59,404 nucleotides of DNA from Terrimicrobiaceae bacterium. Lineage in GTDB: Bacteria > Verrucomicrobiota > Verrucomicrobiia > Chthoniobacterales > Terrimicrobiaceae. The stretch covers positions 1 through 59,404 of the forward strand of contig JBIIPZ010000018.1 of the NCBI GenBank assembly GCA_044342325.1, in the 5' to 3' direction. The notes below the pieces were generated by a model. That model did not search any database, was not told the DNA's origin, and saw only the letters and a program-made list of their open reading frames with translations. This document shows positions 1 to 59,404 of the stretch, piece by piece. Numbering within the stretch: the first letter of the stretch is position 1; each line of letters begins with the position of its first letter. Both the position numbers and the translations under genes were made by a program.

Positions 1-117
1 GCTCAGATCGAGAAAGGCGAGGAGTTCGAGTGGCTCCTCGAGGACAAAAACGCTTTTTTACTCCGTCGCAAAAAACCGAAAAAATCGATTTTGAAAGACC
101 GTGGGCCGCTAACTTGA
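1..117 (+). CDS. 3' fragment of a small protein, possibly AbrB/MazE-like DNA-binding (runs off the window start)
   Basis: Frame +1 reads AQIEKGEEFEWLLEDKNAFLLRRKKPKKSILKDRGPLT* (TGA 115-117). The IEKGEEFEW..ED...LLRR pattern resembles the C-terminal half of swapped-hairpin proteins. Confidence 0.4.
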   Translation, partial: AQIEKGEEFEWLLEDKNAFLLRRKKPKKSILKDRGPLT

Positions 118-663
118 CGCCCATGCCATGTCGGCGCGGGCCTCCCCGAGCGACAGGTCGCCAAAGTAGATCGTGATCATGTATTTTCCGGGAGGCGCAT
201 CCACGCGGAAGGGCGCCTTGGCGCCAGCGCCCTTGCGCGAACTCAGACCATCGGCAACCATATTGTAGAGCGGCTCGGTTTCTGCTTGGTGGAAGATCGG
301 ATTGAGCGAATCGTTGCGCTCAAAAAACCACTCGAGTTTTTGATCTTTCTCTACCCAGCCGAAGCCCTTTTCCGGCGAATAATCGCTAAAAATGTGCACG
401 GGGGCCCAGTCCTTCTGAACCAGACCGGAGAACTTGCGGGTGGCAAAATAGCGGGCCACAAAGTTGCCTGCCGGAAGATCCGCCGGAATGCTGGCCTTGT
501 CCGGCGGAGCGCCGAAATCAAATCGCCAAGCTTTTGTCTCCTCGGGGGTTGGGGAGGGTTTGGATTCCGCAACTGAAGACTCCGGCTGGCGTTTGCAGGC
601 CGAAAAGGCCATGAGAACAGACAAGCCGACTGAGGTTAGGAGGGTGGTTGGTGTTTTTTTCAT
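109..663 (-). pseudogene. Secreted lipoprotein with a galactose-binding-like/carbohydrate-associated domain, apparently 3'-truncated
   Basis: ATG at 663; signal peptide and lipobox MKKTPTTLLTSVGLSVLMAFSAC. WRFDFG...YSPEKGFGW...FRVDAPPGKYMITIYFGD resembles beta-sandwich modules of polysaccharide esterases/lyases. The ORF ends abruptly, overlapping the opposite-strand ORF end at 109-117. Confidence 0.45.
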
Positions 664-694
664 TGGTGTTTGGATTGTGAAATTAAATGAGTGT

Positions 695-2671
695 TCAAGA
701 CGCGGCATCTTCAAGAGCCATGAGGCCCATGAGGCCGCCCCAGGTGAGGAAGGCGGTGGAGTTCGCGCCCTTGGCTTCGGTGGCTTCACCAAAGCCGGTG
801 AGCGCGCTGTAGTTTTCATGCACATGGCCGTCGCGGCGCCACTCCTGGAGGAAAATAGCGAGCGAGCGCTGAGCGAGCCAGGAAGCGGCTTTGCGATCGA
901 ATTCACGCAGGCCATGGTAAACAAGGTAGTTCATCGGCGGCCAGACGCGCCCGCGCCAGTAGCTTCCATCCGGGGAAAACTCCTCATGGGCCGCATCAAG
1001 GCTTGGCAGCGGCCACTCGATCCCGAAGTGGGTGGGATTGGTGATCCATTCCTTGATCATCCTTCCGGCGCGCTCTGGCGAGACGATGCCGGCCATGAGC
1101 GGATAGAAGCTGATGGGCGCAATGGCCGACTGGAATTCCCCGGTCCACATGCGATTGGCGTAAATGCCGCGCTCTTCATCCCAAAGGACGGCGTTGATTT
1201 TATCGCCGAGAGAGCGATAGCAGGCAGTGAAATCGGCCTCGTCTTGCGAAAGAACGAGTTCCCCGGCCATGAATGCCATGTCCTTGGCGAAGCGCGCCAT
1301 GAGGCTTGAGAGATCGACGCAGTTCATGGCGAGCGTCTGGAATTGCTCCGAGAACGGCACATCGTAATACAGCGGCGTGTTGTCGAGACCTGACTCCAAG
1401 CGGGCGTGCATCTGCGGCGGATGCGTCGGCGGTTGCCAGGGGTTCCATCCCCACTCGAAAAGCCCGTCGCCATTGCGGTCCCGCTCGCGGCACATCCAGT
1501 GGTAGTAGGCTTTCAAGTCGCCATAAACATCGGCAAGAAATCTCTTGTCCGGCTCCCGTTCATAGATGCGGCGACAGGCCCACGGCAGGATGGGAGGATT
1601 GGTGGTGGCTTCCAGTTGATGCCGCCCCATGCGCACCGTGGCGAGACCACCATCAGTCATGCGCAGGAAGGCGATCGATGCCTTGGCCACTTCGCGGGCG
1701 AGAGGCAGATCGAGCTCGGCCAGGCAGAGCGCGTAAAAACCGGAGTCCCAAGCAAACAGTGCGGGGCCCATTCCATGTTCTAGATCCCCTTCGCGATGCC
1801 GAACCCCGGAGAGTTCCATTCCCTTCAATCCGCGCCAGACCCATTCCTTACCTGCCGGAAGATATGGGCGGCGACTGAGCGGATCCCATGTGAGCGTCCA
1901 TCCCAGCACGGCACTCAAGGCCTCTCGCGCTTCGTCCAGTTCGCATCCCGGGCTGTCGGAAATGCGCTGAGGCAGAACCAACGGCTCACCAACCGTGAGA
2001 AGAAAATCGCCAAACGGCAACTCGACGCGGATTGATCCATCCGCCGCAGTCGAAGCCTTCAAAATGTTTCCATCGATCCGCAGAATCTCACCGCTCGATA
2101 GAGTAATGGTATCCTTCTCGAACGATTGTTGAATGGCTGCGCCCCAGACGCCGCGTGAGATCAGCACAAAGCGGAAATTGGCATTCGCTTCGGCATCCAC
2201 AGCCACACTGAGTCTTTTTCCATCGGCAGCGGAGCGGAAGGCCCACTCGCCCGAGTCGCGGTGGTGACTCAATGCGATTCGCGCCTGCTTCATGAGCGGG
2301 TCGCGCCCCCCTGGGCGGCGGATCCAGCCCATCGGCCAATCAGGAATCCCGTAGGTGGTCATTTTTTTGTGCGCCGCCTGCTCCTCGTGAGTCCCCGCGT
2401 TCTCCTCGGCAATTTGAAAAGCTCCCTCAGCGAGTCTGCGGCGTTCCTCCCAAACATGGAACCCATACTCTTCGGCCATCTCGCCGGTGGACAAATCCTG
2501 CGTCGCAAGAACCAACTCCCACTTCGCCTCTGGAAGAACCAAACGGTTCACACCATACGCGTGCCAAGTGTTCCAGTGACCTCTCAAGGCATTTGACAAA
2601 TTCGGAGAGTTTGATGCGATTTCTTTGTTATTGGCAGGGGCGGGATCTTGTTGAAAAATAGCCTTGCTCAT
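695..2671 (-). CDS. GH63/MGH1-like (trehalase-like) (alpha/alpha)6 glycoside hydrolase
   Basis: Motifs LFAWDSGF, TNPP, RDRNGDGLFEWG, ESGLDNTP, YWRGRVWPPMNYLVYHGL, HVHENYS, FLTWGGL. Start uncertain (ATG 2671 or TTG 2599). Confidence 0.8.
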   Translation of the reverse strand: MSKAIFQQDPAPANNKEIASNSPNLSNALRGHWNTWHAYGVNRLVLPEAKWELVLATQDLSTGEMAEEYGFHVWEERRRLAEGAFQIAEENAGTHEEQAAHKKMTTYGIPDWPMGWIRRPGGRDPLMKQARIALSHHRDSGEWAFRSAADGKRLSVAVDAEANANFRFVLISRGVWGAAIQQSFEKDTITLSSGEILRIDGNILKASTAADGSIRVELPFGDFLLTVGEPLVLPQRISDSPGCELDEAREALSAVLGWTLTWDPLSRRPYLPAGKEWVWRGLKGMELSGVRHREGDLEHGMGPALFAWDSGFYALCLAELDLPLAREVAKASIAFLRMTDGGLATVRMGRHQLEATTNPPILPWACRRIYEREPDKRFLADVYGDLKAYYHWMCRERDRNGDGLFEWGWNPWQPPTHPPQMHARLESGLDNTPLYYDVPFSEQFQTLAMNCVDLSSLMARFAKDMAFMAGELVLSQDEADFTACYRSLGDKINAVLWDEERGIYANRMWTGEFQSAIAPISFYPLMAGIVSPERAGRMIKEWITNPTHFGIEWPLPSLDAAHEEFSPDGSYWRGRVWPPMNYLVYHGLREFDRKAASWLAQRSLAIFLQEWRRDGHVHENYSALTGFGEATEAKGANSTAFLTWGGLMGLMALEDAAS

Positions 2672-2700
2672 AGTGAGCAATGTTGTTATTTGCGTTATTT
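2664..2700. promoter_or_regulatory. Candidate operator region between divergent genes
   Basis: Perfect inverted repeat TTGCTCA-TAG-TGAGCAA (2664-2680), followed by TGTTATT/CGTTATT direct repeats (2684-2699). Confidence 0.45.
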
Positions 2701-2704
2701 GTCT

Positions 2705-4756
2705 ATGTCAACATCAAAACCCATTCTGTCACGAAGAATCCTCTCCCCCTGCCACTGCGAAGAACCCACAAGCGCTCGATTGCTCCAGGAACTGAGCAAA
2801 GCCGTCGAGTTGGATTTTAACGAAATTCACATCGGCGCAGCCATGCACGAGGAGGCGATTGGCAATTTGGACGGCTTCATCGAATATGAAGGCTGGCTGG
2901 AGAAAGCGAATGCCGGGCGTCCGATGAACCGGATCAGGCACCAGCGCGATGTGTTGAACGGATTCTGTGAAAAATCCCGCGCCGCCGGCGTGAAGACCTA
3001 CCTCTGGCACCACGAACTCTGGTTCCCCGATGCCGTGAAAAAGGCCTTTGCAAAGGAGTTCAAGGACGGACGCATCGACCCCACCGGCAAGTTCGCGGAA
3101 AATTACCTCGGCAGCCGCTTCAAGACCGCGCGCAAGCAGCTACCGCAACTCGACGGCCTCATTCTCACCCTCGCCGAAACGAGCCAGGTCGTTTATCAGG
3201 CCGACGCTCCCGAGAGCGAAATCATCGAGCAGACAACCGCCTTCTTAAAACTTCTGGACCGGAGTCTGCGCGAAGCGGGTTGGGATTATGTTCTCCGGCT
3301 CTTCTGCTGGGAGGAGAAGGAATACCGCATCATGAGCGGAGCGATTGCCCGTTTGCCGAAAAAGCCCGTGGTGATGATCAAGGCGGTTCCCTTCGACTGG
3401 CACATGCACTTTCCGGTGGACCCGGTCATCGCGAAATTTGGCGACTCAAACCTCATCGTCGAACTTGGCACCAACAACGAATACTGGGGCGTCAACCGCA
3501 TACCCTGCGCGAATCCGGACGACTACATCGGCTACCTCACCAAGGCGATGACTCTGGCGCCGAAAATGATCGGCGTGGCGGCCCGCACAGACCGCGATGA
3601 TGTGAGCGTGTGGGAGACGCCTAATGAAATCAATCTGCGCGCGGTATCCGCCGTTGCGCATGGTGTGCCCGTAACAGGAAAACAATTGGCCGAGGACTTT
3701 GCCGGCAAACGCTACGGAGTCGCCTCCATCGCCAGATTCGGCAAGTTGCTGCTCGGAACGGGTGAAGTCACAGCGGAGGGTTATTACGAGCGCGGGAGGC
3801 ATCTGAACGGCACTTACATCGGGCACCTCATCGGCACGCACAACCTCTTCCAGCAGGCGCGCGACCTGTTTTTCGAGCCGGGCGACACCGCATTCCACAA
3901 AGCCCGGCTGGAAGTGGAGGCCAAGGCCGCCAGCCTTCGCCGCGAACTGGAGGCAATGAAGCAGGAACTCTCGACGGCCGATCAACGGGACCTCGCCAAC
4001 TCGCTGGAGTTGCTTGAGGCGCTGGTGAAGGCGAACTCGCTGACCTGCGATGTCCTCTATGGCCTGCGTTGCTCGATGTATGACAGGGCTTGGCGGAGCG
4101 AGGCCAAGTGGAAGACCTGGAAAATGGAAACCTTGGATCTTGCAGATGCGGTCGAAAGAAAATTCGGCAGCGACTTGTTTGATTACGGCGTGTTCGCGCA
4201 GGGCATGGTCTATCCGGGCTCCCTCTCGAATCGTTTACGCCTTCTTGTGAAGCAGCAGGCCGAGGTTCTGAAAAAACTCGAGTTCCGCAAACCGGGGCCT
4301 GAACTCATTCAGAAAAAGCCCCTCTCCTACCAAGGCCGCAAGGCGTTTGAGTTGCCGATTGAGGGAATTCGCGTGAGCGCGAAGGCGGGCAAGAATCCCC
4401 TCGTGCTTGTGATGCAGGCCGGCTCGGAAATGGCCGTGACCCGCCCGCTACGATTCCGCGTGAATGGTGGGGCGGAGACCATCAAGCCGCTCGGCACATT
4501 CGGCTGGTTCAAATGCTGCGAGGGCTACCGCACCTATGAAATCGAGCTTCCCGCAACAAAGGGCGGTCTCGAAATCGAACTCGCATCGGCCGATCCGAAC
4601 CACCCCGTTCGCATCTCCTCACTCCGCTTCGAGGAGCGGATCAGCGGCACCCGGGGTGAGCTTCTCACCGATTATCGCGCCAATACGCATTTCCCTTGGG
4701 ATGCCGAAAAATTCAAGTCGCCCCGTAAATCGACCACCAAAAAGAAGACCTCGTGA
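2705..4756 (+). CDS. Hypothetical glycoside-hydrolase-like protein (possible GH67/GH115-like TIM barrel with C-terminal beta-sandwich)
   Basis: Long ORF with coherent codon usage; segments GVKTYLWHHE, LPQLDGLILTLAE, IKAVPFDW, NEYWG; located in the carbohydrate island. Confidence 0.5.
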   Translation: MSTSKPILSRRILSPCHCEEPTSARLLQELSKAVELDFNEIHIGAAMHEEAIGNLDGFIEYEGWLEKANAGRPMNRIRHQRDVLNGFCEKSRAAGVKTYLWHHELWFPDAVKKAFAKEFKDGRIDPTGKFAENYLGSRFKTARKQLPQLDGLILTLAETSQVVYQADAPESEIIEQTTAFLKLLDRSLREAGWDYVLRLFCWEEKEYRIMSGAIARLPKKPVVMIKAVPFDWHMHFPVDPVIAKFGDSNLIVELGTNNEYWGVNRIPCANPDDYIGYLTKAMTLAPKMIGVAARTDRDDVSVWETPNEINLRAVSAVAHGVPVTGKQLAEDFAGKRYGVASIARFGKLLLGTGEVTAEGYYERGRHLNGTYIGHLIGTHNLFQQARDLFFEPGDTAFHKARLEVEAKAASLRRELEAMKQELSTADQRDLANSLELLEALVKANSLTCDVLYGLRCSMYDRAWRSEAKWKTWKMETLDLADAVERKFGSDLFDYGVFAQGMVYPGSLSNRLRLLVKQQAEVLKKLEFRKPGPELIQKKPLSYQGRKAFELPIEGIRVSAKAGKNPLVLVMQAGSEMAVTRPLRFRVNGGAETIKPLGTFGWFKCCEGYRTYEIELPATKGGLEIELASADPNHPVRISSLRFEERISGTRGELLTDYRANTHFPWDAEKFKSPRKSTTKKKTS

Positions 4757-6882
4757 AATCAACGCATTCCATCGTCACCCTGCGTGCGTCCGAAGACAAG
4801 GACTCCGGGACGCATGCCGTGGTTTCGCTGCCATGGCCGGCCAACGAAAAAAGTGTTCCCTCATCGCCGGATGTCCTCCTCCAATGCATCGACCTTTTCC
4901 CCGATGCAGAGTCCCCCTCCATGAAGCGCCACTTCTGCCTGTTGCAGAATGACGCGGGACTCCCCAAGGAAATCCGTATCGAAAAAGACGACGCGCTGGC
5001 CAGCCACCCGCATGAGGTCACGATCAACTGGCACACGCTCCACGAGACTCTCGACAAGGAAAAATACACCTACTGCGAGCAGGAGGCGCGCCTCGACGAC
5101 GGAAAACGCTCGTTCGGGTTGAGACTCGGGTGGATGCTCCAAGGAACAGCCGGCACCTCGTCCGAGGATTTCACCTGGTGGCAATGGTGTGCAGCGGAAC
5201 CCGCATGGAGCGGACCGCTGGCCGAGGCGTGGAGGCTTGGAGGTTATCTCGCCACCTGCAGCCGCAATTCGGCAGGAGGCTTCCCGAAGCAAAATGGCTC
5301 AAACCTCCTCGAACTCAGCCGCCGCATCGTCGAGGAGCAAGGGGATGTGCTGCATGCCGATGTCTGGGTCATCTGGTGGCGAAGCGGTCTCGTGCAGCTG
5401 CGCGTGCACTTCAAAACGCCCTATTTCCATGTCGAGCCACGCCCGATGCACGGCTTCCCTGTCATCGCGCTCACAAACTCCGGCGCACTGCCCACGGAAG
5501 GAAACTTCTCCGACAACGAACTTCAGTTTCCATTTGGAAACGGACAGATCAGCCTGGAGCCGTCCGGACTCATGTTTGAGGAAAATTCCCAAGGTCGCTG
5601 GATGCATCCTGAAAACGGCACAGCCGTTCTGCAGCCTTGGAACGATCTTCGCGTTTTGGCCAACAAGGACCGCACCAACACGCACCATTACCTTCCGCCT
5701 GCCAGCACAGACACCATGCCGGAAGGCGTGTCGCGCAGTTTCAGCCTCAACATTTCCCTCGAAGGAGAAACCACCCCTGTCTCGCGCTACAGCGTGCCGC
5801 CAGAGTGGTATCGCACTTGTGGAGTCCTGACCTCCACCACGATCGGCGCGGCAACGCAAGCCGCATCGCGCGGGGCGGATTTGCTCAAATCCAACACCCG
5901 ACGGGGAGGATTCGACACAGGTTTTGTCTGGCGCTACCTGCGTCGCGACCTCCGAACCGGAACACCTGAGGAAGACGGCGCGGAGTGGGATGGCGACACA
6001 GCCGCAGGGCTTTGGACGCTTGCCTATCAAAAAGGAGAGGATCCCTCGCTGTTCTGGCCATTGTATGAGGCCATCGCGGTGCATGCTGCCGATATCGCCG
6101 TGCATCATGGCCGCTGCCTGCAACGCTTGGAAAACAGTGTCTCCTTCACGGCTCCGATGCCCAAGGCGCGCTTCCGGGGCATCCTGAACGCCTACCTCGA
6201 AACCGGCGACCCGTATTTGCTGGATGTCTGCACGGAACTTGCCTCCACCTACATCAATCTTCAAACGGCCAACCTGCCAAGAGTAGCGATCGGACGCGAT
6301 GCCTGGCCTGTGACGAGCCTGCTGGAATTGCACGACCACACTGCCGACGCCTTGTATTTGAGGGCCGCCCGGCGGATCATCCATGCCCTGCTCCGCACCC
6401 AGCAACCGGATGGAGGGTTCAGCAGCCAAGCCGGCGCTGGCCGCTTGTCCGGGATGTCCTCCATGCCATCCAAGGCCAGCATCGGCTTTGGAAGCGGGTT
6501 GCTTGCGCCGGTCGCGATCTTCGAGTGGGCACGCCGCGATTCAGAACACCTGCCCAAGGATTTTTCCCAAAGAGTCGTCAACTGGGCAAACCTCATGCGA
6601 GATTGCCTGCAGAAGGAGGGATACTGGAGCCAGAACCAGGAAATCCCGGTTCCTTATCCGCTAATCACCACCAGCGCCTTCTTCACATTCCCGCAAGCCG
6701 CAGGTTTCACAGAAGACCAAGGCCTCCTTGCCGTGCTCGGTAAAGCGGTGGAGTATTTGGAAAAAACCACGACCCATGTGAACGGCACCCACGCCTTTCT
6801 CGGTTGCCTCCATGCCCACTGGGCGGAGGCCAGCCTGACAAATCCCCCCGAACAAAAAAAACCAACCAGAAAAACCAACTAA
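4753..6882 (+). CDS. Hypothetical protein with a C-terminal (alpha/alpha)6-barrel-like domain (lyase/glycosidase-like)
   Basis: GTG start overlapping the previous stop (GTGA); helical-barrel repeats AYLETGDPYLLD, LHDHTADALYLRAA, TQQPDGGF. Confidence 0.5.
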   Translation: MKSTHSIVTLRASEDKDSGTHAVVSLPWPANEKSVPSSPDVLLQCIDLFPDAESPSMKRHFCLLQNDAGLPKEIRIEKDDALASHPHEVTINWHTLHETLDKEKYTYCEQEARLDDGKRSFGLRLGWMLQGTAGTSSEDFTWWQWCAAEPAWSGPLAEAWRLGGYLATCSRNSAGGFPKQNGSNLLELSRRIVEEQGDVLHADVWVIWWRSGLVQLRVHFKTPYFHVEPRPMHGFPVIALTNSGALPTEGNFSDNELQFPFGNGQISLEPSGLMFEENSQGRWMHPENGTAVLQPWNDLRVLANKDRTNTHHYLPPASTDTMPEGVSRSFSLNISLEGETTPVSRYSVPPEWYRTCGVLTSTTIGAATQAASRGADLLKSNTRRGGFDTGFVWRYLRRDLRTGTPEEDGAEWDGDTAAGLWTLAYQKGEDPSLFWPLYEAIAVHAADIAVHHGRCLQRLENSVSFTAPMPKARFRGILNAYLETGDPYLLDVCTELASTYINLQTANLPRVAIGRDAWPVTSLLELHDHTADALYLRAARRIIHALLRTQQPDGGFSSQAGAGRLSGMSSMPSKASIGFGSGLLAPVAIFEWARRDSEHLPKDFSQRVVNWANLMRDCLQKEGYWSQNQEIPVPYPLITTSAFFTFPQAAGFTEDQGLLAVLGKAVEYLEKTTTHVNGTHAFLGCLHAHWAEASLTNPPEQKKPTRKTN

Positions 6883-6886
6883 CAAC

Positions 6887-7426
6887 GTGAAGATAACAAA
6901 ACTCCTCAGCATCATTGCTCTTGCAGCAAGCCCCCTCCTCGCCTCCGCCGAAGATGGCTCCAACTCCCTCGTCGAGAATGGGACATTCAAGAAAAACGGC
7001 ATGGGCTGGGAATCCGTAACCAAGGAAGAATGTGGCAGTGTAGAATACATACAAGAAGAGGAAGAAGGCTATGCACGCCTGTCTCCGATCAACTCAAAAT
7101 ACCCGAATATCGTGATGTCTCAGAGAAGCTTCGTTCCTACGGATGGCGGCGAATTTGTGGCATCGGCCAAAATCCGTGTCAGTGCGGATTATGACCAAGC
7201 CAAGCCTCCGATGGTTTCCTTCAATGTTTTCAATCCTACGGGCAAGGAACCCCGCTCCCAACAATTCAGCCTCAAGCCCTCCGAGTTTGCGGAACCCGGC
7301 ACATGGGTTGAGGTGGCTCTTCCGGTAAGCATTCCTGCAGCTAGCCCACGCGTTTGGATCCAGTGCACCGCTTACGGCAAGTCCGGCACGGTTGACTTCA
7401 CAGAAGTCACCCTGAAGGCGAAATAA
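6887..7426 (+). CDS. Secreted carbohydrate-binding-module-like protein (CBM4/9-like)
   Basis: Signal peptide ending in ASA; NSLVENGTF..GW near the start and GTVDFTEVTL at the end, typical of CBM4/9-like beta-sandwiches. Confidence 0.6.
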   Translation: MKITKLLSIIALAASPLLASAEDGSNSLVENGTFKKNGMGWESVTKEECGSVEYIQEEEEGYARLSPINSKYPNIVMSQRSFVPTDGGEFVASAKIRVSADYDQAKPPMVSFNVFNPTGKEPRSQQFSLKPSEFAEPGTWVEVALPVSIPAASPRVWIQCTAYGKSGTVDFTEVTLKAK

Positions 7427-7455
7427 GATACTCCCCCGTAGGCTGGAAAAATGAG

Positions 7456-7491
7456 AGCGCCGGGCGCAAGACAGGCCCCCGGCGCTTTATT
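7456..7491 (+). terminator. Possible intrinsic terminator or processing hairpin
   Basis: AGCGCCGGG (7456-7464) pairs with CCCGGCGCT (7478-7486), followed by TTATT. Confidence 0.45.
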
Positions 7492-7505
7492 CAAACAACT
7501 CGACG

Positions 7506-8171
7506 ATGAAAGTCATTCAATGCTGGGACGACGGAGTCACTGACGACATCCGCCTTATCGAAATCCTCCGCCGACATGGCGCGCGGGCGACATTCAATTT
7601 GAACCTTGGACTTCACGAGAAAGAGCGCAAGGCGGGAGCAAAGCTTCATCGCGGCATCAAAGTCGTATCCAAGCTCGCTGTTGGCGAGTTGCTGGAGGTT
7701 TACCGGGACTTTTCCGTGGCCAACCACACGCTCACGCATCCTTGGCTCACGCGTATCACGCCGACGGAGGCCACGGAGGACATTCGTAAAGGCAAGGATG
7801 CCCTCGAGCAACTCTTCGGGCGCGGGATTCCTGGCTTCGCGTATCCCTTTGGCGACCACAACCCCGAAGTCATGGATCTGGTTCGCGCAGCCGGACACGC
7901 CTACGCGCGAACAGTCGTCAATCGCAGCCCCTCCTTCCCCCCGGAGAATCCCATGGCCTTTCACCCCGACTGCCACTTTCTGGCCGAAAATTTTTGGGAA
8001 CTTTTTGAGGCGGCAAAAGCCGAAGACCGCGTTTTCTACTTTTGGGGACACAGCTACGAACTCATCACGGAAGAGGACTGGAGTGGCTTTGACGAGAAAA
8101 TTGCCCGTCTGAGCGCCGATCCTGCCGTGGAGTGGGAGGACATTGCAAACCTCCCGTTTGCGAACCCCTGA
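7506..8171 (+). CDS. Polysaccharide deacetylase (CE4/NodB family)
   Basis: WDDG, ATFNLN, VANHTLTHP, FAYPFG and FYFWGHSYE motifs. Confidence 0.85.
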   Translation: MKVIQCWDDGVTDDIRLIEILRRHGARATFNLNLGLHEKERKAGAKLHRGIKVVSKLAVGELLEVYRDFSVANHTLTHPWLTRITPTEATEDIRKGKDALEQLFGRGIPGFAYPFGDHNPEVMDLVRAAGHAYARTVVNRSPSFPPENPMAFHPDCHFLAENFWELFEAAKAEDRVFYFWGHSYELITEEDWSGFDEKIARLSADPAVEWEDIANLPFANP

Positions 8172-8210
8172 TTGTGAAGACAAGGGGACGAAATTCGCAA
8201 TTCCGGGGCT

Positions 8211-9644
8211 TTACTTCGCCGCGTTTTTCATGGGGTCTGGCGGGGTATAGCTCTCACTGCCGCCATGTCGCAACCACTCCCGCCGCAGGAGAAGAAGAAA
8301 AACCATGGCAATTGCAGTGAAAACCAATTGCCAGACAGGCAGGAAGCGGTAGGAAAACTCGGAACCTTTGGCGGCAATCGCGGGCAAGGCACCCAAGAAG
8401 TCGAACATGAATCCGGCCCCCATCGCGCTCAGAGCAATGACGATGGCGCTCACAGCGGCATTGGCAGAGCAGAACTGACCATATCGATCCTGCGGCAGAA
8501 GGCGCATGGAGAATGGCATCCAGCAAATCGTGTAAACGGCCTGCAGTGGCAGAGTCAGAATGGTGAGAGCGCACAAGATGCGGAAATTCCACGAGGCATC
8601 GAAGCTGGAAAAAAGCCAAACCAACTGCAGTGGCAAGGTGGCCAAGAGCAGGGTTTTTATGACAACCATGACACGCACTGGATGGTATCGATCCACCAGA
8701 AAACCGGCTGGGACCAACAGAACCATGGTGGCAATGTTCACAAACGCGTTGAGGGAGCCGATTTTTTGCAAATCCAGCCCCAGTGCGAGGTAGAAAAAGA
8801 CCATGAATGCGCCAGTGGCCCCGGCCATCGCGGCAAAGGCATTGTAAATAAAGTAAAAGAGATACAATCGATGCGACGAGCATTCCTTCAGGTAGGTCTT
8901 CACAGCCGCCAGGAATCCCGCACCTTTTTCATCAACCTCCGGTGGCGGCGGGTATTCTGGTTCTTTGACGCGCCAGCACATGAGACCGAAGCCGACCAAA
9001 TAGAGCAGGGCGACGCCAACGAAGATTTCCCGACCGTGGCTCAAGGCATGGGGAAAAATGAAATAATTGTAGAGCGCGCCGGCACCGGTTCCCACAATTT
9101 GGAAAAGCGTCAAAAAACGGCCTAGATGCGAGGTCGGCACCACATCATTGAAGAGGTAGTAAAAAACCTTCACCACGATATCCGCACACCGGAACAGAGC
9201 GACCAGGATGCCGATAACCACAACGGTTACTGTCGCGGGAGACATCGATGCCATCCTACCCACGCCCATGGCATGAAGGGCCTTGCCGATTTCGGGCGCA
9301 AACCCCAGACCGCAGATCGCCACGGCAATGACCGGCGTAGCGGCCGCCATAAAGGGAATCCGCCTCCCCCAGCGGCTGCGGCAACGATCCGAGCGAAAAC
9401 TCGCCACGGGATTGATGAGAAAATTCAATGCGCTCGGCATCGTGGTCAGAATGAGCGCGATGGTGGAGTTGCTCGCACCGAGGGGGCGCAATTCCAGCGG
9501 CAGGATACTCGGAATGACCTGCTCCATGAGCGTGAAACAGAAGTCCCCCCAAAGCAGCCAGAAGAACAGCAGCATCAACCCGCTTCGGGTGTATTTCAAT
9601 TTTTGGATGGGTTCCGAACCGGTCTGTGGAGTGGGGTGTGACAT
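8211..9644 (-). CDS. MFS transporter (sugar/glycoside type)
   Basis: About 12 hydrophobic helices; SDRCRSRWGRRIPF MFS loop motif. Confidence 0.85.
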   Translation of the reverse strand: MSHPTPQTGSEPIQKLKYTRSGLMLLFFWLLWGDFCFTLMEQVIPSILPLELRPLGASNSTIALILTTMPSALNFLINPVASFRSDRCRSRWGRRIPFMAAATPVIAVAICGLGFAPEIGKALHAMGVGRMASMSPATVTVVVIGILVALFRCADIVVKVFYYLFNDVVPTSHLGRFLTLFQIVGTGAGALYNYFIFPHALSHGREIFVGVALLYLVGFGLMCWRVKEPEYPPPPEVDEKGAGFLAAVKTYLKECSSHRLYLFYFIYNAFAAMAGATGAFMVFFYLALGLDLQKIGSLNAFVNIATMVLLVPAGFLVDRYHPVRVMVVIKTLLLATLPLQLVWLFSSFDASWNFRILCALTILTLPLQAVYTICWMPFSMRLLPQDRYGQFCSANAAVSAIVIALSAMGAGFMFDFLGALPAIAAKGSEFSYRFLPVWQLVFTAIAMVFLLLLRREWLRHGGSESYTPPDPMKNAAK

Positions 9645-9653
9645 ATAAATTTT

Positions 9654-11624
9654 TCAGCTCTCTTCGCGCATTTTGAAACCACGCTCGACCGGCGCGGGCA
9701 GCGGGCGGCCCGAGAGGGAGGCGAAGTCGCGGGCAGGGTCGCTGGCAGACTCGTCGCGTGAGGGATCCAACTCGCGCACGAACCACAGGAGATTTTGATG
9801 TTCCTCCTCGATGACATCGAGCGGGGTCCACTGGCAGGCATAGTAGCGCGAGAAGAGGGGACGGCGGAGGCGGAACCATACTCGCGTGTCGAGCATGTCG
9901 TGGGGGTAATTGTTGAGCCAGGCCACAACTTCGCGCAGGGCTTTGATGGCTTCGCCGTGGGCGCGAACCGCCTGCCAGCCGATGCCTGCAAGATCCCTGG
10001 CATTGAGTGGATTGCGCATCGCCGTGATGAGCAGCCTTGCCACGATCAACCGCTCGATGTGGCTCGCCATGCAGCGAGCGGCATGGGCTGAGGTGATCAT
10101 GGCCTCCCAGTGATTTCGAGCAGAGGCTGGTATTTTTGAACGCCATGCCTTCAGCGAATCCGCCGCCGCCGAGGCGCGCTGGATGCTGGTGCGAAGGAGC
10201 GACAGCGGACACTCCTTGCCGGAAGCGGTGTTTTTGATGAGGGCATCGACTCCCTGCCAAGGCTGTGAGGCGCTTTGCTCGACATAATACTTCACTGTCT
10301 GGAGGTTTCCCCTCACCCACTCGGGCGGCGTGTTGTTCGCTCCGCCGACCAAGGCCCAGGGATCTGGATGAAAGTGCTCATCCACCGGCAGCGGGCAATT
10401 CCATGTGTAGCCTTCTCCTGAAAAGTAAATGACCTTGGAAATATTCAGCACGAAGTGGGAAATGTCCTCCAGCGCCACGAGGGCCACAGGGGAGGCATCC
10501 GGGCCGAAGACATCTTTCGAGCGCGCGAGCCATGGTTCCTCAAGACCATCCTCCGGATGCCGCGCATAGTGCAGATAGGCTTCGAGGTTCCAGCCCTGCA
10601 TCGGCGTGCGCATACCCACATTACCCCAATCGGTGTTGTCATGAATCCATGCGCCTGGAACGCCTTGGTCGCGAAGTTCGCGGCCGACCCGGCGCCAGTA
10701 GGAGGGGCTGAACCAGATCAACTGGGCGGCGTTTTCGGCGTTATGCACGAGAGCTTGGTGGCATGGTATTCCCAGATCCCAGAGTTTTTTGTTATCCGGG
10801 CACATGCCGGCGTCGATGCAGTCGAAGACTTGAAACTTTTGCACCATGGCATCCGGCTTCGGCCAGTCCCCCTCAGCCTTGTCGCCGACATACCAGGTGC
10901 GGACGAAGGATTTTTTACCCATGACCCGCATTTCTTCGGTAAAGAATCGCAGGTAATCGAGCACCATCGCCCGCCGGGCGCCGGTGCGCGACTCCTTGGA
11001 AGCACCCGCGCCGACGCTTTGCGGGCTCACATCGTGAATATGCTCGGCTCCGGCGGTCATCATCCCGGTTGCTTCAGGAAATTGGTTGAAGAGTTCGCGG
11101 TAGCAGTAGCGCAGGAACTCGCGGTATTCCGGATCAGGCCAGGAAATGTTGCCCCAAAGCGTTCCAAGAATGCTGGACTCGTCGTGACCGATGAGCTGAT
11201 TGCGGCTACGGCGGTAGTTTTCGAGCAAACGCGGGCGGGCCTCCACGAAGGCGCGAGGGGCGTAGAAGTTAAAGGTGTTGAAGTAAAAATTGATGCCAAG
11301 GCGCTTCGCTTCCGCGATCACCTCGCGCACGATCCGGCGGTTTTCCTCCACAATCTCGGAGGGAAAGGTCCGCGCCTCGGGATACGGCTCGAAATCAAGC
11401 AAATAAAGAAACGGGAAGTCGTGCATGATGCTGTCGCGGTATTTCGGCGACACCACAGCGATGAGATAATCAAGATCCTTGCTTTTGAGCCACGCGAGGA
11501 TGCGCTTCCAAGCATCCACAGGGTGCATGTCGTAAATTTCCAAGCCGCCCCATGGCCCTGGCGATGGTTCAAGAATGCTGGGGTAGTGTGCGTAGTAACC
11601 GAGTTCGAGATTTTGATTTTTCAT
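9654..11624 (-). CDS. Hypothetical glycoside-hydrolase-like TIM-barrel protein
   Basis: Long ORF; VREVIAEAKRLGINFY, ELFNQFPEATGMMTAGAE and FVRTW resemble the 2705-4756 protein class; ATG at 11624. Confidence 0.5.
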   Translation of the reverse strand: MKNQNLELGYYAHYPSILEPSPGPWGGLEIYDMHPVDAWKRILAWLKSKDLDYLIAVVSPKYRDSIMHDFPFLYLLDFEPYPEARTFPSEIVEENRRIVREVIAEAKRLGINFYFNTFNFYAPRAFVEARPRLLENYRRSRNQLIGHDESSILGTLWGNISWPDPEYREFLRYCYRELFNQFPEATGMMTAGAEHIHDVSPQSVGAGASKESRTGARRAMVLDYLRFFTEEMRVMGKKSFVRTWYVGDKAEGDWPKPDAMVQKFQVFDCIDAGMCPDNKKLWDLGIPCHQALVHNAENAAQLIWFSPSYWRRVGRELRDQGVPGAWIHDNTDWGNVGMRTPMQGWNLEAYLHYARHPEDGLEEPWLARSKDVFGPDASPVALVALEDISHFVLNISKVIYFSGEGYTWNCPLPVDEHFHPDPWALVGGANNTPPEWVRGNLQTVKYYVEQSASQPWQGVDALIKNTASGKECPLSLLRTSIQRASAAADSLKAWRSKIPASARNHWEAMITSAHAARCMASHIERLIVARLLITAMRNPLNARDLAGIGWQAVRAHGEAIKALREVVAWLNNYPHDMLDTRVWFRLRRPLFSRYYACQWTPLDVIEEEHQNLLWFVRELDPSRDESASDPARDFASLSGRPLPAPVERGFKMREES

Positions 11625-11696
11625 TAGCAGCAGTATTGAGGGTAAAGGAGCACACAAACCGCGCAATAACAAAAATATCAATTAAAAAACAATCTT

Positions 11697-12647
11697 CTAA
11701 GGAACCAAACGCGTCACACGCCCGTGTTTAATCCATTCAACAACATAAATTTCACCACTGTGCCCCCAAGCTGCTCCGTGAGGGCTGTTGAAAAGGCCCG
11801 GCAGAACTTGCGAGCGATCCACATTCGGCCACTGGGGAAGGTGGCGGGCATTGGGCTGCTCTCCAATAAATTCCACCAAGGCATTTACTTCATCGACAAT
11901 AGTTACGCGTCCATGAAGTTCACTGAGAACGCAGAGCCCGTTCCGAAAATCAAAGCCGTTTGGAGAATCCAAAAAGTCTCCTCCCCAAGTTCCAAGAAAT
12001 TTTCCATTCCGATCAAACTCCTGAACCCTGTGATTTCCGCGATCGGCAACGAGGAGGGCAGAGTTTTTCCCAGGACGGGGATCAATCGCCAGACCATGGG
12101 GGCAATCAAAAACTCCTGCACCCTCGGCTCCGGAGATGGAAAATTCATAACGCCCTTGCGAATCATAGGCGTGGACAAGGTGGGAGCCGTATCCATCGGC
12201 CAACCAAAGGCGGACAGGCTTGCCGTTTTCCGATTCCTCAGCCACCCAGGTTGGACAGAAGGTTTTCTCGCGATAAACAGGATGGTCTGGCTTCTCAAGA
12301 CGTTGAAGCACTTGCCCCGATAGATCCACCAACTCGGCAACGCCGAGAAACTCATCAGTCAGCCAGAGCAGTTCAGCACCTTCCCTTTCGACACGGGTCA
12401 GCCCGTGCGCTCCGGGATAAGCGCCCCACTTTTCCAACAATTCCCCGGCAGGCGAGTAGATGAGAAGGGATGGCAACGCCTGATGAAAAATTACAATGCG
12501 ACCGTCCTTGAGAACTGTGACGCCATGAGTGCGCTGGTTTCTGACGCCACGGTCCGGCACGGGAAGATTTGCCCAGCCATCGCGCCAAAGCCAGCGCGCG
12601 TCAGGCATGAGAAGGGAAAAAGCGGATTGCGAAATGGATTTTTTCAT
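11697..12647 (-). CDS. NHL-repeat beta-propeller protein (peptidyl-alpha-hydroxyglycine lyase-like)
   Basis: HGVTV, AHGL, LADGYG, FDCPHGLAID, VADRGNHRVQEFD, FNSPHG, IYVVEW. Confidence 0.8.
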   Translation of the reverse strand: MKKSISQSAFSLLMPDARWLWRDGWANLPVPDRGVRNQRTHGVTVLKDGRIVIFHQALPSLLIYSPAGELLEKWGAYPGAHGLTRVEREGAELLWLTDEFLGVAELVDLSGQVLQRLEKPDHPVYREKTFCPTWVAEESENGKPVRLWLADGYGSHLVHAYDSQGRYEFSISGAEGAGVFDCPHGLAIDPRPGKNSALLVADRGNHRVQEFDRNGKFLGTWGGDFLDSPNGFDFRNGLCVLSELHGRVTIVDEVNALVEFIGEQPNARHLPQWPNVDRSQVLPGLFNSPHGAAWGHSGEIYVVEWIKHGRVTRLVP

Positions 12648-12659
12648 ATTTTTCGATGC

Positions 12660-14918
12660 CTAAAACTCGTCAAAGGCCATCTGTTCCTTGGCGATTCCAA
12701 ACTCCTGCACGAGCATGTTCTGAGCAGCTTGAATCATCACGGGCGGTCCGCAGAGGTAGTATTCCGCCGATTTCGGATCGGGGTGTTCCGAGAGGTGTTC
12801 GCGGCGGAGCACATCGTGGATGAATCCCGTGTGGCCGGCCCATTTGTCCTCTGGAAGCGTCTCCGAGAGCGCGATGCGGAATTTGAAATTCGGGAAGCGG
12901 CGCTCGATATCGCGGAAGTAGTCTTCGTAAAAGACCTCCTGCAACGAACGGGCTCCATACCAGAAGCTGACTTGGCGACCGGTCTTGAGCGTCTCAAAAA
13001 GATGGGCAATGTGGGAGCGGAGCGGTGCCATTCCAGCTCCTCCACCGATGTAGACCATTTCTTTTGCCGTATCCTTGATGAGAAAATCGCCGAAGGGACC
13101 GATAGCCGTGACGGTGTCACCGGGCTTAAGGCTGTGGATATACGAGGATCCAACGCCGGCCGGGCAGTCCAAACCGCGCGTGGGCGTGGCGATGCGGACA
13201 TTGAAGCGGAGCTGGCCGAGCGGATCACCGGGATGCGTGGCAAGGGAATAATTCCTGCGGCATTCGGTCGGGTTCGTTGCCTTGTAGTCGAAAACATGAT
13301 GGGCGCGCCATGAAGTCGCGTAGGGCTCCGGCACATCGAAATCAGCAAAGCGGGTTTCCCCGTAGGCCGGAATATCGATCTGCATATATTGGCCGGGCTT
13401 GTAGTCCGGAAGGGCTTCGCCACTGTCAGGAGCCAGCACCAGTTCCTTGATGAAGGTGGCCACATTGCGGTTGCTCACGACCCGATAGGTGCGGGTCTTG
13501 GGACCAGCGCATCCGGCGGAAGTTGTAAGGTTCAAGTGCAGGCGGCCATTTTCGACCTTCACGGGATAGGTGCGCAGGGCTACACACGCAGGCGGACGCT
13601 GCGGGCTGCCGTCTGTGATATCGAAGCGACCATTGTGCTTGGGGCACTCCACCAGGCGACCTTTGACCATACCATCGGCCAGATGCGTGTTGCCATGCGT
13701 GCAGATTCCATCTGTCGCGTGGAAGGTATCATCCTGCGTGCGGTAGATGGCGTAGGTGTGCTTGCCATGGTCGAAGCGGATCACATCGTTTCGATCAAGC
13801 AGGTCGGCGTCGCACACATCGATCCAACCATCGACAACAGGCCGGTCTCCGGCGTTGAGCGCCACAGCGGTTGGCTTGGTGCCCACGGGGCGCGCAGTAG
13901 GCGGGAGTTTGCGCCGCACATAAAAGCCGGGATCTTTGATCTGGCGCAAAACGGCGGGAATGATTTCGCGGTAGGCCTCCGAGAGGCTCTTGTAGGGAGC
14001 AGGGCAGTCGTCCTTCACCAACTCGTGCAACCTCGGCAATGCATGGTAGGGCACGAGCGGAAACATGTGATGCTCGAGATGGAAGTTCATGTTCCAATAG
14101 AGGAACCGGTGAATGAAATTCATTTTCACCGTGCGGCAATTGAGCCGGTGGTCCAGCACATCCTCCGCAAGGCCCGCGTGCTGCGTGTAGCCGTAGATCG
14201 GCATGAGCCAGGCGCCATAGAGGTTCGGGCCGAGAATGAAGAGGAATGGAAGCCATGTGCCATAGTAGAGGCACAGGCCAATCATGCCCGCGTAGACCAA
14301 GGCGTAGATCCTCGCGCGGAGGAAAACCTTCGGGTATTCCGATTCCGGCAGGTATGTGGCCTCTTCAGGCGTAATCCGCCCGAAGCAATGAAGCGTGATG
14401 TTTTTACAATAGCGGCGGAATGCATTGAAGTTAATGAGCTTGAGAATCAGAGTCTTGATGTCTGGAGGGCGTGGGACATGAATTTCGGGGTCGCGTCCCA
14501 CGATGATCGTATCGCTATGGTGGCGCGTATGGCTCCACCGCCATGGAACGGATTCACGCATGACCATAAAGGAGGAAACCTCGTAGAGCAGGTTGTTCAA
14601 CCAATCCGTCTTGAAAGCCGTGCCGTGCCCAGACTCGTGCCAACGGGAATCCGAAGCCGAGGCATAAAGCACGCCGTAAATCATCAATGGAACAACCGCC
14701 CACCAACTTGGCCACCACGACCACGCCCAGTAACCGGTTGCAAGGATAAGCCCGAAATAGATCAGGCAGTCGCGAATGGCCGGCCAGTCCTTGCGAGTCA
14801 AAAGCTCACGCATTTTGTCCTTGGGAACAGGCGGGGTATACCAATCGGCTTCGGCGAGCCCGAGAGCCACGGCGCGTTGGGATTCGGGTCCGGTGAGACT
14901 GTAGTCTTTTGGATTCAT
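12660..14918 (-). CDS. Fusion of a MocD-like membrane di-iron desaturase/oxygenase, a MocE-like Rieske ferredoxin and an NqrF/FNR-like FAD/NAD(P)H reductase
   Basis: His boxes HESGH, HTRHH, HLEHH; Rieske CTHG...CPKHNG; reductase RNYSLA, GGGAGMAP, YLCGPP and terminal FDEF. Confidence 0.85.
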   Translation of the reverse strand: MNPKDYSLTGPESQRAVALGLAEADWYTPPVPKDKMRELLTRKDWPAIRDCLIYFGLILATGYWAWSWWPSWWAVVPLMIYGVLYASASDSRWHESGHGTAFKTDWLNNLLYEVSSFMVMRESVPWRWSHTRHHSDTIIVGRDPEIHVPRPPDIKTLILKLINFNAFRRYCKNITLHCFGRITPEEATYLPESEYPKVFLRARIYALVYAGMIGLCLYYGTWLPFLFILGPNLYGAWLMPIYGYTQHAGLAEDVLDHRLNCRTVKMNFIHRFLYWNMNFHLEHHMFPLVPYHALPRLHELVKDDCPAPYKSLSEAYREIIPAVLRQIKDPGFYVRRKLPPTARPVGTKPTAVALNAGDRPVVDGWIDVCDADLLDRNDVIRFDHGKHTYAIYRTQDDTFHATDGICTHGNTHLADGMVKGRLVECPKHNGRFDITDGSPQRPPACVALRTYPVKVENGRLHLNLTTSAGCAGPKTRTYRVVSNRNVATFIKELVLAPDSGEALPDYKPGQYMQIDIPAYGETRFADFDVPEPYATSWRAHHVFDYKATNPTECRRNYSLATHPGDPLGQLRFNVRIATPTRGLDCPAGVGSSYIHSLKPGDTVTAIGPFGDFLIKDTAKEMVYIGGGAGMAPLRSHIAHLFETLKTGRQVSFWYGARSLQEVFYEDYFRDIERRFPNFKFRIALSETLPEDKWAGHTGFIHDVLRREHLSEHPDPKSAEYYLCGPPVMIQAAQNMLVQEFGIAKEQMAFDEF

Positions 14919-15000
14919 ACCCACCCAGAACACCACGGGACTTGTTGCAAAAAAAGTATTCCCGCATTGCCTAAAGCATCAAATGCTGCAAAATGCTAAT

Positions 15001-15858
15001 ATGGCAAAAACCCGCCGTGAAATCATTCTTCCCGCCGCCGGCGCCTCCTACTGGAAGTCGCTCGGGCAGCCTTCGCACGGACTCCTCTACCTCGGTTGGG
15101 GGACGCGCCGATACGGTAAAAATCCGATTCCTCTCCGCTTGCACGATGGCTGGACTTACACGGTGATAACCGCCGGGAACCCCATTTTGAGAGCAGGTGA
15201 AAGCCGTAAAAAGCTTCCCGCTGGAACGGTCGTGCTCGCCGGACCGGATGTTCCCTTTGGTTGGATGGACGAGGGATCGTCGCAATGCTCGATTCTCGTA
15301 TGGGTATGGACAAAGGCTCCGGCATTCCATGCCACAGAGATAACACCTCGCACCTGCTGGATCAGAAATACCGCCCAGGAGATCTTGGAGAGATTGAAAA
15401 GGCTACATGCCGAAACCAGGCTAGAGGTGCACGCGGCGGACTCCCACTCGAGCGAACTTCTGGGAACCGTCCAGATTCGCTTGAATGCAGAATTTGAACG
15501 CGCCGCAGGCCGTGTTCGCGGCGGACCCGACATCAACACCCAAAAAATTCATCTCGCCCTCGAGTGGATGCGGCGCCATCTGGAGGCTCGATCCCCTACG
15601 GCAGGCCTTGCCGACTACCTCGGCGTCTCCCCAATCACCCTACAACGCCTTTTTCTCAAGCAAACGGGCGTGCCTCCCGCGAGAATGTTTTTGGATTTGA
15701 AAATGCAGGCTGCCGCCAACCTGCTGGCCAAGGAAGCCTCCACAGTCAAGCAGGCCGCCCTCACGCTGGGCTACAAGAACCCGGGTGACTTCACACGCGC
15801 CTTCACACGCTTCCACAAGCGAAACCCCTCGGAATACACACGCGAAAAGAGCCTTTGA
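15001..15858 (+). CDS. AraC-family transcriptional regulator
   Basis: N-terminal cupin-like region (HDGWTY); C-terminal double HTH LADYLGVSPITLQRLF...ALTLGYKNPGDFTRAF; divergent from the mocD-like fusion. Confidence 0.85.
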   Translation: MAKTRREIILPAAGASYWKSLGQPSHGLLYLGWGTRRYGKNPIPLRLHDGWTYTVITAGNPILRAGESRKKLPAGTVVLAGPDVPFGWMDEGSSQCSILVWVWTKAPAFHATEITPRTCWIRNTAQEILERLKRLHAETRLEVHAADSHSSELLGTVQIRLNAEFERAAGRVRGGPDINTQKIHLALEWMRRHLEARSPTAGLADYLGVSPITLQRLFLKQTGVPPARMFLDLKMQAAANLLAKEASTVKQAALTLGYKNPGDFTRAFTRFHKRNPSEYTREKSL

Positions 15859-15916
15859 ATTTCCGTGAGGCCTCGACGATTCCTAGCTGTGGAAAAAGAG
15901 AAAGGCAAAGCTCCGA

Positions 15917-17508
15917 TCAGGCAAAAGCTGTCAGAACCGCGTCCTTTTCGTTCGCCGGGGGGTTGATTCCCTGTGCGTGCCGTTGGGCGATGCGGCATTC
16001 CTCTCGCAGAAGATCGATGGTGAGCTCGGTCTTGTCGCCCGCTTGCAACATTCTCAAGAGTCGTTCGCCGATGGCCGCATGCTCAAGCGTTGCGCCAACA
16101 GGTTCCCAGCAGGCCGTGCTTTCGGCCTCAGCGATAACTTGCATCCAGGATTCCGGCAGTGGCCGCTGGCAGGAACCATCTTTTGCGGGGTTAATGAAAA
16201 CAGAGTAAATCGAACGAGCAATGGCGAGTCGCTTCATCTGCGCGCCGCCCTCAAGCGAATGCATCCAGGTCACATAGGCAAGCAGTTGGGCCGCCGCGCC
16301 ACGCTGGGCGTCTATGGGAGCATGGGCATTCACAGTCCACCCCGCGACATTCATGAGGTTGACGGCCGGTTTGCCGTCCGGTGTTGGAACCGGTGCTAGC
16401 AAAAACCGGTCGGCATTGCCGAAATCCGCCAACTGGGCCGCTTCACTGGAAGGCGAAAGGAACACGGGAATCTCGCCGGAAAGAAGTCGGGAAAAAGTGA
16501 ACTCGGCACTCGTATCGCCACCCACCTCAACCAAGGAACGATTCAAGAGAAGTTTAAAAACAAAGTCCAAGGCCGGTGTGATTTTTGCCGATGCATAGTC
16601 TATGCCGTCAAGAGACTTGGTGGCGACGGAAACAGGCGTTGCCAGCTGGTGGCAAAACTGGGCGAGCAACCAGCCCATGGCGCGGATGTCCTTTACTTGC
16701 CATGCGTTCGAGACAACGCGGTGAGAACATCCAAAAACTCCTGCCAACTTTTTGGAGCCCGATCGGGCAACCCAGCAGAGGCCAACTTTTGGCGGTCATA
16801 GAGGACTGTGCCCAGCGAAATCGTGGTGGGGAGCATAAGAAACCGGCCGCCTCCATTCGTGGATGGGGATACTTCCTGGAGAACCTCGGGTTTCAATTCC
16901 TGAAGAAAAAACAACAACTTCTCACGGTCGGCATCGTCCAAAAGGGTCGCAATATCGGCGAGGCAGTGGAAGCCATCCAGAGTCGGCAACTGCGTGCGAT
17001 TGAATACCGCACATGTCGGCTCAGCGGCGGACAGAAAAGAACGGAAAATCTCGTTTTGAAAAGCTTCGGCCGGCAAGTTGCTCCACTCGTCTCTCCAATT
17101 CACCCGCTTGACAGCCCCCTCCCCGCTGGATTCAAAGGTTTTTTGCAAAATAGAAAGCCGCAATTTGCGCAAACTGGAATCCTGGCGAATCCATCGCACC
17201 GCCTCGGGCAGTTTTGCACTCTCTGACAACGCATCCGAGGTTGCAACCTCCGAAAGCAAACTGGGATCCACCTTGCCAACAAGCGTGGTTGCCCCCTCGC
17301 GCGTAAAGACGAGGTTTTCAACGGCCAATTCCTTCAAAGCACGATGAATCGTGAAAATACTCACTCCGAACTCGTCGGCGAGTTTACGGAACGGAGGTAG
17401 GCGATCACCTTCCTTATAGGTGCCATTCAGAATATCCTGCCGCAACTTGGATACCACACGGTTCACTAAGGCGGTAAGCGGAGCTTTTTGAGGAACAGAG
17501 AGATTCAT
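15917..17508 (-). pseudogene. GntR-family regulator fused to an extracellular-solute-binding-like domain, split by a frameshift near 16700
   Basis: 16693-17508 has a GntR wHTH (GDRLPPFRKLADEFGVS..TIHRAL) and an SBP motif (LYDRQKLASAGL..APKSWQEF), then stops at TAA. The SBP-like sequence continues in another frame (ORF 15917-16747: APVPTPDGKP, AAAQLLAYV). Confidence 0.6.
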
Positions 17509-17530
17509 AGGCCAAGCAGTCGTTGAATTG

Positions 17531-17554
17531 TTGACAGAATAACAATTAATAACA
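17531..17554. promoter_or_regulatory. Candidate GntR autoregulatory site (tandem AATAACA)
   Basis: AATAACA at 17538-17544 and 17548-17554, directly upstream of the GntR start; same motif seen at 2625, 2683 and 11665. Confidence 0.4.
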
Positions 17555-17679
17555 CTTTGGCAAACGGGAAGTTTTTTATGTCAAAAACGCCCGCTCACCA
17601 AGCTTGGATAGAATGAACTGGATTCGAGAAGTTAAACTTTTTGAGGCGAATTATTTCCTAAGGGTTTATTTTGCGGTTC

Positions 17680-18456
17680 CTAAAAGCCCATGGAGGCTCC
17701 GCCGTCGATGGGGAGGATGACTCCGGTGACGAATTTTGCAGCGGGCGAACAGAGATAAACCGCTGCCATGCCAATGTCTTCGGGCTCACCGAAGCGAGCC
17801 ATCGGGGTGCGGGATAGGATTTTGTTCGAGCGTTTTTCATCACCCGCCAGCGCCTTGCGGAGCATGGTAGATTCGATCCAACCAGGGGCAATGGCATTAA
17901 CGCGCACACCTTCGATGGAGACTTCTGCCGCGAGGGCGCGGGTCATGCCGACATAGGCACTCTTCGCCGCGCTGTAGGCGATAACAAGCGGTATGCCCAT
18001 GAGTGAAGCCATTGAAGCGGTGAAAAGAATGCTGCCGTGCTTGCGCTGAATCATGCCAGGCAGCGCGGCGCGCGTGAGAGCGTGTGCTGCACAGACATGG
18101 GTGGTGAGCACGGATTGAAACTCCTCCGGGGTGGTTTCCGAAGCCGGTTTTTTGATGTGGATGCCGGCATTGTTGACGAGAATGGAAACGGGAGCTCCAG
18201 CAGCCTTTTCAGCGGCGACCACAAGGTCGGCGGCCTTGTCGAGTTGAGTGATGTCGTGGGCCACATAGCTGGCCGAGGCGCCGATCCCAGAGGCGGCGGC
18301 ACTGAGTTCGGCTTCGCGGCGTCCGACGAGGACAACCTTGGCGCCGGCGTTGGCCAGACAAGTCGCAATGCCAAGGCCGAGGCCGATTCCACCGCCGGTG
18401 ATGAGAGCGGTTTCGCCCTCCAGGGAAAATGCTTTGTTCGGTTCGTTTTTCATCAT
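17680..18456 (-). CDS. SDR-family oxidoreductase (gluconate 5-dehydrogenase/KduD-like)
   Basis: [25 protein letters not shown] and IDGG motifs. Confidence 0.85.
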
Positions 18457-18457
18457 T

Positions 18458-18896
18458 TTACATAATTCCAAATTTCTCGAAGGCCTCGACGCCGGAGAGT
18501 CCCTCCAATAGCGCGGCTTTCACCAACTTCTCTCCACGGGCTTTTTCAATGGCCCGCACGAAGACCTCTTCCTTGGCTTCGGCCGGGATCACACACACGC
18601 CGTCGATGTCGCCAAAAAGGATGTCCCCCGGGCGGATGCGGGCATGACCGATCTCGATCGGCACGCGGAAATCGACGACCTTGTAGCGGGGCGCGGAGTC
18701 CTGGCCGTAGCGTCCCCAGGAAAAGGTTGGAAAATTGAGAGCCAAAATCCCGCTGGTGTCGCGCGAGTAGCCATTGACGATGGCGCCTGCGGCACCAAGC
18801 TTGCCCGCACGAATGCTCATCAACTCGCCCCAAAGAGCGTTGCGCGGGGAAGAGCCCGTGTTCAGGTAAATCTCGTTGGGGGCGAAGATCATCAAG
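18458..18896 (-). pseudogene. RraA/HMG-aldolase-family gene, 5'-truncated
   Basis: ALWGELMS, GAIVNGYSRD and IRPGDILFGDIDGVCVIP are present but the N-terminal part is missing. The expected LDDL before (A/R)PNEIY lies in a shifted frame, and the upstream sequence is a GGGGTCAGG repeat. Confidence 0.65.
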
Positions 18897-18900
18897 CCAT

Positions 18901-18929
18901 AGGGGTCAGGCATTAATTATTGATATTTA
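18901..18929 (+). repeat. AGG(G/C)GTCAGG..TTATTGATATTTA repeat, copy 1
   Basis: AGGGGTCAGGCATTAATTATTGATATTTA, direct repeat of 19121-19148. Confidence 0.7.
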
Positions 18930-19031
18930 CGTTAAGCAGGCGTTTAAATCCGACAAGCGCAAGAATTGGCACCGCATTTTGACGCACTGGGTTTGGTGGA
19001 GATCCGCAGTGTCATCGCTATGAGGTGCTGA

Positions 19032-19055
19032 TGCCGACGAGGACGTCGGCGTTCC
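19032..19055 (+). repeat. REP-like palindrome TGCCGACGRGGACGTCGGCGTTCC, copy 1
   Basis: Stem GCCGACG/CGTCGGC with a 4-nt loop; 23/24 identical to 22588-22611. Confidence 0.8.
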
Positions 19056-19120
19056 GTTCGAGAAGTTTTCTCCGCGTCTTTGTGTCTCCGTGAGAGGCTC
19101 GGGGGTCGATTCATGGGCAG

Positions 19121-19148
19121 AGGCGTCAGGATATTTTATTGATATTTA
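19121..19148 (+). repeat. AGG(G/C)GTCAGG..TTATTGATATTTA repeat, copy 2
   Basis: AGGCGTCAGGATATTTTATTGATATTTA. Confidence 0.7.
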
Positions 19149-19348
19149 ATCGCTTTTTGAACGAATGATAGGTTCACCCACGACCTCAAACTGCATCCTT
19201 TCAAGGCGAAATTCGCTGAAAGAAAAGACCCTTCCGCCTCGCCGTTCGTAGGATGAGAAATGATGCATTCCACAAAAAAGCTTTCTTACGATTCCTGCTG
19301 CTTGGCTTGTCGCACGATCGTTGTTTCAACCGAAGCCAACTTTGATCC

Positions 19349-20518
19349 ATGGCCGCTGACTTGATTCCTGCCACACGAGCAGAGGCTCTTCTTGCCTTGC
19401 ACGATTTTATTGAGGGGCCTGTGCTGCATTATGCCCGTTTGCGAAATCACATCACCGATCGGCATACGCATGTCTCAAGGCTCTCGGCGGCGATCGCGCA
19501 TCGTCTCGTGACAGAAGCTGAAGTCCTCTGTGCGGTGCTGCGGGTTCATAAATCAACAACTGTTGAAAAGTTCGTTCAAGAGGTCGTTTGGAGATCGTAT
19601 TGGAAAGGCTGGCTGGAGTTGCATCCAGGCGTCTGGCGCGATTTTGCCGATGCCGCGTCGGCCGGTGGCCCGCTCGCGGAGAGGCTGCAAGAGGGGCAAA
19701 GCGGCTGCGCGGCCATGGACGCCTGCGCCCGCGAACTTGTCTCCACAGGCTACCTGCACAACCACGCCCGCATGTGGTGGGCTTCATTTTGGATTCACCG
19801 AGCTGGTCTGCCATGGAAAGCTGGGGCGCGAATTTTCTTCGATCACCTGCTCGATGCAGACGCTGCCAGCAACACTCTCTCTTGGCGATGGGTTGCCGGC
19901 CTTCAAACCACCGGGAAAACCTACCTCGTTCGTCGCTCGAACCTTAACTCCTACTGGCCCGACGCGCCTTCGGAGGGTTTGGAGCAGTTGGATGGCGAGC
20001 CCCTCTTGGAAATTCCACAGGATTCGGCGGATCGGTCTCTTCGGGGTATCGAGAATTTCTCGGAAGCGCCGGGCGATTCTGCTGCCGGATTACTCCTCCA
20101 CGAGGAGGATCTTTCACTCGAATGCGGTCCCCTGAGCCAGTTTCACCCCACGGCGGCCTGTTTTTGGAAAACGCCTGCGCGATCTTCCATCCGTGCGGCT
20201 TGGTTGAATCGGGCGCTCGACGATGCCCGCGCGCGTGCAGAAAATCATTTCCAAAAAAATGTTGCCGAAATTCAGGCGCTGGATTCCTTGAAGGATTGGG
20301 TCGAAACCCACGACCTCCGGCGCATCGTTATGGCGGCCCCATCTGTCGGGCCGGTGCGAGATTCTTTGGAGCCATTTCTTCAATGGTGCGGCGAATGTGG
20401 CGTCGTCGTGACGCGTTTTCGGCGGCGCTGGGATGTGCGGGTTATCCCTCTGGCCAAGGCAGGCTTTTTTCCGTTTTGGAACTCGGTGCGCCCGCAGTTG
20501 TCGGAACTCATCCTATGA
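19349..20518 (+). CDS. Photolyase/cryptochrome FAD-binding-domain protein (lacks the N-terminal antenna domain)
   Basis: [56 protein letters not shown]. Confidence 0.85.
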
Positions 20519-20664
20519 AGGGCGTTAAAAAACAGAACTTGCCCACGAAAATCTGCGTCGTTTGCGCCCGTCCCTTCGCATGGCGAAAAAAATGGGAGCG
20601 GTGCTGGGAGGAAGTGCTCCACTGCAGCGATGCCTGTCGCCGCAAGCGCACACCGGGCCGATGA
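20515..20664 (+). CDS. DUF2256 zinc-ribbon protein
   Basis: [47 protein letters not shown] overlaps on both sides. Confidence 0.85.
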
Positions 20665-22307
20665 AAAAACGCCCCGCCGCCCATGTGGTGTGGTTCAAGA
20701 AAGACCTCCGCATTACCGATCACCAACCTCTCGCTGCTGCCGCACGGGAAGGGCAGGTCGTCTGTTTATTCATCCACGAACCCGAGTGGTGGGCGACTCC
20801 GGAATGCGATGGCTCGCACCGCTTCTTCCTCTCGGAATGCCTCGCCGATCTGGACGCTTCCCTTCGGCAACTTGGAGTGAGCTTGCTGCAGCGCTACGGA
20901 AATGCCACCGAGGTGCTGGATCGCCTCGCCGCAGAGATCGATATCAGCAGCCTGTGGTCTCATGAGGAGACCGGTGCCGACTGGACCTATCGTCGTGATC
21001 TTGCCGTGCAAGCCTGGTGTCGGGAGAAAGGAATTCCTTGGCGCGAATGCCGTCAAGATGGCGTGGTGCGGCGGTTGAAGGATCGCAATGGATGGGCGGA
21101 TCGCTGGCAGCGCACGATGCACCGATCGCTGTGGGATTCTCCAGAGCATCTGCTTGGGCCCGCTCTTGCCGATGACCACCTCCCATCCGAATACGGGCAT
21201 GTGGTTTCCACAAAACCTTGGGCCCAGCGTGGCGGGGAGGGTGTCGCCAAATCCACACTCGACGCATTTCTCTATCAACGCGGAGTGGATTACCGAGCCT
21301 CCATGTCGAGCCCACTCGAGGGTTGGTCCAGCTGTTCTCGCATCAGCCCCTACCTGTCGTGGGGATGTCTTTCGATGGCCTCAACGGTTCGCTCGCTGGA
21401 GGAGCGCCTCGCCACACTTAGAGAGGCCGCCCTGTATGGTGCGCGCGTGGATCGTCGCTGGAGCGGCTCGCTCCGCAGTTTTGCGTCCCGGCTGCGATGG
21501 CACTGCCACTTCATGCAAAAACTCGAGGACGAGCCGCGCATCGAATTTGAAAATATGTCGAGGGCCTGCGACGGGTTGAGGGAGGATTTCACCGACACGC
21601 CTGAAGCCCATCGACGCCTTGAGGCCTGGAAAAATGGAGTCACCGGCTACCCCATGGTCGATGCCTGCATGCGATGCGTGCAGGCTACGGGATGGCTCAA
21701 CTTTCGCATGAGGGCCATGCTCATGAGCTTTGCAAGCCATCACCTCTGGCTTCACTGGCGACCCACAGCGGTTTTTCTCGGGCGCCATTTTCTGGATTTC
21801 GAGCCGGGCATTCATTTCAGCCAAGCCCAGATGCAGAGTGCGACCACCGGTATCAATGCGGTGCGTATCTACTCCCCGGCCAAGCAGGCTCTTGATCAAG
21901 ACCCGCACGGCCATTTTATCAAACTATGGGTCCCGGAATTGGCAGATGTGCCCGCTTCATGGCTTGCCGAACCACACCGCATGCCGATCGAGCAGCAACT
22001 TGCCGCCGGATGCCGGATTGGTCTCAATTACCCACAGCCAATTGTTGACCACGCCACCGCCTACCGCGAAGCACGCCTCAAAATCGCCGTTCTGCGCCGC
22101 GAACCCTCCGCGCGGCAGGATGCGCGCAAAGTGTTCCTGCGCCATGGAAGCCGTAAGCGCCAGTCCGCACGAAAATCCGATGAGAAACCGAACTTGCCCA
22201 AGGAAAATTGGGGGCAAGCTACATTTACTTTCAATTTTTCAGCAACCCACGGGCGGGGCGCGGTTGGAGAAGAACTAACCACGGATTTCTCAGATGGGCA
22301 CGGATGA
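20661..22307 (+). CDS. Deoxyribodipyrimidine photolyase/cryptochrome family protein
   Basis: [76 protein letters not shown]. Confidence 0.9.
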
Positions 22308-22451
22308 TCCCATCAATCTGGGATTGGCAGAAAAAAGCAAAAATCTTGCAAGCCTGCTTGCAGAGTTTTTGTTTTACCCTGCCCCGTTCGCGTAGCGAAT
22401 GCACCCGTGCCCGTTTCTTCGTATCCGTGTTCATCCGGGTAATCAGTGGTT
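22277..22451. repeat. MITE/REP-like element with 29-bp imperfect terminal inverted repeats and an internal hairpin
   Basis: AACCACGGATTTCTCAGATGGGCACGGAT (22277-22305) versus ATCCGTGTTCATCCGGGTAATCAGTGGTT (22423-22451), 23/29 complementary; internal TGCAAGC-CT-GCTTGCA. Confidence 0.65.
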
Positions 22452-22587
22452 TTATATTATTCTTTCCTGTAATATGATGTGACTTGTTAGTTAGGAGAAT
22501 AATCTGGATTGGGTTGCGCGAGAGGGAGGCGGGGAGAGGAAGTAGCGAGTATGAATTATAAAGCATGAAGGGCTGGGGCGGCGGATG

Positions 22588-22611
22588 TGCCGACGGGGAC
22601 GTCGGCGTTCC
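22588..22611 (+). repeat. REP-like palindrome TGCCGACGRGGACGTCGGCGTTCC, copy 2
   Basis: TGCCGACGGGGACGTCGGCGTTCC. Confidence 0.8.
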
Positions 22612-22654
22612 TACATGGTGGCCCACTATTTCCAAATGAGATGAGTGGGGGGAA

Positions 22655-23338
22655 TCACTTTCCCAATTTGCGCTCGTGAAGAGTGGTGAGCAGGAGCACC
22701 CAGAAGCATTGGATCAAAACCGCAGTCGGCAATTGGAGGAGAGGCGGCATGAAGTAAACGAGGCAGACGCCGGGAATCCAAACGGCCCAGCCTGCGATCT
22801 GGGTGGGCAGCATTTTTTCCACCACAAAATTCCAGGAGAAGACATCGCGAGCGGTGGTAGCGTTGAGCCCTGAAACGCGGAAGGTGAGGTAGGTGTTAGT
22901 GATGGGATTCGCCAAAAACGGACTGAAAAGGAACTGATCGACCAGCACCTTGGCGGCAACGATCTGCCAGGAATTCCCAGTGCCGAACCACTCATTTTGG
23001 CAGCGGTAAAAGAGGTCTACGAGCATTCCGAGTCCGGCCCAGAGGGGGGCCGTGGCCAGAAAGTTCCAGAGATTTGCGAGAAGGGGGCGGCCTTTTTGAA
23101 AAAAGACAATGCGAAGTAACTCGGGAAGAAGAGCGCCCGAGACGATGTAGGTCACAAGGGAAAACCCATAACTCAGCTCCTGGCGCACCTCCCCCACCCT
23201 GGTAAGGAAGGCATAGGTGCCATCGTGGAGAAGATAGGCTGCGAGGAAACAGAGCATGAGCGCCTGCAAGAGCAAGCCTGGCAGGAGGTTAGCCCGTGCG
23301 GCACAGAGGCCGGTCTGGAATGCGGTGCGAAGATTCAA
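22655..23338 (-). CDS. Mpv17/PMP22-like membrane protein
   Basis: KVLVDQFLFSP, GWAVWIP and YFMPPLLQLP..VLIQCFW; TTG start overlapping the tilS stop. Confidence 0.65.
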   Translation of the reverse strand: MNLRTAFQTGLCAARANLLPGLLLQALMLCFLAAYLLHDGTYAFLTRVGEVRQELSYGFSLVTYIVSGALLPELLRIVFFQKGRPLLANLWNFLATAPLWAGLGMLVDLFYRCQNEWFGTGNSWQIVAAKVLVDQFLFSPFLANPITNTYLTFRVSGLNATTARDVFSWNFVVEKMLPTQIAGWAVWIPGVCLVYFMPPLLQLPTAVLIQCFWVLLLTTLHERKLGK

Positions 23339-24252
23339 GCGCCCCCCGATTCCAAGAAGAGAACTCCGCTGCGTCGGCGGGCGTGGTGATTTCCGGGGAG
23401 GTTCACTTTTGAGGGGCCGTTGACGGTATCGAGGAGTGCAAGAATGCGGCGGGTCTCGGCGTGTCCAGCCTCGGGCACGCCACATTTACGGAGCCAGCGT
23501 AGGATGACGCGAGACTGCATGGCTGGGTGCATCTCACGAAGCTCCTTGCAATCGAGTTCCTGGGGAGTTTCTGGCAAGAGGGATGACATCCAATCGTCCT
23601 CGTTGCGGAGGATTTCGGAGGCGCGCAGAATGGCTGAGCGATACGACTCGCCCATGACTTCCGCAAGGAGCGGCAGGACGCGGTGGCGAATTTTGTTTCG
23701 CGTGTGCTCAAGCCCGGCATTTGTCGCATCCTCGCGGAAGCGGACTTTTTGCTGTTTGCGGAAGGCTTCGATCTGCGTGCGGGTGACACCCAGAAGCGGT
23801 CGGTAAACGCTGAGTTTCCCGAGTTGAGCAACTGGTCTCATGCCCCCGAGTCCAGCGGCACCGCTGCCTCTGAGGAAGTTGAAAAGACAGGTCTCGACTT
23901 GATCATCGGCATGGTGCGCCAGGACGAGAAATTTTGTCTTTTCCCGGGCGGCGCATTCCTCAAAGAAGGCCATGCGCAGTTCGCGGGCGGCGAGTTCGAG
24001 GGATTTTTTTTGGGATGAGGCGAACTCCGCAGTCCGCGAGCGGGCATGCTCGACGGGAAGATTCAGACGGCGCGCCTCGCTGACGACAAGGCGGGCGTCC
24101 GCATCCGAACTCCGCCCACGCAGGGTGTGGTTGAGATGGCAGACGACGAGGTTTTTAAAACCTGCCGCCAAGAGCGCATGGAGCAGAACCATCGAGTCGC
24201 GACCGCCTGAGACGCCGACGAGAAGTTTTTTCCTCTTCGAAACACCTGCCAT
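23335..24252 (-). CDS. tilS: tRNA(Ile)-lysidine synthetase
   Basis: VGVSGGRDS PP-loop, HLNHTLRG, AARELR, LAHHADDQVET, RPLL, EDATN, RNKIR. Start may be GTG 24276. Confidence 0.9.
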   Translation of the reverse strand: MAGVSKRKKLLVGVSGGRDSMVLLHALLAAGFKNLVVCHLNHTLRGRSSDADARLVVSEARRLNLPVEHARSRTAEFASSQKKSLELAARELRMAFFEECAAREKTKFLVLAHHADDQVETCLFNFLRGSGAAGLGGMRPVAQLGKLSVYRPLLGVTRTQIEAFRKQQKVRFREDATNAGLEHTRNKIRHRVLPLLAEVMGESYRSAILRASEILRNEDDWMSSLLPETPQELDCKELREMHPAMQSRVILRWLRKCGVPEAGHAETRRILALLDTVNGPSKVNLPGNHHARRRSGVLFLESGGA

Positions 24253-24295
24253 CGACTCGGCGAGGGATGCCACCACAGCGTCGGCAGGTGCTTGG

Positions 24296-25567
24296 CTACT
24301 TGGAGATTTTCGAGGCACCGAAATAGGGTTGAAGCGCGGCGGGAATGTGAACGGAGCCGTCGGGCTGCTGGCCATTTTCGAGAAGGGCGACATAGAGGCG
24401 GGCGAGCGCTGTGCCAGAGCCGTTGAGGGTGTGGCAAAATCTATTTTTCCCATCCTCACCTTTGAAGCGAAGGTTCATGCGACGAGCTTGAAAATCCTCG
24501 AAATTCGTGCAGCTGGAAACCTCCAGATAAGCATTCTGGCCGGGTGCCCAGACTTCGATGTCGTAGGTCTTGGCAGCGCCGAATCCCATGTCTCCGGTGC
24601 AGAGTTCGATGACGCGATAATGAAGTCCGAGAGCCTGCAGAACGCGCTCGGCATCGGCGGTGAGAGCCTCGAGTTCGGCTGCTGATTGCTCGGGCGCGCA
24701 AATTTTAACCAACTCGATTTTATCAAACTGGTGCATGCGGATGAGACCACGCGTCTCGCGACCAGCGGAACCAGCCTCGCGGCGGAAGCAGGGCGTGTAG
24801 GCGGCGTATTTGATCGGGAATTGTGCTGCGTTGATGATCTCCTCGCGGTGAAGATTCGTCACGGGGACCTCGGCTGTGGGAACGAGAAAGAGCCCTCCGC
24901 CATCGATGCCATACATGTCTTCCTCAAATTTCGGCAACTGGCCTGTGCCCACCATGCAATCGCGCTTCACTACGAACGGTGGACTGACCTCAGTGTAGCC
25001 GTGGTCGCGGGTATGGAGGTCGAGGAGGAAATTCAGAAGCGCCCGTTCGAGCTTTGCGCCTTGGCCCATGTAGACAGAGAAACCACTGCCGCTGATTTTG
25101 ACAGCGCGGTCGGGGTCGATAAGCCCGAGCGCCTCGGCAAGGGCGACATGATCCTTGGGATTGGTGATTGAGGGTTTTTCCCCATGAACGCGAATCTCGG
25201 GGTTGTCCGCTGCTTCTTTGCCAACTGGAACGGCAGGCTGCGGAAAATTGGGCAGAACGAGCAGCAGGGCGGTTTGCTCATCGGAGAGGGCGTTTGATTT
25301 CTCGGTGAGGGCCTGCATCTCGTCGGCGAGGGATTTCACCTCAGCTTCCAACGCGGCGGAGTCTTGCTTCTGGGAGCGGAGTTTTCCAATTTCCTTGCTC
25401 AGGCGATTGCGCTCGCTCTGGAGGCCTTGCAGGCGGGTTTCCGACGCCCGCCGGTCGGCGTCGATGGCAAGAATGGCGTCGATCGTTTGGGAATAGTCGG
25501 CGTTGCGGGACGCGAGGCGGGACTTGGCGAGATCGGGTTGCTCCCGAAGATAGCGGATATCAAGCAT
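24296..25567 (-). CDS. serS: Serine--tRNA ligase
   Basis: MLDI start, TGQLPKFEED, PTAEVP, FRREAGSAG, RMHQFDKIE, EVSSC, HTLNGSG. Confidence 0.97.
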   Translation of the reverse strand: MLDIRYLREQPDLAKSRLASRNADYSQTIDAILAIDADRRASETRLQGLQSERNRLSKEIGKLRSQKQDSAALEAEVKSLADEMQALTEKSNALSDEQTALLLVLPNFPQPAVPVGKEAADNPEIRVHGEKPSITNPKDHVALAEALGLIDPDRAVKISGSGFSVYMGQGAKLERALLNFLLDLHTRDHGYTEVSPPFVVKRDCMVGTGQLPKFEEDMYGIDGGGLFLVPTAEVPVTNLHREEIINAAQFPIKYAAYTPCFRREAGSAGRETRGLIRMHQFDKIELVKICAPEQSAAELEALTADAERVLQALGLHYRVIELCTGDMGFGAAKTYDIEVWAPGQNAYLEVSSCTNFEDFQARRMNLRFKGEDGKNRFCHTLNGSGTALARLYVALLENGQQPDGSVHIPAALQPYFGASKISK

Positions 25568-25622
25568 GGGTTGGACAGAATGAATAAAATGGTCAGAATG
25601 CCGAGAGCAAATTCAAGAACAG

Positions 25623-26558
25623 ATGTCAGCGCAATTCCGCGATTACTACCAAACACTCGGAGTCTCCAAGTCCGCAACCCAGGCTGAAGTCAAAAGCGCG
25701 TTCCGCAAACTCGCGCGTCAGCACCACCCCGACACGGCCAAGGACAAGAAAGTGGCCGAGGAGAAATTCAAAGAAATCAACGAAGCTTACGAGGTGCTCG
25801 GCGACCCCGAGAAACGCAAACGCTACGATGATTTCGGAGCGGATTGGCAGCACGGCCCCCAACAGCGCGGCGGCTGGCAGCGCCCTGCCGGAGCGGGTGG
25901 GTCCACGGGAAAACGCGGTGCGGCGGCTTTTGAAGAGGACATCCAATTTGGAGGCACGGGCTTCAGCGACTTCTTCGAGCAGATGTTCGGCGGACGCCGG
26001 GGAACGCGCGCCGGCTTCGAGGAGGCTCCGCAGCGTGGCCAGGATGCAGAAGCTGATATCTTGGTGACATTGGAAGAAGCCCTCAACGGCTCCTCGCGCC
26101 CAGTTTCCTTTCGCCGGGGTGGAGCCAAGAAGATCGAGACCTTCACGGTAAAAATACCCAAAGGCATACGCGACGGTCAGCGCATTCGCCTTGCCGGCCA
26201 AGGCGGCACAGGGGCCTCAGGCGGCGGCGCGGGAGATCTCTACCTGCGGGTCAAATACCAACGCCACCCGGACTTTGAAATCGAGGGAGCCAATCTCAAC
26301 TACGACCTGGAAATTCCCGCATGGGATGCCGTTCTCGGATGCACAGTCACCGTTCCCACGCTGAGTGGACGAGTGAAGCTCAAAATCCCTGCAGGCACGC
26401 AGTCGGGAAAAAAATTTCGCCTGCCAAGTATGGGGATGCCACTGACCGCAGATACTCGCGGCGACCTTTTCGCCGAGGTGCGCATCACGGTTCCGGACTC
26501 GCCAGGTGAAAAAGAAAAAGTCCTCTGGGAGACGATTGCGGATTTCCATAAGGCCTGA
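25623..26558 (+). CDS. cbpA: DnaJ-class co-chaperone (CbpA-like, no zinc finger)
   Basis: J-domain DYY..LGV...HPD...FKEINEAYEVL; GFSDFFE; C-terminal DnaJ domain. Confidence 0.8.
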   Translation: MSAQFRDYYQTLGVSKSATQAEVKSAFRKLARQHHPDTAKDKKVAEEKFKEINEAYEVLGDPEKRKRYDDFGADWQHGPQQRGGWQRPAGAGGSTGKRGAAAFEEDIQFGGTGFSDFFEQMFGGRRGTRAGFEEAPQRGQDAEADILVTLEEALNGSSRPVSFRRGGAKKIETFTVKIPKGIRDGQRIRLAGQGGTGASGGGAGDLYLRVKYQRHPDFEIEGANLNYDLEIPAWDAVLGCTVTVPTLSGRVKLKIPAGTQSGKKFRLPSMGMPLTADTRGDLFAEVRITVPDSPGEKEKVLWETIADFHKA

Positions 26559-26621
26559 TTCCACCGCAGAAGGTATTCTGACTTTTGCAGGATTGCGCGC
26601 CCGTGATAGCTTGCGGGTCTT

Positions 26622-28421
26622 ATGTCCAGCGCGCACACGCCACTCCGCACCGAAATACCAGAATCCGACAAGTGGGACCTTACGCCTCTCTATACAAGCG
26701 ATGATGGCTGGGAGGAGGATTTTTCCAAACTGCAGAAGTCCTATGAAGGCGTCACAAGCTTTCGGGGCAAACTAAGGGAGTCTGCAGCGGGATTGGCGAA
26801 GTGCTTGGAATTCGAGAAAGGCATCGACTTGCTTGTCGATCAGCTCAATCAATACGCAGCGCTGAGTGTTTCAGGCGACAGCTCAAATGCAGAGGCACTC
26901 GCCCGTGAAGCCCGTCTCGACAGCCTGATGGTGCGGGTCGGAGAGGCCTTTTCATTTATCTCGCCGGAAATCCAGGAAATCCCGGATGGTGAATTCGAGG
27001 CCTTCCTTGCTGATCCCGCGTTGGCGGATTGGACGATTCCGCTGCGTAAATTGCGTCGCCGCAAATTGCACACCCTAAGCGCGGCCGAGGAACGCCTGCT
27101 GGCACTGGGATCATCCGCCGTGCGTGGACACAGCGAGACATTCTCGCAACTCACGAACGTCGACATGCTTTTCGGAACGCTGAAGGATGGCGAGGGCAAT
27201 GATCGGGAGCTGACCCAGAGTTCATTCTCGTCCTTCCTCCAGCAGCGGGATCCAGCAGTGCGCAAAGCGGCGTTCCACCTGTTCTACAAGGAATTTTCGG
27301 AGCACCGGTTCACCCTGGCATCCAGCCTCGCCAACTCGGTGCGTGCCGATGTTTTCTACGCCCGGGCCAGAAATTATCCCTCGGCGCGTGAGGCCGCACT
27401 CTTCGCCGATGACGTGCCGACCACGATTTACGACAACCTTATTACCACCGTGCGGGGCAATCTGGATGCGCTTTTCCGCTATTTCGAACTCCGTCGCCGG
27501 GTCTTGAAGCTCGAAGAAATCCACCACTACGACACCTATGTGACCATGGTCGAAAATGTGAAGACCAATGTGTCGTGGGATGAAGCGGTCGAGCGTGTAA
27601 TGGCCTCCCTCACGCCGCTGGGGTCGGAATACATGGAAACCCTGGGCCATGGTCTGCGCGGCGGACGCTGGTGCGACCGCTACGAAAACAAAGGCAAGCG
27701 CAGCGGGGCTTTTTCCTACGGCACTTACTCGAGTCCGCCCTACATCATGATGAACTACAAGGCAGATGTTTTTTCAGATGTCTACACACTGGCCCACGAA
27801 GCCGGGCATTCGATGCACACTTGGTATGCACGGGGCACGCAGCTTTATCAAAACTACGGATATCCGATCTTCCTAGCTGAGGTGGCCTCCACTTTTAACG
27901 AGGTCCTGCTCACCGAGCATTTGCTGAAAACCACAGATGACCGCTCGATGAAGGCATTCATTTTAAACCGCCAGATCGATGACATCCGGGGCACTCTCTA
28001 CCGCCAGACGATGTTTGCCGAGTTTGAACGCGAGGCGCACGCCGCGGAGGAAGCGGGTGAAGCGCTTACCCTGGAGAGCTTCAAGGCGATTTATCGCAAG
28101 CTCCTGACTGACTACTTCGGCCCGCGCTTTGCGATCGACGGCGAACTGGAGCTGGAATGTCTGCGAATCCCTCATTTCTACAATGCCTTCTACGTTTACA
28201 AATACGCCACTGGCCTCTCGGCGGCTGTAGCACTGGCAACACAGGTTTTGGAATCCGGCGACGCGACCCGCTATCTCGGATTCCTCCGTAGCGGTGGCAG
28301 CCGTTTCCCGGTCGAAACCCTCCGCGAGGCCGGTGTGGACATGAGCACACCAGCACCTGTGCAGGCGACGCTGGATTTATTTTCGCGAAGAGTCGGCGAA
28401 CTCGAAGCGCTCATCGGATAG
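26622..28421 (+). CDS. pepF: Oligoendopeptidase F (M3B)
   Basis: [50 protein letters not shown]. Confidence 0.93.
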
Positions 28422-28516
28422 GCACAAATTGCGCGTGCCACATAGGCAACTCGGAGAGTGACTTTTTGCTCGCGGAACAGGACTCGTCCAATACAAAGGA
28501 GGCAGGGAATTCAATT

Positions 28517-30958
28517 ATGAAAAAGGATAAATCAATCAGCTTTGAGCAGGAAATCATCGACCAACTGAAATTCGGCCTCGCCCGCGATTCCGTATCAGCC
28601 TCCCGCCGCGAATGGTGGATCGCCACTTCCAAGGCGATTCAAAAAGTGATCATCGAGCGCATGATGAAAACATTGGCCGTCCACTCGGAAGGCAATGTGC
28701 GCCGGGTTTACTATCTCTCCATGGAATTCCTCATGGGCCGGCTCTTCGTGAACAACATGATCAATGCCGGTGTGTTGAAAGAAGTTTCGGAAGCCTTGGA
28801 AATCCTTGGCCATCCACTCGAAGAGACCCGCGACGAGGAATACGACATGGCCCTCGGCAACGGCGGACTCGGCCGCTTGGCAGCTTGTTTTCTCGACTCC
28901 CTCGCCACGCTGGACCTTCCCGCTGTCGGCTACGGCATCCACTACGAATACGGTCTTTTTAAACAGGAATTCCGCAACGGCTACCAAGTAGAACTCCCCG
29001 ACGCGTGGATTCAATACGGCTCGCCATGGGAAATCATTCGTCCCCAGCACTCGCAGGAAATCCCGATTTACGGCCATGTCGAGACTCACACCGACGGCCT
29101 TGGCAAGACGAGCAGCGTCTGGTCTGACTTCCGCAAGCTCATTGGTATTCCCTACGATATTCCGATTCCCGGCTATGGCACTGAAACGGTCAATTTCCTG
29201 CGCCTGTGGGAATCCAAAGCCCCCGAGGAATTTGATTTCGAGGCCTTCAACCGAGGCGGCTACGAGCAAGCCGTGCAGCAAAAAAACATGGCTGAGACGG
29301 TCAGCAAGGTGCTTTACCCGAACGACCACACCGAAGCCGGCAAGGAACTCCGCCTCATCCAGCAATACTTCTTCGTCGCCTGCTCGCTGCGCGACATCAT
29401 CCGCCGCTTCGAAAAAGACAACACCGACTGGGAAACCTTCCCAGACAAAGTGGCGATCCAACTCAACGACACCCATCCTGCCATCGGTGTCGTGGAGCTC
29501 ATGCGCCTCCTGATCGACGAAAAAGAACTCTCATGGCAACAAGCCTGGGGGATCGTGCGCCGCACATTTGCTTACACGAACCACACCCTCATGCCCGAGG
29601 CTCTCGAAAAATGGAGTGTCGGCCTTTTCCGAAAAGTCCTCCCACGCCATCTGCAGATCATTTTCGAAATCAACAAAACTTTCCTTGATGAAGTCGAAGC
29701 CAAGTGGCCGGGAGATACGGATAAGAAACGCACCCTCTCGCTCATCGAGGAAGGGCACGAGCAAATGGTCCGCATGGCGCACCTCAGCGTCGTCGGAAGC
29801 CATTCAGTCAACGGCGTGGCAGCCCTCCATACCCAACTGCTCAAAGAACAGCTGTTCCCGGAATTCAACGCCCTCTATCCGACAAAATTTCAGAACAAGA
29901 CAAACGGCATCACACCCCGTCGCTGGCTCGTGGCCTGCAATCCGCGTCTCTCAGACCTCATATGCCGCCACATCGGGCACGGATGGGAGCGCGACCTCGA
30001 CAAACTCCGCAAGCTGGAACCCCTCGCGGACGACGCCTCATTCCGCGAGGAATTCATGGCCGTCAAGCACGCCAACAAGGTGCGCCTCGCCGGAAGAATC
30101 CTCGATGAATGCGGCGTGAAGGTGGATCCCTCAGCGCTCTTCGATGTGCAAATAAAGCGTCTTCACGAATACAAGCGCCAGCATTTGAATCTCCTGCACA
30201 TTCTCGCGCTCTACCGCCGCCTGCTGCAAAACCCCGATCTCGACATCCCGCCACGCGTTTTCATTTTTGCTGCCAAGGCCGCTCCGGGCTACGAAATGGC
30301 CAAGCGGATCATCAAGGCGATCAACGCTGTTGGTTCAAAAATCAACAGCGACACCCGCATCCAAGACAAACTCAAAGTTGCCTTCATGCCGAACTACCGC
30401 GTCTCGCTGGCCCAGCGCATTGTGCCAGCAGCCGATCTCTCCGAGCAGATTTCCACCGCCGGAAAAGAAGCCTCGGGAACGGGCAACATGAAACTTGCCC
30501 TGAATGGCGCCCTCACCATCGGCACACTCGATGGTGCGAATGTCGAAATCCTTGCGGAAGTCGGTGAAGAAAACATTTTCATCTTCGGCAACACCGTTGA
30601 GCAAGTGCACGAACTCCTCGCCAAGGGCTACAACCCCGGCGACTACTACCGCGCCAATCCTGAACTCGCCGCCATCATCGATTGGCTCGGGTCGGATTAC
30701 TTTACAGGAGACGAAAGCGCCGACATACTGACTCCTCTACGCGACAACTTGATCTACCACGATCCCTACCTCTGTCTTGCGGACTTCGCCGCCTACAGCG
30801 ACGCGCAGGAAAAAGTCTCCGCCGCATTCCAAGACAAAGCCCGCTGGGCGAAAATGGCTGTGCTCAACACCGCACGCGTCGGAAAGTTCTCCAGCGACCG
30901 CACGATCAGCGAATACGCTAAGGACATCTGGAAACTCAAACCGGTCAAAGTGCCCTGA
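28517..30958 (+). CDS. glgP: Glycogen/starch phosphorylase
   Basis: [56 protein letters not shown]. Confidence 0.97.
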
Positions 30959-30971
30959 GACCCGCTTGGGA

Positions 30972-32009
30972 ATGACACTCCCGCAGCTCACAAATCGCGC
31001 GGACGAGGGTAATCCCCTCACCTTCTACGAGATACAATCGGCCTGTGATTTGCTACTCGATGAGGGGCAGTCCACCGAAGTGCGAGCGGATTTCCTGCAA
31101 GCTCTGCACAAACGCGGAGAGTCGGCGGAGGAAATCGCAGACTTCGTCGAGGTCCTCTTGGAGCGCGCTGTAAAGCTGCCGTTTTCGGGTGAGGGCTGCA
31201 TCGATGTATGCGGAACCGGCGGAGACCGCGCAGGCTTTTTCAACATCTCGACCGCCTCTATGTTCGTGGTCGCTGGAGCCGGAGCCAAAGTCATCAAACA
31301 CGGAAACCGAGGCATCACCTCGAAATCCGGCGGAGCCGATGTCCTCGAAGCCCTTGGCGTGAAAATCGACCTTTCCCCTCACTCCATCGCCGCAGCCTTG
31401 GAATCGGCCGGTTGCTGCTTCCTTTTCGCACCGGCCTGCCATCCCGCATTCCGCGCGGTTGTGCCAGTGAGGAAACTTCTCGCCCAACGCGGCAGTGCCA
31501 GCATTTTCAACATCATCGGCCCCCTGCTGAACCCTGCCAGACCTGAGTTCCAACTCGCAGGAGTCTTCAATCCCGATCTCATAAAAACCTACGCCGGAGT
31601 TTTTCAAAAACTGAAGCGCACACGCGCCTGGGCCGCGCATGGAACAGGGCCGAACGCCCTTCAAATCGACGAGGTTTCGCCCATCGGCAAAACCATGGTC
31701 ACAGCCCTGGAAAAAGGTTCTCTCAGCGAGTTTGAAATCCATCCGCAAGATGTCGGAATCGCCGCCATGGCACCCGAAGCCCTCCTAGGGGGCGACGCCG
31801 CCGAAAACGCAAAAATCCTGCTTTCGATTTTCAATGGCTCGGACCGCGGCCCTCGCCGCCAAGCCGTCCAAATCAACGCCGCCGCCGCCCTAGTCGTTGC
31901 AGGATCCGCCCCCGACCTCCAATCAGCATGGAACCTTGCCGAAGCCTCCCTCAACGAAGGCCGCGCCATGGAATCGCTCCAAACTTTGCAAAAAGCCTCA
32001 ACCCTTTGA
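30972..32009 (+). CDS. trpD: Anthranilate phosphoribosyltransferase
   Basis: DVCGTGGD, FNIST, KHGNR.ITSKSGGADVLEALG, FNIIGPLLNP. Confidence 0.95.
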   Translation: MTLPQLTNRADEGNPLTFYEIQSACDLLLDEGQSTEVRADFLQALHKRGESAEEIADFVEVLLERAVKLPFSGEGCIDVCGTGGDRAGFFNISTASMFVVAGAGAKVIKHGNRGITSKSGGADVLEALGVKIDLSPHSIAAALESAGCCFLFAPACHPAFRAVVPVRKLLAQRGSASIFNIIGPLLNPARPEFQLAGVFNPDLIKTYAGVFQKLKRTRAWAAHGTGPNALQIDEVSPIGKTMVTALEKGSLSEFEIHPQDVGIAAMAPEALLGGDAAENAKILLSIFNGSDRGPRRQAVQINAAAALVVAGSAPDLQSAWNLAEASLNEGRAMESLQTLQKASTL

Positions 32010-32672
32010 GGGCCCTCGAACCGCTTTGAACAACGGAATCGCTACCAGCATTCCGAGGACAGGTGCCACCAAGTAGATCCAGAGGTAATCAAGCTGTCCA
32101 GAGACGATGGCCGGGGCGAGTGAGCGGGCCGGGTTCATGGAGGCTCCGCAGATAGGGCCTGCGAAGAGGGCTTCGAGCGCGATGACTGCCCCAACCACGA
32201 TCCCGGCGGTGATTCCTTTTTCTTTGGCTCCTTGGGAAACGTTCAAGATGACGAACATCAGTATAGCAGACAAAATCACCTCTAGAACAAAGGACTGCAT
32301 TGGCAACCCGGCAGGAAGGGTTGCGCCCAGATTTCCGTTTTGTGGAAATAAAAAGTGAAGTGTGAGGCTCGCCAGTAATGCGCCTGAAAATTGAGCAGCG
32401 AGATAAATCAAGACGCTGAAAAATGGAAACAATCCTGCAACGGCAAAGGCTAGAGTTACCGCTGGATTCATGTGGGCACCCGACACATCACCAAGCGAAT
32501 AAATCATCACCAAAACAATGAGCCCGAATGTGAGTGCCACACCGAGGTGCGTAATGGCACCGCCAGACTCTGCATTAATAACAATGGCCCCGGTTCCGGC
32601 GAAAACCATGGCAAAGGTGCCGAGGAGCTCCGCAAAAAACTTACGGAGTGCGTCGAACTGGCTGGAACTCAT
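31998..32672 (-). CDS. MIP-family aquaporin/aquaglyceroporin (putative arsenite channel)
   Basis: SGAHMNPAV and [12 protein letters not shown] motifs; last gene of the ars operon. Confidence 0.9.
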
Positions 32673-33115
32673 TTCGCGAGGTCTTGACCCTGACGGAGAC
32701 CTGCGGCGTAGGCTTCGAAGACGAGACGGATTTGATCCCGCACACGGCGAAACTCCCCAAGAACCTCATCTTCCGACCCCACCGCATGCGCGGGATCGCT
32801 GAAGCCCCAGTGGTAGCGCCTGACCTGGCCGGGAAACATAGGGCAAACTTGATCGGCGTTGCCGCAAACTGTGATGACCGTATCGACCGGGCGGTTTAAA
32901 AACTCTTCCAGATGCTTCGAATGGTGACCACTCAGGTCGATGCCGATTTCGCGCATGACTTCGATCGATTTCGGGTGGACATAGCCGACAGGTTTTGAAC
33001 CCGCACTGGCGACTTCGATGAGATCACCTGCGGCGGCCCGCAGGATGCCTTCGGCGATGTGACTGCGGCAGGAATTCCCCGTGCAGAGGATGAGAACGAG
33101 AGGTTTGGTGGTCAT
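32669..33115 (-). CDS. arsC: Arsenate reductase, LMW-PTP/thioredoxin type
   Basis: [29 protein letters not shown]. Confidence 0.9.
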
Positions 33116-33131
33116 GTTTAGTTTTTTTTGA

Positions 33132-33590
33132 TCAGCAGCAGCCGGAGCCGGAACAGCAGCCTTCAGAATCATTCGAAGGCGCGAGGCAAATATCCTTTGC
33201 GAGGCAATCCGTGTGTTTCGTTGAAAGAAAAACAACAACAGACTCCGCATCGACAGCGACAGACTCCACAGGGAACTGCGAAATGAGCCCGTCCTCGTAT
33301 TCGAGTTCGACCTCGAGATCCTCGCCATGAAACAGCGGAGCCGCTCGGTCGATGATGTCCGCCAGTTTTCCAGCCGGGAGACGGTGGTCTGTGTCGTCGG
33401 CCACCCAGGCTTGCAGACAGAGAAACGAAGTTTTGCGGAAGGTGGCTCCACAATCAAAGAAGGTCTTGTCCACACGCCCGACTTCAGTGATGTGGGCATG
33501 CACCGGGACAAGTCCACCGTCCGGGAGCACAAATCTGAGGTTAAGGGTGGGATTTTGTTTGAGAGAAGCAACGAAGGCGCTGGATTTCAT
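33132..33590 (-). CDS. DUF6428-family protein with a Cys-rich C-terminus
   Basis: [36 protein letters not shown] and terminal GCCSGSGCC. Confidence 0.75.
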
Positions 33591-33600
33591 AAGATTTTAT

Positions 33601-33616
33601 TTGGTGTTTTTGCCAA
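33601..33616. promoter_or_regulatory. Putative second ArsR operator
   Basis: TTGGTGTTTTTGCCAA, a near copy of the palindrome at 33961-33976. Confidence 0.55.
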
Positions 33617-33629
33617 TGATAAGGTTCGC

Positions 33630-33953
33630 CTAACAAGCCTCACAGTGTTGCTGCAGGCTTTGATTCAGTTTGATGAGGTCGATGCAGCGAAAGAACTCCA
33701 AAAAGCACGGGCAGGCGATCTGGTAAAAGACGCTTACCCCGCGCTTTTCACACTGAAGCAAACCTGCGCGCCTCATCACGGCAAGATGCTTGGAGAGTGT
33801 CGTGACATCACATCCCGCGAGATTCGTGAGATCGTTAACACATTTCTCTCCCTGCGTGAGAACATCCATCACCAGCAGACGCGTGGGGTGAGCCATTGCT
33901 TTGACGATGACTGACCTGTCGTGTGCGGTGTTTTTGGCCGATTCTAAATCCAT
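33630..33953 (-). CDS. arsR: ArsR/SmtB-family repressor
   Basis: KAMAHPTRL, EKCVNDL, TLSKHLAVMRRAGL, EKRG..VFY; Cys-rich tail. Confidence 0.88.
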   Translation of the reverse strand: MDLESAKNTAHDRSVIVKAMAHPTRLLVMDVLTQGEKCVNDLTNLAGCDVTTLSKHLAVMRRAGLLQCEKRGVSVFYQIACPCFLEFFRCIDLIKLNQSLQQHCEAC

Positions 33954-33960
33954 CACTTAA

Positions 33961-33976
33961 TTGGCAAAAATGCCAA
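33961..33976. promoter_or_regulatory. Putative ArsR operator
   Basis: Inverted repeat TTGGCA-AAAA-TGCCAA immediately upstream of arsR. Confidence 0.65.
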
Positions 33977-34063
33977 ATATGATGTGGGGCGTCAATGGCC
34001 TTTTAGTTTCCAGCAGAAAAGCTGTGCAAACCTTGAACCGCTTGTGAGAATTCGCGACAGATT

Positions 34064-34570
34064 ATGAAATTACTTCCCGTCATCATTTCCTGCGTGGCCA
34101 TGACCGTTCTTTTGAATTCCTGCGCGACTTCGCCGCAGTCTCTGGCACCCGCAGGCATCGCCGCTCAGATGGCAAAACAAGGTGTCCCGGCATCGACCCA
34201 GAAGCGCGTTCAGGCAGGACGCGTGCTGGATTTTGACGACATTATGAGTCTGGCGAAAGCTGGTGTCTCGGACAAAGCCATCGTGGCCTACCTGAAGAGC
34301 ACCAAGGCACCCTACAAATTCACCACCGCCCAACTCGAACAACTCTCGAATGCCGGTGTGGGTTCGACTCTTGTGAACTACCTTGGACAATCAGTCGGCT
34401 ACTACGAGGCCTCCAAGCGCAATCAACTCGGCGGAAGCAAGTGGGACAGCCATCCGTATTTCAACGACCCATTCTTCTGGGGCGCAGCCCCGTTTGACTA
34501 CGGCTTTCCAGGCGAGTGGAGCGATGAGAGTTTCTATCGTGGAAGCCCTGCAATGCCATCGCGGCGTTGA
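34064..34570 (+). CDS. Hypothetical lipoprotein
   Basis: Lipobox LLNSC; DDIMSLAKAGVSD..IV..L helical module. Confidence 0.7.
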   Translation: MKLLPVIISCVAMTVLLNSCATSPQSLAPAGIAAQMAKQGVPASTQKRVQAGRVLDFDDIMSLAKAGVSDKAIVAYLKSTKAPYKFTTAQLEQLSNAGVGSTLVNYLGQSVGYYEASKRNQLGGSKWDSHPYFNDPFFWGAAPFDYGFPGEWSDESFYRGSPAMPSRR

Positions 34571-34595
34571 AAAATTGGTGTATTATTAATAATCG

Positions 34596-34955
34596 ATGGA
34601 AGCGGTCCAATTCAGAGTCGGTAACGAAAAACTCATCCGCGTTCTGGATGCGGCGAGCAACCGTCTGCGCTCGATTCTCACCAAGCAAGGCCGTCCCCAG
34701 GGTGCTCTTCGCGTGGCGGTGATCGGAGGCGGTTGCTCGGGACTTCAATACAAGATGGACCTCGTGGATGGCCCAGCCAACCGGGATATCATGGTCGAGT
34801 CGAATCAAGTGCGCGTGGTCGTGGATCCCAAGAGCGCGCTCTTTGTGAGTGGATCAGAACTCGACTTCAGCGATGACCTCCAGAAAGGCGGATTCAAAGT
34901 GACGAATCCCAATGCCGTTGCCCACTGCTCCTGTGGCGAGAGTTTTTCGGCGTGA
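34596..34955 (+). CDS. Fe-S cluster assembly A-type carrier (IscA/SufA/ErpA family)
   Basis: GGGCSGLQY, VDPKS, NPNA..HCSCGESF. Confidence 0.93.
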   Translation: MEAVQFRVGNEKLIRVLDAASNRLRSILTKQGRPQGALRVAVIGGGCSGLQYKMDLVDGPANRDIMVESNQVRVVVDPKSALFVSGSELDFSDDLQKGGFKVTNPNAVAHCSCGESFSA

Positions 34956-35488
34956 GTGACCATTTCGCCGAACTCGGCCTGGCTCGCGCTGCATGGGTCG
35001 AGGCCGAGGAGGTTAAATCGCGGCACCACCTGCTCATGGCTGCGTGCCACCCGGATAAATCTCAAGGCGATGGAGACCGCGCCACCCGTTTGAATGCGGC
35101 GCGCCGTATTCTGGAAAAACCCGCGACGAGGCTGCGGCATGTTCTGGAACTCGAGTTTCCAAACTTTCAATCCACCCAAAAAACCCAACCTGACTGGGAC
35201 TTGTTTTCGAGAACCGGCGAAGCGGCAAGGTTAGCCACACAAGTAGCATCCGCCGTCGCCTCGGCCACAAGTCCCCTGGCGCGAGCCGTGGCAACCAAGC
35301 AAGCCGCCGAAACACGCAAAAAACTTGCGGCATTGCAGGAGGAACTCACCCAGAGGTCAATGGACATGGAGCAAAAAACCAAGTCGCTTCACCTTACCGA
35401 TCCTCAGGCTATTTCGAACCTTGCTGAGGAATGGATTTTTTTAAACCGCTGGCAGTCCGTGATTCACGAAGCACTGGCCGCGCTGTGA
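34952..35488 (+). CDS. HscB-like J-domain co-chaperone
   Basis: DHF.ELGL, HPDK, LNAARRILEKPATRLRHVLEL; coupled to the iscA-like gene. Confidence 0.65.
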   Translation: MSDHFAELGLARAAWVEAEEVKSRHHLLMAACHPDKSQGDGDRATRLNAARRILEKPATRLRHVLELEFPNFQSTQKTQPDWDLFSRTGEAARLATQVASAVASATSPLARAVATKQAAETRKKLAALQEELTQRSMDMEQKTKSLHLTDPQAISNLAEEWIFLNRWQSVIHEALAAL

Positions 35489-35491
35489 AAA

Positions 35492-36379
35492 TCACAGAAC
35501 TGAGTCCGGCACAATTTCCGTTCCGATGCCTGCATTGGTGAAAATCTCAAGCAGCAGGCAATGTTGAATGTGCCCGCCGATCATGTGGATTTTTCCAACT
35601 CCGCGTTCCATGGCGGAAATTGCCGAGAGAACTTTTGGAATCATACCGCCTGCGATGATCTTTTGCTGAATCAGGCTTTTCACCTGCTTGGTAGTGACGC
35701 TGGGAATAAGGGATTCGCGGTCCGAGGCGTCTCGCATGATGCCCGGCACATCGGTGACATAGATCAGCTTGGCGGCTTGTAGCTCGGCAGCCAGAGCCGC
35801 TGCGGCGATGTCGGCGTTGATATTTAAAACAACACCCTCCGTCGTGGCTCCGATTGGGCTGATGACGGGGACGATCTCCGCATGCACCGCCTCGCTCACG
35901 GCTCCGGCATTCACCTCTTGGGCTTCCCCAACGAAGCCGATATCCACCGTTTCTCCTTCTATGACTGCCTGCTTTTGAAGCTGACGGGCTATGAAGACAT
36001 TCTTGCCAGAAAATCCTCGGGCCCTCCCTCCGAATTCATTGATGGTCGAGACGATGGAGGGATTGATTTCCTTGTCGAGTGTCTCCTCAACGATCTTGAT
36101 CGCCGTGGCGTTTGTGGCTCTGAGGCCCTCGATGAAACGGGCCTGCAATCCGGCATCCTTCATGCGGGCCGTGATCGCCTTGCCGCCACCGTGAACAAGC
36201 ACGGGATTAATGCCGACCGCCTCGAGAAAAACGACATCGCGCAGGAATTTATCGACGATCTGGTCGTCCTCCATCGCGGAGCCGCCATACTTGATGACGA
36301 AGGTCTGGCCGCGATATTTTTGGATGTAGGGCAGCGCCTCGATGAGGCATTCGGAGCGGACTTCGGGTGTGGTGAGCAT
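35492..36379 (-). CDS. argB: Acetylglutamate kinase
   Basis: EALPYI, VIKYGGSAM, VHGGG, NINAD, GGMIPK. Confidence 0.96.
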   Translation of the reverse strand: MLTTPEVRSECLIEALPYIQKYRGQTFVIKYGGSAMEDDQIVDKFLRDVVFLEAVGINPVLVHGGGKAITARMKDAGLQARFIEGLRATNATAIKIVEETLDKEINPSIVSTINEFGGRARGFSGKNVFIARQLQKQAVIEGETVDIGFVGEAQEVNAGAVSEAVHAEIVPVISPIGATTEGVVLNINADIAAAALAAELQAAKLIYVTDVPGIMRDASDRESLIPSVTTKQVKSLIQQKIIAGGMIPKVLSAISAMERGVGKIHMIGGHIQHCLLLEIFTNAGIGTEIVPDSVL

Positions 36380-36383
36380 TAAT

Positions 36384-37571
36384 TTATTCGCCGAGATTCA
36401 ACCTCACATACTCTTCAGTGAGATCGGTGGTCCAAACATAGTAGGAGCCCTTCCCAAGCTTGAGATCGACCGTGACCTTGAAGGATTTTTTGGCGGCAAT
36501 GGCGCGGAGCTTTTCAAAGGGCGTCTTGGCAGCGATGCCGTCCTTCACGGAGGCGAGCTTGTCGTAGAAAATATCGGCCTTCGTGTCATCGACCTTCACG
36601 CCGCAATATCCAACCGCGTCGAGAATTCGGCCCCAATTCGGATCCCCGCCGGCCCATGCGCATTTGACGAGCGTGGAGTTGGCAATGGCCTCGGCGGCGA
36701 TGCGGGCCTCCTTGTCGTTGGCTGCGCCGCTGACTTCGACTTCAACAAAACGCGAAACGCCCTCGCCGTCGCTCACGATCATTCGCGCCAGGGCGCGAGT
36801 AACCTCATCCAGCGCCTGCGAAAATGCGGCCATGTCGGGCGTGCACGCGCTCAGGCCGTTGGCGAGCAGGATGACTGTGTCATTCGTGCTCATATCGCCA
36901 TCGATGGTGATGCGGTTGAAAGAATTTGCCACGGAGCGCTTCAACTCGGCCCGAAGAGCGGATTGGGGAATGGCGGCATCCGTTGTCACAACGCAAAGCA
37001 TGGTGGCCATGTTCGGATCGATCATTCCCGCGCCCTTGGCAATGCCTCCCACACGGAACGAGCCTTTGGAGGTTTTCACCTCGACGGCATATTCCTTGCC
37101 AAAGGTATCGCTCGTCATGATGGCAGCGGCGGAAGCAGCACTTCCGTTGCGGGTTGGCTTCAACGCGGCGATGCCTTTGGCAATGCGATCCATCGGCATG
37201 GGAACGCCGATTCGGCCGGTTGAGCAAACAAGGACTTCTTTCTGTTTCAGTCCTAAAAGGTCAGCAGCCGCGGCACACATGGCTCTGGCGTCTTTGAATC
37301 CGCCCTCGCCTGTGCAGGCGTTGGCATTTCCGCTGTTGAGGATCACTGCTCGGTTGCCGCCAGCTTTGAGATGTTCGGCCGAAACGCGCACTGGCGCAGC
37401 TTTGACATTGTTGGTGGTAAAGGTCGCGGCGGAGGTAGCAACAGCTTCGGAGAAGACGACTGCCACATCATCGCGTGTGACCTTGCCGGTCTTGATTCCA
37501 CAACCCGCGGCTCCCGCAACAAAGCCCCGTGCGGCACAAACGCCGCCTTTGATTTTTTTGATTTCGATCAT
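36384..37571 (-). CDS. argJ: Ornithine acetyltransferase/N-acetylglutamate synthase
   Basis: NSGNANACTG, STGRIG, KGAGMI.PNMATML, DGDMSTND, DGEG, DPNWGR. Confidence 0.96.
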   Translation of the reverse strand: MIEIKKIKGGVCAARGFVAGAAGCGIKTGKVTRDDVAVVFSEAVATSAATFTTNNVKAAPVRVSAEHLKAGGNRAVILNSGNANACTGEGGFKDARAMCAAAADLLGLKQKEVLVCSTGRIGVPMPMDRIAKGIAALKPTRNGSAASAAAIMTSDTFGKEYAVEVKTSKGSFRVGGIAKGAGMIDPNMATMLCVVTTDAAIPQSALRAELKRSVANSFNRITIDGDMSTNDTVILLANGLSACTPDMAAFSQALDEVTRALARMIVSDGEGVSRFVEVEVSGAANDKEARIAAEAIANSTLVKCAWAGGDPNWGRILDAVGYCGVKVDDTKADIFYDKLASVKDGIAAKTPFEKLRAIAAKKSFKVTVDLKLGKGSYYVWTTDLTEEYVRLNLGE

Positions 37572-38605
37572 AGCAATCCAGCCGTCTCGTCGAGTCCGGC
37601 CATGAGGTTGAAGTTCTGCACCGCCTGACCAGCAGCGCCTTTTACCAAATTATCCTCCGCAGAAAGTAGGATCAGCCTGCCCGTGCGGGCATCGAACCTT
37701 GCGGAAATATCGCAGAAATTAGTGCCAGTTACATTTTTCGTATCGGGGAGATTCTGTGAAACACGAACGAATGGCTCATTCGCATAGCAGGCCTCCAGCG
37801 CGGGCAAAATGGCCTCCGCCGAAGCCCCCGCCGCGAGGCGCGTAAAGATCGTCGTATGGATTCCACGCGTCATAGGCGCAAGGTGCGGAGTGAAGGTGAT
37901 CGTGACTTGCCGCGAAGCCGCCAGCGAAAGTTCCTGCTCGATCTCCGAGAGATGCCGGTGTTTGGGCAATCCATAGGCGCGCAGGCTTTCATTGCACTCG
38001 CCAAAAAGAAGCGCCGTCTCCGCCTTGCGCCCTGCTCCACTGACCCCGCTGGCGCTGGCCACAGCGATATCCTCGGAATCGATCAGACCGGCTTTCAGAA
38101 GAGGGACCAAAGGCAACAAAATCGATGTGGGGTAACAGCCCGCCGAGCCAACAAGCTTGGCCGAGCGGATTGCATCACGGTGCAACTCAGGCAAACCGTA
38201 AACAGCCTCAGGGAGTAATTTGGCAGCAGGATGCTGTTCACCGTAAAATTCGTGATAAACCTTGGCATCGCGCAAACGGAAATCCGCACTCAAGTCGATG
38301 ACTCTTTTCCCAGCCTCCCAGAGCGGCACGGCATACTCCGCCGCCAGTCCATGGGGAAGGGCGAGAAAGAAAAACTCCGCCCCTGAGTGAAGAAGCGAGT
38401 CCATCGCAGGTTCGCTGAAGAGCAGTTTGAAAAACTCCCCCACCCTGGAGAGGCGCGGCAACACCTCGCCTGCGGGCTTGCCCGCATGCTGACGAGAGGT
38501 CACCGCAACAACAGAGACCGATGGATGCCGCGCCAAAATCGCGCAAAGCTCCTCACCGGAATATCCATTGGCACCGACGATCGCGACTGGGACCTTGCCA
38601 CTCAT
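37568..38605 (-). CDS. argC: N-acetyl-gamma-glutamyl-phosphate reductase
   Basis: GANGYSG, FLALPHG, IDLSADFRL, GCYPT, SGVSGAGR, DNLVKGAAGQAVQN. Confidence 0.96.
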   Translation of the reverse strand: MSGKVPVAIVGANGYSGEELCAILARHPSVSVVAVTSRQHAGKPAGEVLPRLSRVGEFFKLLFSEPAMDSLLHSGAEFFFLALPHGLAAEYAVPLWEAGKRVIDLSADFRLRDAKVYHEFYGEQHPAAKLLPEAVYGLPELHRDAIRSAKLVGSAGCYPTSILLPLVPLLKAGLIDSEDIAVASASGVSGAGRKAETALLFGECNESLRAYGLPKHRHLSEIEQELSLAASRQVTITFTPHLAPMTRGIHTTIFTRLAAGASAEAILPALEACYANEPFVRVSQNLPDTKNVTGTNFCDISARFDARTGRLILLSAEDNLVKGAAGQAVQNFNLMAGLDETAGLL

Positions 38606-38610
38606 AGAAA

Positions 38611-39933
38611 TCAGGCCGCAGCCATCGAGGCGGCACGCGCGAAGCGGGCGAGAGTGCGCTCCTTGCCAAGCACCACAAACATTTCATAAAGGCCGGGGCC
38701 AACCGAGCGACCGCTTACAGCAACGCGGGCAGGATGAACCAACTCGCCGGTCTTCACTCCCAAGGCCGTTGCCGTTTCCTTTAACGCGGCCTCCAGTGAA
38801 GCATGCGACCAATCCTCTACCTTCGCCAGGGCAGAAATCAATGCCTGCAGACGGCCAACTGCGCCCGCTTTTTTCAAACTTTTTTCGACAGCCTCGGGAT
38901 CAAAAGCGAACTCCTCCGTGAAGAGGAATCCGATCCAGTCAGGCACATCGCTGAGGTGCTTAACCTTCGGTTTCACAATCGTGAGCGCCGCCAGAAGCGC
39001 CGCCTCCGAACCGTAGGCAATGCCCGCTTTTTCCACGAAAGGCTTCGCCAATTCCACAAAACGGTCGAAGCCCATCGAGAGGATATGCTGACCGTTCAGC
39101 CAAAAACATTTATCAAGATCGAAGATGGCGTTGCGGCGATTGATTTTATCGATGTCGAAAAGCGCTAGGATTTCCTCCATGGTGAGCTTCTCACGATTCT
39201 CGCCGGGAGACCATCCGAGCAGGCAGAGATAATTCGCCACCGCCTCGGGAGCGTATCCGTGCTCCATGAAGTAGGTAATGCTCGAACCGCCATCGCGCTT
39301 ACTCAGCTTTTTGCCCTCGTGATTCAGGATGAGGGGAATGTGGCCGAAGACCGGTGGCTTCTCGCCGAGCGCATTGTAGAGCTCGATGTGCTTGGGCGTG
39401 TTCGAAAGGTGATCCTCGCCTCGTATCACATGCGTGAGCTTCATTTCAATGTCGTCCACCACATTCACAAAATGGAAAATGAAAGACCCATCCGGACGCC
39501 GAATCGTCATGTCCGGGTGAGTCGCCGGATTTGACATGTCGAACTCAATACGCCCGCAGACCATGTCCTCAAGAACCACCGGCTTGCGCGGGGAGCGAAA
39601 GCGAATCGCACCACCATCCTCATACACATGACCACCCGCCTCCAAGCGGGCGAGGTATTTGGCATAAATCTCGGACCGCTCGCTCTGACGATAAGGACCA
39701 TAATCGCCGCCCATGTCCGGACCCTCATCCCAATCGAGACCCAGCCATTTCAGCCCATCGTAAATAACCTGATGCGCCTCCGCCGTGTTGCGTTTCTCAT
39801 CCGTGTCTTCAATCCGGAGAATAAATTTCCCTCCATGTCGGCGGGCGTAGAGCCAGTTGAAAAGAGCCGTGCGAGCCCCTCCCACATGAAGATAACCAGT
39901 CGGTGAAGGAGCAAATCGTGTGCGAACAGTCAT
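38611..39933 (-). CDS. gltX: Glutamate--tRNA ligase
   Basis: RTRFAPSPTGYLHVGG, LRIEDTD, HVIRGEDH, KLSKR, anticodon domain. Confidence 0.95.
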   Translation of the reverse strand: MTVRTRFAPSPTGYLHVGGARTALFNWLYARRHGGKFILRIEDTDEKRNTAEAHQVIYDGLKWLGLDWDEGPDMGGDYGPYRQSERSEIYAKYLARLEAGGHVYEDGGAIRFRSPRKPVVLEDMVCGRIEFDMSNPATHPDMTIRRPDGSFIFHFVNVVDDIEMKLTHVIRGEDHLSNTPKHIELYNALGEKPPVFGHIPLILNHEGKKLSKRDGGSSITYFMEHGYAPEAVANYLCLLGWSPGENREKLTMEEILALFDIDKINRRNAIFDLDKCFWLNGQHILSMGFDRFVELAKPFVEKAGIAYGSEAALLAALTIVKPKVKHLSDVPDWIGFLFTEEFAFDPEAVEKSLKKAGAVGRLQALISALAKVEDWSHASLEAALKETATALGVKTGELVHPARVAVSGRSVGPGLYEMFVVLGKERTLARFARAASMAAA

Positions 39934-39997
39934 CCACACACGAAAAGGGATTTCACACGGGAACTCAAGAGAGGAAAAAAGCATCCCGCAGCTGCGA

Positions 39998-40031
39998 ACC
40001 AAAATTTTGAACGATCGTCCAATTTTTTGGT
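39998..40031. repeat. 34-bp palindromic repeat, copy 1
   Basis: ACCAAAATTTTGAACGATCGTCCAATTTTTTGGT, 35 bp upstream of the PaaX-like start. Confidence 0.9.
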
Positions 40032-40066
40032 TTGCGCGTCCGGCACCGAATGCTACTCCACGCGGC

Positions 40067-40828
40067 ATGAAGCCAAAGACGGAGTTGTTTCTCTATACCT
40101 TGATGTGGGGCCTGAACATCATGGCGCGACCCACATTTCGCTCGATGGACCAATCTTTCGAAGGCTGGGCCTGGAGGCACGGACTCTTGAGACGGATTCA
40201 TCGCCTCGAGAACGAGGGTCTTATTTCACTCGATGAGAGCGTCGGAGAAAAAACAATCACCCTGACGCAAAAGGGAAAACTCCTCGCCCTCGGCGGCTTC
40301 GACACCGACGCGCTGTGGAACTGCAAATGGGACGGTAAGTGGAGGATCATCACCTTCGATCTCCCCGAGTCGCAACGCAAAGCCAGGCACGATCTCAGGC
40401 TCACCCTGCGGCACCAAAACTTCGGTTGCCTCCAACGCAGCATCTGGATCACCCCCCATCAACTGGATGCGAGCCTTCGTCAAAAAGGACTCCAGCTTAA
40501 AAGCCAAAAAGGATTCGCCATCATCGAAGGCGTATTTCTTGGAGACGCAGGTAACGAATCCATCGTCAAAAGCGCATGGGACTTCGCAAAGATCAACAAA
40601 CTCTACACGCGCCACGCTGAACTCCTCAAAATCGCCCCCAAACAAAAATGCACCGAGGCGGAGTTCAACGAATGGGCATCCGAGGAATTGAAACTCTGGC
40701 GCGAAATCCTGCACAGAGACCCGTTCCTCCCCCTGCAACTTCTTCCCAAAGGCTACAAAGGCATCAAAGCCCGGGATGAAAGACTGAAAGTGCTCGGCAC
40801 CCTCAAAAAACTCTTCATAGAAAAGTAG
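40067..40828 (+). CDS. PaaX-family protein: wHTH, Cas2-like central domain and PaaX C-terminal domain
   Basis: IHRLENEGLI...ITLTQKG (wHTH); WDGKWRIITFDLPE...R..LR..L....FGCLQRSIWITP (Cas2-like); AWDF..IN..Y and DPFLPLQLLP..YKG (PaaX_C). Confidence 0.85.
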   Translation: MKPKTELFLYTLMWGLNIMARPTFRSMDQSFEGWAWRHGLLRRIHRLENEGLISLDESVGEKTITLTQKGKLLALGGFDTDALWNCKWDGKWRIITFDLPESQRKARHDLRLTLRHQNFGCLQRSIWITPHQLDASLRQKGLQLKSQKGFAIIEGVFLGDAGNESIVKSAWDFAKINKLYTRHAELLKIAPKQKCTEAEFNEWASEELKLWREILHRDPFLPLQLLPKGYKGIKARDERLKVLGTLKKLFIEK

Positions 40829-40891
40829 AGCCTCTTCCCTGCACTCAGGAATCCGCCCCTACCTTACAGCCACTCCAGTTACCAAGCATGA

Positions 40892-40925
40892 ACCAAAAAT
40901 TTGAACGATCGTCCAAATTTTTGGT
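40892..40925. repeat. 34-bp palindromic repeat, copy 2
   Basis: ACCAAAAATTTGAACGATCGTCCAAATTTTTGGT. Confidence 0.9.
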
Positions 40926-41002
40926 CGCCCTGGAATTGTTATCTGGTCTGCATCTGAAGGGAAATATGCGGTTTTTTTGAGACTTGGTTACGGTTTTTAA
41001 TA

Positions 41003-41036
41003 ACCAACTTTTTGGACGATCGTCCAAATTTTTGGT
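41003..41036. repeat. 34-bp palindromic repeat, copy 3
   Basis: ACCAACTTTTTGGACGATCGTCCAAATTTTTGGT; starts 111 bp after copy 2. Confidence 0.9.
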
Positions 41037-41074
41037 CGTGACGATGGGAGCGGCGCAGGCTTTGGGTGCGGCGG

Positions 41075-41962
41075 TTAATTTGTTTCGAAGTGGTCCCAGC
41101 CTCCGGGCCAGTTGGGGGGGGCGGGTTGAGGGGGCGTGAGGGTGCCGATGGGAGTAAGGCGGGTTTTTGGGAAGGCGGTGGGCCAGCTTTTTTGAAGGAG
41201 AGGAGCTTTTGAGGGGGGGATGGCGAGGAGGAGTTCGTAGTCTTCGCCGTCGGAGAGGGCGGATTCGATGTCGGATCCTTTGCGGCGGGGGATGGACTCG
41301 CGGTTGACTTCAAATCCGCATCCGCTGGCTCTGGCGAGGCGGGGGAGGTCGGTGCCGAGTCCATCGCTGATATCCATAATCGCAGAGGGATGGATATTTT
41401 TCGCGAGCCATTGGCCTTCTTTGAGCCGGGGGATGAAGTTGAGGTGGTGGCCTGCGATGGAGCCGCCGAGTCGTCCTGTGACGAAGAGCAGGTCGCCTGG
41501 CTTTCCGCCGGAGCGCGTGAGCAGGTGCTTGGAGTCGATGTGTCCGGTGAGCATGACCGAGACGGCTATGCCTTGTTTTTGGCGGGACATTTCGCCGCCG
41601 GCGATGGTGACGCCAAAGCGGCGGGCGGCGCGGCCAAGTCCACGGTAGAATTTTTTCCAATAGGAAGAATCGAGGTCGGGGGGCGAAAAGAAGGTGATGA
41701 GGGCTTGGTCAGGTGTGCCTCCCATGGCGGCGATATCGCTCAGAGGACGGCAGAGCGCCTTCCAACCGACTTTGGCGGGATCATGTGAACGGAGAAAATG
41801 AACATCCTCTGCGATGCAATCCGTTTTGAGCAGAATAAGCGTGCCGGGTTTTCCACACTTGATGGCGGCGCAGTCGTCCCCCGGGCCGAGCGGTTGATCT
41901 TGCGGAACGGGCACGAGGCGCAGGAGTTCGTGGAGCAGTTTGTCCTCGGCGCAGAGTTTCAT
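41075..41962 (-). CDS. thiL: Thiamine-monophosphate kinase
   Basis: GPGDDCA, KTD...DVHF, LSDIAAMGG, DISDGL, GEDYELL. Confidence 0.93.
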   Translation of the reverse strand: MKLCAEDKLLHELLRLVPVPQDQPLGPGDDCAAIKCGKPGTLILLKTDCIAEDVHFLRSHDPAKVGWKALCRPLSDIAAMGGTPDQALITFFSPPDLDSSYWKKFYRGLGRAARRFGVTIAGGEMSRQKQGIAVSVMLTGHIDSKHLLTRSGGKPGDLLFVTGRLGGSIAGHHLNFIPRLKEGQWLAKNIHPSAIMDISDGLGTDLPRLARASGCGFEVNRESIPRRKGSDIESALSDGEDYELLLAIPPSKAPLLQKSWPTAFPKTRLTPIGTLTPPQPAPPNWPGGWDHFETN

Positions 41963-42744
41963 TTCATGAGGTCGGGCCACTGGAGTGTGCCGTAAATACT
42001 GAGTCCGTTGAAGGCGGCATGCAGGAGTATGGGAGCCCAGAGCGAGCCTGTCTTCTCATACAAAAGTGAGAGGCCCACAGCCAGAATGACCAATCCGGCA
42101 AGCGATGGGATGTGTCCATGGATGAGAGCAAACAATATGGAGGTGACGGCAATGGCCACAAACCTTCCGCCGGTCTGCCTGAGAAATCCGTAGAGGCATC
42201 CTCGAAAGATGAGTTCCTCGGTGAGGGGCGCTGCAACGACGGCTATTAAAATGACAGAGAGGCGATCGCGGAGGCTCTGATGTTCGATCAGGAAGGAGAC
42301 AATCGGCTGGGGTTCGGTTTGAGGTCCAGACAAGGAATATCCGATCCACTGTGCTGCGTAGATCGGCGGCAGGAGTAGAGCCAGAGCCAAGACCACAGCT
42401 ACGAGTCCATGACGCCAGGAAGTCCAGCGCAGCCCGAATGCCTCGATGGGGTTTATGTTTCGAAAAACAAGAAATCCGACGACGAAGAGAATGATCGATG
42501 CGTAGAGCCCGAGCGCGGACTCGATGGCCTTCAGGTCGATCCGGCCAGGAGGGCCTGTGAAGGAGGGAATAGCCATCAAAAGGAAAAAAAGCACGACGCC
42601 TGCTGTGAGCAGGGATTCCGGCCATTTCCAAACTTGCGTGGGGAAGGAATCCCCATGTGCCAAAGCCGACCTCGCGGCTCGCGAAGCCACCTTCAGGTAG
42701 ATGAGCCCGAGGAGGAGCAGGATGGCAATTTTCAGAGACTCCAT
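41959..42744 (-). CDS. CPBP-family (CAAX/Abi) intramembrane metalloprotease
   Basis: APLTEELIFRG, FALIH, LYEKTGSLWAPILLHAAFN. Confidence 0.88.
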   Translation of the reverse strand: MESLKIAILLLLGLIYLKVASRAARSALAHGDSFPTQVWKWPESLLTAGVVLFFLLMAIPSFTGPPGRIDLKAIESALGLYASIILFVVGFLVFRNINPIEAFGLRWTSWRHGLVAVVLALALLLPPIYAAQWIGYSLSGPQTEPQPIVSFLIEHQSLRDRLSVILIAVVAAPLTEELIFRGCLYGFLRQTGGRFVAIAVTSILFALIHGHIPSLAGLVILAVGLSLLYEKTGSLWAPILLHAAFNGLSIYGTLQWPDLMK

Positions 42745-42792
42745 GGTCAGACGATACCCTCCATTTAGCGACCCCGGGCAGCGAAGCTGAGG

Positions 42793-44493
<1,701 letters not shown>

Positions 44494-44528
44494 TCAAATC
44501 CACTGCAATCTTGGAGTAAAGAGTCCCT

Positions 44529-45179
44529 ATGAATCCGAGACCAATCCTCGAACCGCCAAGCGGAGAAAAGAAAGTCCTGCTGCACTCGTGCTGCGCGCCT
44601 TGTTCCGGAGAGGTGATGGAGGCCATGGCCGCCTCGGGGATTGATTACACAATTTATTTTTACAATCCGAATATCCATCCGAGGGAGGAATACGAACTGC
44701 GCAAATCGGAAAACATCCGCTTTGCGGAAAAGGAGGGCATTCCCTTCATCGACGCCGATTATGATACGGACAACTGGTTCGCTCGCGCCAAGGGGTTGGA
44801 GTGGGAACCTGAGAAAGGCGCCCGCTGCACGATGTGCTTCGACATGCGTTTTGAAAGAACAGCCCTCTACGCACACGAGAATGGATTCCCGGTTATCACA
44901 AGTTGCCTGGGAATTTCCCGTTGGAAGGACATGGACCAGATCAACGGATGCGGAGAGCGCGCGGCAGCAAAATACCCCGGCATCAGTTACTGGACATTCA
45001 ACTGGCGCAAGGGCGGCGGGGCCCAGCGCATGTTGGAAATCTCAAAGCGTGAGAATTTTTATCAACAGGAATACTGCGGATGCATTTACTCCCTTCGCGA
45101 TAGCAACAAGTGGCGCCTGGCTAACGGACGGGAGAAGATCGAGATGGGCGTGAAGTTTTACGGTCAACCGGAAGCCTGA
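44529..45179 (+). CDS. queH: Epoxyqueuosine reductase QueH
   Basis: [37 protein letters not shown]. Confidence 0.93.
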
Positions 45180-45184
45180 CGCGC

Positions 45185-46747
45185 TCAGGCGTTGGCGCGC
45201 AGACCGTAAAACTCGTAGCTATCCACAAGCGCAAGCCAACTGGCCTCGATGATATTGTCCGAGACCCCTACCGTGCCCCAGGTCGTGTGGCCATCGGTTG
45301 AAACAATGAGGACGCGGGTCTTGGCGGCTGTGCCGCGTGTGCCGTCGATGATGCGGACCTTGTAGTCTGTGAGGCGGACTTGATCGATCCAGCTGTAAAA
45401 AGGCCGCAAAGACTTGCGCAGGGCGGCGTCGAGGGCATTCACGGGACCGTCCCCCTCCTCGACCGTGTATTCGGCGCGACCGGAAGCGTGGAGTTTGACC
45501 GTGGCTTCACAGGTTGTGAACTCATGCTGGTTCGATTGACGGAACGAGCAGTGGTATTCTTTGAGATCGAAGAGAGGGGTGTGGCGGCCCAGCGTGCGGC
45601 GGATGAGGAGCGCGAAGGAGGCGTCTGCCGCCTCGAACTCGTAGCCTTGGGCTTCGATCTCCTTCACTTTTTTTAAGATGGTCGAGACTTCAGGCGCGCC
45701 TTTTTGGAATTCGAATCCGAGCTCGGCAGCTTTTGCGAGAATGTTGCTCTGGCCTGACATGTCCGAGACAAGGATCGTCTGTGAGTTGCCAACAAGTCTT
45801 GGATCCATGTGCTCATAGGTGCGGGAAATTTTCTGAACGGCATGAACATGGAGACCGCCTTTGTGCGTGAAGGCCGCCGTGCCGACATACGGGGCCCGGA
45901 TGTCCTGCGGCACATTCGCCAACTCATCGACGAAGCGGGAAACTTCGCGCAGTGCGGTGAGATCAGGCACGCAGGGGATTCCCATTTTCACCTGCAGCGT
46001 TGGAACGATCGTCGTGAGGTTGCAATTTCCCACGCGTTCGCCGTAGCCGTTGATGGTTCCCTGAACCTGACAGGCTCCGGCTTCGATGGCCGCGAGGGCG
46101 TTTGCGACGCCGAGTCCGCAGTCATTGTGGGTATGGATGCCGACCGGGCATTTGAGATCGGCGATCACGGCAGAGGTGATGCGGTGAATTTCGCCGGGAA
46201 GAGTTCCGCCGTTTGTGTCGCAGAGCACGAGCAGATCTGCTCCGGCATCCCTCGCGGCGCGGAGTGTTTGCAGGGAATACTCGGGATTGTCCTTGTAGCT
46301 GTCGAAAAAATGTTCGGCATCATAGAAGACTTCGCGGCCGTGTTTTTTGAGATGGGCCACCGTATCGGCGATCATGGACAAGTTCTCCTCGGCAGTGACA
46401 TTGAGAACCTCTGTGACATGCAGGATCCATGTCTTGCCGACGATGGTGACGACCGGCGTTTGCGCCTCCAAAAGCACGCGCACTTGGGCATCCGCCTCAA
46501 CCGCAATGCTGCCGCGACGGGTGCTACCGAAAGCAGCAATGCGGGCATTTTTCCAAGTGAGCTTGGCCGCCTCGGCAAAGAAAGCCGCATCGCGAGGATT
46601 CGATCCAGGCCAACCGCCTTCGATGAAATCGACCCCAAAGGAATCCAACTTTTGAGCCACGCGAATTTTGTCGAGGATGGAAAAAGAAATCCCCGTGCCT
46701 TGGGTGCCGTCGCGCAGCGTGGTGTCGTAAATGGTGACCGGTTTCAT
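45185..46747 (-). CDS. cimA: Citramalate synthase
   Basis: YDTTLRDGTQ, IEGGWPGSNP, YDAEHFFD, HTHND, NGYGERVGN, AFTHKGGLH, GDGPVNALD. Confidence 0.92.
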   Translation of the reverse strand: MKPVTIYDTTLRDGTQGTGISFSILDKIRVAQKLDSFGVDFIEGGWPGSNPRDAAFFAEAAKLTWKNARIAAFGSTRRGSIAVEADAQVRVLLEAQTPVVTIVGKTWILHVTEVLNVTAEENLSMIADTVAHLKKHGREVFYDAEHFFDSYKDNPEYSLQTLRAARDAGADLLVLCDTNGGTLPGEIHRITSAVIADLKCPVGIHTHNDCGLGVANALAAIEAGACQVQGTINGYGERVGNCNLTTIVPTLQVKMGIPCVPDLTALREVSRFVDELANVPQDIRAPYVGTAAFTHKGGLHVHAVQKISRTYEHMDPRLVGNSQTILVSDMSGQSNILAKAAELGFEFQKGAPEVSTILKKVKEIEAQGYEFEAADASFALLIRRTLGRHTPLFDLKEYHCSFRQSNQHEFTTCEATVKLHASGRAEYTVEEGDGPVNALDAALRKSLRPFYSWIDQVRLTDYKVRIIDGTRGTAAKTRVLIVSTDGHTTWGTVGVSDNIIEASWLALVDSYEFYGLRANA

Positions 46748-46845
46748 AAAAGAGCGATCAAACTACCTGCAGGGCAGACTGGGATCAAGAACGCGCAAAC
46801 GCTCCGCTTGACCCCGCTGCGGAGGCGACACATCATTCACCCGTC

Positions 46846-47607
46846 TTGAATAAGTATTCCTCGTCCCATTGGGACATCCAATTTCTCGCCGAAAATCAGG
46901 TCGTTCGCTCGAAGGATTTCGGCATGACCAAGGAAGCAAAGAGCGTGAAGTATCCGATCCGCCTGCTCCGTTACTGGTTCGGATACCAACTCCTCCGCGA
47001 GGAGTCCCTGCGAACGGAGCGTCCACTGGATGTCGCCGAGATCGGCGTTCATGTCGGCCAGATGCTGGAATTTGTGAAATCCGCGCCCAGTGGAGTGAAA
47101 TATGAACGATGGACGGCGGTCGATGCCGTGATGCTGCGCGAGAGGCTTCTGAAAGCTGGCTACACGGATTTTTTTGAAGCGAATCTTGAGGATGCGAAGT
47201 TTGCTCTTCCGCACCAATACGACACCGCAATCCTGCTCCATGTGCTGGAGCACCTTTTCGAACCGGAGGATGTTTTGAAAAAAATCGCATCCGCCATCCG
47301 GCCGGGCGGCTCGCTAATTGGAGGCTTCCCCGTCGTGCCGGGCCCGTTTGCAGCCATCCGCCAGAGTCAGGTTCGTCGCACGGCAAAGCCGATGGGGCAT
47401 GTGAGCGTGTTTTCGCCCGCCCGCGTGCGCCGCATGGCCGAACAGGCCGGGCTGAAAGTGGAGTTCATGAGCGGGGCATTTCTGATGCGAAGCAAGGGAA
47501 GCGCCCTCGAAAACTCTGCCGCCTGGATGCGCCTCAATATTCTTTGGGGCCGCGTCTTTCCAGGTTGGCCCGGCGAAATTTACTGGCTCATGCGCAAACC
47601 GGCATGA
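46846..47607 (+). CDS. Class I SAM-dependent methyltransferase
   Basis: LDVAEIG...GQ, YDTAILLHVLEHLFEP, IRPGG; TTG start uncertain. Confidence 0.7.
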   Translation: MNKYSSSHWDIQFLAENQVVRSKDFGMTKEAKSVKYPIRLLRYWFGYQLLREESLRTERPLDVAEIGVHVGQMLEFVKSAPSGVKYERWTAVDAVMLRERLLKAGYTDFFEANLEDAKFALPHQYDTAILLHVLEHLFEPEDVLKKIASAIRPGGSLIGGFPVVPGPFAAIRQSQVRRTAKPMGHVSVFSPARVRRMAEQAGLKVEFMSGAFLMRSKGSALENSAAWMRLNILWGRVFPGWPGEIYWLMRKPA

Positions 47608-48677
47608 CATTGCCGGAAGCCACGATCACGATCGAACGCATCGCCTACGGCGGCGCGGGAATCGGCCGCCTGCCCGATGGGAGGGTTTGCTTTGTGCATG
47701 GAACGCTGCCGGGAGAGCGAGTGCTCGTGCAGGTGACGAAGTCCAAAAAAAACCTCGTCGAAGCCGATCTAGTGAAGCTTTTAGAGGCCTCTCCCCGCCG
47801 TGTGCCGCCAAAGTGCCCGGTCTTTGGAGAATGCGGGGGCTGCGCCTATCAGCATGCCGACTACGAACTCCAACTGGAGATCAAAACTTCCCAGGTTGCA
47901 GAGTTGCTGCGCCGCATTGGCGGAATCAGCGATGTTGAGGTGCGCCCCATGCTTCCCTCACCTGAGCAGTGGAGTTACCGCAACCGCCTTTCCGTTCATA
48001 CAGACAGTGGCGATGTGGGGTTTTACCATCGCAAGTCGCATCACCTCGTCGATGTCGCGGAGTGTCCGATTGCCAGCAACGAGGTGAATGGGCTCTTGGC
48101 GGAGCTTCGAAAAAAACCGCCGCGCCGTTCCGGTCGCCTGACTCTTCGCGAGGGAGGAGCGGCACGGGGATTCTCACAGGTGAACAGCGGCGCGGCCGAA
48201 TTGCTGGCGAACACAGTTTCCGAACTGGCCGGCAGCTCGGAGTATTTGATCGACGCGTATTGTGGATCGGGATTTTTTTCCAAGCGCCTCCTGCCTCATT
48301 TCAACCGTATTCTCGGCATCGAGTGGAGCGATGGCGCCGTTCGAAGCGCCATGGAGGGAGCCTCAGCCAAAGAAGCCTACATCGCGGGTTCGGTGGAGGC
48401 CCACATCTCACAAGCCCTTCTCGGCGGCACATCAACGGACACCACTCTCCTTCTAGATCCCCCGGCCGAGGGCCTCTCGCCCGATGCCATGCGCGCCGTT
48501 CTGGAAAATCCACCACACCGCATTGTCTATGTCTCTTGCGATCCGGCCACCTTTTCACGGGATGCAAAAAAACTCTCAGCGGAATATCGGATTCAGTGCA
48601 TCCAACCGGTGGATATGTTTCCACAGACGGCCGAAATCGAATTGGCAGGATTGTTCGAGCGCATTCCGCCTGCGTAG
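47604..48677 (+). CDS. TRAM-domain RNA (uracil-5)-methyltransferase (RlmD/TrmA family)
   Basis: TRAM start, CPVFGECGGC, YRNR, FSQVN, IDAYCGSG, LDPP, YVSCDPAT, DMFPQT. Confidence 0.88.
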   Translation: MTLPEATITIERIAYGGAGIGRLPDGRVCFVHGTLPGERVLVQVTKSKKNLVEADLVKLLEASPRRVPPKCPVFGECGGCAYQHADYELQLEIKTSQVAELLRRIGGISDVEVRPMLPSPEQWSYRNRLSVHTDSGDVGFYHRKSHHLVDVAECPIASNEVNGLLAELRKKPPRRSGRLTLREGGAARGFSQVNSGAAELLANTVSELAGSSEYLIDAYCGSGFFSKRLLPHFNRILGIEWSDGAVRSAMEGASAKEAYIAGSVEAHISQALLGGTSTDTTLLLDPPAEGLSPDAMRAVLENPPHRIVYVSCDPATFSRDAKKLSAEYRIQCIQPVDMFPQTAEIELAGLFERIPPA

Positions 48678-48766
48678 AACACAACCGGCGGATTCCCGCT
48701 TTTTGCAGGAACTGTTCCGCTTTTGATGTTGCACCCGACTGCAATGCCATTGAACCTTTGCGCCAC

Positions 48767-49339
48767 ATGTCATTGAGTTTCATTAGGTCTTTTTTACGCA
48801 ATCCCTCAACGCTCGGTGCGATCTGGCCATCGTCACCATTTTTAGCCAAAGAGATGGTCCTTGCATCAGATTTGCACATGGCATCGAGCGTCATCGAGCT
48901 TGGGCCCGGCAGCGGAGCGTTCACAGGACACATTCTCGCGAGTTTGCCAAGTGGCGCACATTTTGCGGCCATCGAAAAATGCCCCATTCTGGCAAAGGAA
49001 GTCTCGGGCAAATTTCCAGATGCCCGGATCATCGAAGGCTGTGCAACGCGCTTGAGCGATCATTTGAATTCGGAAAAGATTCCCCGACCGAATGCCATCC
49101 TCTCCGGACTGCCCTGGGCCATCTTCGATCAGAAACTGCAAAATTCCATTCTCGGCGAGATTCACTCGACATTGGCAGATGGCGGGGTCTTTTCCACTTT
49201 TGCGTATTATGGCCCCCACCGTTTAAGGTCTGGACAGAGGTTTCGTAAAAATCTCGACCGCACCTTTAGCGATGTGCGCAGGACTCCTGTCGTGATGCGC
49301 AATTTTCCGCCCGCGTTTGTTTATTCCTGCAAACGCTGA
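48767..49339 (+). CDS. Phospholipid N-methyltransferase-like SAM methyltransferase (PmtA-like)
   Basis: FLRNP..LGAIWPSS..LA, VIELGPGSG, ILSGLPW, RNFPPAFVY. Confidence 0.8.
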   Translation: MSLSFIRSFLRNPSTLGAIWPSSPFLAKEMVLASDLHMASSVIELGPGSGAFTGHILASLPSGAHFAAIEKCPILAKEVSGKFPDARIIEGCATRLSDHLNSEKIPRPNAILSGLPWAIFDQKLQNSILGEIHSTLADGGVFSTFAYYGPHRLRSGQRFRKNLDRTFSDVRRTPVVMRNFPPAFVYSCKR

Positions 49340-49890
49340 ATCTCTCTTAGAACTTCGGCGAGCCGCTCCATAGGGAGGCCGATCACATTGCTCAGCGAGC
49401 CTTCGATTTTTTTTATGAGACGGCCTCCGTCATCTTGGGCCGCGTAGCCGCCTGCCTTGTCGAGGGGATTTATGGAACAAAGATAAGCCTCGATGGATTC
49501 GGGCGTGAGATCATGGAAAGTGACCATCGAGAATTCAGAAAATTCCACGGAAGCCGAGCGACTGCCCACGACCACTCCAGTGACCACTTGATGGGTTCGG
49601 CCGACGAGTGATGCCAACATTTTTCGGGCTTCGGGAAAATCCGCAGGCTTGCCGTAAAATCGACCTCCGAGCCAAACCACCGTATCCGCAGCCACAATCA
49701 AATCCCCAGGGCGGCGTGCGGAAATTGCCTGCCACTTCCTTCGGGCGTTTTCGAGGGCGAGCGCGTCTGGTGTAAGCGAGTGATCCTCTATCTCGTCAGC
49801 TCCCGAAATATCAACCTCGACAGACCAACCAGCTTCTCTGAGCAGTTGGAGGCGGCGTGGCGAAGCCGAAGCAAGAACAACGGACCTCAC
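49321..49890 (-). CDS. maf: Maf-family nucleotide pyrophosphatase
   Basis: VLASASPRR, AADTVV, GKP, DKAGGY, GSLSNVIGLP. Confidence 0.92.
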   Translation of the reverse strand: MRSVVLASASPRRLQLLREAGWSVEVDISGADEIEDHSLTPDALALENARRKWQAISARRPGDLIVAADTVVWLGGRFYGKPADFPEARKMLASLVGRTHQVVTGVVVGSRSASVEFSEFSMVTFHDLTPESIEAYLCSINPLDKAGGYAAQDDGGRLIKKIEGSLSNVIGLPMERLAEVLREIQRLQE

Positions 49891-49905
49891 TTTAAAGGCC
49901 AGGCC

Positions 49906-50199
49906 TCAGTGCTGCTCGATGTCCGTGTCATATGCGCCACGGATGCCTTCGAGCTTTTTGCGCATAGCGCGGGAGGACTCGGGACGGGTGCTGATTTTTG
50001 AAGCGATGCCCCAGACAATCGGAACAAGGGCGGCGGCGCCCAGAGTGATCAAAGCCACACCGGCGTTGCGGCGGGCATTATGGCCGATATTGTCGGCAAC
50101 AAGAAAGCCAGCGCCGAGACCGATTGCGACCTGCGAAAAACCCACGATTCCAGAGACCGGAAGGTTTTCGCCAAATTTGTCCAAGGAAAGCTGTGACAT
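49906..50199 (-). CDS. Small hypothetical membrane protein
   Basis: 97-aa ORF with two hydrophobic segments that fills the gap between maf and ruvX. Confidence 0.6.
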   Translation of the reverse strand: MSQLSLDKFGENLPVSGIVGFSQVAIGLGAGFLVADNIGHNARRNAGVALITLGAAALVPIVWGIASKISTRPESSRAMRKKLEGIRGAYDTDIEQH

Positions 50200-50242
50200 G
50201 GTGATTGAAGCTAAGCAGGCAGTATGGGACTTTCAACTCCAA

Positions 50243-50653
50243 ATGAAAAAAGCCATCGGCATTGATCTTGGCGACGCCCGCGTGGGGGTTGCAATAAGCG
50301 ACGATCTCGGAATGCTCGCACATCCGCTCGAAACGATCCCAACAAAGTCCAGCGATGTGCTCAAACGCGTCCTCGCGCTCGCAACCGAACGCGGTGCGGG
50401 AACGATCGTCGTCGGCATGCCGAGAAACATGAACGGCACCTTCGGACCTGCTGCGGAGAAAGCGAAGGCCTTTATCGATGAACTCCGGCGTGAAACCACG
50501 ATCCCAGTTGTTTCTTGGGATGAAAGAATGACCACGGTCTCAGCGCAGCGTGCGCTGCAGGAGGCAGGCCGAAACACCAGAAAGCAACGCCCCGTAATCG
50601 ACCAAGTCGCCGCCCAGATTATTCTTCAAAGCTGGCTCGATTCGCAGGGATGA
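50243..50653 (+). CDS. ruvX: YqgF/RuvX pre-16S rRNA nuclease
   Basis: IGIDLGDARVGVAISD, VVGMP, WDERMTT, IDQVAAQIILQSWLD. Confidence 0.93.
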   Translation: MKKAIGIDLGDARVGVAISDDLGMLAHPLETIPTKSSDVLKRVLALATERGAGTIVVGMPRNMNGTFGPAAEKAKAFIDELRRETTIPVVSWDERMTTVSAQRALQEAGRNTRKQRPVIDQVAAQIILQSWLDSQG

Positions 50654-51384
50654 GATTGCAACTGCAGATCGCCTATCACGGAGGCGGGCTGAATGGATGG
50701 CAAAGCCAAGCCTGCCGAAATACGGTGCAGGATTACTTGGAAAAGGCCTTTCTCGCACTCTGTCAGGAGCGCATCATCGTGCATGGCTCGGGCCGAACGG
50801 ATGCTGGCGTCCACGCCGAGGCGCAATGCGCGCATGCTGATGTCCCAAGCGAGCGCTTGAGCCTTAGGGAATGGTTGCCGGCGCTGAATGCCCACCTGCC
50901 CGAGACGATCCGAGTCATGAAAATCCAGGAAGCTCCAAGCGACTTCCACGCTCGATTTTCGGCGAAGGGAAAAATCTATCGCTACACCATTTGGCATGGC
51001 TCTGCGCTGCATCCCTTGATGAAAGACCGTGCTTGGCATGTGCCGAGAGCATTGGATTTTGAAAAGCTCCAGCGTGCTTGCGACCTCTTCACCGGCACAC
51101 ACGACTTCGCCGCATTTTCGCTCAGGAGATCAAATGGTCCCGAGCAAACGGTGCGAACCATCCATTGCATCGAAAATCACATAGCGGAGGAAAAAATCGA
51201 TCTCACTTTTGAAGGCGAGGGCTTCCTCTACAAAATGGTTAGAATCCTCAGTGCAGCCATCATTCGCCATGCCAGCGGCAAAGTAGAAATCGAGGAACTT
51301 GCTGAACACCTTCGCTCAGCCACGCCAGCATTTATGCATACCGCACCGGCAGCCGGACTTTGTCTTGTGAGTGTTATTTATTGA
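50650..51384 (+). CDS. truA: tRNA pseudouridine(38-40) synthase
   Basis: GWQSQ, GSGRTDAGVHA, FHARF, GTHDFAAF, GFLYKMVR, TAPAAGL. Confidence 0.95.
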   Translation: MRLQLQIAYHGGGLNGWQSQACRNTVQDYLEKAFLALCQERIIVHGSGRTDAGVHAEAQCAHADVPSERLSLREWLPALNAHLPETIRVMKIQEAPSDFHARFSAKGKIYRYTIWHGSALHPLMKDRAWHVPRALDFEKLQRACDLFTGTHDFAAFSLRRSNGPEQTVRTIHCIENHIAEEKIDLTFEGEGFLYKMVRILSAAIIRHASGKVEIEELAEHLRSATPAFMHTAPAAGLCLVSVIY

Positions 51385-51422
51385 GCGACTTGAAAATCCC
51401 TCTTCTGTTGTTAGCCTGCGGC

Positions 51423-52544
51423 GTGCGGAATCGGAATCTGTTAGCCATCATTCTCTGCGTCGGGGGCTTCTTGCTAACTCCCGCCGCAATGCGCGGACAG
51501 ACGAGCGACGAAGAGAAAAAGCGCCTATTCCTTCAAGCGCGGGAGCAAATCCAACCCGTCAGCAAGCCGACTCCCTCCGCCACGCCACGCCCCAAGCCCA
51601 AACCCGCAGCGACTCCATCCTCAAAAACTAAGTCGAAACCCAAAGCCTCCCCTACTCCGCGCAAATCCCAATCAGCCACGAAGAAGCCGAGTCCCAAGCC
51701 CACTCCGGATAAAAGCGAGGATTCCGTAGTCTCGGAAGAGCCGAAATCCGAAACGCCCGTGGATGTCAAAACGGAGAAATCTGAATCAGACGACTACATT
51801 TTGATTCCAGGCGAGGAGGCTTCAACGGTGAAACCCACGCCGACGGCCACACCAGCGAAGAATTTGGAGGAGGATAAGCCGGAAAAAACGACCCTGCCCG
51901 TTACGCCACAGGTTCCCAAAGGAAAAACGCCCGCTGGCAGGCCGCTCGACGCACCGATTCTCATAGAAAAGTCAGGTCTTCAAGAGGAGGCAGGTTACGA
52001 GCCGCCTACGAAGCCGGCATTCGGCGGGTTCATGAAGCGCTACCGCTACCTGTCGCCGGCTGTCCGCAAAGCGATCGATAGCGCAAAGGTCCAACGCGGT
52101 CGCTGGAAATACATCATAGTGCACAATAGCGGAACCAGACAGGGAAACGCCCGCATTTTTGATAACTACCACCGCAAAGTGCGCAAGATGCAGAATGGAC
52201 TCGCGTATCATTTTGTGATCGGAAACGGAAAATCCTCGGGAAATGGCCAAATCGAAATCGGCAACCGCTGGACTCGCCAGATCAACGGTGGACATGTCGC
52301 AAGCGACTACCTCAACGACATCTCACTGGGCATCTGCCTCGTTGGCGATTTGAACCGTGACCTCCCTACCAAAGATCAACTTGCGGCCCTCGACGAACTC
52401 TGCAGCTACCTCCGCGACCGCGTCGGAAAAGTCAAAGGCCGCCCGGCGATTGTCAAAGGCCACAAGGAAATCAACCCCAAGCCGACCGATTGTCCCGGCG
52501 ACCGCTTCCCGCTCGGATGGCTCCGCAAGCGCTTCGGAGGCTGA
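51423..52544 (+). CDS. N-acetylmuramoyl-L-alanine amidase (Amidase_2/PGRP-like) with signal peptide and Pro/Lys/Thr-rich linker
   Basis: WKYIIVHNSGT, LAYHFVIGNG, GICLVG, GHKEI...TDCPG. Confidence 0.85.
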   Translation: MRNRNLLAIILCVGGFLLTPAAMRGQTSDEEKKRLFLQAREQIQPVSKPTPSATPRPKPKPAATPSSKTKSKPKASPTPRKSQSATKKPSPKPTPDKSEDSVVSEEPKSETPVDVKTEKSESDDYILIPGEEASTVKPTPTATPAKNLEEDKPEKTTLPVTPQVPKGKTPAGRPLDAPILIEKSGLQEEAGYEPPTKPAFGGFMKRYRYLSPAVRKAIDSAKVQRGRWKYIIVHNSGTRQGNARIFDNYHRKVRKMQNGLAYHFVIGNGKSSGNGQIEIGNRWTRQINGGHVASDYLNDISLGICLVGDLNRDLPTKDQLAALDELCSYLRDRVGKVKGRPAIVKGHKEINPKPTDCPGDRFPLGWLRKRFGG

Positions 52545-52556
52545 TCGAGGTTTCGC

Positions 52557-53723
52557 ATGCGCGATCTTTTTCTTTGGTTTGTGGCAGGCGAGGAGAGTGG
52601 CGATGCACGCGCTGTGGAGGTCATGCAAGCCATCAAAGCGCAACACCCGTCCGTGATCTTCGGAGGCGCTGGCGGCAACGCCATGCAGAAGTTGTGCGAA
52701 CAGCAATTCGACAACTGGGTGCAGCAAGCGGCTGTAACCGGTTTGTGGGATGTTTTGAAAAACTACGGCTACTTCAGGCAAAAGTTCCACGCGATGCTGG
52801 CCGCCATCCGCGAAAAAAAACCAGACGCTGTCGTGCTCGTCGATTATCCCGGCTTCAACCTTCGCCTCGCGCGAACACTCAGAAATACCGGCTACCAAGG
52901 CAAAATTCTCTACTACATTAGCCCCCAGGTCTGGGCATGGAACCGGGGGCGCATCCCGAAGATGGCGCGTTTCCTGGATCTCATGATCTGCGTCTTTCCC
53001 TTCGAGGCTCCGATGTATCAGGCCAGCGGACTGCACACCGTCTTCGTAGGACATCCCCTGCTGGAAGCCCTCGCAGCCAAGCGCGGGGGGATCCATCGCG
53101 AACCGAATTTGCTCGGACTTTTTCCAGGCAGCAGGGAACGCGAAGTGAAACGGAATTTTCCAGTGATGCTCGAGGCGGCTCGTTTGGTGGCCGAGAAAAT
53201 GCCAGGCATCCGCTTCGAAGCCTCGGCCGCAGGCAGCGCACGCGCCGAAAGCATGCGCAAGTTGGCCGCCGGATTTCCCGTCGAAATCCGCGAGGGTAAC
53301 GCCCACGAACTAATGCAACGCGCCACGGCAGGCATCGTCTGCTCCGGAACAGCAACGCTGGAGGCTGCCTTTTTTGGCCTACCCTACTGCCTTATCTACA
53401 AAACAGCCTGGCTCACATTCGAAATCGGCAAACGGCTTGTAGATGTCAACGCGCTGGGAATCGTCAATATCCTGAACAACTACCGCCTGAACCCTCCCGA
53501 AAATCCGGCCCTACCTGCCAAGCCCGCTCCCCATCTCGTTCGGGAATTCATCCAAAACGACGCCGCACCGGAAGCCCTCGCCAAAGAATCCCTCCGTCTC
53601 CTACAAAGCGAATCCACCCGCGAAAAACTCCGCTCCCAACTCACCACCATCACCTCCCTGCTCAAAGCCGAAGGCGCCAGCGAACGAAGCGCAACCACCC
53701 TGCTCCGCAGCCTACAGGCTTAA
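52557..53723 (+). CDS. lpxB: Lipid-A-disaccharide synthase
   Basis: VAGEESGD, VDYPGFN, YYISPQVWAW, FVGHPL, PGSR, SGTATLE. Confidence 0.95.
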   Translation: MRDLFLWFVAGEESGDARAVEVMQAIKAQHPSVIFGGAGGNAMQKLCEQQFDNWVQQAAVTGLWDVLKNYGYFRQKFHAMLAAIREKKPDAVVLVDYPGFNLRLARTLRNTGYQGKILYYISPQVWAWNRGRIPKMARFLDLMICVFPFEAPMYQASGLHTVFVGHPLLEALAAKRGGIHREPNLLGLFPGSREREVKRNFPVMLEAARLVAEKMPGIRFEASAAGSARAESMRKLAAGFPVEIREGNAHELMQRATAGIVCSGTATLEAAFFGLPYCLIYKTAWLTFEIGKRLVDVNALGIVNILNNYRLNPPENPALPAKPAPHLVREFIQNDAAPEALAKESLRLLQSESTREKLRSQLTTITSLLKAEGASERSATTLLRSLQA

Positions 53724-53756
53724 CCAAAAAAATGAACGATCGTTCATTTTTTTGGT
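53723..53756. repeat. 34-bp palindromic repeat, copy 4 (perfect palindrome)
   Basis: ACCAAAAAAATGAACGATCGTTCATTTTTTTGGT; begins within the lpxB stop codon. Confidence 0.9.
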
Positions 53757-53833
53757 CTTTTATAAAACATTATTGGCCAGTTTTATGTGTTTTATTTTTC
53801 TTTTTTTCGAAAGTATTTTTGGCCCCATTTTGA

Positions 53834-53867
53834 ACCAAAAATTTGGACGATCGTCCAAATTTTTGGT
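53834..53867. repeat. 34-bp palindromic repeat, copy 5 (perfect; extends to 38 bp, 53832-53869)
   Basis: ACCAAAAATTTGGACGATCGTCCAAATTTTTGGT; starts 111 bp after copy 4. Confidence 0.9.
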
Positions 53868-53911
53868 TCGCGCTGGGGAGGTTGAACTGTGCGCAGGAGA
53901 AGTTGGTTTTA

Positions 53912-56629
53912 TTACGCGAGGCGGAGGACGAGTTTAAGGGCATCGGCTCGCACGGTGGCGGATTCTATGGCTTCGAGGAGTGAAGTTTTGAGGGTTTGAA
54001 GTGCTTCGATTTCGCCGGGGCGGATGTGGTTGTTGATGAGTCGCAGGTCTTCGAGGCGTTCGATTTCGGCTGTGATTTGATCCGAGGCTTTTTGGCGGGC
54101 GGTTTGGATGATGGCTTCCTTGCGGGCGGCGGCGAATTCGGATGCCTTGGCGAGCATGGAGGGAAGATGCTTTTTCTTGAAGACGGGAGTGTCGAGGAGC
54201 GTGAAGACATCGCCTGTTTCTAGGACTGCGTTGCGGAATTCGTCATCGTCGCCGCAATCTTTGAGAGACTGATCGACTACAATTCGCAGGGGTGTCGCAG
54301 GGAGGAAGCGGTCGGCATGCAAGGATGGTGGGGCGATGGATTCGATGACGAAGTGGGCTTCGAGAAGGATTCCATCAGCTTGAGCGGATTTCCAAACACT
54401 GAAAACCGAGTTGCCGGTTTCCATTCCGAGGATGGCATCAAGGGCTGCGAGAACGAGTGGGTGGTCGGGGGTGACGAAGCCGATGTCTTCGCGGGATAGG
54501 GCGCGACTGCGTTGGAAGGTCACCATCGTTCCCTCGGCGGCGAGACCGGGAAGTGTGGCGGTTTGGGATCCACCGCTCTTGAGCAGATAACTCCGCAGGC
54601 CGAGTTCCTCAACCTGAACTCCTAAATGGTCGAGCATTCGGATGAAGAAGGATTCGTAGTCGGAATCGGCATCTTGGCGCTGAATGGCCTCGATGAGTGG
54701 TTTTGCGATTTCCGGGCGGTTGGAGTTGAGTTCGAGAAGCCGATCGTGGCCGCCTTGCAGGCGTTTGGTGATTTTTTTGGCTTCAGCCGAGGTTTCCTTA
54801 ATGAGGGTGGCCAATTCAGCAGGCGTGAAATTTTCAGCGACAGCTTGGATTTTTTCTCCAAATCGAAGCATGAGGTCGGAGGCACCATGGGGAATTTTCT
54901 GAAAGGCGTCGAGCGCCTCGTGATACCAGTGGGCGAGCACATGGGCGCGCGTGCCTTCCTCGAACGGAACATGGATATGGATTGTCGATGTCTGGCCGAT
55001 ACGGTCGAGGCGGCCGATGCGTTGTTCCAGCAGCTCGGGGTTGTCAGGCAGGTCGAACAGGACGAGGTGGTGGGCGAATTGAAAATTGCGTCCCTCGCTG
55101 CCGATTTCGGAGCAAATGAGCAAGCGGGCGCCGTCCTCCTCGGCGAAGTAGGCGGCGTTGCGGTCGCGCTGGAGGAGGGTGAGTCCCTCGTGGAAGACGG
55201 CCGCGGCGATTTTGATCTCCTTCTGGAGGCTGTTCAGAATATCGGTGGCCGTATCCGGCGATTTACAAATCACGAGAACCTTTTGCTTCTTGAGTTCCTT
55301 GAGGAGGGCGATCAACCAACGAATCTTTGCGGCAGATTCGTTCGGCTCGGGAGCCAGCGGGGCCAAGTGGGCCTTGCGTTTCGGGAAGCCAGAGAGGGCG
55401 GCGCGGGTGTTTCGGAAAATAACTCTCCCCGTGCCGTATTCGTCGAGCAGCGCCGCAACCACCCGGTCGCGCGCGGAGACATCACCCGCCAAGAATTCAG
55501 CATAGTGACCAGCTACTCGCGTGCCTTTAAAAATCGAGGTGTTGGGGATTTTCTTTCCCGCCAGCAAGGCGTCGATGGATTTTGCGACGGACTCGTAGTG
55601 GTCGGATTCCTTGAGAAAGACATCCAGGTCATCGTAGCGGTTTGGGTCGAGAAGGCGGAGGCGCGCAAAATGGCCTTCCATGCCGAGTTGTTGTGGGGTC
55701 GCGGTGAGAAGAAGAAGCGAGGATGCGGCGACAGCGAGGGATTCGACGAGCTGATATTCCAGCCCGGCTTCTTTCGGCGACCATTGGAGATGGTGTGCCT
55801 CGTCCACGACCAAGAGATCCCACCCGGCCTCGCGCGCTTGAGCGGCTCGCTTCGGGTTTTTCGAGAGAAAATCGAGCGCACAAATGACAAGCTGGCTGTC
55901 GAGAAAGGGATTGGCTCCCTCGAGTTCGAGCGAGGCGCAGCGGTCTTCATCAAAAATGCTGAAGGACATCTGGAACCGGCGGAACATTTCCACGAACCAC
56001 TGGTTGAGCAGCGCGGGAGGCAGGAGAATCAGGATGCGACCAGCTCGGCCTGTGATGTGCAGGCGATGCAGGATAAGACCGGCTTCGATGGTTTTTCCAA
56101 GACCCACCTCATCTGCAAGAAGGACACGGGGATTCATACGGGAGGAGACATCGGCAGCGATGGAAATCTGGTGTGGAATGAGGTCCACGCGTCCACCGGC
56201 AAAGCCGCGCACTGGGCTTTGGCGCATCTCACGGCGGCGGTGGAGACACTCCACACGGAGTTTGAAACGCTCAAGTTCATCGACCTGTCCAGCGAGGAGA
56301 CGGTCTTCAGGTTTCGAAAAAGTGATATTATCGGAAAGCTCCGCCTCGGCGACATCCCTCGACCCACAGCGATAGGTCAGCAGACCACCGGCATCGGTTA
56401 TGGAGTCCACATGGAGGCTCTCGCCGGAGTGTGTGCGGACGGAGTCACCCTCCTTGAAGGCGACACGCCGAACGGGTGCGCTGCCAAGTGCGTATTGGCG
56501 GTGCTCGCCTGCGGCGGGGAAAAAAATCTCGGCCCGGCCAAACTCGCTCTTCAGAACAATTCCGAGTCCAAGCTCGGGTTCGGTATCGCTGACCCAGCGT
56601 TGACCGGGGACTGGAGTGATTTTGCTCAT
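53912..56629 (-). CDS. rapA: RNA polymerase-associated SNF2-family ATPase RapA
   Basis: PGQRWVSDTEPELGLG, LADEVGLGKT, VDEAHH, LTATP, SEIGSEGRNFQ, EQRIGRLDRIGQ, DRLLELNS. Confidence 0.93.
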   Translation of the reverse strand: MSKITPVPGQRWVSDTEPELGLGIVLKSEFGRAEIFFPAAGEHRQYALGSAPVRRVAFKEGDSVRTHSGESLHVDSITDAGGLLTYRCGSRDVAEAELSDNITFSKPEDRLLAGQVDELERFKLRVECLHRRREMRQSPVRGFAGGRVDLIPHQISIAADVSSRMNPRVLLADEVGLGKTIEAGLILHRLHITGRAGRILILLPPALLNQWFVEMFRRFQMSFSIFDEDRCASLELEGANPFLDSQLVICALDFLSKNPKRAAQAREAGWDLLVVDEAHHLQWSPKEAGLEYQLVESLAVAASSLLLLTATPQQLGMEGHFARLRLLDPNRYDDLDVFLKESDHYESVAKSIDALLAGKKIPNTSIFKGTRVAGHYAEFLAGDVSARDRVVAALLDEYGTGRVIFRNTRAALSGFPKRKAHLAPLAPEPNESAAKIRWLIALLKELKKQKVLVICKSPDTATDILNSLQKEIKIAAAVFHEGLTLLQRDRNAAYFAEEDGARLLICSEIGSEGRNFQFAHHLVLFDLPDNPELLEQRIGRLDRIGQTSTIHIHVPFEEGTRAHVLAHWYHEALDAFQKIPHGASDLMLRFGEKIQAVAENFTPAELATLIKETSAEAKKITKRLQGGHDRLLELNSNRPEIAKPLIEAIQRQDADSDYESFFIRMLDHLGVQVEELGLRSYLLKSGGSQTATLPGLAAEGTMVTFQRSRALSREDIGFVTPDHPLVLAALDAILGMETGNSVFSVWKSAQADGILLEAHFVIESIAPPSLHADRFLPATPLRIVVDQSLKDCGDDDEFRNAVLETGDVFTLLDTPVFKKKHLPSMLAKASEFAAARKEAIIQTARQKASDQITAEIERLEDLRLINNHIRPGEIEALQTLKTSLLEAIESATVRADALKLVLRLA

Positions 56630-58512
56630 AATGCAGAAAGTTCCTCCCAGCGTGCGTAGAGGCGTTCGATCTCAGCGCGGGCGGATTCAAGTTTGGAAAT
56701 GGTTTCTTTTGCCTCTGTGGCGTGCTCGGCGTGGAAGTTCGGATCGTTGAGAAGGCTCTCCAGTGCGCCTGCCGCCTGTTCGGCTTCGAGGATTGTTCGC
56801 TCCATTCCTTCCAGTTCGGCTTTTTCCTTGTAGGTCAGCTTACGGCCGGCGGGTGCTGATGCGGATGGCGCCTTGGAGGACGGCTCCTCGAATGAGCGAC
56901 CGATATTTTTGTAATGCTTCTCGCGATCTTTTTTCTTCTCCAGGTAGTAGGAATAATTCCCCGACTGGATGTGGATGCCACCACCCTCGAATGCGACGAT
57001 CTGGTCGCAGATGCGGTCTAGGAAATAGCGGTCGTGGCTGACCACTAAGACTGTCCCGTCGAAGACTGCGAGCGCTTCTTCGAGCATTCGGAGGCTGCTG
57101 AGGTCTAGATCGTTTGTGGGTTCATCGAGGACGATCACATTGCCGCCCCGGCAGAGTGTCTTTGCGAGCATGAGGCGCGCCCGCTCTCCGCCAGAGAGCT
57201 TGTCCACACGCTCGTTCACGCGGGATTCATCGAACAAAAACCGTCGCAGGTAGGACCTCACCGTGAGCATTTGCGTGCCGAACTTGACCATGCCGCTGGT
57301 GCCGCCGATTTCTTCCATCACGGTGCCGAGGCCATTGAGTTGGGCGCGGCTTTGATCAATGTAGTTGAAAACAACTCGCTTTCCGACCGTCGCGCTACCT
57401 TCGCTAGGTTCCTGTTGGCCGAGACAGATGCGAAGGAGTGTGGTTTTGCCAACGCCATTTCGCCCGACAATGCCAGTGCACTGGCCGGGGCGGAGTGAAA
57501 GATCCAGATTGCGAAAGAGCCATCGCTTGGAATCGCCAAGCGGGAGCGAGACGCCTGCATTCACAAGTTCCACAGCTGTATTGCCGATCTCGGGAGCTGG
57601 AGGAATGAGAAGGTCCATTTCCCGCTCTTCCGGCGGGGCGCTCTGACCGGCGACTTGGTAGAACGACTCCAGCCGGTGTTTGGATTTTGAGCGCTGGGCG
57701 CGGACACCGGCGCGGACATATTCGAGTTCGGCCTTGATGAATCGTTGGCGACGACGCTCGGATTGCTCCACGATTTGCTGCCGGAGGGCCTTGGATTCCA
57801 GATAAGCGGTGTAATTTCCCGGATGCGAGAACGCCTGGCCAAAGCTGATTTCGACGATGCGAGTGGCGATGGTTTCCAGAAAATAGCGATCGTGCGTCAC
57901 AAAGATGATCGCGCCGGGGAAGCTTTGGAGAAAACCTTCAAGCCAGTCGATGGACTCGGCATCGAGATGGTTTGTGGGTTCATCCAGAAGCAGGAGGTCA
58001 GGCTGGGATGCTAGCGCGCGGCAGAGTGCGACGCGGCGCTTTTCACCACCAGAAAGTGGCCCGACCAAGGCATCAAGGGGAGGAGCGTCCAGCGAACCGG
58101 CAAGGGATTTGATGCGGGTCTCGAGGTTCCATCCATCCGCGTGCTGGATGAGGTCGAGCAGTTCGTGAAGCTCTGCATCGCTCCCCTCGCCGCTTTCGTA
58201 GCGGCGCATCCACTCCACGAGATCAGCAGCACCGGACTCGATGTTCTCAAGAACGGTTCGCGTGGGATCGAGTTCGAATTCCTGCGGAAGGTAGCCGGTG
58301 CGAAGCCCACGGCGGCGGGAGATTTCCCCCGAGTCGGGATCGTTCGCGCCGGCGAGGATTTTGAGGAGGCTTGTCTTGCCGCAGCCGTTGCGGCCGACGA
58401 GGCCGACTTTTTCACCGGGAGCAACGGTGAGCGTGACTCCGTTGAGGAGGACATGATTGCCGTAGGCGAGTTTGATTTCCTGAGCGGAGAGGAGAGATGG
58501 GATTGCGGACAT
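56626..58512 (-). CDS. ABC-F family ATPase (Uup-like)
   Basis: Two ABC domains (GRNGCGKT/LSGGE/LDEPTN; GRNGVGKT/LSGGE/LDEPTN); C-terminal KLTYKE...LYARWEEL coiled coil. Confidence 0.9.
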   Translation of the reverse strand: MSAIPSLLSAQEIKLAYGNHVLLNGVTLTVAPGEKVGLVGRNGCGKTSLLKILAGANDPDSGEISRRRGLRTGYLPQEFELDPTRTVLENIESGAADLVEWMRRYESGEGSDAELHELLDLIQHADGWNLETRIKSLAGSLDAPPLDALVGPLSGGEKRRVALCRALASQPDLLLLDEPTNHLDAESIDWLEGFLQSFPGAIIFVTHDRYFLETIATRIVEISFGQAFSHPGNYTAYLESKALRQQIVEQSERRRQRFIKAELEYVRAGVRAQRSKSKHRLESFYQVAGQSAPPEEREMDLLIPPAPEIGNTAVELVNAGVSLPLGDSKRWLFRNLDLSLRPGQCTGIVGRNGVGKTTLLRICLGQQEPSEGSATVGKRVVFNYIDQSRAQLNGLGTVMEEIGGTSGMVKFGTQMLTVRSYLRRFLFDESRVNERVDKLSGGERARLMLAKTLCRGGNVIVLDEPTNDLDLSSLRMLEEALAVFDGTVLVVSHDRYFLDRICDQIVAFEGGGIHIQSGNYSYYLEKKKDREKHYKNIGRSFEEPSSKAPSASAPAGRKLTYKEKAELEGMERTILEAEQAAGALESLLNDPNFHAEHATEAKETISKLESARAEIERLYARWEELSAL

Positions 58513-58576
58513 TAGAAGGAGTGAGAAAGCAGAGGCGCAGGAAGGAAGCCTGCGTGACATCTTTTAGACACGGACA

Positions 58577-59020
58577 TCAGAACGAGAAGATGTCCGGGGT
58601 ATTGAAGGCATTTTCGATCTGCCGGATTTCGCGAGTCGGGCCCATGACGACCTCAACGATGTCGAACCTGTAAGTGATATCTGGCATGTCGAGCATGCGG
58701 AGCCATTTCATTGCGCCGCGAATAATGAGGCTGCGTTTTTTTTCGTCAACCGCATCCGAAGGGCGTCCGAAGTCCTCGATCGACCGGGTCTTGACTTCCA
58801 CAAAAACAAGTTCCCCATGGCGCTTGTCGCGACAAACGATATCGACCTCGCCACCATGTGGAGCGCGGAAATTGCGGTAGAGGATTTTGTGCCCGTGCCG
58901 CTGAAGATAGGCGGCGGCGAGGTCTTCTCCTGCATTGCCGAGGGCGATGTGTGCCGCCTCACCAGAGTTCGGCTTGTGCAACCGGCGCAAAACTTCGGCG
59001 ATGGATGGGACAAGGGCCAT
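58577..59020 (-). CDS. yraN: YraN-family endonuclease (UPF0102)
   Basis: LGNAGEDLAA.YL, RNFR, GEVDIV, LVFVEVKTR, RFDIVEV. Confidence 0.9.
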   Translation of the reverse strand: MALVPSIAEVLRRLHKPNSGEAAHIALGNAGEDLAAAYLQRHGHKILYRNFRAPHGGEVDIVCRDKRHGELVFVEVKTRSIEDFGRPSDAVDEKKRSLIIRGAMKWLRMLDMPDITYRFDIVEVVMGPTREIRQIENAFNTPDIFSF

Positions 59021-59404
59021 GAGTGCGGAGTTTGGCAAAGTGTTCGCGCGTTGGGTAGCCTTTATGCTTGGCAAAACCATACTCCGGATAGAGCCCGTCG
59101 CACTCGAGCATGATGCGGTCACGCTCGACTTTGGCAATGATGCTGGCTGCAGCGATGCTGAGGCTTATACCATCGCCGCCAACCAGCGCGGTTTGGGGGC
59201 ACGGAAAATTGCGAACCGGCAACCCATCGATCAGGGCATGGGCGGGGCGAGGGAACAGTTGTTCGACCACTGCGCGCATCCCGGAGTGCGTTGCGCCGAG
59301 GATATTCAAGCGGTCGATTTCCTGCGGGGAGATTGCGATGGAAGTCCAGCGAATTTCGGGATTCGTCGTGATCTCGGCGTAGAGTCGTTCTCGGGCGTTG
59401 GCGG
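58959..59404 (-). CDS. rnhB: Ribonuclease HII (5' part outside the window)
   Basis: EIDRLNILGAT, LIDG, GGDG.SLSIAAASIIAKVERD, YGFAKHKGYPT, PIHRRSF. Confidence 0.95.
   Translation of the reverse strand, partial: ANARERLYAEITTNPEIRWTSIAISPQEIDRLNILGATHSGMRAVVEQLFPRPAHALIDGLPVRNFPCPQTALVGGDGISLSIAAASIIAKVERDRIMLECDGLYPEYGFAKHKGYPTREHFAKLRTHGPCPIHRRSFAPVAQAELW

Follow-up and report, generated by a model that had tools for sequence, protein, structure and literature searches.

Introduction

REPINs are palindromic, extragenic and frequently found as doublets (Bertels and Rainey 2011, PMC3116915). In the REP/REPIN-RAYT system, as at the locus described here, a single-copy gene is flanked by a palindromic repeat that has more copies in extragenic space, doublets are common, inheritance within a genus is largely vertical, and the repeat type goes with the gene lineage (PMC3116915). 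The differences are in the protein and the repeat. The encoded protein has a PaaX/Cas2 fold and not that of a Y1/HUH transposase, its palindromes are perfect over 34 to 40 bp where those of REPs are imperfect, and there are tens of copies as opposed to hundreds. To our knowledge, no transposition chemistry has been described for a PaaX/Cas2-type fold.

PaaX, the phenylacetyl-CoA-responsive repressor of E. coli W (structure 8a39), has the same domain order and fold as the protein studied here; unlike PaaX, the present gene has long perfect palindromes at both ends, plus dispersed sites. Cas2/VapD-type nucleases likewise share the ferredoxin-like fold, and in Cas2 the Asp on beta-1 is a metal ligand. 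Unlike Cas2, the domain here is part of a larger fusion, with a winged helix before it and PaaX_C after it. For integron attC cassettes and the pdif modules of Acinetobacter, the gene of the recombinase (IntI, XerCD) lies elsewhere than in the cassette, and the sites are independent of the cassette protein. Here too, recombination-type palindromic sites bracket the gene, any DNA lying between a pair of them can go (cf. the doublet-to-singlet changes below), and the cassette-less state of one relative (G443) keeps one site; in contrast to attC and pdif, the sole site-tracking factor is a protein encoded inside the cassette. Rickettsia palindromic elements (RPEs) and intragenic REPs are palindromic repeats lying in frame in housekeeping genes, as does one palindrome in alaS of genome G274. 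RPEs are longer than the palindrome here, and we know of no partner gene for them. Literature searches, in the accessible portions of the sources, found no published description of a module made of a PaaX/Cas2-like gene and palindromes, and the terms 'palindrom', 'Cas2' and 'orphan' do not occur in PMC13186573.

The window analyzed here is a 59,404-bp stretch of the genome of a lake bacterium (Terrimicrobiaceae; G000, 2.93 Mb, 86% complete). We think it probable that the locus is a self-flanked cassette that reads palindromes and has REP-like solo sites elsewhere in the genome.

Results

The gene, its protein and its neighbors

The gene (40067-40828, plus strand) encodes a PaaX-superfamily protein of 253 aa with an N-terminal winged helix, a Cas2-fold middle domain (residues ~88-159) and PaaX_C. 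A longer frame with a GTG start exists from 39920; homologues begin at MKPKTE. On the left is the divergent host gene for a gltX-type (class I Glu/Gln) tRNA synthetase (38611-39933, minus strand; Pfam tRNA-synt_1c 2.7e-79, Anticodon_2 5.3e-35) and on the right the convergent thiL-type (AIR synthase-related) host gene (41075-41980, minus strand; AIRS 1.4e-22, AIRS_C). The preliminary description had placed a PaaX/Cas2-like gene between gltX and thiL, and both Pfam and Foldseek bear this out. PaaX_M (PF20803; 7.8e-20, 71.2 bits, cut-off 24) and PaaX_C (PF08223; 2e-6, 28.5 bits, cut-off 22) exceed their Pfam gathering scores, which assigns the protein to the PaaX superfamily. Its score against TIGR02277, the PaaX equivalog, is 53.5 bits, far under the cut-off of 264.55, and places it outside PaaX proper. 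It also differs from PaaX in its gltX and thiL neighbors and in that PaaA and PaaC were not found in the 86%-complete genome. Cas1 was likewise not found in that genome, and the window holds no tandem (CRISPR-type) array, so the earlier statement that paa genes, cas1 and an array are absent stands on this scope.

Matches to Cas2 at the sequence level are weak (E 0.047 to 0.52): Pfam CRISPR_Cas2 gave E 0.047 and 14.3 bits, under the cut-off of 23.8, and TIGR01573 gave 16.6 bits, under 24.5. The predicted structure model (pLDDT 82) was searched with Foldseek. The best matches were PaaX 8a39 (1e-9) and 3kfw (Rv0674, 1.6e-7), also 3l09; Cas2 chains came next with probability 1.0 over ~85 columns. 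By sequence, too, the PaaX-type structures were the closest matches. The middle domain has the ferredoxin-like topology beta-alpha-beta-beta-alpha-beta. D98, in 'FDLPE', aligns with the 'FD' Asp of E. faecalis Cas2 (5xvn_E), which reads 'FDMP...Q.SVY' at the aligned stretch; the 'Q-S-V-aromatic' strand aligns too. The equivalence of this Asp with that of Cas2, suggested earlier from the sequence, is thus upheld, and 147 of 149 family members keep it. R107 is present in 149/149, and Q123 and S125 each in 148/149. The beta-1 Asp is absent from E. coli PaaX and Rv0674; in a printed alignment D98, Q123 and Y230 of the family are replaced by S/E, A and W in E. coli PaaX. Pfam found no Y1_Tnp match in the gene. 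PADLOC returned weak Cas2 matches only, PHROGs and a phage collection no match, and a plasmid collection only actinobacterial PaaX-family hits of up to 32% identity.

Palindromes at the locus, in the window and in the genome

The window search gave a 34-bp consensus palindrome, ACCAAAAATTTGGACGATCGTCCAAATTTTTGGT. All three copies reported earlier at the locus were found again, none assigned a strand. The upstream copy (39998-40031, three mismatches to the consensus) ends 35 bp before the ATG and forms the left cassette boundary. The first downstream copy (40892-40925, one mismatch) starts 63 bp past the stop codon, and the second (41003-41036, three mismatches) forms the right boundary. Between the two downstream copies lies a unique spacer of 77 bp (40926-41002), giving a 111-bp pitch. 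Two more copies bring the total in the window to five. Both are solo palindromes in the convergent lpxB-rapA gap, 111 bp apart, and this pitch is seen twice in the window. The copy at 53834-53867 is perfect. The one at 53723-53756 is a perfect palindrome in itself but six positions off the consensus; its variant type, ACCAAAAAAATGAACGATCGTTCATTTTTTTGGT, is the type that flanks the homologue in genome G015. None of 100 dinucleotide-preserving shuffles of the window contained a palindrome match. The 40926-41002 spacer has no similarity to other inter-palindrome spacers, and these share no common sequence among themselves. The inter-palindrome spacer on contig C19 contains a copy of a different dispersed repeat.

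The upstream copy is perfect in genome G442 and has one mismatch in G001. From its position it is likely to act in autoregulation, a role that we call putative because no sigma-70-like promoter was found near it.

Genome-wide, 19 copies were found at up to three mismatches and 20 at up to six, 12 of them perfect 34-mers and about 17 solo. The reversed control pattern gave 0 matches, and none would be expected by chance in 2.93 Mb. The copies are dispersed, chiefly at the 3' ends of genes, in agreement with the further copies that had been anticipated. Around them, sequence is conserved no further than about cgA...Tcg.

Palindromes around homologues and co-occurrence in relatives

At the homologue loci of the genus, an upstream palindrome was present in six of six examined, and a downstream one in five of five whose downstream gene end lies on the contig. 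The homologues of G437 and G440 are also palindrome-flanked at the gene ends. Among 30 loci from the phylum, 14 are flanked left and right by one and the same long palindrome, seven have a palindrome on a single side and nine have none at the threshold used; such a palindrome was found in 2 of 60 control windows. The palindrome is lineage-specific around homologues of both genus and phylum: the bases beside CGATCG are GGA at a protein identity of at least 85%, GAA at 69% and GGC at 54%; G440 has GTC. Between protein lineages the two arms invariably differ together. G274 and G312 belong to different families and their copies of the gene have diverged greatly, yet the palindrome on each side of it is identical. 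The distribution of homologues is patchy (21/401 phylum genomes), with up to three matches, presumed paralogues, within one genome.

Thirteen of 15 gene-positive genus genomes have at least five palindrome cores, as against three of the 26 that lack the gene (Fisher p = 2.7e-6 over 41 genus genomes, in which kin are not independent); 23 of the 26 have two cores or fewer. The three gene-negative exceptions, G443, G007 and G017, retain 13-25 cores and all have footprints at gltX-thiL. G007 (96% complete) has no homologue and 21 copies, 14 of them perfect, and G017 and G443 resemble it, so the repeats can survive for some time, still perfect, where the gene is missing. Seven copies were found in G225 (two flanking the gene, five solo) and seven in G274 (three on the gene's contig, two of those beside the gene); copies elsewhere number three in G312 and 0 in each of G259, G420 and G141. 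The order of branching within the eight-genome group was not resolved by a gltX tree.

At sites shared between genomes, identity is 97.8% for the palindrome and 90.7% for the 150-bp flanks, summed over 43 rows that include some duplicates and one paralogous row. At the C18 site the palindrome is 34/34 with flanks of 75-78%, and at C68 34/34 with flanks of 69%.

The conserved flanking, the joint change of palindrome and protein between lineages, and their co-occurrence support a cognate pair, which is the partnership that the earlier reading had proposed. The inference that the protein binds its palindrome is well supported. Of the outcomes that the preliminary description had named as refuting it, most were not observed.

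Gain, loss and insertion footprints

The earlier reading had suggested looking for an empty site at gltX-thiL in relatives, and cassette-less states were found there. G443 has a single whole palindrome, bordered on the left by the flank of copy 1 and on the right by that of copy 3. G007 and G017 have a half palindrome, broken at the center, with the left half of the upstream copy kept. G013 has neither gene nor palindrome. The whole- and half-palindrome footprints point to events at the palindrome center. The place taken by the G437/G012-type cassette is unoccupied in G000 (C66:76163/76309), and that of the G440 cassette is different again; three lineages thus have their cassettes at three loci, and each of these has its empty counterpart elsewhere. 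Doublet-versus-singlet polymorphisms of the palindrome were found at C19, C3 and C39. In alaS of G274 a 39-nt in-frame palindrome adds 13 residues, and it is absent from G312, G259 and G000. No Pfam-matched coding part of G000 is interrupted by any of its own 20 copies.

In the repeat family of G000 itself, neither an insertion consisting cleanly of the palindrome alone nor a target duplication was found. As a RAYT/REP analogue, as first proposed, the locus fits by its flanked gene and dispersed copies; the ~20 copies, low against classical REPs, the missing own-family insertion and the cores kept by three gene-less relatives do not fit. Four candidate empty/filled sites (C47, C40, C12 and C67) were rejected; there, indels of 130-385 bp or replacements include the palindrome, and no site shows a clean boundary. 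An array of eight palindromes in G437 (177-bp spacing) was rejected as CRISPR-like and is a plain tandem repeat (94% matches) without unique spacers. As a general point, replication slippage can delete DNA between close repeats without a dedicated enzyme.

Four public read runs, all of them contigs, were searched. The contigs break at palindromes, and none passes from one side to the other with the cassette left out. In X3 there is one ambiguous joint between 40925 and 41006. A single 152-nt RNA-library contig covers 40683-40832 and is no evidence of transcription. In the bin with the palindrome, depth was 35-40x baseline.

Alternative explanations for the palindromes

The protein could be a conventional transcription factor that regulates itself and has a small regulon. 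The palindromes would then be operators that arose or were selected where they stand, nothing would be mobile, and the Cas2 fold would serve only dimerization or ligand binding, as in PaaX. Membership in the PaaX superfamily, the site 35 bp before the ATG, the small number of sites (~20) and their near-perfect identity at orthologous places would all suit such a factor, as would the 4 of 20 copies that lie in divergent, promoter-bearing regions. However, 12 of the 20 lie in convergent gaps, in which one does not expect promoters, the adjoining genes have no shared theme that we could find, and 12 identical 34-mers are unlike diverged operators. The in-frame palindrome in alaS of the sister lineage, the three cassette loci with empty sites elsewhere and the patchy distribution with up to three matches in one genome also argue against fixed operators, and we consider this explanation rather unlikely.

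It is less probable still, and in our view very unlikely, that the palindromes are host two-way terminators or mRNA-end hairpins under host selection that bracket the gene by chance. Their inner stem, TTTGGAC-GATC-GTCCAAA plus T5, was picked up by a scan as an intrinsic terminator at 41011-41028 in the second downstream copy; it has seven pairs and looks like a two-way terminator, and the palindrome, as an RNA hairpin, folds at -19.5 kcal/mol. Regions occupied by copies are convergent in 9 of 16 cases against a 20% background (p = 0.002). Because the stem with T5 is terminator-like and 9 of the 16 occupied regions are convergent, host use could explain the conservation, and the perfect copies kept in gene-less G007 agree with it. 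Terminators, however, conserve structure and not all 34 letters including the loop. Sister palindromes without a T-run (G225, G274) or with one of reversed polarity (G437, G440) keep the gene-flanking layout, the palindrome type tracks the protein lineage, and gene-negative genus genomes mostly have two cores or fewer. An Rfam scan gave chance miRNA-like hairpin matches only, far below threshold.

It is hardly credible that the repeats are classical REPs or MITEs which a transposase encoded elsewhere, of RAYT/IS200-type Y1 or another kind, mobilizes, with the PaaX-like gene passive. The repeats are palindromic, extragenic and often doublets like REPINs (PMC3116915) and G000 has three Y1_Tnp-family genes, but none of the three has a palindrome within 1.5 kb (the preliminary description had named such a mapping as an outcome that would refute it), Y1_Tnp occurs in 38/41 genus genomes including those with 0 cores, and across the phylum it is the PaaX-like gene that is flanked, by palindromes with a sequence of their own.

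Discussion

In the self-flanked cassette that we propose, the protein, with its winged helix, Cas2 fold and PaaX_C, would most likely be a dimer, as PaaX and Cas2 are, and would read both arms of its own 34-40-bp palindrome centered on CGATCG. The site before the start codon would probably serve autoregulation, and one or two further sites lie directly past the stop codon. The unit of site, gene and site may be gained and lost whole, with break or exchange points within the palindromes. About 17 solo copies, mostly in convergent gaps, stay letter-perfect across species. In sister lineages, such copies have entered coding sequence, and so the copies would behave as REP-like mobile DNA tied to the protein family.

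We hypothesize that the protein itself cuts or moves DNA by means of the retained Cas2-type Asp. In its full form, with the Cas2-fold domain as a metal-dependent cutting or strand-transfer module at the palindrome center and with the cassette and inter-palindrome DNA moving by excision and integration, this idea is tentative and we would not expect it to hold. Were it true, the mobile element and its recombinase would form a class not known before, one with no relation to the HUH, DDE, tyrosine and serine enzymes. It would also provide a free-living, palindrome-recognizing relative of Cas2 that bears on the origin of CRISPR repeats and of the adaptation module.

If the protein of the self-flanked cassette reads palindromes, the name 'PaaX regulators' would be wrong for about 400 protein clusters (50% identity, E <=1e-30), which would instead form a separate, self-contained module of protein and site. 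REP/RAYT-like behavior on an unrelated Cas2-type fold that retains the Cas2 Asp would make two long-standing questions testable: by what route short palindromic repeats multiply in bacterial genomes without losing uniformity, and what role the ancestors of Cas2 had before CRISPR. To these questions the Verrucomicrobiota case contributes comparative footprints, namely the whole- and half-palindrome sites where the cassette is missing.

The PaaX/Cas2-like gene and its protein

The PaaX-like gene (253 aa, 40067-40828) has a gltX-type synthetase gene and a thiL-type gene as neighbours. It matches Pfam PaaX_M (7.8e-20) and PaaX_C (2e-6), with a sub-threshold Cas2 match, and scores 53.5 bits against the PaaX equivalog model (cut-off 264.55). 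No tandem array was found in the window, and Cas1 and PaaA/PaaC were not found in the genome of this bacterium (G000; 2.93 Mb, 78 contigs, 86% complete, 56.5% G+C; the window is its contig C27). Pfam and genome searches thus bear out the preliminary description of a PaaX/Cas2-like gene between gltX and thiL without cas1, paa genes or an array. A sequence search found 77 homologues; a 35-sequence profile found 397 clusters at E ≤1e-30, 3,616 at 1e-10 and 7,174 at 0.001, the two looser cut-offs extending into the wider PaaX superfamily.

The AlphaFold model (pLDDT 82, pTM 0.70) predicts a helical N-terminal winged-helix part, a beta-alpha-beta-beta-alpha-beta unit (residues 92-155) and a helical C-terminal domain. 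Foldseek ranked E. coli PaaX 8a39 (1e-9), Rv0674 3kfw (1.6e-7) and 3l09 at the top, followed by many Cas2 chains (probability ~1.0 over ~85 columns). Every member of the 35-sequence alignment has the Asp of 'FDLPE' (D98), as do 147/149 sequences of a larger set (the query plus 148 cluster representatives); in this larger set R107 is found in 149/149, Q123 in 148/149, S125 in 148/149 and Y230 in 134/141. In HMMER alignments this position has no Asp in E. coli PaaX ('LLLSE--GLD') or Rv0674 ('LIVTSIGTD'). E. faecalis Cas2 'LLMFDMPTD...GFIMHQFSVY' aligns with the family 'LvlFDlPes...GfGcLQrSvW' at an E-value of only 0.52, and the proposed match of the 'FD' Asp to the Cas2 Asp is upheld in that alignment. 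The beta-1 Asp of Cas2 is metal-binding. The Asp, kept here and absent from E. coli PaaX and Rv0674, indicates that the family is, by sequence, a PaaX relative retaining Cas2 hallmarks that PaaX would have lost.

Palindrome copies in the window and the genome

The palindrome ACCAAAAATTTGGACGATCGTCCAAATTTTTGGT lies upstream of the gene (39998-40031, 3 mismatches) and twice downstream (40892-40925, 1 mismatch; 41003-41036, 3 mismatches), where it had been described. Two solo copies, away from any PaaX-like gene, are also present: a perfect one at 53834-53867 and one of a variant type at 53723-53756, itself a perfect palindrome, found by a script with 6 mismatches allowed. In 100 shuffles of the window there was no match to ACCAAAAATTTGGACGATCGTCCAAATTTTTGGT. 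The anticipated dispersed copies exist: a mismatch-tolerant count (script, ≤6 mismatches) gave 20 in G000, 12 of them perfect, and a reversed control pattern gave none. Conservation is confined to the palindrome, the flanks agreeing in at most ~cgA...Tcg. The cassette is present in lake-water metagenome runs. Summed depth over the palindrome bins (40881-40941 and 41003-41063) in assembled lake metagenome contigs is ~35-40x that of the gene (381 vs 10 in run X3; 2686 vs 67 in run X5), an excess consistent with the repeat being multi-copy in those communities.

Pairing of gene and palindrome

Among the genus homologue loci first fetched, the palindrome is found at the upstream gene end in 6/6 and at the downstream end in 5/5 with that end on the contig. 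Genomes with proteins of 90-97% identity carry the G000 palindrome; it is ACAAAAAATTTGGACGATCGTCCAAATTTTTTGT in G024 (protein 85% identical), ACCAAAAAAATGAACGATCGTTCATTTTTTTGGT in G015 (69%), of the ...TTGGCCGATCGGCCAA... type in G012 and G437 (54%) and of the ...TTGTCCGATCGGACAA... type in G440. The two arms always vary jointly across these loci. Of 401 phylum genomes, 21 have one to three homologues (E ≤1e-20). The palindrome sequence differs from lineage to lineage, and many of these sequences have a CGATCG centre. That homologues are flanked by their own palindrome held on both sides at 14 of 30 phylum loci and on one side at seven, and failed at nine; control windows at locus edges had a long palindrome in only 2/60. 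The complete genome G225 has seven copies of its own palindrome (two flanking the gene, five solo), G274 seven (three on the gene's contig, two of these beside the gene) and G312 three; the count is zero in G259, G420 and G141, whose genes are other paralogues.

The core TGRMCGATCGKYCA was counted in 41 genus genomes. At least five copies occur in 13/15 gene-positive genomes, the other two being G440 (own core outside the motif) and G449. At most two occur in 23/26 gene-negative genomes (Fisher p 2.7e-6; kin are not independent), so the palindrome is not equally common without the gene in these 23. G007 (96% complete) has 21 copies, 14 perfect, without the gene, and G017 and G443 are alike; these three count against strict dependence of the palindromes on the gene.

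At sites common to G000 and G001, G007, G435 or G442, almost every comparison gives 34/34 matches in the palindrome, against 69-98% identity in the 150 bp next to it. The totals for 43 rows, which include duplicates from overlapping loci and one paralogous match (L137), are 97.8% identity for the palindrome and 90.7% for the flanks. G274 and G312, from different families, have an identical 38-nt palindrome at both gene ends, with a much diverged gene between and unrelated outer flanks. It is very probable that the PaaX-like protein binds the palindrome, given the layout, the co-occurrence, the constraint on the sequence and the way site and protein change together.

Gain, loss and probable movement

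The cassette occupies the gltX-thiL site in G000, G001, G004, G023, G024, G442 and G015. The comparison with relatives that had been suggested turned up some without it. G443 has a single palindrome (left flank like copy 1, right flank like copy 3), G007 and G017 have a left half-palindrome broken at its centre and then ~20-30 bp, and the distant G013 has ~60 bp with neither palindrome nor gene. The G437/G012-type cassette is at another locus, empty in G000 (contig C66, 145 bp between 76163 and 76309), and that of G440 at yet another. At three more sites species differ, with exact boundaries, between a palindrome pair with spacer and a singlet: C19 is paired in G000 and single in G007, C3 is paired in G000, G007 and G442 and single in G435, and C39:63536 is paired in G007 and single in G000. 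Rearrangements between G000 and G001, G007 or G442 (C16, C40, C68) also have a palindrome at several junctions.

In G274, a 39-nt in-frame sister palindrome in alaS (L104 1495-1541, G274:C23) adds 13 residues, VTHKLTIVSLCVT, absent from the AlaRS of G312, G259 and G000. An 812-aa family-2 glycosyl hydrolase ORF of G225 contains a solo palindrome (L098 1501-1534, G225:C1:1589753) in a stretch that separates Pfam-matched domains. For G000's own family no clean palindrome-only insertion was found, the polymorphic sites differing by larger indels. We lean towards a module that is gained and lost as a unit and has palindromes with present or past mobility. That the PaaX-like protein itself would cut or move DNA is doubtful; the suggestion comes from the retained Cas2-type residues and two footprints broken at or near the palindrome centre, which slippage or host-enzyme hairpin processing could equally produce.

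Several other repeats and insertions were observed. Another G225 solo palindrome (L100 1501-1534, G225:C1:3391407) precedes the Pfam-matched part of a gltX-type gene; the shared neighbourhood with the G000 cassette may be coincidence. Relative to G000 C67:10980-11150, G435 C9 (L142 ~1262-1545) has ~230 extra bp including a palindrome, directly behind the apparent 3' end of a tRNA gene. G437:C5 (L112 1925-3286, ~72.4-73.8 kb) has 7.7 tandem copies, 94% identical, of a 177-bp unit with one G437-type palindrome; a CRISPR-like array was rejected in favour of satellite-like amplification of palindrome and spacer. A 42-bp tandem repeat (9.7 copies, 96% matches) occupies L112 4795-5201, the last part of the sequence retrieved. 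G000 has a second dispersed repeat family (~110-150 bp, ~73-76% identity; C19:8100-8253, C42:48385-48547, C53:22051-22157, C12:69351-69463, C19:18084-18201). The spacer of the C19 palindrome pair contains one copy, and a relative adjoins a palindrome in G007 and G001 (L027, L041).

Placement and other explanations

By crude ORF calls, with most neighbours confirmed by Pfam, 12 G000 copies lie in nine convergent, four in three divergent and four in four tandem intergenic regions. No Pfam-matched coding part is broken by a copy. Three copies reach into the 5' end of a called ORF, which may have been drawn too long. The protein is unlikely to be a plain regulator with a regulon; the genes adjoining the copies have no common theme. 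Host terminators bearing no relation to the protein are an improbable account. On the same crude calls convergent regions are 9/16 of those occupied vs 20% of G000 intergenic regions (p = 0.002), the inner stem with T5 scans as a terminator and the whole palindrome as RNA folds at -19.5 kcal/mol. Sister palindromes have T-runs missing or of reversed polarity, so termination is at most a use specific to the G000 lineage.

REPs driven by a RAYT can practically be set aside: Y1_Tnp (RAYT/IS200-type) genes occur in 38/41 genus genomes irrespective of palindromes, no palindrome lies within 1.5 kb of the three in G000 (C70:85171-85503, C52:26097-26354 and C9:58623-58883, within long open frames, 285-364 aa), and no gene other than the PaaX-like one enclosed by the palindromes tracks each palindrome type. 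Assignment of the repeats to a RAYT elsewhere, raised earlier, finds no footing in these counts or within the 1.5 kb. Some Y1_Tnp copies of the genus belong to frames exceeding 1,000 aa.

Relation to published work

No literature joining PaaX with Cas2 or palindromes was found (subscription journals were largely outside the search), and 'PaaX-like' retrieved only unrelated work. A 2026 survey of the paa pathway makes no mention of palindromes, Cas2 or orphan PaaX (PMC13186573). The evidence best supports a palindrome-reader cassette flanked by its own sites, with REP-like solo copies elsewhere. The G000 protein, from freshwater Verrucomicrobiota, is full-length and PaaX_C-bearing, and the Verrucomicrobiota case supplies whole-palindrome and half-palindrome footprints.

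Follow-up and report, generated by a model that had tools for sequence, protein, structure and literature searches.

A 34-bp palindrome is present in 21 copies (whole-genome count) in the genome of a freshwater Verrucomicrobia bacterium, and copies of it pair into doublets whose start-to-start distance peaks sharply at 110/111 bp across this source genome and its relatives. The length of the spacers within the doublets is conserved, their T-tracts are locked in phase, and the palindrome family tracks the gene for a PaaX-like protein. Taken together, the fixed 111-bp spacing and this tracking argue for fixed-geometry protein-binding modules, as opposed to mobile repeats or CRISPR-like arrays. 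The reading that we prefer, to which we give a little short of an even chance, is that the doublets would be paired operator sites for the PaaX-like protein, set ten helical turns apart across bendable DNA.

Palindrome copies and 111-bp doublets in the source genome

The window is the entire 59,404-nucleotide stretch of DNA analysed here; shuffling it 100 times gave 0 palindrome matches. Each palindrome unit is self-complementary and is listed without a strand, and an inverted orientation of a doublet is therefore meaningless. Copy 1 (39998–40031; 3 mismatches to the consensus) lies in the divergent intergenic region between gltX and the PaaX-like gene (40067–40828, plus strand), 35 bp upstream of the start codon of the latter; its position is kept in 10 relatives that have the PaaX-like gene, and it is a candidate auto-operator of that gene. 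Copy 2 (40892–40925), a perfect palindrome with 1 mismatch to the consensus, lies 64 bp past the PaaX-like stop codon and takes part in two pairings: with copy 1 it makes up a bracket of 894 bp, and with copy 3 (41003–41036) the 111-bp doublet A. Copy 3 is itself a perfect palindrome of a variant type, with one arm reading ACCAACTTTTTGG and 3 mismatches to the consensus, and the convergent neighbour beyond it is thiL (41075–41980, minus strand). In doublet B, copy 4 (53723–53756) is a perfect palindrome of the variant A7-TGAACGATCGTTCA-T7, the first base of which is the last base of the stop codon of lpxB (52557–53723, plus strand); its 6 substitutions relative to the consensus are arranged as 3 symmetric pairs, and it matches the consensus palindrome of a more distant species, G015. 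Copy 5 (53834–53867) is canonical, with 0 mismatches, a dyad that extends to 53832–53869, and the stop codon of rapA (53912–56629, minus strand) 45 bp away. The sequence-only reading that preceded this work had proposed an exact 111-bp period at both doublets and a position for each between convergent genes. Both points were confirmed: the start-to-start distance is 111 bp and the spacer 77 bp in each doublet, the palindromes are perfect where they had been placed, and the flanks are PaaX-like(+)/thiL(−) for doublet A and lpxB(+)/rapA(−) for doublet B.

A third 111-bp pair is present on contig C66, outside the window contig, and the close-pair distances in the genome are 111, 111, 111, 189, 339 and 894 bp. 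With distances uniform between 35 and 400 bp as the null, the probability that three of the five pairs under 400 bp are identical in distance is P ~7e-5; the 111/111 agreement, for which chance had been held open as an explanation, is thus not a coincidence. All three 111-bp doublets in the genome join one copy with at most 1 mismatch to a partner with at least 3, and both members of the 189- and 339-bp pairs are perfect copies. Perfect copies account for 6 of the 10 singlets in the source genome versus 2 of the 6 members of 111-bp doublets.

Doublets at a preferred distance are the signature of REPINs. The sections of Bertels and Rainey (2011, PMC3116915) that describe REP doublets give preferred distances of 71 and 110 bp for P. 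fluorescens SBW25, and describe REPIN doublets as better conserved than singlets. A REP- or REPIN-like selfish repeat, in which a dedicated protein disperses and homogenises the palindromes, with the 145-bp doublet perhaps as the unit that replicates, would account for the sharp peak in next-neighbour distance, for the near identity of copies within a genome and for the enrichment of sites at convergent gene ends. We regard it as unlikely, if well short of far-fetched. Doublet copies here stand further from the canonical sequence than singlets do, and the pairing of a canonical with a diverged copy is the opposite of what those sections of PMC3116915 describe for REPINs, which tells against the mobile unit of the sequence-only reading.

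Spacing and conservation across relatives

Extended to the source genome and ten relatives, 11 genomes in all, the search recovered 30 pairs spaced by 110/111 bp. These fall into 7 locus groups, versus 8 locus groups for pairs at all other distances below 500 bp, and the upper-bound probability of finding 7 of 15 locus groups within one 2-bp bin is P = 3e-10; the sharp peak in inter-repeat distance that had been predicted is therefore real. No helical-phase rule was seen among the other pair distances (141–475 bp).

The proposal that the length of the spacer is constrained, and not its sequence, was likewise upheld. In 8 of 8 orthologues of doublet B the spacer measures 76–77 bp. Between G000 and G024, spacer B has an identity of 0.60, where the neighbouring rapA reaches 0.89 and palindrome 2 reaches 0.91. 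This retention of length while the sequence drifts favours a geometry-dependent protein complex. The lpxB–rapA junction, which the sequence-only reading had proposed to inspect in relatives for presence/absence or spacer polymorphism, is empty in G007, G023, G014 and G045. Among close species, orthologous spacers are 81–95% identical.

Variation in the presence of sites at orthologous loci, seen at lpxB–rapA and again in a 174-bp pair that is missing from G000, is what a selfish repeat would be expected to leave. However, comparison of empty with filled sites revealed no visible target-site duplication, and the doublet loci are orthologous among species whose flanking genes differ by 6–14%, a pattern without signs of recent transposition. 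In G024, the sites at 3 orthologous loci bear that genome's own ACA..TGT signature, a concerted change in situ. G024 also possesses two paralogous doublets with common palindrome variants and spacer ends and a different spacer middle.

Three other origins were considered and rejected. The extra DNA that separates lpxB from the doublet in G044, G024 and G048 consists of ordinary ORFs, one of them IS transposase-like, and not of palindrome-bounded cassettes. A MITE inserted at the centre of an existing palindrome was dismissed because one of the two palindromes in doublets B and C is variant throughout and not in its inner arms alone, and tandem duplication of a palindrome with its flank because the spacer is unlike the DNA beyond the second palindrome.

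Palindrome variation and genomic context

One exact 34-mer is matched by 48 of the 162 palindrome instances, and pairs 2, 11 and 14–16 are invariant. The 161 non-consensus pair cells divide into 77 plain mismatches, which lie for the most part in the A/T arms, 55 compensated cells and 29 G-T/A-C cells; the invariant specific pairs together with the 77 mismatch cells fit protein contacts better than an obligatory hairpin. A lox/FRT-type recombination site was rejected: the arithmetic of 13+8+13=34 fits, but the core ACGATCGT is symmetric, and lox/FRT sites, which work with a dedicated tyrosine recombinase, need an asymmetric 8-bp core.

Convergent gene ends make up 9 of the ~16–17 intergenic contexts in which the palindromes lie (p ~0.01), and 4 are divergent promoter regions. 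The 28 neighbouring ORFs that were scanned are functionally unrelated, with a Pfam match in 21 and none in 7. The convergent contexts would suit back-to-back bidirectional intrinsic terminators, with a separate hairpin, bordered by A and T runs, at the end of each convergent gene; gene conversion or template switching would then have made the copies identical, and common descent would account for the 111-bp spacing. Copy 4, at the lpxB stop codon, was flagged as terminator-like (15 pairs and a T-run), several variants amount to a stem followed by T8 when read one way, and the 55 compensated and 29 G-T/A-C cells are as expected for arms that pair. We nevertheless judge terminators quite unlikely as the explanation. 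Copy 4 was the sole copy flagged in the terminator scan, the canonical copy 5 going unflagged; 4 sites lie in divergent promoter regions; a classical GC-rich terminator is already in place upstream of the palindrome at C39:63536; and 77 uncompensated mismatch cells stand beside invariant specific bases. Terminators would also leave unexplained the constant spacer length and the co-variation of the sites with the PaaX-like gene.

Spacers of the doublets

The spacer of doublet B (53757–53833, plus strand) is AT-rich, with 77 bp, a GC content of 0.26 and T-tracts ~11 bp apart. That of doublet A (40926–41002; 77 bp, GC 0.40) has minus-strand polarity, its motif end adjoining copy 3. Polarity is set by a conserved end motif, which in doublet B is CTTTTATAAAAC (53757–53768, plus strand) and for which the family consensus is CTTTTGTAAAAT. 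The dissimilarity of the spacers noted in the sequence-only reading stands for pairwise local alignment, as Smith-Waterman comparison of the source genome's 5 spacers was not significant (20 comparisons, best p 0.047). It does not stand for oriented spacers, which share this ~12-nt end motif and the phase of their T-tracts. In a gapless register test, in which the shared features were weak, the first ~14 columns common to 7 independent oriented spacers had an identity of 0.53 versus 0.30 expected. Beyond the motif, the T and A/T tracts of the 7 spacers are in register at a period of 11–11.5 bp; the common T-tract phase has p=0.0003 against a circular-shift null over all columns, and p = 0.03 (T) and 0.002 (A/T) with the first 14 columns removed, values that come from 7 spacers oriented by the end motif by the analyst and from several tests. 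The shared end motif and phase could reflect common descent or common function; in the former case the spacers may be diverged homologues of one another, the alternative that the sequence-only reading had set against its own proposal.

Folding of the spacers of 7 doublets on both strands (14 folds) uncovered no excess structure, with z from −2.2 to +1.5, and spacer B is not coding, as the frame that opens with its ATG is interrupted or displaced in G001 and G017. A small RNA gene, with the TTGTAAAAT-like motif as its −10 element, the ~60-nt variable spacer as the body of the transcript and the second palindrome as its terminator, appears to us very unlikely. It draws on the fixed position of the motif beside one palindrome, on a second palindrome that, in oriented doublets, tends to show G-U compatibility and to have T-runs after it, and on metatranscriptome data: one run matched the stretch (share 0.07) and gave two rapA contigs and one 98-nt contig over 53767–53865, with lpxB uncovered. 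This contig, the sole one over the spacer, weighs little at a depth of 2.5, without strand, with its right end within a repeat and from a polyA-selected library that possibly captured the A-rich opposite strand. Further against a small RNA, a −35/−10 pair is not consistent by eye and the promoter scan returned 0 promoter-like sites, the spacer fold is neither stable nor conserved, and no Rfam family applies: Rfam over the whole window returned 0 matches at gathering score, with only sub-threshold miRNA-like hairpin noise in 53600–54000.

The repeat-spacer-repeat arrangement, the constant spacer length, the Cas2-like domain encoded by the adjacent gene and the two G024 doublets, alike in palindromes and spacer ends and unlike in the middle, could also be seen as a CRISPR-like or cassette-like record, with the 77-bp spacers as captured foreign DNA of fixed length. 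The data all but disqualify it. Orthologous spacers are conserved across species (0.81–0.95), and at most 2 repeats occur at the 111-bp period. The palindrome and both doublets had no match in phages, plasmids or viral contigs, the spacers have no second copy elsewhere in the source genome, and Cas1 was not found in that genome (86% complete); the captured spacers that had been floated earlier are thereby set aside. A regular 177-bp array in G043 was examined as a CRISPR and rejected, being a plain tandem repeat with units 94% identical.

A PaaX-like gene accompanies lineage-specific palindromes

The PaaX-like gene encodes a protein of 253 aa in which Pfam recognises PaaX_M (Cas2-like) and PaaX_C (PF20803 at 7.8e-20, PF08223 at 2e-06), following a probable N-terminal winged helix that the Pfam PaaX N-terminal model does not match. 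Against the NCBIfam PaaX equivalog (TIGR02277) the protein scores 53.5 bits, far under the cut-off of 264.55, and is thus not a true PaaX; PF05138 (paaA/paaC) was not found in the source genome (86% complete). An AlphaFold2 model (pLDDT 76; residues 1–40 only 43–55) predicts a PaaX-like fold, with PaaX_M as a central Cas2-like domain and PaaX_C as a helical domain at the C-terminus, that resembles solved PaaX overall, the best solved match by Foldseek being E. coli PaaX 8a39 (E=4.8e-10), followed by 3kfw and 3l09; a profile search of the PDB gave 2.7e-13. Asp98 is invariant and belongs to the part of the protein that the NCBIfam search matched to the N-terminal end of a Cas2 model (E=0.007, below the cut-off), at a position with a putative catalytic role. 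Similar ~250-aa proteins occur in candidate-phyla bacteria. The PaaX-like protein is a candidate for the factor that binds the palindrome.

As in the source genome, the palindrome brackets the PaaX-like gene, 35 bp upstream and 64 bp downstream, in each relative that carries it. Homologues within the genus (57, 55, 54, 36 and 34% identity) are flanked by different, CGATCG-centred palindromes. Counted by a single pattern with at most 2 mismatches, GTCC-type copies number 7 in G046, 35 in G043, 17 in G012 and 1 in G056, a count that leaves out G056's own CACCGATCGGTG palindrome; a generic pattern finds 55 sites in G056. At the order level, 6 of the 8 homologue loci scanned contain a long palindrome, ~40–55 bp upstream of the gene in 4 and with the same palindrome on both sides in 2, and the palindrome has 10 copies in its own genome in G075 and 3 in G110b. 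A link between the PaaX-like protein and lineage-specific dispersed palindromes was seen in several lineages of the genus and also in two further genera of its order. Among 41 genus genomes sampled, at least 6 generic sites were found in 15 of 15 with a homologue versus 3 of 26 without, and the Fisher p=1e-8 for this co-occurrence is overstated because the genomes are related. No earlier report of such a link was seen among the listings of a full-text literature search.

Two to three genomes keep sites without the gene. In G007 (96% complete) and G017 (56% complete) the gene is absent, and gltX and thiL are adjacent with half a palindrome between them, the deletion breakpoint lying exactly at the palindrome centre. 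G007 retains 25 sites with 0 core mutations and two 111-bp doublets, and G017 retains 15 sites, 2 of them mutated; this persistence means either that the loss of the gene is recent or that the sites are independent of the PaaX-like protein. In G049, which has also lost the gene, core substitutions affect 6 of 20 sites, versus 2 of 50 in G048 and G041 (p=0.005), and no 110/111 pair is present.

The same observations can be turned to the selfish-repeat explanation, with the PaaX-like protein and its Cas2-like domain in the role of a RAYT and the post-loss copies as fossils. The single-copy PaaX-like gene has its cognate repeat on both sides, as RAYTs have in the account of their flanks in PMC3116915, and the palindrome differs from lineage to lineage and from paralogue to paralogue. 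The breakpoint at the palindrome centre in G007 and G017, the decayed sites and missing doublets of the gene-less G049, and an invariant Asp98 in the Cas2-aligned stretch all point the same way. On the other side, we know of no catalytic activity in PaaX-type proteins, the copy number is low (3–55 per genome), different species have their doublets at orthologous loci and the spacers form no hairpin. The genome's true RAYT-like genes are unconnected with the palindrome: of its 3 Y1_Tnp (PF01797) genes, at C70:85171, C52:26097 and C9:58623, those on C70 and C52 have no palindrome on their contig and the one on C9 has its nearest 17 kb away. These points, too, weaken the earlier proposal of a mobile unit.

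Discussion

The preferred reading, that of paired operator sites, supposes that each 34–40 bp palindrome would be a dyad-symmetric site to which the PaaX-like winged-helix protein would bind as a dimer. A doublet would then combine a canonical, strong site with a diverged, auxiliary one, 110–111 bp centre to centre, which, with the ~11-bp period of the spacer T-tracts taken as one turn, amounts to ~10 helical turns. Being AT-rich, bendable and devoid of coding function, the spacer would allow a pair of bound dimers to bridge it cooperatively, with the DNA between them looped or wrapped. The length of the spacer, its phase and one end motif would then be under selection, and the remainder of its sequence would be free to drift. 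The role at convergent gene ends may be architectural or insulating, or may consist in controlling transcription from a promoter-like motif enclosed by the loop. In favour of this reading we count the spacing peak, the constant spacer length, the shared end motif and phase, the bracketing of the gene and its co-variation and co-occurrence with the palindromes, the concerted change in G024, the PaaX-like site geometry, the invariant pairs, the canonical–diverged make-up of the doublets and the decay of sites in the gene-less G049. Several features count against an operator: i) near identity of 34–40 bp over ~20 sites is unusual for a regulon, ii) the 28 neighbouring ORFs scanned lack a common function, iii) convergent ends, at 9 of the ~16–17 contexts, need no promoter control, iv) G007 and G017 retain sites without the gene, and v) the N-terminal winged helix is modelled at low confidence and goes unmatched by the Pfam PaaX N-terminal model.

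Paired looping operators such as gal OE/OI and lac O1/O3 consist of dyad sites ~90–115 bp apart, one of them stronger, with a spacing limited by helical phase and bendable DNA between. The doublets resemble them in having two unequal dyad sites, a constrained spacing and a bendable spacer, with looping presumed here, and differ in that the module occurs at 7 loci with different spacers, mostly at convergent gene ends and not at promoters. The BIME/RIP elements of enterobacteria are REP pairs joined by fixed linker motifs, some of which contain an IHF site, and are bound by nucleoid proteins. They share with the doublets a mosaic of two palindromic units and a fixed-length linker at 3′ gene ends, but BIME linkers are conserved in sequence, and an IHF-type consensus was not noticed in the doublets.

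The comparison with PaaX itself is close in geometry. The E. coli PaaX operator is TGATTC(N27)GAATCA in the operator section of a review (PMC9493321), and the palindrome, as GAACCA-N26-TGGTTC, has the same layout of widely spaced inverted half-sites over ~38–40 bp. The fold is that of PaaX from E. coli and Pseudomonas by Foldseek and profile search (8a39; PMC9493321, for the proteins that it covers), and a palindrome lies in the promoter region of the PaaX-like gene, as in autoregulation. Unlike PaaX, the protein is shorter, unmatched by the Pfam N-terminal model and far below the equivalog cut-off in a genome (86% complete) in which no paaA/paaC was found, and it is accompanied by ~20 near-identical sites beside unrelated housekeeping genes.

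The likeness to REPIN/RAYT systems, as portrayed in the relevant sections of PMC3116915, extends to short extragenic palindromic repeats that occur as singlets and as doublets at a sharply preferred distance, to a spacer less conserved than the repeats, and to cognate repeats that flank a single-copy gene and are specific to its lineage. The differences are that the partner here is a PaaX-like winged-helix/Cas2-like protein and not an HUH (Y1) transposase, that each repeat is a perfect 34-bp palindrome on its own, that the spacer is unfolded and the loci are orthologous across species, and, against the same sections, that copies number tens here and hundreds there and that doublet copies are less conserved than singlets. 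A PaaX-like protein with its own dispersed palindromes might conceivably form a second partnership parallel to RAYT–REPIN, in which the protein maintains, homogenises or moves the sites; we consider this unlikely, while noting that it fits the breakpoint at the palindrome centre and the concerted change of G024 sites at orthologous loci. The protein might, for instance, cut at the CGATCG/CGGCCG centre. Such a partnership would span protein lineages across the order, each flanked by its own perfect palindrome of 32–40 bp with 3–55 genome copies, and in one clade these copies would be arranged into length-ruled 111-bp doublets.

Fixed-distance repeat doublets have so far been ascribed to transposition, as in REPINs, and the same signature is met here without a transposase. 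Together with spacers that are constant in length and not in sequence, this suggests a structural ruler imposed by a DNA-binding protein. The link between PaaX-like genes and dispersed palindromes marks these proteins out as a candidate new family in Verrucomicrobiota, architectural or repeat-maintaining in function and open to experimental test.

Palindrome copies and their spacing

The 34-bp palindrome ACCAAAAATTTGGACGATCGTCCAAATTTTTGGT, frequently longer as CGAACC...GGTTCG, occurs five times in the window (starts 39998, 40892, 41003, 53723 and 53834), and consensus matches appeared in 0/100 shuffles of the window. The copy at 53834 matches the consensus exactly. The A7/T7 copy at 53723 carries six substitutions, arranged as three symmetric pairs, and so keeps perfect dyad symmetry (A7-TGAACGATCGTTCA-T7). 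In the two close pairs, doublet A (40892 and 41003, PaaX-like gene/thiL) and doublet B (53723 and 53834, lpxB/rapA), the copies start 111 bp apart and enclose a 77-bp spacer, and each pair lies between convergent genes, as the sequence-only reading had stated. Spacer GC is 0.40 in doublet A and 0.26 in doublet B, against 56.5% GC for the genome. Across the source genome, G000 (78 contigs, 2.93 Mb, 86% complete), 21 copies are spread over 13 contigs, including a third doublet on contig C66, whose partner copy lies exactly 111 bp off with arms that differ yet are self-complementary (GCAAACTTTTT..AAAAAGTTTGC). Other pairs closer than 1 kb occur there only at 189, 339 and 894 bp. The palindrome is restricted to part of one genus, being present in 6/24 congeners and 0/16 genomes of other families in the order in a first sample.

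A half-copy at C42:21258-21281 of G000, between two co-oriented genes, still has its core and left arm, with AAAAAACTGCTC standing in place of the other arm. Two further long GATC-rich palindromes 260 bp apart, at C40:64742-64785 (AAGATCGGTCGGATCGGTCTGATCAGACGGATCCGACCGATCTT) and C40:65004-65033 (a 30-mer), bear no relation to the family studied here. The window also holds two core-like GAACGATCGTCG 12-mers without palindromic arms (46003-46014 and 50400-50411); 12-mers of this type are within chance, with eight matches found against a shuffle mean of 3.8 and eight reached in 3/100 shuffles.

Under a uniform null, three of five pairs below 400 bp sharing one distance has P ~7e-5; the 111/111 match is not chance. 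Counting from coordinate lists and extracted loci, we found 30 pairs at 110/111 bp in 11 genomes (five in G001; four each in G004, G024 and G048; three each in G000 and G044; two each in G007 and G047; one each in G017, G041 and G050). These fall into seven locus groups, namely A (PaaX-like/thiL), B (lpxB/rapA), C (C66 type) and D to G. All other distances below 500 bp make up eight groups (141, 174/175, 189-193, 247/475, 250, 261/266, 339 and 375 bp). The sharp distance peak predicted earlier is real, because seven locus groups lie at 110/111 bp against eight elsewhere (upper-bound P 3e-10); the 1-bp differences originate in homopolymer runs. Neither G015 nor G049 has a 110/111-bp pair, despite ~20 sites each. 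The observation of 111-bp palindrome doublets is confirmed and extended.

Spacer length, phase and content

Eight orthologues of doublet B were each compared with G000. Close species have spacers 0.81-0.95 identical to that of G000; the value drops to 0.60 in G024, for which adjacent rapA gives 0.89 and the second palindrome 0.91. All eight spacers measure 76 or 77 bp. Identity down to 0.60 at a near-constant length argues, in agreement with the sequence-only reading, that the spacers are strongly constrained in length and only weakly in sequence.

The earlier impression that the spacers lack evident similarity holds for pairwise local alignment, which returned none, but not for oriented spacers, which share an end motif and a tract phase. 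The doublets are polar, with a CTTTTGTAAAAT-like motif adjoining one palindrome in every locus group (CTTTTATAAAAC at 53757-53768 in doublet B). When seven independent spacers are compared without gaps, pooled identity is highest at register 0 (0.367 against a background of ~0.29), with side maxima at offsets 10-11; it is 0.53 in the first 14 columns and, in the rest, close to what composition predicts (0.33 against 0.30). Tracts of T and of A/T repeat with a period of 11-11.5 bp, in phase across loci (circular-shift null, p=0.0003 with all columns; without the first 14, p=0.03 for T and p=0.002 for A/T). Because the motif itself was used to orient the spacers, and several tests were made, the phasing of T and A/T tracts between loci is suggestive rather than proven. 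In the other distance classes, spacer GC is unremarkable (0.43-0.59) and the end motif is absent.

Captured fixed-length DNA, loosely analogous to CRISPR spacers, is rejected as an explanation. Orthologous spacers are conserved across species, the database searches that had been suggested gave no match in phages, plasmids or viral contigs or elsewhere in G000, and Cas1 was not found in that 86% complete assembly. The regular period-177 array of a related genome, G043 (locus L101 2025-3386, contig C5), was also rejected as a CRISPR and is a plain tandem repeat of 7.7 copies (94% matches); each 177-bp unit contains the lineage palindrome (..TTTTTGGCCGATCGGCCATTTTT..) as well as a second motif, CGATCGATC. 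Another tandem repeat, with 9.7 copies of a 42-bp unit, lies at L101 4895-5301.

One polyA-selected metatranscriptome run, consisting of contigs only, contains a 98-nt contig over 53767-53865 and two rapA contigs, and none from lpxB. The 98-nt contig is strandless, its right end falls inside the repeat and its opposite strand is A-rich; at most, it hints that the doublet B spacer occurs in RNA. Folding both strands (14 folds) gave no structure beyond expectation for the spacers, which also lack a conserved reading frame and an Rfam match; we consider a small-RNA role, which may coexist with the nucleoprotein or selfish-repeat readings discussed below, very unlikely. A terminator role could coexist with the same two readings, and convergent gene ends are enriched (9 of ~16-17 contexts from crude ORF calls, p ~0.01). 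However, a terminator scan flags the A7/T7 copy only, four contexts are divergent promoter regions, and the palindrome at C39:63536 is already preceded by a classical GC-rich terminator. We doubt that the role is purely that of a terminator, and we rate termination as quite unlikely to be the explanation.

The PaaX-like protein and the palindromes beside its gene

The ORF at 40067-40828 (+) encodes a PaaX central Cas2-like domain and a PaaX C-terminal domain. The closest structure to its AlphaFold2 model (pLDDT 76, poor N-terminus) is E. coli PaaX 8a39, with 3kfw and 3l09 also matching, and a PDB profile search agrees. Since the protein scores far under the PaaX equivalog cut-off and paaA/paaC were not found in G000 (86% complete), we rejected its identity as a phenylacetate regulator; it is PaaX-like in fold only. 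Its segment WRIITFDLPE...FGCLQRSIW aligns in NCBIfam to Cas2 model positions 2-44 (E=0.007, below cut-off), Asp98 is invariant in 13/13 aligned homologues, and some clusters among Atlas neighbours of like length are auto-named Cas2.

In the form quoted in a review, the published E. coli PaaX site is TGATTC(N27)GAATCA (PMC9493321), comparable in scale to GAACCA-N26-TGGTTC here. Across 162 instances, representing 45 distinct palindromes, little or no variation is seen at pairs 2, 11 and 14-16, and the 161 non-consensus pair cells comprise 77 plain mismatches, 55 compensated changes and 29 G-T/A-C pairs. Such a pattern is better matched by contacts to a protein, together with some process that restores symmetry, than by a hairpin that must form.

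The PaaX-like gene is bracketed by two palindromes 893-903 bp apart, one 35 bp ahead of its start and the other 64 bp past its stop, in every relative with the gene (G001, G004, G015, G023, G024, G044, G047, G048 and G050). Around more distant homologues the bracketing palindromes differ in sequence: TTTTTGTCCGATCGGACAAAAA in G046 (57% protein identity, 7 copies), ..GGCCGATCGGCC.. in G043 (55%, 35 copies) and ..GGCCGATCGGAC.. in G012 (54%, 17 copies), copies being counted at genus level with a single GTCC-type pattern at up to 2 mismatches. G056 has two paralogues (36% and 34%) with CACCGATCGGTG and GACGATCGGC cores; the figures for this genome are 1 match to that GTCC-type pattern and 55 sites of a generic pattern, in which CGATCG has four arbitrary bases and then five A/T positions on either side. 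Across 41 sampled genomes of the genus, 15/15 with a homologue have 6-55 generic sites; the 26 without have 0-2 in 21, 4 in two and 14-24 in three (Fisher p=1e-8, too strong since the genomes are related). In the sample for other genera of the order, with G000 counted in, 10/81 genomes have a homologue, and the association there is partial. A long palindrome lies within 6/8 scanned homologue loci (none at the threshold used in G077 and G100), ~40-55 bp upstream of the gene in four of the eight, and identically on both sides in two, G075 (TTACCGATTATTGATGCGGCCGCATCAATAATCGGTAA; 10 genomic sites, one pair 118 bp apart) and G110b (ACAATCTTTGTCCCGGCCGGGACAAAGATTGT; 3 genomic sites).

An ACA..TGT species signature in G024 sites at three orthologous loci shows that sites change in concert, in place. 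Full-text searching, at the level of hit listings, found no literature linking PaaX-like proteins to dispersed palindromes, or on REP-like repeats in these Verrucomicrobia.

Gene loss and turnover of sites

Three genomes speak against a link between gene and palindrome: G007, G017 and G049 lack a homologue, yet retain 14-24 generic sites. In the first two, loci syntenic to window 40014-41065 (L131, G007:C76, ~32331-32353; L133, G017:C116, ~3903-3933) have lost the PaaX-like gene and doublet A, so that gltX adjoins thiL. At the junction, palindrome 1 stops exactly after its left half (...CGAACCAAAAATTTGGACG), where unrelated DNA begins. That only this half is kept in both points to a single common deletion that broke at the palindrome centre. 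G049 has one intact palindrome between gltX and thiL, core substitutions in 6/20 sites (p=0.005 vs G048 plus G041) and no 110/111 pair, a decay as expected after loss of a binder. In G007, 0/25 sites are mutated and two 111-bp doublets are kept; in G017, 2/15 are mutated. Either these losses are recent, or sites can persist without the PaaX-like protein.

The lpxB-rapA junction, whose inspection in relatives had been proposed, varies: the doublet is present in G000, G001, G004, G017, G047 and G050, and follows 1.1-1.3 kb of extra DNA in G044 and G024; a single A7/T7-type palindrome, the genome-wide consensus type of G015, stands in G015 and G055 and a single canonical one in G049; and the junction is empty, with stop codons 6-43 bp apart, in G007, G014, G023 and G045. 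Flanks of the 174-bp pair adjoin each other on C47 in G000. Sites are therefore gained and lost, with no target duplication or excision footprint visible. In G044, a 345-aa ORF between the lpxB stop and the doublet (L040 1949-2986, contig C152) has an HTH-like N-terminus and is perhaps an IS transposase. At G001:C499 (L023), syntenic to G000 C46:21898, three palindromes (247 and 475 bp apart) correspond to one after queA in G000; repetition of the queA-side flank between the three suggests a local tandem duplication that included the palindrome.

A paired-site model

In its strict sense, the proposal that the doublets are REPIN-like mobile units fails: three Y1_Tnp genes are present, none near a palindrome, doublets do not fold as a unit, and copies are few. 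Moreover, REPIN doublets are described, in a statement of PMC3116915, as better conserved than singlets, whereas each 111-bp doublet here consists of one near-canonical and one diverged copy. The main rival is a looser partnership in which the PaaX-like protein would maintain or move its palindromes as selfish repeats, by analogy with RAYT and REPINs; we consider it unlikely. The 28 neighbouring ORFs at 14 loci outside the window (21 with a Pfam match, 7 with none) have no common function, and the site set is therefore not an ordinary pathway regulon.

Taken together, the best-supported mechanism, which we favor tentatively at a little under an even chance, is a paired-site nucleoprotein module of the PaaX-like protein, with putative sites ten turns apart. 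Each doublet would offer two candidate sites, one canonical and one auxiliary, held at that distance by phased, bendable DNA, and selection would act on spacer length and the end motif.
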